A DNA stretch of 64,000 nt, from positions 145,080,001 to 145,144,000 of the forward strand of contig OX597818.1 in assembly GCA_951406725.2 (NCBI GenBank), read 5' to 3'. Both the position numbers and the translations under genes were made by a program. This document shows, one piece after another, positions 1 through 64,000 of the stretch. The notes below the pieces were generated by a model. The model ran no database searches, was not told where the DNA came from, and worked only from the letters and a program-made list of their open reading frames with translations. The stretch is from Octopus vulgaris (Eukaryota). Numbering within the stretch: position 1 is the stretch's first letter; each line of letters starts with the position of its first letter.

Positions 1-1622
1 ATGACAAACAGCTGGAAACACTATTAAAGACAGTTCATGGATTTACCAAAGAAATATATATGAAATTTGGATTAGAAAAATGCGCCAAAGTAACCATGAA
101 AAGAGGAAAACTAGTTAAGAGTAACAACATCACACTAGATGAAGCAAATGAAATAAAAGAATTAGACCAAAGCCAAACTTACAAATACTTAGGAATCCAT
201 GAACTAGATAAGACACAACACACACAAATGAAAGAGAAAATAAAAAAAGAATATTATAGACGAGTTAGATCAATACTAAACACAGAGCTCAATGCTAAAA
301 ACAAGATAATAGGTATCAACACTTTAGCTGTCCCAGTTATAAGTTACAGCTACAATATCCTTAACTGGACACGAAATGAACTGACCAAAATAGACAGGAA
401 AACAAGAAAAATAATGACAGGATCTAGGATGCATCACCCAAAATCTGACATAGAAAGACTATATATACAACGTATAGAAGGTGGTAGAGGCCTTATACAG
501 CTGGAAAACTACTATAAAATAACCACCATAGGACTGCAAAAATATCTACTTCAGAAGGAAGGAAAACTGATCCAGATAGCGGCAAAACACGAGCAAAACA
601 AAAAACTGTTCTCAGTATTTAAGGAAGCTGACAAATACAAACAAGAAATCATACCACCTAATAAACATGAAGAAGAAGAAGAAGATGAAGAAACAACAAA
701 AGCTATAAAAAAAATGAAATCCAAACTAAAAATAGAACAGCAAAGAACCATGATAAAACGATGGCAAGAAAAGCCCCTTCATGGTAAATACTGGACTAAA
801 CTAAACGCAAAAGAAATAGACAAAGAAAAATCCCAGCAATGGTTGAGAAGCTCAGGACTCAAAGCAGAAACAGAGGGATTTTTAATTGCAGCACAAGACC
901 AAAGCCTCCCCACCAGAAATTACCAAAAACATGTAATGAAAAGAAATATTACAAGTAACTGCAGAATATGTGGAGATGGACAAGAAACAATAAATCATAT
1001 TATCTCTAGCTGCCCAGTCCTGGCTAAGAAGGAATATATTCACAGACATGACAGAGTTGGAACTTACATACATTGGAAGCTATGCCAACATTATGGAATA
1101 ACAACAGAAAAAAGATGGTATAGGCACACACCAGAAAAGGTCACAGAAAACGAGAAAGCAACCATACTCTGGGATATGCCGATACACACAGATAGAGAAA
1201 TTAAGGCCAACAGACCAGATATAGTTGTCAGAGACCATGAAGAAAAAAATGCTTTCTAATTGATGTATCAGTACCGGCAGATGACAACGTGTCTCTAAAA
1301 GAAATGGAGAAACTCTCAAAATACAAAGACCTGGAAATAGAGGTAACTAGAATGTGGAATCTGAAAACAGAAACAATTCCTATCATAGTAGGTGCATTAG
1401 GCATGATAAAAAAATATTCAGACAAATACATAACAAAAACACCAGGACTTACAAACACATATAACATACAGAAAATTGCACTACTGGGCACTGCACACAT
1501 CCTACGCAGAACACTTTCCATACAATAACCATCAAAGCATCACAACAAATCACAGCACATACCCAAGGCACACAGGGCTGCGCTCGGTAGTGAAGTGAAA
1601 GCACGCTATAAAAATAAAACTA

Positions 1623-1625
<3 letters not shown>
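1..1625 (+). mobile_element. R4/Dong-type RLE non-LTR retrotransposon, 3' part (5' part lies outside the window), with 3' UTR ending ...AAAAATAAAACTACTG before (AAT)n
   Basis: RT C-terminal motifs (MKFGLEKC, YKYLG, RLY..R..GGRGL), CCHC knuckle CRICG..ETINHIISSC..RHD, and RLE motifs RPD, IDVSVP and K..KY. The element ends in an (AAT)n tract, the known Dong target. Confidence 0.93.
3..1528 (+). pseudogene. RT/RLE ORF of the R4/Dong element, with one frameshift in an A7 run at 1243-1249
   Basis: The frame is open from nt 3 to 1259 and continues in another frame (CFLIDVSVPADDNVSLKEMEKLSKY...) to the stop at 1528. One extra A joins the two. Confidence 0.88.
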
Positions 1626-1659
<34 letters not shown>

Positions 1660-1670
1660 CCAATAACAAC

Positions 1671-1762
<92 letters not shown>

Positions 1763-1763
1763 A

Positions 1764-1819
<56 letters not shown>

Positions 1820-1829
1820 TAAAACTACC

Positions 1830-1883
<54 letters not shown>

Positions 1884-1897
1884 TAAAAATAAAACTA

Positions 1898-1935
<38 letters not shown>

Positions 1936-1943
1936 TAAAACTA

Positions 1944-1980
<37 letters not shown>

Positions 1981-1991
1981 CCAATAACAAC

Positions 1992-2044
<53 letters not shown>

Positions 2045-2052
2045 TAAAACTA

Positions 2053-2090
<38 letters not shown>

Positions 2091-2098
2091 TAAAACTA

Positions 2099-2135
<37 letters not shown>

Positions 2136-2146
2136 CCAATAACAAC

Positions 2147-2199
<53 letters not shown>

Positions 2200-2207
2200 T
2201 AAAACTA

Positions 2208-2244
<37 letters not shown>

Positions 2245-2255
2245 CCAATAACAAC

Positions 2256-2308
<53 letters not shown>

Positions 2309-2317
2309 TAAAACTAA

Positions 2318-2355
<38 letters not shown>

Positions 2356-2363
2356 TAAAACTA

Positions 2364-2452
<89 letters not shown>

Positions 2453-2475
2453 GAAGAAGAAGAAGAAGAAGAAGC
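1626..2475 (+). repeat. (AAT)n array with interspersed copies of the R4 element 3' terminus, ending in (AAG)n
   Basis: AAAAATAAAACTACTG (or a variant) recurs near 1815, 1885, 1931, 2040, 2086, 2195, 2304 and 2351. AACACCAATAACAAC occurs 4 times. Confidence 0.95.
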
Positions 2476-2625
2476 AGTAGCAGCAGTAATAACGATTGAC
2501 AGATGAAAATATGTAGAGAAAGAGTCGTTATTCTGCCTAAGGTCAGAAAAGGCTGCATGGGAGACAACTTGTACTTATATAATGTAATCACATGTAATGT
2601 TATATACATATATTTATATAAATCC

Positions 2626-2682
<57 letters not shown>

Positions 2683-2815
2683 GTAGCTATGATTGTATTT
2701 GTTGGAACAAAATAACCTTGAACTTAGGAAAAAATTCAGTCCGGTGTTGAGCATTCATTCACATTGTTCAATATTAACGCACACACACATACACACACAC
2801 ACACATATATATATG

Positions 2816-3065
2816 AAGGCGCGTAGCTTAGTGGTTAGGGTATTTGGCTAACGATCATAAGGTTGTAAGTTCAATTCCCGGCGACGCGTTGTGCCCTTGA
2901 GCAAGACACTTTATTTCAGTGCACTCAGCTGGCAAAAATGAGTGACCTCGTCACATTCTGTATTACGCTGAATCTCTCTGAGAATTACATTAAGGATACA
3001 CGTGTGTGTGGAGTGCTCAGCCACTTGCACGTTAATTTAACTGTTCCACTGATCGTATCAGCTTG
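2816..3065 (+). mobile_element. tRNA-derived SINE with CORE-like segment
   Basis: A-box-like TAGCTTAGTGG, B-box-like GTTCAATTCC, then GTGCCCTTGAGCAAGACACTT. A related copy lies at 32441. Confidence 0.75.
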
Positions 3066-3105
3066 GAACCGCATTATCGTAACCGACGGAGCGCTCCTTT
3101 CCATT

Positions 3106-3176
<71 letters not shown>

Positions 3177-3313
3177 CGAGAAGAAAATGGATATAATAAG
3201 AATGGGAACCTTGTGGTTTTCGCTGGTATGTCTTTAATTAAATAGGTAACAAAGAAGGAAGAAGCAGAGATGAGAGTAGCATTTACGATCGTTTCGATTT
3301 ACTGGTTTAAGTA

Positions 3314-4593
3314 CGAGGGGCGTTCAATAAGTAATGCCCCTGACCCACTTCCCATAGCAGTAGAGCAACGACACTTGGCACAGTTATTAGTCTTTTCCTA
3401 CATACGAACTACCCAGAGTTATGCATTTCTCCCATCGTTTGATACCGCTCTGGAGACCGTTTTTGTAGAAGACGCCAGCTTGGTCCTCCAACCACGACGG
3501 GACTTCAGAAATCAAGGCTGCATCATCTGGGAAACGCTTTCCTTTCAAAAGCAACTTCATGGCTGGGAAGAGGTGAAAATCAGAGGGTGCAGGTCAGGAG
3601 ATGGGGGATGAGTTCATAGCCGCACGCCTGTGCTTCTGATCTGGCGACACGCGAGTTGTGGATCGGAGCGTTGTCCTGCAGGAGGATGATGCCTTTGCTG
3701 ATCTTGCCCCGCCTCTTGATTTTGATAGCTTCTCTTAATTTCCTCAAAAGTGAAGCATAATAGGCTCCTGTAATTGTGGTACCCTTTGCCAGGAAATCTG
3801 TCATCACTACTCCGTCCTGGTCCCAGAAGACTGTGAGCATAACATTGTCAGCGGAGGGCTGCACCCTTACCTTCTTTGGAGGAGGTGAGTCACGGTGCTT
3901 TCACTGCATTGACTGGGCTTTGATCTATGGATCATAGTGATGGACCCAGGTTTTATCCTGTGTAATAAGTCTTTTGAAAAATTTGACTCATCTTCTTGGC
4001 ACATCTCCAAATTCATCCTCGAGCACTCAACGCGTTCTTGCTTCTGGAAAGGTGTGAGCAACCTGGAAATCCATCTGGCAGACACCTTTTGGATATGCAA
4101 ATGGTCATGAATGATAGTTTCCACAGACCCCGTACTAATCTTGACCTCATGGGCTATTTAGCGAATAGTTATGCGTTGACCTTCTAAAATGGCAGCCTCA
4201 ACTTGACGGACAGACGTCTCATCAACGGCAGAAGGGGGCGACCAGATCTGGGAGCTGTTTCCACAGAGTTCCGACTATGTTTGAATTCACAATGCCAGCG
4301 TTTTACAAGATCATATGATGGGGCATCATCACCATAAGTTACTTTCATTTCATCAAAAGTCTCCCGTGGTGTGCGTCCTTTCAAATACAAAAACCAGATC
4401 ACTGCTCGACACTCAACAGGCTCCATTTCACACTTGACTCAGTTCAATCACCTGTAAATCAGAAACCACAATTAGTTCAGAGCTGTAATTCGCCACTTAA
4501 TCTATAGAGATATAAATATTTGTACATGCAAAATTTCAGCTAGATCAAACAACTGCAAGTGGGTCAGGGGCATTACTTATTGAACGCCCCTCG
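3314..4593 (-). mobile_element. Full-length mariner transposon (about 1.28 kb) with disrupted transposase
   Basis: TIR CGAGGGGCGTTCAATAAGTAATGCCCCTGACCCACTT at both ends and TA target duplication. Transposase fragments MEPVECRAVI..., WISRLL, MLTVFWD, LLQDNA, DLHPSDF. Frameshifts and stops present. Confidence 0.96.
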
Positions 4594-4792
4594 TAACACT
4601 CTTCAGAATGCGAATATAGATAGATGCATCGGTTAGGATGCGAAAATAATTGATACATATGTGATGGTAATGTAAACAAAGGTATTAAGCCTTACATTAC
4701 ACTTTTGTTCTTTACATTCAATTTTTGTTTACATTACCATCACATATGTATCAATTATTTTCGCATCCTAACCGATGCATCGATCAATATTC

Positions 4793-4843
4793 GCATTCTG
4801 AACAGATTTACTTAAACCAGTAAACTGAAACGATCGCAAATGC
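4793..4843 (+). ncRNA. Minimal type I hammerhead ribozyme motif (this arm mutated; two-arm consensus is canonical)
   Basis: GCATT CTGAACA GATTTACT taaacc AGTAAACT GAAA CGATCG CA AATGC. The opposite arm supplies CTGAAGA, AGTAAATC and the GUA cleavage triplet. Confidence 0.75.
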
Positions 4844-4888
4844 TACCCCCATCTCTGATTCTTCCTTCGTTGTTATCTAATTAACTCT

Positions 4889-4928
<40 letters not shown>

Positions 4929-4929
4929 T

Positions 4930-5140
4930 TTTATTCTTTTACTTGGTTCAGTCATTTGTCGAACCACAAAGTTACTGGGAAGTAAACACACCAACATCGG
5001 TTGTCAAGCGATGGTGGGAGAAGAAGCACAAACACACAAAACATAATACACACGTACACACACACACACACACACATATACTTACACGACAAGCTTCTTT
5101 CAGTTTCCGTCTACCAAGCCCGAGGCTGTAGTAGAAGACA
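4930..5140 (-). mobile_element. Internally deleted copy of the SINE at 5160-5566
   Basis: Shares GTAAACACACCAACATCGGTTGTCAAGC and CTTCTTTCAGTTTCCGTCTACCAA blocks. Confidence 0.75.
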
Positions 5141-5159
5141 GGGTTTTATATATATATTA

Positions 5160-5564
5160 CTCTTTACTCTTTTTACTCTTTTATTTGTTTCAGTCATTTG
5201 ACTGCGGCGATGCTGGAGCACCGCCTTTAGTCGATCAAATCGACCCCGGGACTTATTATTTGTAAGCCCAGTACTTATTCTATCGGTCTCTTTTGCCGAA
5301 CCGCTAAGTGACGGGGACGTAAACACACCAGCATCGGTTGTCAAGCAATGCTAGGGGGATAAACACAGACACACAAACACACACATATATATATACATAT
5401 ATACGACAGGCTTCTTTCAGTTTCCGTCTACCAAATCCACTCACAAGGCATTGGTCAGCCCGGGGCTATAGCAGAAGACACTTCCCCAAGATGCCACGCA
5501 GTGGGACTGAACCCGCAACCGTGTGGTTGGTTAGCAAGCTACTTACCACACAGCCACTCCTGCG

Positions 5565-5566
<2 letters not shown>
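5160..5566 (-). mobile_element. Full-length tRNA-derived SINE with CR1-like 3' tail
   Basis: Minus-strand head GGCGCAGGAGTGGCTGTGTGGTAAG...GGTTCAGTCCC and tail GGCGGTGCTCCAGCATCGCCGCAGTCAAATGACTGAAAC. Related copies at about 24365, 43330 and 47495. Confidence 0.85.
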
Positions 5567-5606
<40 letters not shown>

Positions 5607-6925
5607 ATAATTTTATAATAATTTTCCAATCAATGCATAAATAAATGTTTCTAATTTAGGTAATTTTGGGAGCAGATAACCATCACATCAGTAATTGAAT
5701 GCTCCTTTATTTTAACGACTTTGGAGAGGTGAAAAGCAGAGCTGATCTCTGTAGGACAGCTTTGATAACGTAAACAGCCAAAATAGATACGGCTCAGAAT
5801 TCTGCTAATATGCCACCGGGTAAAATAAATAAATGATAACTTGATGAAATACCATCGGAAGCACTGAAAAATGCCCTGAATATATTTTGTCTGCACTGAG
5901 TGATTTGAAGCCGTAGTCGATAATTCAGTTTCTATAGCGCTCTCATGTTGACTTGTGTTGGATGCAATTTTAATTCTGCAATGATTGAGGATCATCCATT
6001 AATGGCGATTTTAGCTGAAAGCCGTGCACGTCTAAAACATGAATCCGCAGAGGTTTGCCATACTTTTTTCCTTCTCATTAAGAATGAACTAATAAGATGC
6101 TTAAACTTAATTTAAGCGTCTCTTTACTAAATCACCCCAATGACCTTCAACAAAAGTGTTAGTATTAGCAAGAAATCATTTAAGATCGCCAGTTTTTATT
6201 ATCTTCACAACGCACCTCAGTTCATTTTTGCTCTCCTTTCTTTGTTCGTCCATCTCTTCCTATAAATCTGTTATTTCTTCACCAAAAGACCTTTTTCTCC
6301 GCTCATTAACAATCGTCCGTAACCGCGTCCGATGTTGGCAACTCTGAAACTTCTTGGAAGACTGCATTTTGGTAGTTTTTTGTGACATTTTCCCATACGA
6401 TATTAATAAAATGCTAAAATGACTACCAAAAGTTTTTTTAAAGCTATATCAAGGTTTTCGTTTTGTTACTTCACTAGTTAATGTACATTAATCTTTAGGG
6501 TATGAAACATATAATGTCAAACCAAAAGATAAATTTGGAATGATTATGAATAGCATATAAACAAAATATAAAAAAGCTAACGTTTGCAAATGGTTCTCTT
6601 AGCTTTGCACTGACCAGGGAAAATGGCACCGGTGAAGCAGTGGTGAAAATAGGAATAAACAGGGAAAATTTCAAACCAAAGTAAAATGAGGGCAACCTGT
6701 AAGTTTACTCCATCATGTTCTCCAGAGAAACATCAGACAAGTCTTCACTGCTTTTTAAACAACAAATTATGAAAAATAGAATAGATTAACTTTCTTGCAT
6801 GTCCTAAAATCAGATTCATTAAATAAAACAAAATTACTGGCAAAAGACGAAGGAATTTTGGAGAAGGGATTTATTTAACCTTACATGGTATAACTGACTT
6901 ACATTTTGGATAACTAATAAAATGG

Positions 6926-6973
<48 letters not shown>

Positions 6974-7929
6974 AAACACACACACACACACACGCACACA
7001 CACACATACACATAAGTGTGTGTGTGTGTATTTTTTGTCGTACATGTAGTTACTTCTGTATGAGCGCTTCATGTTTGTGCCAACGAATTTGAGCACACCG
7101 ATCTTCAGCTGACCCCTGAAGTTTCTCTAAGGTTTTTATATGAGTAAAATTCAGCGTTTATTTGATGTGGAATAAATATGTTGAAAGATCATAGATTCCT
7201 TCAATATGTCACATAGATTGTTGCAGTTCGGTTGGGTGTAAAGATTGGGAGACCATGAATAGATAATTCATATCTAAGTGTATCTAAGGTTATTTCCCGA
7301 GTTATACTCTTAACAGTCATTCTCGTGGTCTTTATGATTTTGTAGCAGTTTCTGGTTTATACATGTGTTCGCCCAGGTTCCGTACTCGGTCATCTATTTA
7401 CTGTTACATCGCTTGAAGTTCATAAGAGATACTGACTTATGCACTGACATGAGCGTACATAGTGTTATGGGATTAAAAGTACCTTCTGGTGAAGAGTCGT
7501 TTATAGTATAAGCCTGGTCAGGTTTTTAATTCCTATGAACAACTGTACACCATGTTATGTTGCTTAAAGTTCATGACAGTTTGATTTAAGGTGATTTAAC
7601 AACAGGTCGGGCGACCATATTGAGGTTCCTTCGTCAGTTCGCAAAGGTTTTTGGGCTTATATGTTTTGTGCGGAAAGGAGAGAATGGAGACGTTTCTGAA
7701 ATGTTGTAAAGAAACGGTTCTTTCCATTTCTTTTTAATAATTTGAAATATTTAAAAAGCTATCATAAGTATCGTAATATGAAGTCACAAATTCAAATGAA
7801 CCTAAGGACATATTTAAAGAATTATAATTGTGCTTCATATAATAGATGAAACAACCATTTCTTTTCTTTTGTATCAGAAATTGATACTAGAACATGTGTA
7901 CGCGTGTGTCCAGTGAGATACTAGGTTCT

Positions 7930-8480
7930 ACTAATTATTCAAGAGTAAAATGGAGTCTGCTTCTGCATTAAGGGCTGTTGTAGAACAATCCAGTCCCATC
8001 TACATTAAAGACATTATAAACGGTCATCAACTCCTTCTTTTATTCTTCTGAAACTACGCAGGATAACTTCTACAGAAGATGAGCGGGATACTGGCTGTTA
8101 AAACATTCATAATATTCTTCACAGCATTAGTGACGTCATTAAAATGAAATGGCTGAAGTAAAATCTAAAGTGGAAACAATTCGATGTGAGAAATTGCTAC
8201 GTTGTTGTTTGATGTCCAAAAACAGCAGTTAAATCGTATACTCTACCATTTACAGAAAAGAGTACACTATATAATGTGGCTCTAAGTATACCATCTCTGA
8301 TGCAAAAGAAAAAAAGTAACGAACAACTGGATGTTTCCAACTGGTGTGCCCGAAAGGGCTTATCTGGGGTTGAACAATAATCAAATTGAAAATTGAGCCT
8401 ATTCTGAGTTCACTATGATTCTCCTTTACTCGCATGAACTTCAATTTTTCCATTGTGTCCATTTTATTGCAATATTACCG
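7930..8480 (-). pseudogene. pogo/Tigger-like transposase remnant
   Basis: HTH-psq-like EKLKFMR..ENHSELRIGSIFNL, and YNVFNVDGTGLFY resembling the IFNADETGLFW motif of DDE_1 transposases. Heavily decayed. Confidence 0.65.
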
Positions 8481-9783
8481 ATATCATTAAGACGAGTTTA
8501 TGGAAGATCATTTGTATCTAAAGTAGACTGAAGTAATTTGTCTGTACCGAAGTCCTCCTGTCACCAAGTCTATCTGTTTTAAGTCAATTTATGCCAATAT
8601 CACTGCTGCAAATATACTTACCACAATCTCATCCTCCTAGCAAGTCGTCCCATCACGTCATTAACTAATAAATCTACCCGTATGAAAAACTGTATCGTTA
8701 ATTGCCGACGTTGGTTTTTAGCTCCACCAAATGAGCTATGATCGAATGAACATTCTAGAAAGGTATTCCAGCAGTGAGCATTCCATAACGTTTTAAAGGC
8801 ATAGTGTATCTAGTTGTGACTCCAACTGGTTCAATCGCAGATGATGGCACAATCCATTCCTATGGACCGAGACCATAGGAAGGCTTACATTATCCAATGT
8901 GTATTTCTCTTTTCTTTGTTAAGTTGTTAGGGTGTGATATGATTGTGATGGATGGTTTTCCTAGCAAGTCCAGCGATTGTGCACACGCTTTCTACTTGCT
9001 TTCGTGTAAATAATTTATTTATTGATGTGTCATCCACCTTATAAGGTGTCACCCACGTCTTTGAAACGAAATCTGCTCGAGTCAAAATTTGCTAAGCTAA
9101 TTGCTTTGTTGCTAATATATTTCACTCACGTTATCCTTACCGGAAACATCCTCTTTACTACCATACGAAATAGGTGCTGTATCAAGAATAACATGGAGTG
9201 GGGTACAATGTTTCTACCCACTATTTCTTCGAATCTAGGTGCGATAAAGCCGGAAGTGAAGACAAAGATAAATCGCAGGACGTATTACAGGAATTATCGA
9301 TCAAACTCTGTGTGAGATATTTCGTTTGACAGGAAGAAAAGGAAGGAAAATAAATATATTTTAGATCTTATAAGACTAAATTAAATTTCAAACAGATAAT
9401 TGGCAGAGAGATAAATGGAAACGATAAATATAGAGATAAATGGACATAATTATAGATAGAGAGGTAGACAGGTTAGCGGAAAGGTAAATAAATAGATAGG
9501 AAACAGATAAGCTGGAAGAGTAAATAAATAGAAAGGTTGAAGCAAATAGATAAATAGATGATGAGACAGACTAAAAGATAAATAGAAATAAGGATTAATT
9601 TAGGGATAAGAACAGGGGACCCCACGATATGTTGATTGATTGACGGCTGAAGATTGGGTGACAAGCCATAATATTAAAAAAAAAGAAGGAAAGCAAGTAT
9701 AAAAACTAAAGGTAAAAGAACTGAATCAAGGAAGGTGGGTATATACGCGTAAAAGAGATGTATATATATAACAACACACACAC

Positions 9784-9814
<31 letters not shown>

Positions 9815-9972
9815 AGGGAAGGAAGGAAGGAAAGAAAGAAGGAAAGAATAAATAAATTCATATTTCTGTGTGATACAAAGTGATGTGGAATTTCGTGGGA
9901 ATTACAAAGGGGTGAACTCAGAATTTGATGGAAAGAAAGGATAAGTGTGTGTGTGTGTGTATTTGTGCGTGT

Positions 9973-10017
<45 letters not shown>

Positions 10018-10093
10018 TATAAAATGATGGAGAGACAGAAAGATAAGATAGAAGCAATAAAGTATGAGAGCGGAGTCAGGGAAAATAATGAGA

Positions 10094-10228
10094 GAGAATA
10101 AGAATAAGAATAAGAATAAGAATAAGAATAAGAATAAGAATAAGAATAAGAATAAGAATAAGAATAAGAATAAGAATAAGAATAAGAATAAGAATAAGAA
10201 TAAGAATAAGAATAAGAATAAGAATAAG
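10094..10228 (+). repeat. (AGAATA)n hexanucleotide microsatellite
   Basis: Perfect tandem hexamers. Confidence 0.97.
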
Positions 10229-10332
10229 AGTGATCGAAGATGAGAATGAAATATGAGAAGAAAATGGAGTAAGACTTGAAAGGAAGACATATAAAGCATT
10301 ACTGAAAGCAGAAATAAAACCCATTGTTTTTG

Positions 10333-10384
<52 letters not shown>

Positions 10385-10411
10385 GTGTGTGCGTGTGCGT
10401 GTGCGAGCCTG

Positions 10412-10452
<41 letters not shown>

Positions 10453-10569
10453 ATATATATATATATAGATATATACATACACATATATATAATATAAATA
10501 ACATATATATATATATATATTCTGTATATACATACATATACGTATATACACTCATAACACACACACATA

Positions 10570-11740
10570 TATCTTCGGGATGTCTCGAAAATTTATACAC
10601 ATTTTAATAGCTGACAACTGACTTAATTTTCATTTCTGTTTTAGATTTAACCCATTAGAATAATGAAAGATGATTACCTAAACTTGAACAAAGTTAAATT
10701 TGTCATAAAGCACTGCCAAGAGTTCTTAAAGTGCTGCCGTCGAAGCGGAAATTTCGTTTAGGAGGGAGTTTCAAACAGATTCACCTACACGAATTACCAT
10801 CACTCAAATTAGGGATAAGTTTAAATTAGATGGAACTGTTCAGAATGTCCACAAGATGGTGGACATGGACGAGCCCCGCAATGCAAGAGATTGCATAAGA
10901 AACGTCTTGCGGTTCAAACAAATCCGAGTGAAGAGCGACTCACGGGTTAGGAATTTGAAAATCAAGTGTTTATCGCATTTCAAAGCGATATCATTGGAAA
11001 AGTTACGTTTCAAGGATAGTCAATGAGCTCAATGAGGATGATATGGAAAGAAGAGGGGATTTTTGCATGTAGCTCTTGGCAAAATGTGTAGATTACACTT
11101 CTCAATAAAGATCGTTTGCTGAGAAGAGATAACATTTGGATTAAATGGCTCTCAGGACTCTAGGCTCTCAAATCTCCAGTAGCAATCGTGGCGGCTGATT
11201 GTAAACGCCAGAACTGCTACAGGAGACGTGACAATCTGCATATTACGTAGGAACAACATGTTAATTTATTAGGAATTACAGTATATCGCGGTTTACTATT
11301 AAAAAGATTAATTGTACTCATTTTTTTGGTAGAACTGTACGTGCTGCGACACAGTGTCATGCCAAGCATTGTAGAGAATTATGGCGATGTGGATTGTTAT
11401 TTCAAGCAAAACTGGCCACATCACTACACTACCATAGCAAAGTAGGGGCATATATGAGATTTCGATGAGATTGTGCCAAACAGGTGGTTTGGATAAAGAG
11501 ATTCAATAGCGTATCCTTTGTGTTCACGGACCTCACAACATAGACTTTATTTTAAAAAATAAGTTTTTCGGTACAAAACCGGCAACAGTCGACAAATGGA
11601 AGGCAGTCATTGAATGAGAATGTGCACAAATGTTTCTTGATGTTTGTAATTCAATTGCTTCGAGTTATCACTTTGTACACATCAGTTCGTAAAAATATGA
11701 AATCTGCAGATTCTATTAAACTTTGAAAATGATATGTATA
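10570..11740 (+). mobile_element. Decayed Tc1/mariner-family DNA transposon
   Basis: Fragments FQTDSPTRITITQIRDKFKLDGTVQNVH (HTH region), and a degenerate WPPRSPDL..DF-like stretch near 11510-11550. Confidence 0.65.
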
Positions 11741-11816
11741 TTAATAAACATTGTTGTTTTGTCATTCAAAATGTGTATATATTTTTGGGAGAGCTTGTAC
11801 ACACACACACGCACGT

Positions 11817-11849
<33 letters not shown>

Positions 11850-11947
11850 CACGCACTCATTAACGTTTGTTTTATGTTATTAAAAAAAGAAAGATTACTC
11901 AATATTTTTTGCAGAGTTGATATTTATTATTCTTTAACAACAATAAT

Positions 11948-12348
11948 ATTCTTTTCTACTCTAGGTACAAGGCCCGAAATTTTTGGGGAGGGGGCTAGTC
12001 AATTGGATCAACTCCAGTACGCAACTGGTACTTGATTTATCGACCCCGAAAGGATGAAAGGCAAAGTCGACCTCGGCGGAATTTGAACTCAGAACTTAAA
12101 GACAGACGAAATACCTATTTCTTTACTACCCACAAGGGGCTAAACAGAGGAGACAAACAAAGACAGACAGACGGATTAAGTCGATTACATCGACCCCAGT
12201 GTGTAAATGGTACTTAATTTATCGACCTCGAAAGGATGAAAGGCAAAGTCGACCTCGGCGGAAATTGAACTCGGAACGTAACGGCAGACGAAATACCGCT
12301 AAGCATTTCTCCCGGCGTGCAAATGTTTCTGCCAACTCGCTGTCTTAT
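11948..12348 (-). mobile_element. Composite (dimeric) tRNA-derived SINE with two Nin/Deu-like domains and two different tails
   Basis: Two GCCTTTCATCCTTTCG(G/A)GGTCGATAAAT blocks. Head GCGAGTTGGCAGAAAC...; the second unit begins at GGTATTTCGTCTG. Confidence 0.85.
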
Positions 12349-12885
12349 TTAACAACAATAATATTGACACACTCATATTATAATTGACACACATATATCA
12401 TAATAGAGTACTTCGAGTGAAGCGTTATGTGATATTAGATTGGATATAAACTTGTTATGGTCAAGACAATACACAATAAAATTCTAAAAACAAAAGCAGA
12501 ATAACAGTTCAAGTTTTACGCTATATTTCTTCGATATTTGAGGACTCCTTCATCAGAACACGTGGAGAAATGGGTGAAGGAATACAACAATTATGGCTGC
12601 TCGGATATGAAGGAGAGGCTAGTGAGATGCGCAGACTGCAGTTGTTACAGTAGTTTGTCAGCTTTGTGTGTTGCTTAATGTTTCAGCCTCCTTGATTCGA
12701 AGATTACTTGCGTTTACGTTCCGCGGCCCTGATGAATACAGTATAGTCTTGTCGAAGGTTACCTGTATTACGTTCAGTGACTCTGATCGATACAGAAAGG
12801 TCTCGAGCATGACAGATCAAGCTTTTTTGTTTTCATCAGAACCGCGGAACGGAACACAGACAACCTGCGAAATCAAGGATATATA

Positions 12886-12929
<44 letters not shown>

Positions 12930-14109
12930 CGTGCAAGTATTGGGACCAGGAACCAGTTTGAAGATAACTTATTTCTTTCCTTTCACCAGCATCGGAGGCC
13001 CTAAAATAGGGTTATAGGCAGTGCTATTCTCTCCTGACTAAACAGGAAAAACATAAAGTGAAAAGACACAAAGAGTTCACAAGGTGACTGTTTCGATACT
13101 TGGTTGTTTTCTGCAAACTAAGTTCGTTTGCCACTTGACTTTGCTCTTTAAATCATTTTCAAGTGCCTTACAAAGATTTATAATTTGAAGCGACAATAAT
13201 CAAAAAATATAACATTGTTGTGATATTCGTGTTTTCCATCAATGTTTTCCATCGGAGAGCAGACCCAACCACGACCACCACCAAGTAGAGGGGGGTTGGA
13301 AGGGTCGGAATGGAGACGGAAAAATTGCCGTGTTTAATAAAATTAAGATGATTTTACACTTTTTAAACTTGTCTAACACCATAGCAAAGGAAGAATTATA
13401 TGGATGCAAACTTTATTTTGTCATCTCATTAATAAAACGGCGGAAGGAGGCAAATATTTTTAATAATAATTTGGTGGATGGTCAATTTACGAACCATTTG
13501 TTCATACGATGCATACATACACACACAAAATGCACATACAGGCATACAGATACAAACATATACGCAAGTGTGTTTGAGTGTCTACGACATAACTTAAAGA
13601 CAGTGGCGGATAGTGGGACGGTAGGAAGAGTGGATGATACAAAAAAATAAATAAAATAAAAACAAAAAAAAAGAAAAAGAAAAAAGAAAAAAAGAAACAA
13701 AATTATCCTAAAATTGTCATACATCATATTGCAACCGACAAGCTACACACCAACCCGACCACAGGCAAGCGAAACAAATAAATACACACTATAAAGAAAA
13801 AACAAAACGAACACAAAAACAAATTAAAGTTTAACACGTTCTCACGTCAAACTGTGAAGAAATTCGACGGTAATCAAAGATTTACGACATGTGACTGGCT
13901 CTATTTTCATTTTGTCTCTAGTTGTTGTCAGTCTGGTGATATTGTTGTTGTTGCCATTATTGATATTGATGGTGCTGCAGCTGTGATTGTCTTAAGAAAG
14001 CACTAGGTGTCGTTGCAGGCGTTGACATAAAAGTGCACAACATAGAGTCGAAACAAATACCGCGAGCCAACTCGTCCAACGCTCCAACGGTTCTGCTCTA
14101 CCCTGGGGC

Positions 14110-14265
14110 TCTGCATTGGCAGAATATATTTTTTTCATCGATGTCAAAAGGTTGAAACACACAGTTGAATTCGGCAGGATTTGAACGCTGAATGTAGAGG
14201 ACTGGAACAAATAGTGTAAAGAATTCTATTCCACGCTCGAGCAACTCTTCCGATTCGTTGCCATT
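14110..14265 (-). mobile_element. Diverged Nin-type SINE remnant
   Basis: GGCAGGATTTGAAC...CCGATTCGTTGCC resembles the 12348 SINE head. Confidence 0.5.
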
Positions 14266-14753
14266 TCAATAATTGTCGAGATCACATCACTGTCTCAGAA
14301 AAACGACAGAATTCTATAAATTGCGCAAACCTTTCGTTAGAGTACATATGACCTCAGTTACCAAGGACTTAAGATAAAGATCCAATCTACAACCGATATC
14401 ACAGTCGTTTCAATGCAGAACACGTCTTTTTTCATTTATTTATTTATTTATTTTTAATTTAGGTTTTTAAGGTTTTTAACAAGAAGTATCTTCCACAGAT
14501 GAAATAAATGGATGTCTCCACACGCACATACACACAAGCACACTCATAGACACACACACACACACACATACACACAAACACATAGTTATACACACACATA
14601 TATGTATTCATACATGCATGCATATATATGTAGATTGATATATAGGTATAAATATACACTCACATAACACTCCCCACATATACTCTTACATGCATATATA
14701 TAGATAGATACACACACATATGCATATGTATATATGTATATATATATATATAT

Positions 14754-14824
<71 letters not shown>

Positions 14825-15171
14825 CATACACACTCCCACACGTGCGTATACCTATACATAACTACACGATAATATGATATAGATGAAATTTGATTATTTA
14901 TAAATTTAAACGTTTTAAGTGTTATTTTTGCTGTTGTTTAGATCCAGGTCACAACAGGTCGAAAACACCTATAAATTAAAAGGCGTTCCAAATATGACCA
15001 ATCCACATCCATAACTACATTATGCAACAAATTTATGATATCATGAAACACTAGGGTGTGACTTCAAGTGGGTGGGGTGGAAAGGAAAGTGATTTGGCTG
15101 CTCTTTCAGCAGGTACAGTGACCACGTTGAAGCGCTCACTCTCTCTCTTTAGCCTCTCCATTAAGTAAATG

Positions 15172-15430
15172 CAATTATTCTCAACCATTTTTTTTTACCT
15201 ATGGTCCCCTTTGATTCCTATTCTACCCGGGTGGACCTCATAACCATTCGATACTTTAAAAAAAAAAACCTCATTATATTTTTATAATTAAATATTATTA
15301 GGAATTGTATAAAAAAAATGGTTAAAATATTTTGTGTATTGTAAAAATACAACCAATTTATTGAGCATAAATAAAAAAAAATAGTATGGACGTCCCCAAA
15401 TGTGATATGGATCCCAGTTGAGAACCACTG
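15172..15430. mobile_element. hAT (Charlie-like) MITE remnant
   Basis: Left CAATTATTCTCAACC and right GTTGAGAACCACTG match the CAGTGGTTCTCAAC-type TIR. No clear TSD. Confidence 0.55.
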
Positions 15431-15577
15431 ATTTAATTGAATGGGCTCTGCCCATGACCACCACCGTGAGATTAGAACCCAACAAAAATGCCTGATGTTT
15501 ATCTCCTCATAGCGTACCTCTCACTCTCTCCTTTTCGTCTCTCTTGCTTTATCTCCCGCCTTACTCCCTATTTCTTC

Positions 15578-15620
<43 letters not shown>

Positions 15621-15896
15621 GCACGCACACACACATATCTCCCCCTCCCCCTCTTTCCCTCTCTGAATCCAGTGCATGTTCATATTTGGGCATCTGAGGT
15701 AGGTGTTTACATCGAAAGGTGAGTGTAGACTTGCCTTTCTGTTGTCACTGGCGACACGGCCAAGTTCCTCCTTTCGAAAACACGCACACACGGACACAGA
15801 CATTTAGAAATTAACATAGTGATAGACACAGATTGTTACAGATATATACATATATATACACACATACATACATGCAAGCAGACAGACGGACATGCA

Positions 15897-16179
<283 letters not shown>

Positions 16180-16261
16180 CGTGTGTGTATAATTATGTAT
16201 ATATATATATATACATATATATGTATGTTCATATATACATATATACATATATATATGTACA

Positions 16262-16333
<72 letters not shown>

Positions 16334-16986
16334 AACACATATATATATATAAGTATGTGTGTGTGTGTGTTTGCGTGTGTGTGCATATAATTAGGAAAAC
16401 AGACAGATGAAGCAACAGTTCGACATAAAAACTTACAAGTAGACAAATATAAAGGTAGTGAGATGAGAGAAAGATGTATAGGAGATTTTGTAAACAGAGA
16501 GAGGGAGAAAGTAAGACAAAGAAAGAGAGAGAGAGAAGGAGGGAGAAGAGAGAAATAGATAGATAGATAGATATAAAAACATATAGAAAGCTATACAACT
16601 AGGGAGAGAAAGAGAGAGATAATGGAAGAACAAGTTATATGTACGGACAGAGGCACAGATGGTGGGCTTGCAAAGGTAGGCAGAACTTACGTAGCTCAAA
16701 TATACGCATATGGACACACCCATATAATTACGTTTATACACACCTATTATAAGATAGAGAGATCGATCGAGAGCAGAGGAGAGCGTTAGTGTGTGTGTGT
16801 GTGAGAGGGAGAGTGGGTGAATGAGAGGGAGATTGAGTGAGAAAGATTGTGAGAGAGAAGACGAGAGAAAGATGAATAAAAAGGGAATGTATTAAAATTC
16901 AAACGCATACATAAATACACACATACAGATACTCAGAAAATTTCAAGCTTACATATATACACACGTATACACACACATTCACACAC

Positions 16987-17039
<53 letters not shown>

Positions 17040-17218
17040 CATGCATACAAGCGTACAAGGACGCTTTCAAATACATAATACATTTGCACTTTTTTATGTC
17101 CATACATGTATACTTATGTTGACTTATATATCTTTATGCATATATAAATATATACATGTGCAGGCATATGCACATGTAGAGCATAAATACCTTCCAGCAT
17201 TCATCCAACGGTACCTGC

Positions 17219-17294
<76 letters not shown>

Positions 17295-17414
17295 GTGTGT
17301 GTGTGTATACATACGTACATACATACACATATACATACACACACACATACATATATATGTATATGTGTATGTACGTACGTATGCATATATATATATATAG
17401 TGAAGAAATAAGTG

Positions 17415-17474
<60 letters not shown>

Positions 17475-17683
17475 TTATATTTATAAATACATGACCACAT
17501 ACATAGGGTATATATGCATTTAAGCTCGCAAAAATGACATATAACCCCAACACATTCACGCATAAATACATACACGTGCAAATCCATTCACATAAATACT
17601 CATCTACATATACACATAAAAGAACACTCCCTATATATTATTGAATGCATAAAATCATGCATCCGCACATACGCACACACATA

Positions 17684-18686
17684 TACATACATACATACAT
17701 ACATACATACATACATACATGCATGCATACATACATACATACATACATGCATACATACATACATACATACATACATACATACATACATACATACATACAT
17801 ACATACATACATACATACATACATACATACATACATACATACATACATACATGCATGCATACATACATACATACATACATACATACATACATACATACAT
17901 ACATACATACATACATACATACATACATACATACATACATACATGCATACATACATGCATGCATACATACATACATACATACATACATACATACACACAT
18001 ACATACATACATACATGCATGCATACATACATACATACATACATACATACATACATACATACATGCATGCATACATACATACATACATACATACATACAT
18101 ACATACATACATACATACATACATACAGACATACATACATACATACATACATACATACATACATACATACATACATACATACATACATACATACATACAT
18201 ACATACATACATACATACAGACAGACATACATACATACATACATACATACATACATACATACATACATACATACATACATACATACATACATACATACAT
18301 ACATACATACATACATACATACATACATACATACATACATACATACATACATACATGCATACATACATACATACATACATACATACATACATACATGCAT
18401 GCATACATACATACATACATACATGCATGCATACATACATACATACATACATACATACATACATACATACATACATACATACATACATACATGCATACAT
18501 ACATACATACATACATACATACATGCATGCATACATACATACATACATACATACATACATACATACATACATGCATACATACATACATACATACATACAT
18601 ACATACATACATACATACATACATACATACATACATACATACATACATACATACATACATACATACATACATACATACATACATGC
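17684..18686 (+). repeat. About 1-kb (CATA)n microsatellite with CATG/CAGA interruptions
   Basis: Direct reading. Source of the MYVC/IHTY ORFs. Confidence 0.98.
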
Positions 18687-19463
18687 ACTGTGAAACAGAA
18701 ATCTCCTCAAAATAATCTCCGTATACTTCCAGTGTTTATATACCCTTAGGCTATGAAATACTTCTGTTCTCCATACATTATTATCTGAACAATTTGTCCA
18801 AGTAGGCTTTAGTTTTTCGCTTACCAATATTCTACGTATTTTTTTTTTAATCTTTATTTGTTTGCTATTTTTTAATAATCCAAAACCCACAGTCAAAATG
18901 GCGACAGTGTGGTGCAGCAGATCTAAGAACGCCAGAAGCTGTTTTTATTTTCTCTCTAATCTCTTTTTCTTCCCTTTCCAATATCTCCCTTTCCAATATC
19001 ACTCTTTTCTTCCCTTTTCTCTCCTTTTAGTTCTACATCTCTCTGTTTCATTAGTTTAACTGTCTCTAATTTTTTCTCTCTCACTTCCTCACTCAATCGA
19101 AATTCGCACTCTTCTTACACACTCATCCACACTCACACTCTCACTCTCTCCCCGTTCTCTCTCTCATCATTCACCATCGCTTAACTGCCTTCTCTCTTTA
19201 CTCTCTCATGCTTTCTCTCTTCGCCATCTCTATTCTCTCTCCTCTCTCTCATTACTCGCTATCTGTGTTTATTCTTTCTATCATTTTTTACACACTCCCT
19301 TCTACACCGTGAAACTTTCTGGATTTTATTTATATTTTAAGTATTGTTTTTTAGTTTATTTTCCTTATATCTTCAATATGTCGGTTTCAAGAAGCGATTC
19401 ATTTGTATTTGTGTTTATGCATACACTTACGCACAGGCATACACATACAAAGATAAGCGAATT

Positions 19464-19652
<189 letters not shown>

Positions 19653-19679
19653 ACACTTTACACTTCATATTGACATTTC

Positions 19680-19892
19680 TGTGATAACGATCCCTATTGA
19701 TCAATTTTTTTTTTTCCTCCCCCCTTTTTTTAAACCCCCCTTTTTTTGTCCTCTTTCTCTCCTTTTACGATCCCTTTTGATCGAAACTCCCCCTTCCTTT
19801 TTTTTTTTTTTTTTTTTTAAACCTTCAAAAGAAAAGCTCTACCTTGTAATTTGTTCTATCTGTGTGCAGCCCTGTGTGGCTAATAAAGAAAC
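19680..19892 (+). mobile_element. Probable LINE (L1/Tx1-like) 3' UTR fragment embedded in (TATC)n
   Basis: Pyrimidine-rich sequence ending GCAGCCCTGTGTGGCTAATAAAGAAA, flanked on both sides by (TATC)n (19464-19650 and 19893-20090). The clade call is inference. Confidence 0.45.
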
Positions 19893-19893
19893 A

Positions 19894-20238
<345 letters not shown>

Positions 20239-20689
20239 AATAAAATAAACCACTGATCAGTGTCAGTGAAAATTTATTCGAAGAAAATGTGAATGAACTC
20301 TCAAAATTTCAATCAACAAAAAATTTAATTTCGCATCGGCGGGTAAGATTAATTCCCATCTTTAGCAACCGTATTAGGACATGTTTCAGTCTTGCTGGAT
20401 CTTTTTGAACAGAGTATAATGTAGGCGCTGGCAGTCAAAATCTCTGAACGACTAATACAAGAAACTTTCTTGTATGAAGAACATTTACAGACGAATCAAA
20501 TTAAAATATTGTATATTTTGAAGTATAACGAAAAGGACGAGTACTCATTGTATTTAATAGATTATATTAGATTATAGAAACATTTAAATCTGATAATTCC
20601 CTTTCGCCGTTCTTCAGAGTTTGTTGCTATGTCCTGATGACTCGCTCGTAACGAGAGGCCCTGCGTAAGAGATTAAGAGAGTCCTCAAC

Positions 20690-22330
20690 AAAGTAATGCT
20701 TAAAACTTGCATGAATCCCGCTCGAAATGCATACTGAAAAAACCAAACCTGCCAAAGGGTTTGCCAAAACCAAGTTGAAAACAACTAACTTTCTTTGTAT
20801 GGATGGATGACTTCAAGTTATTATCTTATCCAAAGTGTAAGAGTATTTAATAGAGATATTGAGATGCAGTTCGGGTTAAATAAGTGCGTAATGTTAATTA
20901 TGAAGAGAAGCCAAAGGATAAACCTCTGATTGTATAAAATTACCACAAGTTGACATCATTAGATTGCTGAAAATTGTTGAGAGATACAAGTACCCAGGAG
21001 TGCCGCAAGACTATGAAAGGAGAAATGAAAGAAAAATGTCTTCAAAGAGTATAAGGGAAGACTTAGGAAGGTACTCTAATAAAAATTAGATGGAAGGAAT
21101 ATTATCAAAGTAATAGATACATGATATCACAGAGATAGTTCTAGAAAGCAAAGAATACAATCAACTAACTAAAAGAGAAACTAAGTGTCAAGTGTATTCA
21201 ACAACATCACTATTTACCAAAGCAATATAGCAAAGAGAATCAAAATACCATTGAGAGGAAGTTTGTCACTAGTCAAAATATGCTGCTATTAGATATTGAA
21301 TGAAGATAGTGAATACAAATAGAGAGCCTACTCCAACAGAAGAATCAACCATCTAAGTTGATGGCTTTATAGTTTAAAGCATAAAGAAAAAGCAAATAGA
21401 GGGTCATCAAAGTGATGGACCAGGTCATGGAAGATACTAAACAAGCTACAGCACAACTGATTAGGAGCAAGAAATAACCTAAATGAGATACAGTGATGTA
21501 ACTACAAGAGAATTACTTAGCAAAGAGTATGCTTGTGTAAGAAGTGCTGGTAAGAAATGAAGGCGTGCTCTGCTGAAGATAACATGTTATTTGTCATGAA
21601 CAACAGAGCACAAATGAGATGAACAGAAAACTGGATTTAAGAGGAATCAGATGAAGTGTTCAGGAGAAAATAATTGGTATGTATATGTGATGTATAAAGG
21701 CTTAACCTACCAAGAAAGGAAGGAGGCAGAAGACGACGTTAGTTGTGCGATACTGGGTTTAAAAAACTTGTGCGTGGTACAGAAGGAGTAATATGGAAAC
21801 TAGAAATGCTCAAAAAGTTACTGAAACAATAGAGTTCAAAAGCAGAAGGCAACAACAAAGCAAGTAGATGGAAAGAGAAGGAATTATATGATTAATTCAT
21901 GCATCAAACTGATGATGCTGGAAGTAAAGAATGCTAGTTTTGGCGGGCAGACGAAAACCTGAAGAAGGAGACCGAATCACAAATTATAGCCGATCAAGAA
22001 CAAGCCATTAGGATGAATTTGGTAAAGGAAAAGATTGATAAAACAGAGTCAGACAACAAACGCAGAATCCGCGAGAAATGAGATGAAAGTATTAACCATC
22101 TCTTGAGTGAATGCAGTAAGCTAATAGAAAAAGAGTATAAGCGCTGGCATGATTGTGTAAGAATGCATCGGGATGTTAGCAGAGACAATAGGTGCAAAGT
22201 AGCAGAAAAGTAGTATGAACACGCGCCTGAGGCCATGATTAAGAATAACAACAGGATTTTGTGGGGTTTTTCCATGACTGACTCTACTACTGAAGCAAGA
22301 AGACCAGATATGATTATACAAGAGAAAAAA
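20690..22330 (+). pseudogene. Old R4/Dong-type RT-RLE remnant
   Basis: MDDFKL, YKYPG, LKKETESQIIADQEQAIR, ESINHLLSECSKL..KEYKRWHD, RRPD. Many stops. Confidence 0.82.
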
Positions 22331-22692
22331 TTAGAAACATATTTGTAAGACCATAGAACAGATACTAAGAGGGCAACCTTAGAATCTCTGAGGCCATCCT
22401 CATACAGCAAAAGAAACCCAAGTTCAACAACAGAATAGAGTTACAGGAAGTTAGCTCGTTGCTATAGCAACACTTTTCCGCGCATGTACACTCCACACAC
22501 GCTCACACACGCACATCGGTAACATTCATCTATTTGAAAATGGGGTCAAAACCTCGAAATATTGACTACAAGGTAGGTCTACATTAATTCACATATTTGT
22601 TTTCTTCTGATTTACGTTGCATTTACTTCGCATTGTTTTGGCCTTAACCACGATACAATATATTCTACACAATGCTTCATAGTAATTATTCC

Positions 22693-22740
<48 letters not shown>

Positions 22741-22744
22741 TTAT

Positions 22745-23348
22745 TTTTTCTCTCTAGTTTCAGCTCAGAGCTGCGGCCATGCTGATGCACCGCCGTTTTG
22801 TGCCACACTGTTATTGCGAAGAACCTCATCTAATATGTAGCACTTGGTGAAGAATGGAGTTTGATATAGCTACTCTCATTTGCACCTCTTACCGTGCGGT
22901 AGGTTCATCTGGGACTCTTGACAGGAAGATGTCCAGCTTTGATTTAAAAACCGCTACATCTACTTTGTGCAAGTTCCTCAGACTCTTTGGGAGAATATTA
23001 AAAAGCTGTGGGCCCTTGAAACCCAGGCTGTTGCAGAAGCTGGTCCTGAATCGTGATGGCATTGCTGGGATCTTTGGCACTATGCAGTGTCGTCCCGTTC
23101 TAGCATTGGTGTAACTTACAATGCCAAAATTTGGCACAATTTCTTCCAGGATCTTCCAGACATATATTACTGCATACCTCTCTCGTCTTCTCTCCAGGGA
23201 GTAGAGTCTTAGCTGTTTCAACCTTTCCCAGTAGCTGAGCTGTTGCAAAGAGACGATCTTCTTTGTTAATCTTCTCTGGATTGATTCAAGGTCCGCTGTT
23301 AATTTTACACTGGTGGGTGACCATAGCTGTGAGCAGTAATCCAGGCGG
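22745..23348 (-). mobile_element. 5'-truncated CR1-group LINE, 3' end
   Basis: RLDYCSQLWSP...LESIQRR...LSYWERLKQLRLYSLERRRER...FKSKLDIFL, followed by a 3' UTR ending in the hairpin CAGCTCTGAGCTG AAAC. Confidence 0.88.
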
Positions 23349-23637
23349 ATATATATATATATATTTATGAGTCTCGAAATGTTTTCCATTCAGTTTGTTT
23401 GCTAAATTTTGTATATATTAAATACACATTAATATATAAGAAAATCTATATTTGTGTGCGTGCGTATATTTATATGTGTTTGTATGAGCATAAATACGTA
23501 TGAGCATATAAATTTATGCATATAAATGTATATATATATATATGCATACATGCATACATACATACACATTCGCACACACATATGTGTATACATACATGCA
23601 GGCATACATACATATTTATATACATGTATATATATAT

Positions 23638-23684
<47 letters not shown>

Positions 23685-24364
23685 CATTCATATATACAGA
23701 CATATTACATACATTCATATATATATATGTATAAGCATAAATTTAAATGTAAATATAAATATGTGTGTGAGTGTGTGTAAGGGGATGTGTACATACAGAA
23801 ACACCGACACCTTCGCAATCCTTCCATAAATGCTGTCAGTAACATCAGGTTTCTTAGTTAGCCCGAAGGTGAAAGGTATTTATTGTAGAACTGCCTCAAG
23901 TCGAACGGCAGGAGATTGTAAAGTAGTCAAACTGTGATTATGTTAAACTGGAAGAACAGATATTGGTCATAGAGATGGGAAGGTAGAAAATGATTAAGAA
24001 GGAAGTTGGGGAATAAGAACTGAAATATTGGAGGAAGATTTAAGCGTGAAAGAATGAAAGAAAGAAATTAATAAACAAAAATAGCAGACATAAAAAATGA
24101 AAAACTGGTGTGAACGCAGGTAGATCGATTTGTAGGAAGAAGAAGTGAGGAAAAGTATGAGAAGATTATGAGAAATAAGAATGTCAAGCGTTGATTGTCG
24201 AATTAGTCTCTCTCTCTCCCTCCTTCTCTCTCGCTCCTCTCTCTCTCCCATCTCTGTCATCTCATTCCATTCCAGCACTATTTTCAATATATCTTAATAT
24301 TTCCTTCACCTAGCGAATATAATCTTATTCAAAAATATACAACTTATTATTTTAAAATTTTTAT

Positions 24365-24560
24365 TCGTTTCAGTCATTGGACTGCAGCCATACTGAGCCA
24401 TCGCCTTGAAAGGTTTAGTTTAATAAATCGATAAAAGTATTTATTGTTTTTAAAGTCTGGTACTTATCTATCAATTTCTTTTGCTGAAGCCGCTAAATTA
24501 TGTGAACGTAAGCAAGCCATAGTCAGTTGGTAAACGGTGGATGTGATAAACACAAACACA
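24365..24560 (-). mobile_element. 3' portion of the SINE family at 5160-5566
   Basis: GTTTCAGTCATTGGACTGCAGCCATACTG...GGTACTTAT...GCCGCTAA. Confidence 0.7.
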
Positions 24561-24609
24561 AAGATACACTCATAAAAACATAATACATATGTACGTACGT
24601 ATATACGTG

Positions 24610-25163
24610 TATGGTGGCTGCCTCCTCGTTATCGAGTATGGCCATTGCACGAAGTTTAATCCAAGTTGTTATCGTGCAATGCCTGTGCAAGAAGATTTTT
24701 TTAAAGTGAGGAAAGGCTGTGCACTGAATCAATCCCACTCACTAAGCAACAGCAGCCATAATCCGGAAAGAAGAACAAATCAACATCATCGGTAACCACT
24801 GAGCCGCAGGTTTTATGTCGGCGTTATCCCAGTTACCTGAGTTACCTTCTCCTAGAAGGATACCCTAACAAAGGCTAGGAGTCCTTCACTCCCAATGGTT
24901 TAACCACGCGATCGGGTATTCAGTCCGATTATTTCTATGTCCCCGCGCATGATACAGCCTAAAGACATTTATTGGATGGCCGTTGACTCTCAAGAGTTCC
25001 TCCGCCCTTTGACGGGTTTTGTTTTTCATCCTGCAGGGTGTCCAATAAACACCTCCTCACCAAGCAAGCTTGGTGGGGTTGCCGGTTTAGTCGCGGACGA
25101 TCCGACCATGCAACAGGTTGTACTAGGTTACATGTTACCAGTAGCACTCGAAAGTGACCTGAC
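24610..25163 (-). mobile_element. Non-coding interspersed element, probably RTE-related; its minus-strand 5' part recurs at 42139-42301 (+)
   Basis: About 160 nt shared (CTACTGGTAAC...AAGCTTGCTTGGTGA...GTCAACGGCCATCCAA). The RTE assignment is inference. Confidence 0.55.
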
Positions 25164-25247
25164 ATAAACATACATACATACATACATACATACATACATA
25201 CATACATACATACATACATGCATACATACATACATAATGTATGTGAT

Positions 25248-25360
25248 AACCAATGCAGACTGTTGAGTTAACACCGAAGATATCCTCCACATCATGAGCA
25301 GTTGTCCAAAAATATTATCACGGTATTATCTACCGATGTGACATGTCACAGTAGCCAGAA
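25248..25360 (+). pseudogene. RLE retrotransposon zinc-knuckle fragment
   Basis: NQCRL...EDILHIMSSCPKILSRYYLPM*H. Confidence 0.6.
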
Positions 25361-25375
25361 CACTGTACTTGACCG

Positions 25376-25440
<65 letters not shown>

Positions 25441-25749
25441 AATAATTAAATATAGAGATATTCTATTGACAATCCAATAATTTATTTATATTACAATATT
25501 ACATTAAATACTGTGAATATAATATATAGCATAAGATATAAATAATTATAAAAACCATAAAAGGCCAACAAATTGCTTCGACATATAATTTTTTTCTGAT
25601 ATACATAATCACAGTTCCATTATATATATATATAGTCAATTCAGCGTCTTTGGTTTAGAAAAAGACGAAATTCCGTGTGAAAGAATGGCTGGATTGTAAA
25701 AATTAATTCAAATGTCTGTGTTATGAGCGTGGGCGTTAACTATTCAATC

Positions 25750-25990
25750 ATTGAAAGTTTCTTTATCTACTGTTCTCGCAAATACCCTAAGGGCACATTA
25801 CATTCTGCAGGGTTTCCTGCAGAATGTAACGCATTCTGCACGGCATGGTCTGCTCCAGTAAACATTTGGTGGAAATGCTCTGCAAAGCGGTAGAGAATTT
25901 GCATTGTTTTTCTTAAATATTGTTGATTCAGTGACATTACATAAAAATGTTTGCAAACCAAGACAGACCACAAATAGCATAAAAACGTAC
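25750..25990 (-). pseudogene. Possible piggyBac transposase C-terminal cysteine-rich domain remnant
   Basis: Across frameshifts reads RFAEHFPP....RPCR..C...ECNVPL....FND, like the HFP..RRC..C..C.ECNVPLC..CF pattern. No TIR found. Confidence 0.4.
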
Positions 25991-26019
25991 CAGAAAACAG
26001 AAAAAGAGTGAAAAGACCT

Positions 26020-26210
26020 TCGAGTGATCGCTCAGCCTGCTAGGAATAGCATCCAAATAATCAGGAAGCCAATCAATATCTTTAAAAAAAAGGACACATT
26101 AGATAATGTAGTCCGCGGTATACACTTAAAAAGACATGATGTCAACGGCTGGAATGGCTTTGATTGATGCTCTGCTCGACCAGAGATGACCCGGGGCTAA
26201 ACAACAACAA
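26020..26210 (+). mobile_element. Interspersed repeat 3' end ending GGGGCTAAACAACAACAAC; diverged reverse copies near 8690-8990 and 14930-15135
   Basis: Shared GGCTGGAATG and GGACACATTAGATAATGTAG blocks. Confidence 0.5.
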
Positions 26211-26899
26211 CGATGCTATGAGATCTCTACGTGTAAACTGATAGGACAATGAAAGCAGCGAGGATGTTTCTTTATCGACATATCAATTCCTTTTGAGAAA
26301 CTGTCAAATATATGTATTTAGAGATATATTTAGATAAAACGAAATAGGATACTGAATGCTGAGTCGGCTCCTATAATAATTGAAGTAATAGAATTGGACA
26401 AAGCTTACATGGAAAAAAAATCATGGAATTTTCCAGGCAACATCCATGATAAACAAAAGCCAGGAAGAAATTGAAAAGGATCGAAGTCATATCAGAATGA
26501 AGTGAGTTCCGGCATGGGAAAGAGAGAAACGATATATCATTTCTGTTTGTAAAATACTTGTTGGGGTTGATATGTGAACAAACATAACAAAGCAGTGTTA
26601 GTCCTGGCAATAGCGTGGGCAAATAAAAGAGAATTGATTTTAATGTAGAGAAGTTACATTGAGGAATGTAGTGAAGAAAAATGTGCTGAAGTTATTAATA
26701 TCATATGCACAAAATCACCATTGGGCGGAGATCAGATTTATGTACAAAAAAGAAACAGCTTTGAATTATTTATAACCTCTTCCAAATAATAAAATCTCGC
26801 ATGTAAAGTAGTCTGAAAAACTGAGGAATGAATTTAAACGTATAATCACTATGAGTTTGCTTATATGGAAAAGTCTCCAAAGATGAAAAATGAGTTGAT

Positions 26900-29859
26900 T
26901 AAGCTAAAATAAAAAAATGTTTAATGACCGGTTAAGAGGAGCAGAACTCAATGGCCTCTTTTCAGGGCGGTTTTGACTCGTGGAAAGAAGAGTGAAAGTA
27001 GTTCTCAGACCGAAAATCTGGTACAAACGCTTTGACTCATCTAAAGGCAATCTAGGGCCATGAGGAAGTGCTAAATCGGGCAACGAATAAAGTCTGCAGT
27101 CCAAGATAAGGTCATATTCTGCTAACAGACAATTTCCATGTACCACTTACAAGGCACTGGTCAACTCAAGATTGCCCGCTGTCTTTTGAGTGGGAATGAA
27201 CCTGAAACTACATAACTGAAAATCTAAACTTGTCTGAACCACGCTGCCAGCCTGTTCTCCCAGCCGAAAGAAGCAATTATGCTGATGCAGAAAATTTAAG
27301 TATATGAAAGTGAAATTATTTAGAAAAGGATACTTTTTCCGTACACTAAATATTCTTGATATCTTCTGACTAATTATGGCCAAATTTTCAAAGATAAAAG
27401 AGTAAAAGGGCCCAATGAACGGATTTCGCCCCTTCGTGTCGAAGTGCTCGTACCTGATCTCTAACAACGCAACCTTCGTGTTTCGCATTGAAGAATTGGT
27501 CGAGTGTCAATCTCGCTGCGAGGACGTCAGTCACGATGCTTTTCCTAAAAGCCTCGTCTAACTTCTTGACTAGCTCTGCCTCTACTCTGTTTCTTTTTAC
27601 TGCTAGTCATTTGCTAAACCTTATCGATTCTGTTCTAATCGCCCTTAATGTTGATTATTTCCCTCTCAACGCTCTCTTAACTAGTTTACTAATCCGGTCT
27701 CTGAAAGCTTTACGCACCGACAACGACGTGTTCAGTTTCCCGTAACCGGATCCCTGTCTATGAAGCTTATCTAAGACGACTGTACAGATCACGAATGTAT
27801 GGTCTGTGAAGTGAAGTTGTGGACAGCCTATGCTATCCTTATCTGCTACTCTACAGAATACCCTATCTAGATATGATCTGGATGACCCCGTGCGGTTTGA
27901 TCAGGTTCACACTGGCACATCCTGGAAATCCAGTCGATACCTGTCAGACGTTTGGAATCCTCTGAGAAGGTTTGCGAGGTTTCTGCACCAGCCCCACCTA
28001 TATGCTAAACTCACACAATTCCACCTTACATCTAGAACTTCATTCCAATTCCCCACTGACGCTAAAGAGCGGAACGTTCCCAGGAAGATTTCCAGACGTC
28101 TGGAAAAAGCTGGTCGTCCTGCCCCTGTGGGGGCACACACGACAGCTAGCCTGCAAGTATGTCTGTCGCTGTTACATCTAAGACCACCGACTTACCTTCT
28201 GGATCCAGGAAAATCGTCCGCTAGTGGACGACTTGCAGATGCGTCCATCTCGTAGTCACTGAAAATGTGTTGGAAGTCCCGTGAGTCAGAAGTTCTGATT
28301 TCACTGATGGCCACCACGTCGTTGAGGTCGTTGAGCAGGTGCCCCTGCTTCCAAGGCGACTCCAGGCTACGTACATTCACGCTGCCTATTCTGTGCACGA
28401 TCATGTTGTGGGGAAAAAGAAAAGAAAAGGAAAACTTGGTTTTGTTTGGAGGGGCGTATTGCTAGTCCCTCCATTTGGCTTGGGATGTTTCCAGGAATTC
28501 TCCCCCTCGAAAATCTCCGATTTCCTGTGGAATTGGGTTCTTAAGTGTGTGTAAGTATTTTGTGTTGTTTAAGTGATTTGCATGTGTGCAGGAAGGGCGG
28601 TTGTGAGTGTGACAAAATCTGGTGTATTGTTTGTGTGTTATTATGTGCTTCAATAATTCATTGTTCTTTGTGCTTATTTCCATGTAGTTTGTAATGATAG
28701 TCTCTTTAATTTGTGCCTGTTGTTGTTGTGGTGCTGGTTGTGATTGTTGTTGTTGTTGCGTGTGTAGGATAGCTTGTGATTCAGGTGTTAGAGTTGATGG
28801 TGTCGATGCAGTGTTTGTTTTGGGTGTATTTGTTTTCGTTGGTTTGTTTTTTTTCCTCTGTGCGGAATCTGACCTCCACCATCCCATAACCCCTTCCTCT
28901 CCATATACATTCGTTTAGATTCCAGACGGAACCTAAAGTTTTTTTCTATTTGAGCCTTTGTGGATCTTTCTACTCTCCTTGATTTTAATCTGATTGTACA
29001 GCACGTCACTGTGTGACATATCTTATCATGGATAGTCTCAAGTGGGGTATTTAAGCTTTACAGTTATCCCGTCTCTCTTGACTAGCTGTCTGGCATTTTT
29101 AAGTTCTTCCTCAGAGAATTGTATTCTCTGAAGAGATGTCTTGGTAACTCTAGCGAAGGACAGTTTAGAGATATTCCAAACCGTTGCACCTGCTTGTTTC
29201 TCAATTCCATCGTTGTTTTTATCCTTGTTGTTGCTGTTGTTGTTGTTGTCACTTCTGCTATTGTTGTTGTCGGTGCTGCTGATGTTGTTGTTGTTGCTGT
29301 TGTTGTCCTTGTTGTTGTTGTTACTTCTGTTGCTGTTGTTAATTTGTACTCGCATCGTCCGCCGCTTCGCTCACGAAAGGAACCTCATTGATTACATTTT
29401 CGAAATTGCTGTTTTTACTTTGAAGAAGGCTGCCGAAAAGGGCGGCGTTGTTTTTCAAAAGATTCTTTAAGAGAACTTTCTCGGAAAAATTGACCCTGCT
29501 GTCTTTTTTGTTCTTTGTGTTCAACAAAAATACAGCTGACGTCTGTTTACCACTTTTGCACCCTCTCTTATTGACGCTTGGTGACGCTGCTCACTCCCCC
29601 CCCTCTCTCACATATGAACGTCACCGTATTTGTTGTGTTTTCTGCATGTTGATCGGGAAAACGTAAGCAACTGTGACTGAAAACCAAAATCAATTGATCT
29701 GTCCCCCAAAATTGGGGGACAAAACGAGAAAATATACTCACCACTCAACAACAATTAACCTGTTGTACCACAATGGTACAAACTTGAAGGGTGCAAATAC
29801 ACGTATTATGTATTTTTCTTTATAAAATCCACGGAGCGAGGTCAAGCGAGGTTTGCCAT

Positions 29860-29860
<1 letters not shown>
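26900..29860 (-). mobile_element. Decayed L1/Tx1-clade LINE (ORF1, AP-endonuclease ORF2, internally deleted)
   Basis: ORF2 start MIVHRIGSVNVRSL...DVVAISEIR, then VCAPTG, VGNWN, YLDRV, TDH. Low-complexity Q/N-rich ORF1 upstream. Homologous to 57390-59995. Confidence 0.82.
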
Positions 29861-29909
<49 letters not shown>

Positions 29910-31346
29910 TAATAATATTACTTTTTATTGGCCACAAGGACACACATCAATACTCAGCGTGTAATGAAAATATGGGTTACAAAACATGTGATGATGTTCT
30001 ACACACATATATTAAGTATTTCTATACAATACAACACAAAGTAAATAAGATAAATTTAAACTATTGTTTCAATCATATACCTCGCTTTGATGTAAGGACA
30101 TTTTGTTTTGCCTCTTCGTAGATAGAAAAAAATATTAGGATGGTCCTTATGTTTCACAGGTTATTGGCTGCTCATCAGAAAACTGGATCCCTGCTTTCCA
30201 ACTGCGAAGAAAACTGGCAGCAAATAACTATTTATATCAGACACAAACCAGAGCTTAACTGAATTGAGCAGTCTACCTTGCATAATGTGCATTCTTTTGA
30301 GACACGATAAATTAATAGGTTAATACCAAATAGTGTATGCTAAATAACCTGAGACAAATTTAATGCAGGTATACCTAGGGTTTAAATAACATTACTCACT
30401 TTATGTATGTATGTATGTATGTATGTATGTATGTATGTATGTATGTATGTATGTATGTATGTATGTATGTATGTATGTATGTATGTATGTATGTATGTAT
30501 GTATGCATGCGTGCATGTCTGTATGTACGTAAGGTGGATCTCCGTCTTTCGGAGATGAAAATTCAGTCGTTCGGTCAACTGAATTATTTACTCCTGAATT
30601 AAGATGCGCCCTTAACGTAAATCTCTGGCAGAATCAGTATTACACAGTATGTGACAAGACTTACCTTTTGAATTACAGGAATAATCTTCACGACAGACTT
30701 CTTTTATGAAAGTTATGTTGTTAGATCAAATCTGGGATTTCGTGATTGCAAAGAGCGAACTTCTAAAACATTCAGCTATATCGCACATGCATAACTATAT
30801 ACCGTTACACTAAACTGGCGAAACATTTGTTACACAAAACGAATAAAAATATACAGTATCCAATCTGCACACGGGTGAAGAGCCAGTCTCTAAGCAGGTT
30901 CCAGGCACCCTACGAATCTAATTACTTTCTGACCTAATCAACTTCTGCAAACCAAATCTTTTGATATTAATTTGTTTGACTTTCTTGGAGTTTGGGAGAA
31001 TAACGAAACCTCCTACTTCATATTGGTAGCGGTGTTTTAGCTGTAAACAGACCTATAGTGCTGTTTTTGGCCGAAACGTCGTCATAGTTCTTCCATATCA
31101 TCTCTTTGCCTCTCTTTTTCATTCAGCACTGTACCCCACCACTCATTCTTCTTCGGCTCACACCGCCTCTCTAAAAAGCATTTGCTAACGACATAGACAA
31201 CGAGGAAGCACGAGTTCTAGGGCAGGATTTGTCATAGATAGGATCAAACTCCCTTAGAGGGTAACTGTGAATATTGTGAAGAAGATAGACAAATTCAAAT
31301 GTTTAATAAAATTAAGATGATTTTAAACTTTTGAATTAGTTAATAA

Positions 31347-32078
31347 CGTTTAGATTTCTTTTCTTTCTTTATGCCTTTAACCCTCCAACGCGGAGTATAG
31401 GCCACTTATAGTTGAATTCCATGTCGCATAATTTTTCGCTTCTGTACTTATACTCTGCCATGAATGTCCCCCTTTCTCTAATTCCTTTTGTGTTGATCTC
31501 CGCCACGAGTTCTTAGGCCTACCTCTCCTTCTATATCCATCTGGTTTCCACTGTAAAGCACTTTTCACTACATTTGGTGTCTCTCTTCTAATTGTGCTAC
31601 CAATCCACTTCCACTTTTTCTTAAATATTTGCTCCCTAATTGAGACCTGATTTGTTCTTTGCCATAGCTCCATATTGCTTATGTGTTAGGGCCATCTAAT
31701 TTTAAGTATACAACGCAAGCATCTGTTGATGAATGATTGTAATTGCTTATTTGACTTAACTGTTGTTCGCTATGTCTCAGCCCCATACAATAACACCGCT
31801 TTTACGTTAGTGTTGAAAATTCTTATTTTGTTCTTTATTGAAATTATACTTGCACTCCATAATTTCTTTAACAGCTGCCAAACTAGGATTGAAAGTCAAC
31901 CGCGACAAATCAAAAATTATGCGCATTAATGAAGAAAACGGCGAACGTATTAAAGTAGAAACCGGTGAACTTGACGATGTAGCCGAGTTTACGTATTTAG
32001 GTAGTAAGATAAGGTTTTCAGGCAACACCGACGAAGATATTAAGACGAGAATAAGTAAGGCAAGGACAGCGTTTAGAT
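31347..32078. mobile_element. 5'-truncated RTE-clade LINE with 5' inversion and 9-bp TSD CGTTTAGAT
   Basis: Minus 31377-31865 encodes KIRIFNTNVKAVLLYGAET...WKWIG...RRRGRPKNSW. Plus 31866-32078 encodes the immediately upstream GLKVN..K.K...FTYLGS...DIKTRISKARTAF. Confidence 0.88.
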
Positions 32079-32440
32079 AGTTTACAATTAATAAATATTT
32101 ACACATGGTGAATATTGTTGGTACTCTGAAATTGGTGTTATATTGGGAAACGTTGTAAGCTGCAGCTATGGTCATCACCTTTGGGCTTGCTGTTGTTACT
32201 AATACTGACTCTGTAGTTGACTCGCGCTGGCTTTTTCTTTTACTTTTCCTTTTCTTTCATTTCAGGGTTGTAAACAGTCGGATGGCTTTCGTTACTACAT
32301 TTGTAGCAACTGGGGAATATGGTGAGTCACACCACTCAGACGGACTTACTTGCCGATCCTTCAAAGTTGTGCAGCTCGTGTTGTTTGGTGATCCTCATCT
32401 GGCTATCCATTTAGACTGCTCTCTAATCCCCTCTAACTGC

Positions 32441-32690
32441 GGAGGCGCATGGCTTAGTGATTAGGGTGTTGAACTTATGGTCGTAAGATTGTGGTTTCGA
32501 TTCCTGGAGCGGGCGACGCATTGTGTTCTTGAGCAAAACACTTCATTTCACGTCACTCCAGTCCACTCAACAGGTAAAAATGAGTAATCCTACGATGGAC
32601 CGTCCAGGTGGGGAATTTATACGCCATGGAAACCGGGAAACCAGCCCTTATGAGTCGGCATGACTCGAGAAGGTAACTTTACTTTTACCT
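32441..32690 (+). mobile_element. tRNA-derived CORE-like SINE
   Basis: GGAGGCGCATGGCTTAGTG...GGTTTCGATTCC...GTTCTTGAGCAAAACACTT, with tail AAGGTAACTTTACTTTT. Confidence 0.75.
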
Positions 32691-33002
32691 CTAACCACAT
32701 GTTTAGAAGCTCATTCCCGTTACCTTCTAAAGAGCAAAATAAAAAAAGGAGGGGTGTGGGAAAGAGAGACTAAAACTCCTGTATATATGAGTTCTAATCC
32801 TGCCAGCTTAAACTAAGTATTTCATTACTGTTGGTCGATAAGATATGTACTCACACACGCACTCACACATACACATAAGTACTAGATCGATTTAATCGAC
32901 TATATTGCTATCCCGTCACTTCACTTTCTCCACCGCTTTCTCCATTCGTATTCTATGAACACAGGAAGCATCACGACGACGACCACGACGACCACCACCT
33001 CC

Positions 33003-33121
33003 GTTGCTCCCGCCGCCGCCGCTGCTCCCGCCGCTGCTCCCGCCGCCGCCGCTGCTCCCGCCGCCGCTGCTCCCGCCGCCGCCGCTGCTCCCGCCGCCGC
33101 CGCTGCTCCCGCCGCCGCCGC
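33003..33121 (+). repeat. GC-rich minisatellite (GCTCCC(GCC)1-3GCT)n
   Basis: About 7 units of 12-18 bp. Confidence 0.9.
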
Positions 33122-33837
33122 TTTCATTATCATCATCATTATCAAATCACCACAATTATCACATCGACAACATTATCTCATCAGCACCATCATCACGACC
33201 ACGTCATATTATCATCGCTATATTCATTACCATCGTCAGCACTACAACCACAACCACCACAACCACCACCAATACCAGTATCATCATCATCGTCATAATC
33301 ACTGTTTTTCAGAGTGTGTGTGTGCTTAAGTTCTTTATCCATGACATATTGGATTATTATAATCAATGTGATGTGTTGGCTATGTTCCTACAACATGTGG
33401 TTCATGTCAATTCGAGTGTTCTCTTATGTACTTGCACTCATATCTCTGATTAGCATATAAGCGCGCGCGCGTACACGTGTATGAACACTAATGATCAATG
33501 TGTAGATACACTTTAAGGGACTATAACTTATTTTTGCATAAAATTTTTCTCCAATTTAGACAAAAATCGTCGTTATTGTTCTTCATGCTCCTCGGTCGGC
33601 TCGGATCAAACAGACATTGCAATCAAAGAGTTACTGCCAACATCATTTCATATTATTTTCAGATTATTTCAACTCATTATGTTCTGATTTAACATTCCCC
33701 GAGGTCGGCTTTGTCTTTCATCTTTCTGGGGTCGATAAAATAAATACCAAGTAAGTATTGGGGTCGGTTTAACCGTATAGACACCTCCCCTAAAATTGTT
33801 GGCCTTATGCCAAAATTTGAAACCATTATTTTCAGAC

Positions 33838-33868
<31 letters not shown>

Positions 33869-33871
<3 letters not shown>

Positions 33872-33925
33872 GGAGTAAACACATAAATGTGAAACAAGGT
33901 GGAAAAAAGAGTACTCAAATACCAA
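33869..33925 (-). mobile_element. Isolated 3' terminus of the hammerhead fold-back family at 50304 and 45424, between (TA)n tracts
   Basis: Reverse complement of 50451-50506 (GGTATTTGAGTACTCTTTTTTCCACCTTGTTTCACATTTATGTGTTTACTC). Confidence 0.85.
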
Positions 33926-33933
33926 TAAATAAA

Positions 33934-33990
<57 letters not shown>

Positions 33991-34301
33991 GGACTATATT
34001 ATCAAATTTGTCCCAAATTTTTTTATATGATAAATTGTAATTTGAGTTTGAGTTGAATTTGGTTGTTTTTTCTTATAAATTGAGCTATCACTTTCAGGTT
34101 TGGCAGTTCGCTCCTTTCCACAGGAGTTTGCTAAATATATGAATCTTCTTCAGAGTAATTAAATCCTGCAAGTCTTAAGCTGACAAAGACTTGGTCAAAG
34201 TGATTATTTTTTCCAGTTTATTTGCTATTTTTTTTCTACAATAGGACAAATTTATATTATTTAATCTCGATCGAAGCAAGTCTCGATAACCTCAGTATAT
34301 A

Positions 34302-35587
34302 CGAGGGGCGTTCAATAAGTAATGCCCCTGACCCACTTCCCATAGCAGTAGAGCAACGAAACTTGGCACAGTTATTAGTCTTTTTCTACATAGCAACCAC
34401 CCAGAGTTACGCATTTCTCCCATTGTTTGATGCAGCTCTGGAGACCGTTTTTGTAGAAGACCCCAGCTTGGTCCTCCAACCTGAACGTGACTTCAGAAAT
34501 CAAGGCTGCATCATCTGGGAAACGCTTTCCTTTCAAAAACAACTTCATGACTGGGAAGAGGTGAAAATCAGAGAGTGCAAGGTCAGGAAAGTATGGGGAT
34601 GGGGGAGGAGTTCATAGCCATACGCCTGTGCTTCTGATCTGGTGACAAGCGAGTTGTGGACCGGTGCGTTGTCCTGCAGGAGGAGGATGCCTTTGCTGAT
34701 CTTGCCCCTCTTGATTTTGATAACTTCTCTTAATTTCTCAAAAGTGAAGCATAATAGGCTCCTGCAATTGTGGTACTCTTTGCCAGGAAATCTGTCATCA
34801 CTACTCCGTCCTGGTCCCAGAAGACTGTGAGCATGACTTTGCCAGCGGAGGGCTGCACCCTTGCCTTCTTTGGAGGGGGTGAGTCACGGTGCTTCCACTG
34901 CATTGACTGGGCTTTGGTCTCTAGATCATCGTGATGGACCCAGGTTTCATCCTGTGTAATCAGTCTTTTGAAAAATTTTGACTCATCTTCTTGGCACATC
35001 TCCAAATTCACGCTCGAGCACTCGACGCGTTCTTGCTTCTGGAAAGGCGTGAGCAGCCTGGGAATCCATCTGGCAGACACCTTTTGCATATGCAAATGGT
35101 CATGAATGATAGTTTCCACAGACCCGGTACTAAACTTGACCTCATGGGCTATTTGGCGAATAATTATGCGTCGATCTTCCAAAATGGCAGCCTCAACTTG
35201 ACGGACAGATGCCTCATCAATGGCAGAAGGGGCGACCAGATCTGGGAGCTGTTTCCACAGAGTTCCGACTATGTTTGAATTCACGATGCCAGCGTTTTAC
35301 AAGGTCATATGATTGGGCATCATCACCATAAGTTACTTTCATTTCATCAAAAGTCTCCCGTGGTGTGCGTCCTTTCAAATACAAAAACCGGATCACTGCT
35401 CGACACTCAACAGGCTCCATTTCACACTTGACTCAGTTCAATCACCTGTAAATCAGAAACCACAATTAGTTCAGAGCTGTAATTTGCCACTCACTCTATA
35501 GAGATATAAATGATTGCACATACAAAATTTCAGCTAGATCAAACAAATGCAAGTGGGTCAGAGGCATTACTTATTGAACGCCCCTCG
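34302..35587 (-). mobile_element. Full-length mariner transposon, second copy of the 3314 family, with frameshifted transposase
   Basis: Same TIRs and TA duplication. Motifs WIPRLL, ITQDETW, MLTVFWD, LLQDNA, PHTFLTL. Confidence 0.96.
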
Positions 35588-36199
35588 TAATTATAACTTT
35601 CCAGGCTTCCATCACAATAGGAACTGTGCTATTACACCATTCTCTTCTTACACTTCCTCAACAATAACATATTATCATTGTTATCAGTATTCTAGTTATA
35701 GGACTGGACACACATGAATATTGAGAGGCAGCACCTTCAGAGAATGAAATGCTGACATGCGATCGTATATACTCTGCATGTGTGGGACGTGACAGAAAGC
35801 GTATATAACACACAAAATGATATTACCCGCATGTTGTAACGTCACACCCAACACATTACATTGATCCGATTACGTCAATCTACATCCCGAGATCAAATTC
35901 AACCAGAGACCAAATCTGGCTTTGTCCTTCCGGTGTCGATATGATGAAGACCAGTTGAGTATTGGAGGTGTACATTCATTCAACTGCATTCCTCCTACAA
36001 AATTTGATTCACTGTGAATATGAAAACAATTGTCGCGGTCGTGGCCGTCATAGTCGTTGTCGTCATCACCATTGCTTACTCTCTCTATACTAACGAACGC
36101 AACTCTGTGTGAGCGCGTGATGTGTTTTGGGTTTGTATTTTCTAATGTGTTGACAGTACTGCAAGTAATATGTGCACAGTGTCTAGTAGTGTTATTTTT

Positions 36200-38900
36200 T
36201 TATATGTTGTATTGTACATATGTGTCGGGGTTAGGACTTATGCATTTGTCAATATCGTTTAATCATTCACAGGGCAACTGTTATGACAGGAGTTATTTTT
36301 GCTTTGACCCCGTCCTAAATTTAGGTGACCTCTATTACAGGTCTTTATACTTAGATAATTTCTCCCCACTTCTTTTAGAGGTGCATTGTCATCCGTTGGA
36401 GTTGAAAGCTTAATTACGGTACACTTGCTATATTGTGGTGGTCCGTGACAACAATATTCGACCAATTATCTTCGATTTCTGTTTGTGTGTATTAGCATAT
36501 CCTAGAATATAACCATTTTGTCATTTTCTAAGGCCTTTTGTGATGGATAATTTATGCCCCTCTTTACTGTTTTAATGTTGGATTGACATCCAGTGTATGA
36601 AAACCGCAAATCTAACGTGCCTACAGATGTATTTGCTCTTGGTTACAATTGAACAATCAGAAAAATGAGGATAATTGTTTTCCATACATACTGCAGTTAA
36701 TGTATTCGACTCCAGGACATATTTTGGAAGGTTTCTGTTTTGATCTTGAGCCTCAATGAAAAATCTTTCAGTCTTAATTTTGGGTTCTACACGTCGCAAT
36801 AAATGTTACAATTCGTTCAGTATTTTAAGTTACTGGCAGTGTAGGGGATTTTCTTGCCATCATTTGAAGATGGCATTTTAAGATGGACCAATTTTTGACT
36901 TCGATTTTAGGCTTTGCATAATTTCAGATGTTGCGCCTCTTTTTCTTCATTCTTATCTGTTTTTCTGTCATTTCAGCTTTTGTTTTGTGTCTGTTGGCTT
37001 TATTTTAGACAGAATACAGTTTCTTTTGTTTTGTTCATGATTCATAGCCATTTAAAGTAATTTCTGCAAACCTTTACTGGATATTTTATATTAGTCTCCT
37101 CGTTTCACTTGGCCAGGCACTCCCTGTATTTATGGCAAGTATAATCTTTCTATATCAGATTTTGAATGGTGTATTTTAAAAGCTGTCATTATTATTCTTG
37201 TTTTTTTTTTCTAAAGCACTGTTTCTGTTTCTGCAGTGCTGATTCTGGTAGAACAAAATTGGTATTTTACCTATTAGTCTTAGTGATTCATTCAGCTTCC
37301 AATTTATTGCCGGAACAGCTAGAGTACTGCCGGCTATTAACGTTTTGAGTGTTGCTGGCAATTAGCATTTTGGTTATTAATCTAATGCATATATAATATT
37401 CTCTCTCTTGCCGTTTCTTTCATTAATTCCAGAGTATTGTTGTGTTCGCACGAATTTTCTTACTTTTGTGTCTTTATGTAACACTTCATTAATGTTCTTA
37501 ATTTTTCTGTCTTAAATATTGCATTTTCCTAATTGGAATCTCATACCAATTCTTCTAGTAAATTCCTATACTCTCAATAGCAGTGTTTATAGTTATTTGT
37601 CATCTGCATCATTCAACTTGAAGCTGTCCAGATATAAAAATTGTTTGTCCTACCAAAGTATTTGTATTCTAGTCCAGTCTAGTTTAACGTGTTGATTAAA
37701 GATATTAGCCTGAAATAGAAAGGGAATATTCTTCTTCTACGAGATGAGACTTGGTTTTACAATTCCTTCTTTTGTTTCTGCATAATTGTTCACCATTTAC
37801 TCACAACATTTTTAATGTATGTGTCAACTTTATCATGACTAGTGCTTTCAGGATCCACATGTGAAGAATACGTTCAAAAGCCTTCTGGTAGTCAATCATG
37901 CCATGATTAATGCCTTCATTCTTTAGATTTGGTCATTGCTTTGAGAAGTAGTAATCCTTTACAGTCTCACAAAATCCTTGGTAGCTTCCTCTTTGCCATA
38001 TGAAAATTTGCTGCTGTTATCTATATTTATAATCTGACATTAATGCAGTGAAAACTGCAGGGAAGTAGATTATGGGTCTGTAGTTTTTAGGGTTTCTTTA
38101 GTCGAGGAGGATTAGGACGGGTTTGCATTCGGTAACCCGTCAGATGATGTTTCCAGTCCCTGAATATCTTATTGAATATTTCTTCTGTGAAAATATTTTT
38201 AATAGAAGTTTGAGATGTTATCGCTGCCTGGTGTCTTCCAGTTACGTAGTATTTTGTTGAATCCAGGACTACTGATGTGAGTTTCTCGATTGCTTAGGCA
38301 CTGTATTCGTTGAAATTCAGAAATTCCCTTGCTGTCTGTATTGCTTCCAGAATCTTCCTACCCCACTCGTGGTACATTGATTTCTATTTTATTTCTATTT
38401 TGTTCTTGATGAAATCGGTTTGGATTTGAGTTAGATTTTTTTGATATACTCAAAAAAAAAAATCATTGTTGCTTTACAAATTGACTGATTCTTTGCTGTT
38501 TAGAGAGATCATTTGTTTCTTTGATTTCGAACACATAATTTTTTTGCTACTATATTTCTGTTATATCCATCATCCTTTCTTTAGTTGCATCCTTTTGTTG
38601 TTGATCTCATTAATGATTAAGAGATATTTCTTTATTCCTTGTTTTTGTTATAATCCCATGTTTTATGCATGGATTTCGATATTTTTATATATCACAGGAA
38701 GTGCTCATTTTTCATTATATCTATAGCGTCTGCAGCGTATATTATTTCGTTTAACCTGGTAAAATTGATACTCGTGCCTATTTTCCTCGAAGCATGCGTT
38801 GGCCAGCTTTGTGTTTTTATGTTTTTCTTATTTCATCATTGACTTTTATTATCGGGAAGTATTTTCATTGGCCCTTTGGGAAATCTACTATTGATGCTAA
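36200..38900 (-). pseudogene. Old, highly decayed R4/Dong-type ORF
   Basis: Fragments NYRPI, DYQKAF, YLDSFKL, KTERFFIEAQDQ, YICRH. Confidence 0.72.
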
Positions 38901-38974
38901 TTCTTTGACTATTTCCACTTATTGTCATATTTATGATTCCTATCTTTAGAATCATTTATCCTTAAAACTCCCTT

Positions 38975-39053
<79 letters not shown>

Positions 39054-39138
39054 TGTATGTATGTATGTATGTATGTATATATATGTATGAATGTATATAC
39101 TTACGTATATATGTATGCATGTTTGGGTATGCTTGTAC

Positions 39139-39187
<49 letters not shown>

Positions 39188-39310
39188 CATATCTGTATAT
39201 ATATGTGTGTGAATGTGTTCTTATATATGAGGCTTTAAAATTGTATCTTACGTTAGTCTGTTGGGATTCAGCGTTGAGTTTACATCAGCGTTATTTTCTC
39301 CATACGACGA

Positions 39311-40610
<1,300 letters not shown>

Positions 40611-40671
40611 GTTTTTGTTGTTGTTGGTGGTGTTGGCGTTGTTTTTGCTGTTAGTACTATTATTAATTATT

Positions 40672-40870
40672 GGGGTAGTACTGGCAGAATCGTTAAAGCT
40701 TCGGACAGGACTGCTTAGCGGCATTTCTTCCAGCTGTTTACGGTCTGAGTTCAAATACCGCCGAGATCAACTTTGCCTTTCATTATTTCGGATTCGATAA
40801 AACAAATACTGGTTGGGCAATGAGATCAATGTAATCAATATCTTACTTCTTGTCCCAAAATATGAAACAA
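40672..40870 (+). mobile_element. Nin-type tRNA-derived SINE
   Basis: CTGGCAGAATCGTTA...GAGTTCAAATACCGCCGAGATCAACTTTGCCTTTCAT. Confidence 0.75.
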
Positions 40871-41160
40871 TTATTATTACTGTGTTTATTCTATTGTTTC
40901 CACTATCCTCTAAGTCCTTGAAACGGATCATGGGCATCACTCTCTTCCATCTGACATAAAACATTTAGCCCGTTCCTGTGTAGTTTAAACAGCGATTTTT
41001 TATACAAATATACACAGCCTTTGTCTTACAAGAACAGAGGTACAAAGCAGAGACAGATTAAATAGGATTTTGAAACTGATCGCATATATCGTTTCGCCGA
41101 GCTGCAAGATTCATTTCAGAGCATGACTACGCATATTTTTAAGAGAGGGAGAGAGAAAGA

Positions 41161-41201
<41 letters not shown>

Positions 41202-41290
41202 TACACAAAAAGTATTCAATACAATGGAATAGAGTAATTATTTACTTTATTCACTTTCGACGGATATTTGTCCTCATTTTGTTTATTGTT

Positions 41291-41336
41291 AACACAACGT
41301 TTCGGCTGATATACCCTCCAGCCTCCTTCAGGTGTC
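41291..41336 (-). ncRNA. Minimal type I hammerhead motif (A9 position mutated) in a solo Penelope-like pseudo-LTR fragment (about 41235-41392)
   Basis: GACAC CTGAAGG A GGCTG loop CAGCC GAAA CG TT GTGTT, followed by AATAAA. Confidence 0.6.
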
Positions 41337-41391
41337 TTGGAGAAATTTCGAACCTGGGTTCTCATTCCTAAGGTATTTTTCGATGTTATTA

Positions 41392-41458
<67 letters not shown>

Positions 41459-42138
41459 CGGAGAAACTGTATGGAAGTTCGATGGACTAACGTTTCTGTG
41501 GCAGACATGGTTGATCAACATCACTAGGTACCCTAAAGTGTTTTTATTCGACTCATCTCTATTGCATACATTTGACCTAGATCTTTAGTCGGAAGCAGCT
41601 AACTTTCTTCTCTTCTCCAACAGTCTTTAGCGCCCCATCCCTGGTTAAGCCAACAAATAGGAAAAGTTTGTGGTGATGAATGTAAATCGTAGTGTTAGTT
41701 TAGCAAAGTCACTCTGTTCTCTGACCTGAGATCAATGTCTACCGATTCCTTCGGTCAGCATTATCATTGGGCTTGGAATCTGGTTCTAGTTATTGTTTGT
41801 AAGCGATTACTAACATTCAGCAGTAAAAATATACAGTCGGAACCAAGGAATCAATATTTATCTCTATTATTAGGAAGTTATTCACTGTTGGCTATTACGG
41901 CACAATAGAGTGGAAAATTGTACTAAACAGAACACACGAAAATTAACTCAGAATCGTTTAATAATAACCCAGCCTGTTTATAGCACATACTTATACATAG
42001 GTTCATGCACGGATATAGACATATGACAAAATATAAATATGTGTGCTCAAACGTAAGTCAAATCGTTAACGCGTGTAATGGCCTGCTTTCGTACATGTGT
42101 GCATATACATATATATGCGCATATATATATATGTATAT

Positions 42139-42301
42139 CTACTGGTAACGTGTAACCCAGTACAACCTGTAGCAAGGTCGGGTCGTAGGCAGACCCATTA
42201 AGCTTGCTTGGTGAAGAGGGTGATTGTTGGACACCCTGTAGGACGAAACATAAGACCTGTCAAAAGGCGGAAGAGCTCATGAGCAGTCAACGGCCATCCA
42301 A
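42139..42301 (+). mobile_element. Copy of the 5' part of the 24610-25163 element
   Basis: Direct similarity to the reverse complement of 24972-25145. Confidence 0.75.
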
Positions 42302-42785
42302 CAATATATGTACATGTATATGTATGCATGCATGTATGTGCGGAGCCGTAGAAATATCTGAGTTGGTGTTCTGGCGCGCGGTTGTTCCACTGGGAGTGGG
42401 AGGCCCCTCTGTCGTTGTCACAGCATCTCTCTGGGAGACTGAAACTCTGAGAGAAAACCTGCAACACTGACAATATTCGATGATGTTGACTAGTTCTTTT
42501 GGAGTCTAGATTGTCTATGTTCAGATAGTGGGATTGATTTTGTGCAAATCCTTTACCCGCTATGAAAAATCATCATCACAGGCATTGCTTGAAAATAGAC
42601 ATACATATATATATATTATATATATATATATATATGTTGAAATAGAAAGATTAATTTTCTTGTAACAGATTATTCAAAGGTTTAACCGATACCTGGGTAG
42701 CAAAAATCACAGCGGAAAACAGCACGGTTGGAGATAAGACCATTTGGTGTTGCAACCGTGCGTTGGAGCGGATAATTGAGGTTTA

Positions 42786-43225
42786 ATATTATTAGTGAAT
42801 GGAATAAATGGAGTTGAACGAAGATTGTACAGAATACCTTTTATTACATTCTACACATGTTTCGAAGGCCACAAATTTCCAAATTCTGTTTAAATAAGGG
42901 TACCATATTGCGGCTTTCTCTTCAGGAAAAAAACAGGAATTCCGTTGACCTGTAGATATCTTCAACGCACCAAATCCCCGATTTCAACGTACATTGATAA
43001 ACAGTTCAGCCATGGGCTCCTAAGGAGCATCTTCGTTCGAATTGCTGTGCCTCTGTTTTGTTTTGTCCTGTCAACGGAATTCCTGTTTTTTTCCTGAAGA
43101 GAAAACCGCAATATGGTACCCTTATTTAAACAGAATTTGGAAATTTGTGGCCTTCGAAACATGTGTAGAATGTAATAAAAGGTATTCTGTACAATCTTCG
43201 TTCAACTCCATTTATTCCATTCACT

Positions 43226-43233
<8 letters not shown>
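42786..43233. repeat. Fold-back element: 164-bp arms (42786-42949 and 43070-43233), 120-bp spacer, ending at (TA)n
   Basis: The arms are reverse complements with one mismatch found by eye. Confidence 0.95.
43091..43170 (+). ncRNA. Type I hammerhead ribozyme with intact core and extended stem II (mirror copy on - strand at about 42849-42928)
   Basis: TTC CTGAAGA GAAAACCGCAA...TTGTGGCCTTC GAAA C ATGT GTA GAA, with AATAAA at 43174. Confidence 0.75.
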
Positions 43234-43320
<87 letters not shown>

Positions 43321-43813
43321 TGTATGTATGTGCACATGCGCTGTCTTCCAAATTTGGGTCTATCAAACTGTTTTCACAAGTTATTAAACAAGCTACTGGT
43401 TAACCCGACGCTAAAATCCGTGCACGAAGATCGAACTGTAAACCTCTTGGCTGCCAAACAAGCTTTTTATTCATGCAGCCATACGTGGCTCTCGCGTCAT
43501 CATTGATGATTACATTCTTGTTATTTTGATAAAATTCTTTGCTGTTGTTATTGTTTACACACAACCCCTCCACAACACACACACACACATACACACATTC
43601 ACACACACACACACACACAGATACAACACACACACACACACACACACACATCTCCTTCGTGCTCTTTGTCCTTTTTCTCGCTGCCACCGATATCTTTCAT
43701 TCCATTTGTTGCTGTTGTAAATATTATTTATGTAGAAAAATAGACTCAAATAAATCCAGCGATAGTTCCACTTCGTCCTTCAGTTCTGGAAAGGAGTTTG
43801 CTATTGTTGTTGT

Positions 43814-43814
<1 letters not shown>

Positions 43815-43863
<49 letters not shown>

Positions 43864-43877
43864 GCACCACCACCACA

Positions 43878-43921
<44 letters not shown>

Positions 43922-43928
43922 CACAACA

Positions 43929-43990
<62 letters not shown>
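43815..43990 (+). repeat. (ACT)n microsatellite
   Basis: Direct reading. Confidence 0.95.
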
Positions 43991-44139
43991 GTCAACAACA
44001 ATAATGATTTTTCGCATTGGAACAAAACCAAATGTTTTTTTATGGGTGGGGTGCAATGATTTTAGTTGACTCTGGCACTTATTTTATCGATAATGGAAGG
44101 TGGAAGTAAAATTGTTATTGGTGATGATGATGATGATGC

Positions 44140-44870
44140 ATTCTAACTTTGATACAAGGTCACAAACTTTGTGAGGGAGGTAAATAACGGGCAGAATCAA
44201 TCCTATTACTTTAGGACTAATTTTGTCAATCTCGGAAAAAAAAAAACGAAATGCCAAGTCAACCTAAGTAGGATTTGAAATCGAAACGTAGGAAGATGTA
44301 AGTCATTAATACCGGGTATTTTGGCTCAGTTCGCTATCGATTCTGCCAGTCATAATTATTTGGTAATAATTGTTTCGAACATAGGCACAAGGCCTGAAAT
44401 GTTAGAGGAAAGGGTTAATTGATACCTATTTCTTTACTACCCGCAAGGGGCTAAACTCAGAGGAAACAAACAAGGACAGACGGACGGATTAAGTCGATTA
44501 TATAACGATCTAATCAAGCCAACGCTTTTATTTTATGTTGATAATGATTAAAGTACAAAACCATCAAATTTGAGGCGAGAGTAGCGAGTGGATGCCATCG
44601 CTCCCAGTGCTTATTGGTGCTTTATTTTATCGACCCTGAAATAATAAAAGGCAAGGTTAGCCTCGGTGGGATTTGAATATTCTTTTCTACTCTAGGCAGA
44701 AGGCGCGAAATTTTGGGGGAGGGGGTCAGTCGATTCGATCGACCCCGGTACCCAATTGGTACTTAATTTATCGACCCCGAAAGGATGAAAGGCAAAGTCG
44801 ACCTCGGCGGGATGATATATCACTGAGCATTTCGCCGGTGTGCTAACGTTTCTGTCAGCTCACCGCCTTT
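44140..44870 (-). mobile_element. Cluster of nested or adjacent Nin-type SINE copies
   Basis: Several TTTATCGACCC...AAAGGCAAAGTCGACCTCGGCGG blocks. Both tail types seen at 11948-12348 are present. Confidence 0.75.
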
Positions 44871-45200
44871 GAACCCATAATATTGATAATATATGGTGTT
44901 GTTGAATTGTTGAATCATTTCGTCACGTCACTTACGTATTTTTATGACAGCAATATCAGAGGGGTTTTACCCTTTTTTTCCTGTTTTGAAATAGAAGTAA
45001 TTAATATCTAAGTATGTATGGAATGGAGGAAAATTACAATTGAATTTAAATATATATATTTCATATTTTATGTATGTAAAGACTAATTTCCATTATCTTT
45101 AGAAATGTTTCCACAAGTATGTCTCTTCTATACAGCTTGTGGTCATTTACGCAATTAACTGATTAAAATTATGAGCGTATTTAAGTCAAAAGTATACCTG

Positions 45201-45234
<34 letters not shown>

Positions 45235-45423
45235 TATATATATACACATATATATATACACACACATATATATATATATACATACACATATATATATATA
45301 TACACACACACATATATATATAAGTATATATATGTATATATACATATATATATGTTTATAAATATATACATCCCCTTTTTACCATTTTACTTATTTCATT
45401 CACTAAACTGCGGCCATGCTAAG

Positions 45424-45655
45424 CACAAAACTGTTATTCAGAGTCTCATGTTTCTGCTCGTCGGACAGTTGTGATCAAGACTGGAACAAAATTTTATTCC
45501 AGTCTTGATCACAATTCTCCGACGAGCGGAACGTGAAACTCTGAGTAACAGTTTTGTGATGTTTTTCCATGCAGCTATAATAAAAAACCATATTACTCTA
45601 CCCTTGGTATTCAAGTACGATGTTTTCCACCTTGTTTTACATTCATATGCTTAGT
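45424..45655 (+). mobile_element. Fold-back element (arms 45424-45486 and 45497-45558) with hammerhead-like motif at 45513-45553 and a 3' extension
   Basis: CCGACGA GCG GAA CGT GAAA CTCTGA GTA ACAGTT, then AATAAA and a tail shared with 50430-50506. Confidence 0.75.
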
Positions 45656-45671
45656 CGTGTATGTATGTATG

Positions 45672-45729
<58 letters not shown>

Positions 45730-45782
45730 TATAGGTAAGAAAATAAGGGAGTGCGTTGCGTTACACAAATAATATTTCAAAA

Positions 45783-46245
45783 ACTTTTTATAAAAATATA
45801 TCAACCAGAAAATTTAACAAAAACAAACGGAAAATTTGACAAAAACATAGCAAACGGAAAATTTGGCGAAACCATAAAACACGAAAATTCGTAGCTAATT
45901 CCTCATCAGCCAACGTCCAAGAGTTCATAATAGTTTCGACCGTTATCGTGGAGACTATATCTTTCGTTTGTCTGGTAGATGTGTGGGGTTTTTTTTTGTT
46001 GTTATTTACAATTATAATTATTTTAGTTTGTCATGTTTGTTTTCGTCATTGTCTTGTACGTTCGTTATCTTTTCTCAGTGACTTCTTTAGCAGTGGGGTC
46101 TCAACTATAACAGCGCGAAACTATTATGATCTTCTTAGACGTTGACTGATGAGGAATTAGCTACGAAGTTTCCGTGTTTTATGGTTTTGTCAAATTTTCC
46201 GTTTGTTTTTGTTAAATTTTCCCGCTGTGGTGTTTTTATAAAGAA
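45783..46245. repeat. Diverged fold-back element with CTGATGA in both arms
   Basis: TTCGTAGCTAATTCCTCATCAG (45888) pairs with CTGATGAGGAATTAGCTACGAA (46146), and the flanking arms also pair. Confidence 0.75.
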
Positions 46246-46262
46246 TTGATAAATATATATAT

Positions 46263-46329
<67 letters not shown>

Positions 46330-46337
46330 CAGAAGTG

Positions 46338-47156
46338 GTGTACAGGTATTGTATACTGAGAAGAGGAGGCAGTCAGAATTTTGGATAATTCTTTATTAGC
46401 GCCTTCGTTCGTTTATCGAACTCTTCAAGACAAAATCAAAACCAAAATGGTAAAAACATTCGGTATTCATTTAAATGAATTGAATGCTTTTTTTTGTTTG
46501 TTTAGAAGAAGAGATAAATGTTTTAGTTTTTTTTGGGGAAAAGGGAGAAAGTGAGGAAAGAAAGCAAAGAGGGGTGAACCTTGAACTTTGAGCTCTTTAT
46601 TTTTCAGTGGTGACCGCATCCTCTCCTCTTTTCTTATCTTTCCAATCCTACTTCCTAAACTTGACATCTTGAAAGGTTACCAGCCCTTGTGAGAAAATGT
46701 GTTTACTTATTTTATGTTGATAGGTATACAATGAGAAGAAAAAGGAAAGAAAAGAAAGAAAAATGTTTTGTGATGAAATTTCAGTGGATCCCCACATCAA
46801 ACTGAAAAGAAACCTCTCTCTTTTTCTCTCTCTCTCTATCTATCTATCCTTTCCCCATCCTTTATTATTTTTTCCTCTTTTTTGATTGTCCTGAAACCTC
46901 TCTCTCTGTTTATTTTTCCCACATTGCTTTTCTTTCTCTCTTTCCCTCTTAAAAAAAAAACAAAGACATTTTTCTCTTCTAAACAAAGCAAAAAAAAAAA
47001 AAACCATCAGATTCATATAAGTGAACAACGAAATGTTCTGTTTTCATTTTGATTTTGATATTGAGTTGACAAATTCAATAAAGGAATGAAAGCGCTAATA
47101 AAGAATTATCCAAAATTCTGACTGCCTCCTTTTTCTCAATACATACAAGTTTACAC
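46338..47156. repeat. Diverged fold-back element (arms about 46338-46570 and 46900-47156) with hammerhead motif at 46391-46435 (-)
   Basis: GGAGGCAGTCAGAATTTTGGATAATTCTTTATTAGCGC is mirrored at 47092-47129. Confidence 0.8.
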
Positions 47157-47494
47157 ATATGCACACATATTTATATATTGTCTTTATCATGCATAAGTAT
47201 ATACTTAAAAGTTAGCAATACCTGTAGAAATTCGTCTGATATATTGAAAATTCTTAGATGATTGGAAACTTATAGAGAGCCATGGAATATATAATAGTTT
47301 TCGAAATTGCATATTGTTTGAAACTTGATACTTCAGACAGAGTAAAAGATCACAGAGATCATACTGAATGTACAATATTAAGGGACAACTTAGCCGAAGC
47401 TATATTCCTCAATATTCGCTTGTCATCAGTTCGACCTAATGAGTTGCTATCTGTTATTTTTCACTTTACGTTAAGATGTAAACAATCTTAACTC

Positions 47495-47725
47495 TCTTAT
47501 CTTTAACTTGGTTCTTTCATAAGGCTGCAGCCATTCTGGGACATCAGCTTGAGGAATTTTTAGTCGAATGAATCGACCCCAGTACATACTTTTTTGTAAC
47601 AAAGACAACCAGACACATGCTCATATACACTGGTACTTATTCTATTGGGCTCATTGCCGAACCGCTAAATCACGGGGACCTAAGCTGTAGTGGGGGTCAA
47701 ACGCAGATACACAGACAGACCCCAC

Positions 47726-47807
<82 letters not shown>

Positions 47808-47960
47808 GACGAGCTTCTTTCAGTTTCCGTCTACCAAATCTAGTAACAAGGCTTTGATCGGTACGAGGGTAGAGTAGAGACACTAACTCGAGGTGCCACG
47901 CAGTGGGACTGAATCTGGATTTATGTGGTTAGAGAGCCAAGCTTCTAATCTCATAGCCAA
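47495..47960 (-). mobile_element. SINE of the 5160-5566 family
   Basis: Shared GCTTCTTTCAGTTTCCGTCTACCAAATC and GTGCCACGCAGTGGGACTGAA blocks. Confidence 0.8.
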
Positions 47961-48149
47961 TATAGACGGAGGCATGACAAAATTCGGTTTATAAGCTGGT
48001 GGTTCTCGGTTCTATCCCTCTATAAACAACTTTGGGCAAGAGTCCGGTCGCCTAGTTCGAGTTCATCAACGCTTTGTGTGAAATGTATCGACTATCCCCG
48101 CTCCAAATTTCAGGCCTTGTGCCTATAGTAGGCACAGTATTATTATTAA

Positions 48150-48225
<76 letters not shown>

Positions 48226-48780
48226 GAGTGAGAGAGCAGTGCATGCCATCAAAGTGACACTGGGTTAAAATATACGAAGCCCAGTATACCCATCATGACT
48301 ACCCGTCCGATAAAGGTACACCAGGCACATGCATCACAACCATATGTGCGCGACATGGTGATCTCATATCAAGATAAACAGCACATGACCTTGCAGGTGG
48401 GGGCCCGGTTAGAATTTTCTTCAGGTCGAGTAACCCATCCTACTCAAAAGGTCCCTGAATAAGGGTTGTTTAAGGATGTTGAACGAAACACCCATGTTTC
48501 CAGAGGTGAATTATTCAAACCCCAAAGAATCCCTCTCAACACATGGCTATGATGCTCCCCCACTACTTCTGCTCGTGACCAGAGATGTACATATCGTCAG
48601 CCAGTAAGGGACATGCTCAACTGGTTAAGGTCAAACAACTGACAAACAAATCTGTTTATTGAGCAGAATATTTGCTGAAGCCATCTTTTATACCAAGACA
48701 AAACAATGTACATGATAACACTTCCAATCAGTTAAGATCAGAAGCCATGAGAACCACTGCCTGGTACTGCATCAGGGCAT
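48226..48780. mobile_element. About 555-bp non-coding element inserted in (ATT)n
   Basis: Complex sequence with sharp ends, flanked on both sides by (ATT)n. No ORF. Confidence 0.6.
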
Positions 48781-48801
48781 TTATTATTATTATTATTGTT
48801 G

Positions 48802-48884
<83 letters not shown>

Positions 48885-48894
48885 TATTATTATT

Positions 48895-48932
<38 letters not shown>

Positions 48933-48979
48933 TAATAAAAATTATAATGATAATAATAATAATCATAATAATAATAATA

Positions 48980-49220
48980 ATCTTTTCCACTCTAGGCACA
49001 AAGCCCGACATTTTGTGGGAAGGGTCCAGTCGATTAGATCGACCCCAGTACACAACTGGTACTTAATTTATCAACCCCGAAAGAATGAAAGGCCGAGGTC
49101 GACTTTGCCTTTCATTCTTTCAGGGTCGATAAATGTAGTACCAGTTGCATACTGGTGTCGATCTAACCGACTGGCCCCTTTCCCCAAAATTTCGGGCCTT
49201 CTGCCTAGAGTAGAAAAGAT
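48980..49220. repeat. Head-to-head inverted pair of SINE 3' halves
   Basis: 48980-49093 and 49107-49220 are imperfect reverse complements (Nin-like domain plus CCTAGAGTAGAAAAG tail). Confidence 0.85.
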
Positions 49221-49521
49221 TATTATTATTATACGCGCACACACACACATATATATATATATATGTGAACCCCGTGTATATGAGTATGTGTGTGGGTATT
49301 ATGTTATACTGCTTAAAACCAACAGTGTTTTTGAAGTACAGTAAGGTTATGCACCTTCAGCCATTTGAGTCTGGCGAGTCACCTCTACTGCTCATCACTT
49401 TATAAGTGTGAAACCAACGAGCACTCTATGACCGTCCATTACTTTTAACTTCCTAAAAATTATATTACTGCACTAATGCATTAGTCTGCTTCTTTTTGGG
49501 ATATTTGAACTACTCTCAATG

Positions 49522-49572
<51 letters not shown>

Positions 49573-50303
49573 AAATATATATATATATATACATATGTAT
49601 ATATATATATATATATACATATGTATATATATACACACATATATATATATATACATATATGTGTGTGTATGTATGCATATATATGTACATGAGTATGTGT
49701 ATGCAGGTATGTATGTGTATATGTACATATGTATGCGTATACACACACACGCACACACGCACATACACACACCTATATGCGTATATATACGTATGTACAT
49801 ATGCTCATGTTCATGCACAGACGTGCGCGTGCACACTCACACAAACACTTATATATATATCTTTGAAAACGTCTCAAAGTGGTTATTTGTTAGATAATTT
49901 GAATAATTAAATCTTTGGGTCACGTATTAAACGTAATTAATTTGTAATTTAACTAAAATTCCCATTGAGACATTGCCACATGACAAGCTATTGCCAACAA
50001 TGGTGAGGATGTCAAAAGTCGAAGGTTGCATAACTTCATGAAATTGAGTATAAATGTCCCTCGTTAGTTTTGACCCTTTGGACAAAGAGAGTCTATTCTC
50101 TCCGTCACTATGAAAAATAACTTGAAACTGTAAATGAAATTATCTCCCTTTTCCCTCGAGGTAAAATTAACTTATGTTTTTCTTTGTATTTCTTGTTTTG
50201 TTTGAAATTTATTCCCTTTTGAGCGTATTTAATAATTGCAGCTTGCTCGTTTTCTTTCATCTGTCCGTTACTGCGTAAGGCCACTTTATATATATATATA
50301 TAT

Positions 50304-50502
50304 TTTATTTAAAGCAGCAGAAAATTCAACAAAACCTGTTACTCTGAGTTTCTCAGCAAAAACTGTCCGATGAACGGCAACGGGAAATTCAGAGTAACAG
50401 GTTTTGTTGAATTTTCTGCTGCTTTAAATAAAGCATATTACTCTACCACTGGTATTTGAGTACTCTTTTTTCCACCTTGTTTCACATTTATGTGTTTACT
50501 CT

Positions 50503-50506
<4 letters not shown>
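50304..50506 (+). mobile_element. Fold-back element (arms 50304-50352 and 50384-50432) with hammerhead-like motif at 50363-50400, inside (TA)n
   Basis: CTGT CCGATGA acggcaacgg GAAA TTCAGA GTA ACAG, then AATAAA. Same family as 45424. Confidence 0.8.
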
Positions 50507-50547
<41 letters not shown>

Positions 50548-51334
50548 ATATGGGTGATTTGATATGGGCGATTCTTTCTTGTCTTGAGATTCACGGTCAA
50601 ACGGCTGGGTGGAATTGCGAGAAAAATTACACAGATGTGTAGAATGATCCGGTGGTGATGCTGGGATTTGTATGTTTTCATAGCTCCCATGGTTACCGAG
50701 ATGATCTACTATAATAATACTCTTGTGTTTATGAATGAGAAAGGAAGTGGTGATAGATGAATAGGGAAGGAAGGGGTGATGTCATAGTTGGATGATGAAA
50801 ATTGTTCGCTGAAAAATAAAACAAACATCATTTCAATTCTGTGTGAATATATGTGTGTGTGTGTGCAAAAGGGGGATATGTGAATGTGGGTGTGCGTGTG
50901 CATGCGTGTGCGTACGCAATGGAAGTGGGATGGATCATCTTTGTTCGCTTAGTATTTGGGTTTATTTTTTAATTTTGTTGAATCTTGGTTGATTTTTTTT
51001 TGTTGGTCAGTTATTTTTAGCGTTTTGACAGAAAAAAAGTCATTCTAAAATTGTTTTTTAACGTAAGCGTGCCCAAACAAATCGAATGCTTACACAGAGC
51101 AGGTTTTACAGCCACATCATCCTAACCGACTGGCTGAAACCGGGCTTAGCTGCTAGTATATATATATGTATGTATGTTTGTATATATATATGTATGTATG
51201 TATTTATATACATGCATATGTGTATATATATATACATATATACATATATATATACACATATACATATATACATATACATGCAACATACATACATATATAT
51301 ATGTGTATATATATACACACATATATATATGTAA

Positions 51335-51367
<33 letters not shown>

Positions 51368-51389
51368 CATACATACATACACACATACA

Positions 51390-51472
<83 letters not shown>

Positions 51473-53694
51473 TATATGTGTGTGTATGTGTATATATATC
51501 ATATAAATTGGTATACGTGACTTAGAATTTTTGTCTGTCGTCGCATAATTTATCTTAGGAAGCCACGACTGGCTACACTTTAAAAGGGCTGGCAGTTAAT
51601 GTATTATAAAAACTAGACACTACACTTATAGTGAGTCATTGATTTTATATATCTAAACCAATTACTTCAGACCATATATGCATACACACAGGCGCACATA
51701 TGTCTATGTATACTTGCAAGCACACCTTTACACCCTCTCACATATATAGTCGGGTCGTCGGTGACTAAATCGATTAGCCAAACCAAAAAGAAAAAAAAGA
51801 ATAAATCTTGTGTCAAACATTAGTTCAACCAATGTCTAGCCATAACGCATAGATACTGAAGATGCTAAAGAAGCACGCTGAACAACCACTTTAACCATCA
51901 ATGATTTTCTCCAAACATCTGTTTAGAAGATGTTTTCGCTGATGTGAAAGCTGATTATAGTTTAGTCTTTGGTTGTTTAATTTAATTTGGGCCATGATAT
52001 GAACAGTTATTTCATTTGAATAGCAAATGCCGTTCTTTGAACGCTGAATTGTCTCTAATTTCACTCAAAGGTACTTCTTAGAGCCACAGACACCAGATCT
52101 TTCAAACTTGCAGAGACCAGGTACCTTGTATTTCAGTAGTTAACTCACTCGTGAGCTCCATCAGTCCTGGTCACCTGCGTGGTTGATTTCTCTTCGGGAA
52201 CTGCCTTCTAGGGAAAGATTTATACTCAGGGCCTGATTTTTTCCGAGTCCCCACTCGCCAATTATTAAAACAAAATGCATATTTATTATTATTGATTCAA
52301 ATTTATTATTATTATCCTCAAAAATCATAGAATAACTAGCTAGGCTTGACAAATTTAGAAGTCCATTACCTTATATTCTTGTGTGCAAAGTTTTGTACGA
52401 TAAGGCTGAAATCGATAGTAGACTGCAGTTCAATTTGATGTCGAATCGAGTTCTCAAAACGAACTCGTGAAATAATTTTTCTGTGCTGGTTGTTTACCAG
52501 TTTAAACGTTCTATTGAAATTGCCATTGCGCACTAATTCTTGGTTAATTGAGACTCTTAATGACATGTTTTAGTTCTTTCAGTAGAGTGTTAAAGTGATC
52601 TCTCATTTTCTGCGAATTGTCGTTGTTGAGTTCAATGTATCAGCAGTAAAATCTCTCCACTGTAATACCTGACGAGTGTCATGAGTATGCATCTGAAAGA
52701 GAAAATGTATTTAGTGGGATCCCTTCTGTTTTTGCTGTCAGATTGAGTTTCAGAACAACCCGCAGGACCAAATTGATGTCATTGAGATTTGAAGCAAATG
52801 AGTTTACCATATCAAACCTGGCTGACTCCTGGATAGCTGGCGAAGATGCAATAATTGACAGCCAGTGTGAGCCAGAAGAATTTGCTACGTTTTTGGACAA
52901 TAGGAACAAAATATTAAAGACATTTTCAGCAGCTCCTAAACACTTAACTGCTTCAGTACAGTACTTTGCTGAATCTATGTTACACAAATGCAGATCTACG
53001 TGGTGGAAAATGATGGGAGGATTTTCATTACTTGATATTCTTTGTACTTTCCTGTATTTGGTGCTTCAATATTAATATCTGCAAATCTTCAAAGAGAATG
53101 CTATTTTCAATGTTTCCTTTATCTGAACCTGTTTGTTACAAATGATATATATTTAGAATCGTAAATTTTTTTTAAAAATCTACATTTTGAAGGTAACATG
53201 ATAAATATTTTCTATCTGAATTATACGGATTAAAGTGTTGCATCAAACATTATTAGATAGTTTTTCGTCTTCAAGAAGGTATATGTTTCAAAATGAGATC
53301 GGAATAAAGAGAAATAATCGTCTAACAAATAATGTACTTGTAACCTTTCGCGATTTTTTTGACATGAATCTTAAGAAGGATAAGAAGGATATCTTGTAGG
53401 ATAAAAGTTCAGTCAGCCCAAGGAAGAAACTTTTGTGAACTTTGCCAATTAATTGAGAGGTACTACGGAATGTTGATTCCATTCCACCTCAAAATAAAAT
53501 AATTTCAATTAGACGATTTAAAATATTAATCACACCAAACTCCTCTGCTGTGATTTGTTTGAATAGAAAATGTTCCCTGGAGTTTGATTGAATGTCTTAA
53601 CTCTCTCCATGATATATAATTCAATTTATGTTGGTTTCTATATTCATACTATACATGCTATCGCATAATTTTCATGCTTTTTCAATGGCAAACT

Positions 53695-53845
53695 ATTCTG
53701 AGTTTAAATGTCACTGGGGTCATCTTTACCTTTCACCCTTCAAAAGTCGATAAAATGAAATACCAGTTGAGTACTGAAGTAAATGGTCTTGACTAACTCC
53801 TCATCCTTCAAAATTTCTGACCTGTGCCTATATCAGAAACCATTG
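53695..53845 (+). mobile_element. Diverged Nin-type SINE remnant
   Basis: CTTTACCTTTCACCCTTCAAAAGTCGATAAAATGAAATACCAGTT. Confidence 0.55.
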
Positions 53846-54503
53846 TTATTACTCAAAAGATATCACATACTGATTTAAATTATATATGCATACACACATA
53901 CATATATCTATGTTCAACACAGTGTGTATGAGAGAATCATGATAAATTTAAGTCAATTGCAGTTTTGAAATATTCGCTGGCAAACGCCAAATAGGGATAA
54001 ATATACCGTGTCATTTTTCTTCTCATGTGCCAAAAAAAAAAAAAAAAAAGAGAAAACAACAGGTTGTCCTGATACATTATGCGCTATGATAACATTCATC
54101 AAGGATCAAGTATTCTTTCATCACGTCTTTTCAATAGCGATTACTATTTAAATCAAGCACAAACAGGAATTATATGTGGTGTGTAGATTAATTAGCATAT
54201 TGTGTGTTTATTGGTGGCTTAATTATATCACAAATATTTATGCATATTCCACTTCGTGAACGGAAAGATAAGGAAGTTCACATTTATGAATTAGCATCTG
54301 TTTAAAGTTTCGTAACGAAGATTTTATAACTTACTTTATCTTAGGTTTCTGTTACGCAGAGTGTTACACATAGCTATTCATTACTTAATCAAATTTCGAT
54401 TAAATACGCGGCATGCAAATTAGTCTACTCATTAGAGCGAGGTTCTGGCTGGCTTGTGTTTCATTAAATTTAACTTGTTTCATATATACATACATACCCA
54501 CCC

Positions 54504-54568
<65 letters not shown>

Positions 54569-54657
54569 GTATGTATATACTTACATACATATATGTATGT
54601 ACGTATACATATATGAATATAAATATATATATACGTGCATATCTATATATCTATTTA

Positions 54658-54705
<48 letters not shown>

Positions 54706-54873
54706 TTGTGTGTGTGTGTATGATGGGGAGGGTCAGTAAGAAACACGTGTGTTTCTTATTTGCAAAACGATCCCACAAAATACAAAGAACATCTGCTTCA
54801 ATACATGAAATTATACCCTACAAAACAAGTACAAAAATCCTCTCTCTCTTTCTCTGCGTGTGTATATATATAT

Positions 54874-55446
54874 TAATAGTTATCGCCAAGCTAACATGGC
54901 AGTCCAGAAAAATAGGACGAATGCTGCCGTTGATTAGCTCCAAGAGGCCATCACCTCTTGTTAGCTATGTGACACACGAACCTGTGTCCATTATAACCTT
55001 TGAACAGGGGAGGTCAGCCGCTTCCCCTTGCCGATCTGGCATCTACAGACTAGTTTCTATGTATTTGCCCCTTATCAATGTAGAACAGCCGAACCAGGCA
55101 GGTGTCGCTACTGACCATCTGTTTGAAGGATTATTTACCTAAATTGTTTGAAAACCAGTGGATGTATTCCACTGAATTTAGGTAAATAATCCTTCGAACA
55201 GACGGTCAGTAGCGACACCTGCCTGGTTCGGCTGTTCTACATTGATAAGGGGCAAATACACAGAAACTAGTCTGTAGATGCCAGATCGGCAAGGGGAAGC
55301 GGCTGACCTCCCCTGTTCAAAGGTTATAATGGACACAGGTTCGTGTGTCACATAGCTAGCTAGAGGCGATGGCCTCTTGGAGCTAATCAACGGCAGCATT
55401 CGTCCTATTTTTCTGGACTGCCATGTTAGCTTGGCGATGACTATTA
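54874..55446. repeat. Fold-back element: 272-bp arms (54874-55145 and 55175-55446), 29-bp spacer, between (TA)n tracts
   Basis: About 7 mismatches between arms. The ORF track shows the same peptide on both strands. Confidence 0.96.
55236..55278 (+). ncRNA. Type I hammerhead-like motif with U3/A8 core variant (mirror copy on - strand at about 55042-55084)
   Basis: TCTACA TTGATAA GGGG caaata CACA GAAA CTAG TC TGTAGA: 6-bp stem I, palindromic ACTAGT, GUC site. Stem II is poorly paired. Confidence 0.65.
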
Positions 55447-55492
55447 TATCCAGTACCGATGCCGTAGTCTCCTTTAGATAGGCTTAGAAATA

Positions 55493-55533
<41 letters not shown>

Positions 55534-56090
55534 ACATACATACGCACATGTGAGTATGTGTGTGTGTCTGTGTGTGTGCGTGAGATATAGTGTAGTGAAT
55601 AGTCTGCTTCTTTAACAATGCGGTATACATGAGTTAGCTCTTCTGTTTGCTAGCTCAATACGCATGCTCATGTTTTTACGGTGTGACATAGGTAGATAAG
55701 CCATGAGGTATATCAAAATGAATAAAACAAGTTTGTTTAAAAGTGAAATCGAAGAAGCAAAGCAAGAGTCAGCTTCCTTCGCTCTGCCTTTCATCAGATA
55801 CTCTGTCAGTCTATGACATGCTTGTCATGCTTATTTCTTCTCACTCTCCCAGAATTCAACGCTGTTGTTGGTATTGCTGTTTGGTCCAGACTGAGATTTC
55901 CGGCCGTGACTATCCTGTCTCTTTCTACTCGAAGTACTTACTGTGTCTTTCTTTTCCCCTTTCACACTGTAGGATGTTATTTGATGGACATGTGGTTACT
56001 ATTTCTAACGGAAATACGTTGGTTAGTAGGTTGGGTCTTTGTATTTAATTCTCATAGGATTTAGTGTATCGTATATGTAGCTATCTGTGA

Positions 56091-56136
<46 letters not shown>

Positions 56137-56989
56137 TTACTCACACACATACACATACATTTGTATGCATATGCAGATATGCAAACATATAGAAGCATAT
56201 CCTAGCTATTTGTCTATCTCGTCGATTTACTATATACACAAACCCACACATATACACACATACACACGCTCCCACGCGCACACGCAAACGCACTCACGTC
56301 CAGTTTTTGTTGTATATCAAGTGAGTATGGCTCTACAGTCAGTTGTCCGCGCTACACAATATATTATAGTAGGTATGTTATCGTGTATACTATTTATTCT
56401 GCCTTCTCTCTCCTTGTTCCAGTCATGCGGTGAAGCTGCAGCCTCTATGAATATAGAAATTCCTAGACAGTGAACAGGTGTGGTTACATTATGTCAGGTA
56501 TATCTTTTTGCAGTTTGTTTCTATAGCGGAGTTATAATCCTGGGTCACGTATAAAGCAAAGTTGGACGCCTGCCATCTGGAGTATTGCCAGAGGTTTACA
56601 ATGCGGCAGGTGGAATGTCTACCTTGCATTCTAATGGAAATTAGTGACTGACATGAGTGACAATGAACTGAGGTATATTCCGACCGTTTGAGAAGTGCAT
56701 ACCGGAGGACTTTAGGGTCCGGGGATTATGGGCAGCTTGGTCTTGTTCTTTTTTCAAATGGAGGAAGCATTACAGATGCGGTGTGAATACTAAACCAGTA
56801 TTTCTTGACTTGGAGCGCTACAATTAATTTCAGGGATACTGGGAGTATACCTAAAACAAATTCAAAATAAAATTCATTTGTCTTTGAATAAAAACTGAGA
56901 AAGATTTTAGACAGAAAGCGGCCGATACAATGTACTATTAGATTAACTGGTCTAACAAAAATGGCTTGAATACACTGCACTAAAGGCAC

Positions 56990-57260
56990 GGCTATGTCTT
57001 GGTCTATCCGAAATGCATACATAACGACGTAACAGTTTCTATAATCTTGTACAGTGTTCGAACATGGCTGCCTCGAGTATTTACATATCCAACTATCGTG
57101 GCGTATACGACAGATTTGGCTTTCGGCTAAGTTTATTGTCAACATCGTTTCATCACATTAGGAGGTTTTCGTATGGTGACTATGGAGAAAAGACATATCA
57201 AAGTTATGAAGTGTATGATGAACAGATTGAGTACACGAAACACTGTGCTTCTTTCTCCGG
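56990..57260 (-). pseudogene. Possible Helitron/PIF1 helicase C-terminal remnant
   Basis: MLTINLAESQ resembles AMTINKAQGQ. Weak. Confidence 0.25.
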
Positions 57261-57389
57261 CAAGTCATCATCAACTTCTTCCATTACTACATGAAGGGGA
57301 AGGCGAGAGCAGTGTAGAAGTGCTGCTCTCCCGTACATTTTATGAACAATTTAGTGTGCCTCAATGGGTCTACGCCAAATCAGCGTTTA

Positions 57390-59995
57390 TCGGCTAGATG
57401 CCAACATTTGATGCATATGAATTCTTAGAAAAAGCCGCCACAACCGCCTCCGCTGCATTGGGGATTTCTTTTGTGATTGCTGCGAGAAATTTGGAAGATT
57501 TCCGCATAAATGAAGATTTGAAAATTGCCAGAAAAATCATTAAAAGGAATGGTAGAAGAGTAGCCATAAACCCTTCACCCAACGTGACTAAGAATATACT
57601 GCACAGTCACATAGCGCTGCATCGGTTTTAAAACACGCCGGGTGGAAAATGCTTCTAAAAGCCAAATCCAAAATGCCTTAGGCGCGTGTGGAAACAGAAG
57701 ACCCACGTCACCTGAGGAAAGAAGTTTGGGACTATTGACATTAGATTTGGGGCTGAAGAAGAAACCAGGTGTCATTCCGCGGCGACTTTGAGGAATGTAA
57801 ACTTCTTCTCAATCCTCAGCTATTGCAGCCAACGCCTTGCTAAGGTTACAGTGTTGAATGTGCCGTCAGAAATATCAATCACATAGTTAGTGGTGGCCGA
57901 CTTGGCAGGTATAGAAGAAGGCAATGTGACAATCTTGGAGGTGAAGAAAATACCTAAACGAAACTGGTCAGGTATAGGTATGGACCTAACCTTACAGTGT
58001 AAGCAAGCTTATATCGACCAGCTGCCCGATCTAATCTATCTCCCGGATGGTACTCACCCATCAGTGTTAGTCGAGAGTAGAAAGCCAAGATGCCACACAT
58101 GTGGATCTGTGACTTACTTAAAGGCTTTCTGCCCTGACACAAGAAAAACTATACTTCCACTGCTGCAAACACTACAAACACCACAAACGCAAAATCATGA
58201 AGAACTGCTCAAGACTCCTACACCCACACCCACACCCACACTCAAACCAAGACAAAGAAGTCTACCCTCGGTTGCCACGGGAAAGCAAGCTTTTCTGAAA
58301 GCTCTGCCTTCCAAACCAACATCAACAGCAATGACATGGAGAAAGAAGAGCTGACCGAACAATGGATCACTGTGACAAAAGGGGGTAAGCGAAAGAGGAG
58401 GAGAGTACATAGCCCTACTCCAAGAACTCCGTAAAAAGATACACAAAAACCACAACTGCAACCCAATTGACAGCCATTCCAACAAAAACAAAAAAAAAAC
58501 AAGAACAACTTCAAAAACAGCAACATCATCAACAGCAGCATGAAATCACAGAAACACAGAAACAACCAATTATGGTACTTCAAAAACAAGAATATTCTTC
58601 AGTGAAATGTATCCATCAATTTCACTGTCGTGAACAACTGCAACAATGAATTGATGGATTTTGTAAATCAAAACAAAAACAAAATAGAGACAGAGGGAAA
58701 GATATCTGAGAATTTCATCTTCAAAAAACTCCGAAGGATAGGTTATTGATTAAAACGTCGTCAGAGGTTTATAAAACAATCCACATGTAGTGTGGGAATT
58801 AAAAAAAATCAGTTGATAAAAGGCTTTTGGAAGGGCCTTTTAAAAACTTTTTGCCAGTAGAGAGGCCTGGAACTTCTTTTCTTTCTCCGATTAGCATGAC
58901 TGTGCTGAGAGTAGAGTGTGTGAATTTGCGTGGCCTGGGATCAGCTTGGAAGCAAGGTCGCTTGTCCGACGATGCCAGGTGGCTTGATTTAGATGTGGCT
59001 GGCATTAGTGAAACAAGGATCTCTGTCTAGCATCTATTGCCGAGGACTACGAGATATTCTCATCTTGAGGCGGTTTATGCTCCAACAGGGGCAGAAAGGC
59101 CAGATTTCTTCATGTGTCTAGAAAATTCTTGGGAACGTTTTTCACTTTATTTTGGACGCACGAAGGATTGTGTGGGTTTAGTAAGTAGCAGAAGCGGGTT
59201 TAGAAGCTTCGAAAACCTGCTCAGGACTTTACAGCTTTCTGATAGGTATCGATTGGATTTTCCTGATGTGCCAGTGTGGACGTGGGTTATCCAGATCGTA
59301 TTTAGATAGATTATTTGTTTGGTTAGAGGATAGGGATTGCAGAAGCTGTCCACAATTTAAATTAATCTGCTACACAGATCACAAATTTGTTATATGTGGA
59401 ATCGATTTAAATAGGAACTGTAGACAGGAACCTGGTCAATGGAAGTTGAGTGCGTTCTAACCGGCACGCACAAGCTACAGAGATCGGATTAGCGAACTAG
59501 TTAAGCGGCAGTTGACGGGGACAATCATCAACAACTAGTGGTAGAGGCCCTGAAGAGAGCAATTAGGGTAGAATCGATTGCGTTTTGCAAAGATTTAGCA
59601 ATAGAAAGAAATAGATTGGAGGGAGAACTAGTTAGTAAACTAGAAGAGGCTATTAGTAAAGGCATCGCGGCCTATTACTACTGGACGGCCTATTGCGGTT
59701 GTCGGTAACGGACATGAGATTCTGTGATAAGCCGATTATGGCCCCTGAAATGCGGAAGGCGGTAAACGATGATTGCACAAGCCGCAAACCGCCCTGTTTG
59801 GATGCTTTGCCCTATGAATTCTATGCATTCATATCAGAAAAGGTTGGCGCTTGTCGGTAGTCAGGTCGGGTAAGTGCAAAAGTGCGCAATCCCAAACAGG
59901 TCCATCCACGACAACCTCCACTTTATGCGATCCATAGTAGAGAGGGTTGTGACTAAAGCTGGCTCCGGTGGGGCTTTAGAGTCTGGTTGATTTCA
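57390..59995 (+). mobile_element. Decayed L1/Tx1-clade LINE (ORF1 with CCHC knuckle, APE, start of RT)
   Basis: ORF1 VLVESRKPRCHTCGSVTYLKAFCP. ORF2 ECVNLRGL...DVAGISETR, VYAPTG, YLDR, TDHK, PGQWKL, KPPCLDALPYEFY, CAIPNRSIHDNL. Confidence 0.85.
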
Positions 59996-59999
59996 ATTT

Positions 60000-60207
60000 T
60001 TCTGTGACCTTTTCTGGTATGTGCCTATACCATCTTTTTTCTGTTGTTTTCATAGTGTTGACACAGCTTCCAGTGTATATAGACCCCAACTCTGTCGTGT
60101 CTGTGACAATATTCCTCTTTAGCCAGGACTGGGCAATCAGAGACAATATGATTTATTGTTTCTTGTCCATCTCCACATATTCTGCAGCTACTTGTATGTC
60201 TTTTCAT
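60000..60207 (-). pseudogene. R4/Dong zinc-knuckle fragment related to the element at 1-1625
   Basis: CRICGDGQETINHIVSDCPVLAKEEYCHRHDRVGVYIHWKLCQHY. Confidence 0.88.
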
Positions 60208-60248
60208 TGCATCATCATCATCATCTTCTTCTTCTTCTTCTTCTTCTT

Positions 60249-60349
<101 letters not shown>

Positions 60350-61809
60350 AGACAAAATGCCGTGGAAATTTCGAATTTCAACTTTCCACTTAATGAAAAG
60401 GTATTTTTTCCTAGTTTATTATTTTACCAATCGAAGGGTTTGGATTACTTGACTAGTCAACTCTTTTATTTTGCGATGAAAAGAATTAGTTCATCTATGG
60501 ACATCTGATATTTGTAGATATTCGTTTACTAGTTTTTTAACAAGATTTCGTTGGGGGTTGTAGTGTGATTAACAAACCACAATCAAGTTAGTAGTGTTCA
60601 TGCTCTGAAGAAAAGTGCATGGAAATAATAATACGGAATTTAAACACTCATACAAACAAACAAACATAGATTTGCAGCTTAAAAATTATACAGAAAAAAT
60701 GACAAGCCCACGAATGTACATTTTTGTAAACCCAGTCCCTTGCTCTATAACACATAAATAACAAACCAGATCCTTAACAATAGTTTTGCTATTGTTCCGA
60801 GCCAGAAAGACATGTATCAGCTTTAGCAAAGGAAGTAAATTTAGGAGAGATATATCAAAAAATATTTTGTTTCCTTACTCAAGGATTTCATTGAAGAAAG
60901 TGCAAGGGGAGTGAGGGAGGAAAATGACATGAAAAATGGATTTAGGTTCGATATGTCTCCAAATCTGTAGTTAAAAGAAGCTGCGGCCGATCGATGTGGG
61001 TTCCACCAACGGGGTACAATACGTGTGGGAATGTGCCTGGTCCTTAAACTGAAGGCGGAGTGAGAAGAGATGTCGGGGTGATGCACCAGACATTTTCTCG
61101 CAGGCTGTTTCCGCAGTAAATGGGATGGTCAATATAAACACCAATTGGTGTTTATTTTGACCGCTTCATTTGTCGCACCGTTTATGGCGCAGTACTAGCA
61201 GCTGGTGAGCCCAGGGGTAACAAGAAGCAATATGAGGTAGAGTGGGTTCTGTGCGAACACGCAAGTGAAAATGAGCCATGAAGATCACAAAGCTGTTCCA
61301 GAGCTGTATTTCATTGTGAGGACGAGAAGAAAAGCAATTGCACTGATGGCACATTATAGAAATCTCAGTTGTTATACAAGTTGCTGTAAGATCCATTTGT
61401 GTGCGTAGAGGAGATAAGGAAACAAAAAACCTGTAAACTGCAAAAATTACTGTTTCTAGAATACCACTAGTTGCAGCTTCAACAGTAGTAGAAAAAAGGG
61501 TTTCGGCCTTAGTAAAAGGAGACGAGGACTAGAAAACCAAGAACCTCCTCTCGGCAGTATCATCCCATTTTCTTGCGAATATGAGGAGACGATGACTCAC
61601 GAAATAAAATAGTAAATTGTCGGGAAAGTAACATAAAGCAGCCAACTCTTACTTAAATTACAAACTACCATCTTAAAGTGAGAGAGACACAGAGGATTTT
61701 GTGATGTTAGATATACTATGTCTGTCAAAATATAAACTGGTACTCGAGCCGGGACGCTTTTGATCCTGTTTTCTCTAATCGTTTCGAACAAAAACAAGAT
61801 GCAAAGAAA

Positions 61810-62240
61810 TGAAGTTTCTATTTGATGAAATCATTGTGATAAATATATCTCTGAGTAGTTGTGGCGAATGAAAACGATGTGATTCACTGGGATATATAAA
61901 TAACATATATTCAAGGAGAGAAGAGCAAACCGTTCTGGTAAGACTATGAAAGACATGATATGTAGGTCGTGTACGCTTATTGATGTAGCTTGTCCGGCAG
62001 ACAATAACATATCAATAAACGAGGCTAAAACTAAATATATAGACATGGAGATAACAATATCGCTGATGTGGAATACAGACACAACAGTCCTTAAAGTTAT
62101 AAGAGAGTTTGAAGCAGTGAAGCGGAACACAGATCAGAAAATCGAAGAACTGCCGAGTAAAACTCTCCATGTGTGAAGTTCAGAAGCTATCGCTCATAAT
62201 AAGTGTCCATATTCTGTGTAAAATACTATCAATAGAATTA
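61810..62240 (+). pseudogene. R4/Dong RLE C-terminal remnant
   Basis: CTLIDVACPADNNIS..E..TKYIDMEI.I..MW. Confidence 0.75.
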
Positions 62241-62369
62241 CAACAAAACTGCTCTGAGAGCCGCAGAAACATTGTAGTAGAATACGAGTGCAGTGAATAG
62301 GAGTGGATTATATAAAACAAGAGCGATAACAATAAAGAAGATATGGTGTTTCCGAAAAACGATGAGATA

Positions 62370-63150
62370 GTCATAACTGGAACGCCTTCGAATGAGGATA
62401 ATTTGGGTTACAATGACAATAAAATCGCAAAGAATGGATTGTGACAATGAAAGTTACCCTTATTGCTGTGTTGCCAATTCCACGTGACAAAAAAAAAAAG
62501 GACTTCCATGTATTCCCGCCAATCTTGTCTAATCTGTATTTTTTTTTGTAGCATTTGATCATTCTCTTCCTTTTCTGTCTGCATTATTCTCAGCGGTCTT
62601 GGTTCATCTCTTTTTCTGGTACCTCAGGTTATTCATTTTATTACATGAGGGATTTGCCGGATTCAGGCCCATGTCAATTTCTCTCCATTATTTGTTCTTC
62701 TATATATGGTACTTCCGTTGTGTTTTGAACCACTTAATTTCTCTCAAAAGCATGTCATTTTATCTCCAAGACTTTTCGAACTACTTTATTTTCAAAGATT
62801 CTAAACCCATTATCTAAACTTTGATTGTCTTGGCATAACTGCTCTTGACTCATCCTCTTAGACATTTCATTAAATTCAGTTTCTGAAAACCCATTTTTTT
62901 CTATAAATGTTTCATATTTAAGCCTATTCGGTTCTTCTAGTGTATGCTCCTTTAATAATGCGGTTCTATCTGCTTGTTCGGTCTTCATAATTTTAGTTTC
63001 ATTGACGTTTATCTCTCAGCCTACAACTCTGCCTATTTTAGCAAGTTTGTTTGATGTTCCATTCTCAGTAAAACAATGTTGAAATCGATTTGTAATGCGT
63101 GAAGCTATAGATGAGTGCAAAGGAAGTATACCAGAAAGCAGTAAAACATG
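62370..63150 (-). pseudogene. Probable R4/Dong N-terminal region remnant
   Basis: EEPNRL....IEKNGFSETE resembles the EQRL..Q...I.KN.WFS..E segment of these ORFs. Decayed. Confidence 0.4.
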
Positions 63151-64000
63151 CTCGGGGTTAAAGAATGATAAAAAAAAAAAAAGACTGGAAATTAATTTCA
63201 GACGAAGCATAAGAAGTTATTAACGCACGGAAGGCACAAAAATGATGTGTTGAAAGTTTGGGAGAAAATAAGATGGAAATAGGTAAATATTGGAGTTTAA
63301 ACAAGGTGTTTAAGGACAGATAAAAGAAGATACCGAAAGTAATAACTGATGATGCAGATAAATTACATAAAATAGAGAAAGAGGAGAGGAGAAGAAAAGC
63401 TCATAAAATGAATGAGATCAAAGGCAGAGTAAAGAGATTAAAACGAGTACCTACGATTAGTAATGAAGAATAACTAATAACTTCTGATATAAACATCCAA
63501 GAATGACGGGTTAAAGTTATAAAAAAAAAGCATTCAGTGGGAGAAATAGTCTGGTAATTGCTGAGAGGCGAGAGAAGATTGAAGTGGCTGTATATGAAAT
63601 ATCTTTTGAATATTTAGCAAGGACTCTTGAGTAATTAAAAAAGGGAATGGTTTCTCGCTTAGATGAAAATGTAAGGGTATTCATAAAAGTAAATAAACAC
63701 TATAACAAAACCACGAAGACTAGAAGGTCGATGTACTGACTAGGATCCTCAAAGAGAAAGGATCTCAGTGAATATGTTAAATGGAAAGGAGTAACAATGA
63801 GCAGCATGATGTTGGAAGTGTTCAGTTTAGGTTCAGCTGGGGTTAAACACAACAACAATACTCAAAGCTTTTGTGAATTCACTGTGCGCTGCCTATCTCG
63901 AAACTTCCACGTTTTACCAACAACTCTTACCGTCTTCCATAACATCCCCACCACATTCCATCGTCTCCAATATTGTATCACTTCATCCACACTACGTACA

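Follow-up and report, generated by a model that had tools for sequence, protein, structure and literature searches.

Results

The window (the whole 64-kb stretch of DNA that was analysed) is AT-rich and full of microsatellites, and within it lies an inverted repeat whose arms (54874-55145 and 55175-55446, 272 nt each) are separated by 29 nt (Table 1). As the initial annotation had claimed, this is a 272-bp palindrome with a hammerhead ribozyme motif (TTGATAA…GAAA…GTC) in both arms, and the 'about 7' arm mismatches reported there proved to be exactly 7, of which 6 are indeed A/T in the left arm and G/C in the right. The element exceeds the palindrome, however, and the 29-nt 'spacer' is the 5' part of a longer repeat unit.

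Table 1. Features of the repeat and its junctions (positions in the window)
Feature	Position	Strand	Remarks
Sense copy of repeat unit	55147..55499	+	353 of ~360 nt; GC 45% (0.453)
CAGTGGA/TCCACTG hairpin	55156..55174	+	Part of the unit's 5' region, not a foreign spacer
53-nt tail	55447..55499	+	On one arm only, absent from left arm; family sequence, contigs run through
Inverted, shorter copy	54874..55145	-	Equivalent to 55175-55446; without the first 28 nt and the 53-nt tail
Type I hammerhead motif	55236..55278	+	Helix I 55236-41/55273-78; core TTGATAA 55242-48 (U3 = 55242, A8 = 55247)
Type I hammerhead, helix II part	55249-52/55259-62	+	Loop 2 CAAATA 55253-58; GAAA 55263-66
Type I hammerhead, helix III part	55266-71	+	Palindromic helix III ACTAGT; predicted cut after C55272
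Same type I hammerhead motif, inverted arm	55042..55084	-	
Extended helix I around hammerhead	55220..55291	+	From MFE fold and family letters at 55223, 55224, 55235, 55286 and 55288
Left junction	54862..54878	.	TATTAATAT motif (minus strand, 54870-54878), then short (TA)n
Right junction	55491..55529	.	TATTAATAT at 55491-55499, then (TA)n

Both arms read TCTACA-TTGATAA-GGGG-CAAATA-CA(C/T)A-GAAAC-TA-GTC-TGTAGA, with GTC at 55270-55272. A type I hammerhead descriptor that required a 6-bp helix I without mismatches and allowed positions 3 and 8 to form either kind of Watson-Crick pair matched the window only at the two arm sites (against 2 matches in 100 shuffles of a 64-kb window and 1 in 20,000 shuffles of the unit), and UUGAUAA, GAAA and GUC fit the CUGANGA / GAAA / NUH form with a Watson-Crick 3-8 pair, which here is U-A, a published natural variant. 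The 6-bp helix I and its extension are present in this copy, and neither arm has lost any part of the core, helix I or helix III; the helix III palindrome ACTAGT (ACUAGU) has a predicted self-duplex energy of -6.2 kcal/mol. Stem II had been described as poorly paired in this copy, and the right arm does keep only 2 of 4 pairs, the other 2 being G-A and including the pair at the base, while in the left arm a T at the equivalent of 55261 turns a G-C pair of helix II into G-U. The internal loop of the extended helix I adjoins the 6-bp helix and is a candidate partner of loop 2 (CAAAUA), an assignment made from a Schistosoma structure, as is the mapping of loop 1, near which this copy has T at 55235 as against C in 96-98% of the family. 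Rfam gave 0 matches at gathering score across the whole window and 8 at E up to 10, none of them (0 of 8) a hammerhead, those in the region being to microRNA or sRNA models of hairpin shape and falling short of the gathering score. The initial claim that standard searches miss the variant thus holds for Rfam and this copy (through either the core swap or the broken helix II), but not more widely, as U3-A8 has been searched for explicitly before, with a descriptor that gave ~1,300 matches in Schistosoma mansoni (Cervera and de la Pena 2014, PMC4209133).

The family was assessed in public sequencing runs. The search listed 24 runs, 20 of them with the stretch, from five organisms; none with the stretch was recorded as RNA, six guessed to be RNA (share 0.31-0.41) were left out, and four runs were used, one per organism (A, B, C and E). 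Contigs were aligned to 55140-55500 at a likeness of at least 80% to a U3-A8 query, a threshold at which a distant C3-G8 sister family would be missed. The family is high-copy in all four organisms (4943, 4284, 2647 and 2725 contigs per run), and its contigs cover 28 of the 28 bins of the unit in every run, including the 'spacer' from 55147 and the tail to 55499. A tail-to-head joint from 55499 back to 55147 was found in all four runs (2, 3, 2 and 3 contigs), with 7 letters at the joint in the three rows that show them, giving a unit of 360 nt. Tail-to-head joins made up 10 of the 12 joint rows listed (32 further rows exist), tail sequence preceded 55147 in 30, 27 and 30 contigs of runs X1, X5 and X6, and the share of contigs continuing into unlike sequence was 0.01. 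None of the contigs listed covers a whole unit, and a full dimer with two hammerheads is not among them. At the tail-to-head junction the family contigs carry an AT-rich palindrome, TAGAAATAT-TA-ATATTTCTA, made up of the 7 junction letters together with window positions 55488-55499; the end of this copy falls within the palindrome and may mark a start of reverse transcription.

The CAGTGGA/TCCACTG hairpin, which the initial annotation had given to the spacer, is real (-10 kcal/mol, z = -3.58, 0 of 200 shuffles as good) but not the spacer's own, since family contigs cover its region (55147-55176) with no variant among the rows listed. The idea that this hairpin was the centre of the palindrome, displaced by a 10-nt indel, was discarded for the same reason: family contigs carry 55147-55174 as unit sequence. 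The sense copy as a whole is predicted to fold into a rod with the hammerhead at its tip and 62% of its letters paired (z = -3.6 linear and -3.2 circular, 0 of 60 shuffles as good), and the antisense strand scores alike. No reverse transcriptase or GIY-YIG frame was found at the locus, where a single 100-aa frame in the arm has no Pfam match, nor was a partner Penelope-like ORF found at the locus, and scans with exact patterns returned 0 matches in metagenome contigs, prokaryotic genomes and viral contigs. In size and composition (360 nt, GC 0.453, no Pfam match for the one 100-aa frame) the unit falls within the range of metazoan non-LTR retrozymes, which span 150-450 bp with GC below 50%, those of mussels being 350-390 bp (Cervera and de la Pena 2020, PMC7229834). 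Because tail-to-head junctions in four runs close a 360-nt unit without an ORF, a non-LTR retrozyme-type element is the most likely assignment.

U3-A8 appears to be the majority core of this family in all four runs. Across the 17 positions of core and helix III (55242-55248 and 55263-55272), 0 variants are found among the 40 of 132 variant rows listed, in which the lowest top share is 15.7% and in which majority differences close to the core (55235, 55260, 55262 and 55286) do appear; if, as we infer, these rows are ranked by share, C3 and G8 would each lie below ~16% in every run, with at least 3 T>C places in run X1 falling outside the 40 rows and a smaller minority thus possible. All such shares are of summed contig depth, not of copies. 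The loose-end consensus of more divergent contigs is likewise TTGATAA (X1, 10 contigs, agreement 0.75). The initial annotation had named the family consensus as a check, and CTGATGA with independent decay, the outcome that would have counted against it, is not what the contigs hold. It is accordingly extremely unlikely that the family core is C3-G8 and that TTGATAA came about in this copy through two chance changes preceding the duplication of its arms. In favour of such decay, no changes are commoner in the family than C>T and G>A, and the arms have further private changes in common; but if the majority had C at 55242 or G at 55247, this would appear among the listed rows as the changes at 55235 and 55260 do, and neither appears, so that the family contigs largely refute this reading.

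Helix II, whose pairing in the consensus had also been put forward as a check, is paired in the family majority; the broken form is confined to this copy. Position 55260 is C in 95, 97, 99 and 93% of the four runs, and 55262 is T in 82, 84, 81 and 60% and C in 17, 14, 18 and 39%, all of which pair with G, giving a 4-bp family helix (GGGG/CCC[T/C]) with loop CAAATA. Its base pair is G-U in 60-84% and G-C in 14-39%; the majority G-U is weaker than the conserved G10.1-C11.1, and because most members close helix II in this way, the activity of the family may be low. CpG decay was considered as the source of the T at 55262 and ruled out, as the mirror change at 55263 is absent among the variant rows listed. 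In helix I, 55239 A>G (41, 38, 39 and 2%) stands opposite 55275 T>C (22, 25, 33 and 11%), and these shares, each taken by position, fit pair-keeping variation from A-U to G-U or G-C. Loose-end consensuses at 55289 have CA or AA, not TA, in loop 3 (agreement 0.58-0.71), which would be non-palindromic. A dip in depth over the hammerhead was set aside as evidence, because the differences from this copy are densest there and ends are not visible in contigs. Run X12 (organism E) has its own variant profile relative to X1, X5 and X6, with more G-C at the helix II base and almost no G at 55239, together with a 1-nt deletion in loop 2 in 15 and 9 contigs; this difference in profile suggests that different subfamilies expanded in different hosts.

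These helices bear on whether the family may be a dead relic, in which drift gave rise to U3-A8 in a source element that no longer needed its ribozyme, the swap then spreading by hitch-hiking. Consistent with this are the majority G-U at the helix II base, the spread or persistence of this copy or its template despite a broken helix II, and the report that hammerhead mutations had no effect on insertion by purified PLE in vitro (PMC11167929). We nevertheless regard a relic as unlikely: the two core changes complement each other exactly, while the rest of the core is unaltered in the majority in all four runs; variation in helices I and II preserves pairing; and natural U3-A8 covariation has been reported elsewhere, such pairs being active in vitro (PMC3088659). 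A depletion of single mutants, which had been suggested as a further check, is a weak test in principle because inserted copies decay without selection.

The two arms, which the initial annotation had read as a doubled argument for a selected variant, are better counted as one observation, because in all four runs the family majority differs from both of them at 8 sites (55223, 55224, 55235, 55260, 55262, 55286, 55288 and 55319), two of which are the departures that break helix II. Both arms would thus come either from one template or from later homogenization. Self-BLAST of the 64-kb window revealed no third copy of the arm. Among the 7 arm mismatches, 55439 is the only right-arm change, with the family letter in the left arm, whereas the other 6 have no majority row among the variant rows listed, so the right arm appears to hold the family letter and the left arm appears to have changed at 6 of 7 mismatches. 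Those left-arm changes are mostly ordinary C-to-T and G-to-A substitutions, 3 of them CpG transitions, and although the raw A/T versus G/C asymmetry gives P = 0.031 (6 of 6), changes assigned by arm (6 left, 1 right) do not differ significantly (P = 0.125). A-to-I editing of the right arm as a cause of the asymmetry was rejected, given the family letter in the right arm at 6 of 7 mismatches, the 3 left-arm CpG transitions and 55439 as the sole right-arm change. The family majority has T at 55223 and A at 55288; this copy carries C and G there, which preserves the pair in the extended helix I, and its template possibly belonged to a minor sub-lineage.

Is this copy itself an active, selected U3-A8 ribozyme, displayed twice by its arms? 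In favour of this, each arm retains an intact core together with intact helices I and III, and 55223 C with 55288 G restores a pair that is T-A in the family. Weighing more heavily are the loss of 2 of 4 helix II pairs, the base pair among them, the 8 non-majority letters common to both arms, and the position of the motifs on opposite strands, where they cannot be dimer partners in one transcript. In the predicted fold of read-through RNA, moreover, the helix I pairs have probabilities of 0.0 as against at least 0.999 for arm-arm pairing, such that the hammerhead motif would be buried in a 272-bp duplex. Activity of this copy is thus very improbable; the decayed copy is likely not to cut and, with its broken stem II and its motif buried in read-through RNA, is a poor candidate for the cleavage assay that the initial annotation had proposed.

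Head-to-head arrangements recur in the family, opposite-strand joints accounting for 9 of the 15 joints listed (68 further joints exist). It is scarcely credible that the palindrome instead arose as an artefact of assembly or of the library, or that it is a fold-back DNA transposon whose inverted ends are long: the window's own inversion junction is absent among the 15 joints listed (of which, again, 68 more exist), but the arms differ at 7 positions, have unequal ends and distinct flanks, and inversion points vary between loci, with two of them (55147/55320-1 and 55174/55237) recurring in three runs.

The insertion as a whole has the anatomy of Penelope-type elements, with a head-to-head inverted and shortened copy, a one-sided tail and a (TA)n target; a target-site duplication, which in retrozymes exceeds 4 bp when present, is indistinguishable, since both ends run into (TA)n. 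Head-to-head inversion with an optional tail is a signature of Penelope-like elements (PMC3846280, PMC8557442), and the purified PLE protein mentioned above, whose insertion activity in vitro was unaffected by hammerhead mutations, cleaves AT-rich DNA on both strands and extends them, starting at two internal sites that delimit the tail (PMC11167929). Insertions in these three reports resemble the locus in their inverted 5'-truncated copy placed head-to-head, their tail on one end and their AT-rich or (TA)n target, and differ from it in that the locus has no reverse transcriptase/GIY-YIG ORF, a tail of 53 nt rather than the usual 30-40, and a self-closing unit.

An autonomous Penelope-like element might therefore underlie the whole family, the unit being only its terminal repeat (pLTR plus tail) and the palindrome the stump of two truncated ends. 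The insertion anatomy is fully Penelope-like, the animal U3-A8 cases published in PMC4209133 are PLE hammerheads, and retrozymes and pLTRs are described as related (Li, Clavereau and Pollet 2026, bioRxiv 10.64898/2026.07.22.740005). Yet tail leads to head and head is preceded by tail, so that 360 nt are closed with no room for an ORF and an unlike share of only 0.01; the layout is canonical (6-bp helix I, 4-bp helix II, no extra base after position 9) rather than of the PLE minimal kind; and the arm has a single 100-aa frame with no Pfam match. We judge this origin to be quite unlikely, and retain a retrozyme-type unit as the preferred reading.

Elsewhere in the window, a second head-to-head palindrome (42786-43233, 164-nt arms with 1 mismatch and 120 nt between them, (TA)n on the right) carries an unrelated hammerhead motif of minimal type (CTGAAGA at 43094, GAAAC-ATGT-GTA at 43156-43167); its insertion anatomy is as at 54874-55499, and its core is an ordinary C3-G8. 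A third hammerhead-like motif on the minus strand (41331-41290, CTGAAGG...GAAAC-GTT, 5-bp helix II) has G at position 9 and is probably decayed. The window also holds two 1.3-kb copies of a mariner-type transposon (3312-4596 and 34300-35590, 93% alike), the second with a frame at 34730-35293 that matches Pfam Transposase_1 (E = 1.4e-18), as well as very long (TACA)n and (TAT)n arrays (17538-18944 and 39231-40766, ~1.1-1.5 kb); no tRNA gene was found in it.

Discussion

We consider it probable, on the strength of the sequence comparisons, that the locus holds head-to-head pieces of a high-copy, ~360-nt non-coding repeat, likely a non-LTR retrozyme, in which a type I hammerhead with U3-A8 appears to be the norm, with cleavage at GUC predicted for intact members and likely absent from this copy. 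The core variant is already published and not new. C3-G8 covaries to U3-A8 in several natural hammerheads, where the change has been called compensatory, and such pairs were already shown to be active in vitro (Perreault et al. 2011, PMC3088659); U3-A8 cores were rare examples there, whereas here they are apparently the majority of a high-copy family in four organisms. The minimal hammerheads of S. mansoni Penelope-like elements (Cercyon) share the U3-A8 covariation and, in the supplement, an identical UUGAUAA heptamer (S. mansoni 3), but they have a short helix I, a mostly longer helix II, an extra base after position 9 and little or no helix III (PMC4209133), whereas the layout here is canonical with a CAAATA loop. 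The full-length type I hammerhead of S. mansoni Sm-alpha (PMC2632901) has the same CAAAUA loop 2 and, if our mapping is right, a like internal loop adjoining helix I, in which a U follows the 3' strand and a pyrimidine precedes the 5' strand; its core is C3-G8 (PMC3884650), in contrast to the U3-A8 core and 2-bp helix III here.

The nearest relatives in kind are the metazoan retrozymes (PMC7229834; bioRxiv 10.64898/2026.07.22.740005), with which the family shares a non-coding unit, a canonical type I hammerhead with a weak palindromic helix III, a self-paired fold, head-to-tail junctions and many dispersed copies. It differs from them in its U3-A8 core, in the G-U that closes helix II in the majority, in its Penelope-type inversions and one-sided tail, and in being known here from sequence alone. 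Head-to-head inversions and one-sided tails are not described in the available text of either source, and 'inverted' occurs 0 times in the main text of the 2020 paper. A literature search with most subscription papers, Repbase and the supplement of PMC7229834 (which holds more invertebrate retrozymes) outside its scope turned up neither this family nor a retrozyme with U3-A8, and the family is probably undescribed, although of a known kind.

By analogy with known retrozymes, intact source loci would be transcribed as multimers, in which two hammerheads would pair through the ACUAGU palindrome and then cut, and the monomer would be ligated into a circle. An autonomous Penelope-like element may supply reverse transcriptase and endonuclease in trans; its enzyme would nick both strands of a (TA)n run and copy the RNA from two starts ~50 nt apart, leaving two inward-facing copies with a tail on one. 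With both arms coming from one template, or homogenized later, the two would count once. The swap from C3-G8 to U3-A8 may have occurred once, in an ancestral source element, and spread by amplification, with selection acting on source elements and not on this copy.

A more far-reaching version of this proposal is possible, although we hold it only tentatively and doubt that it is right in full: that the family is an undescribed retrozyme, high-copy in several related animals, whose damped hammerhead (U3-A8, G-U at the helix II base and a 2-bp helix III) would cut only as a dimer in multimeric transcripts, such that the circular monomer stays closed, and whose Penelope-type inversions and tails would be genomic footprints of mobilization by Penelope-like enzymes. 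In vitro, 8 of 9 Xenopus retrozyme dimers did not cleave (bioRxiv 10.64898/2026.07.22.740005), and the enzyme that moves animal retrozymes, as well as the means by which circles avoid recutting, are stated to be open questions in both PMC7229834 and the 2026 preprint.

The U3-A8 swap, being known, itself adds little. A high-copy family that carries it, however, provides a natural setting in which to test the 3-8 pair of a hammerhead that has tertiary contacts, and descriptors confined to CUGANGA can overlook such a family as a whole. In addition, with inversions and tails of Penelope type on a retrozyme-type unit, the question of the mover enzyme becomes testable on genome sequence, and the weak helices of its hammerhead offer a testable answer to how circles avoid recutting.
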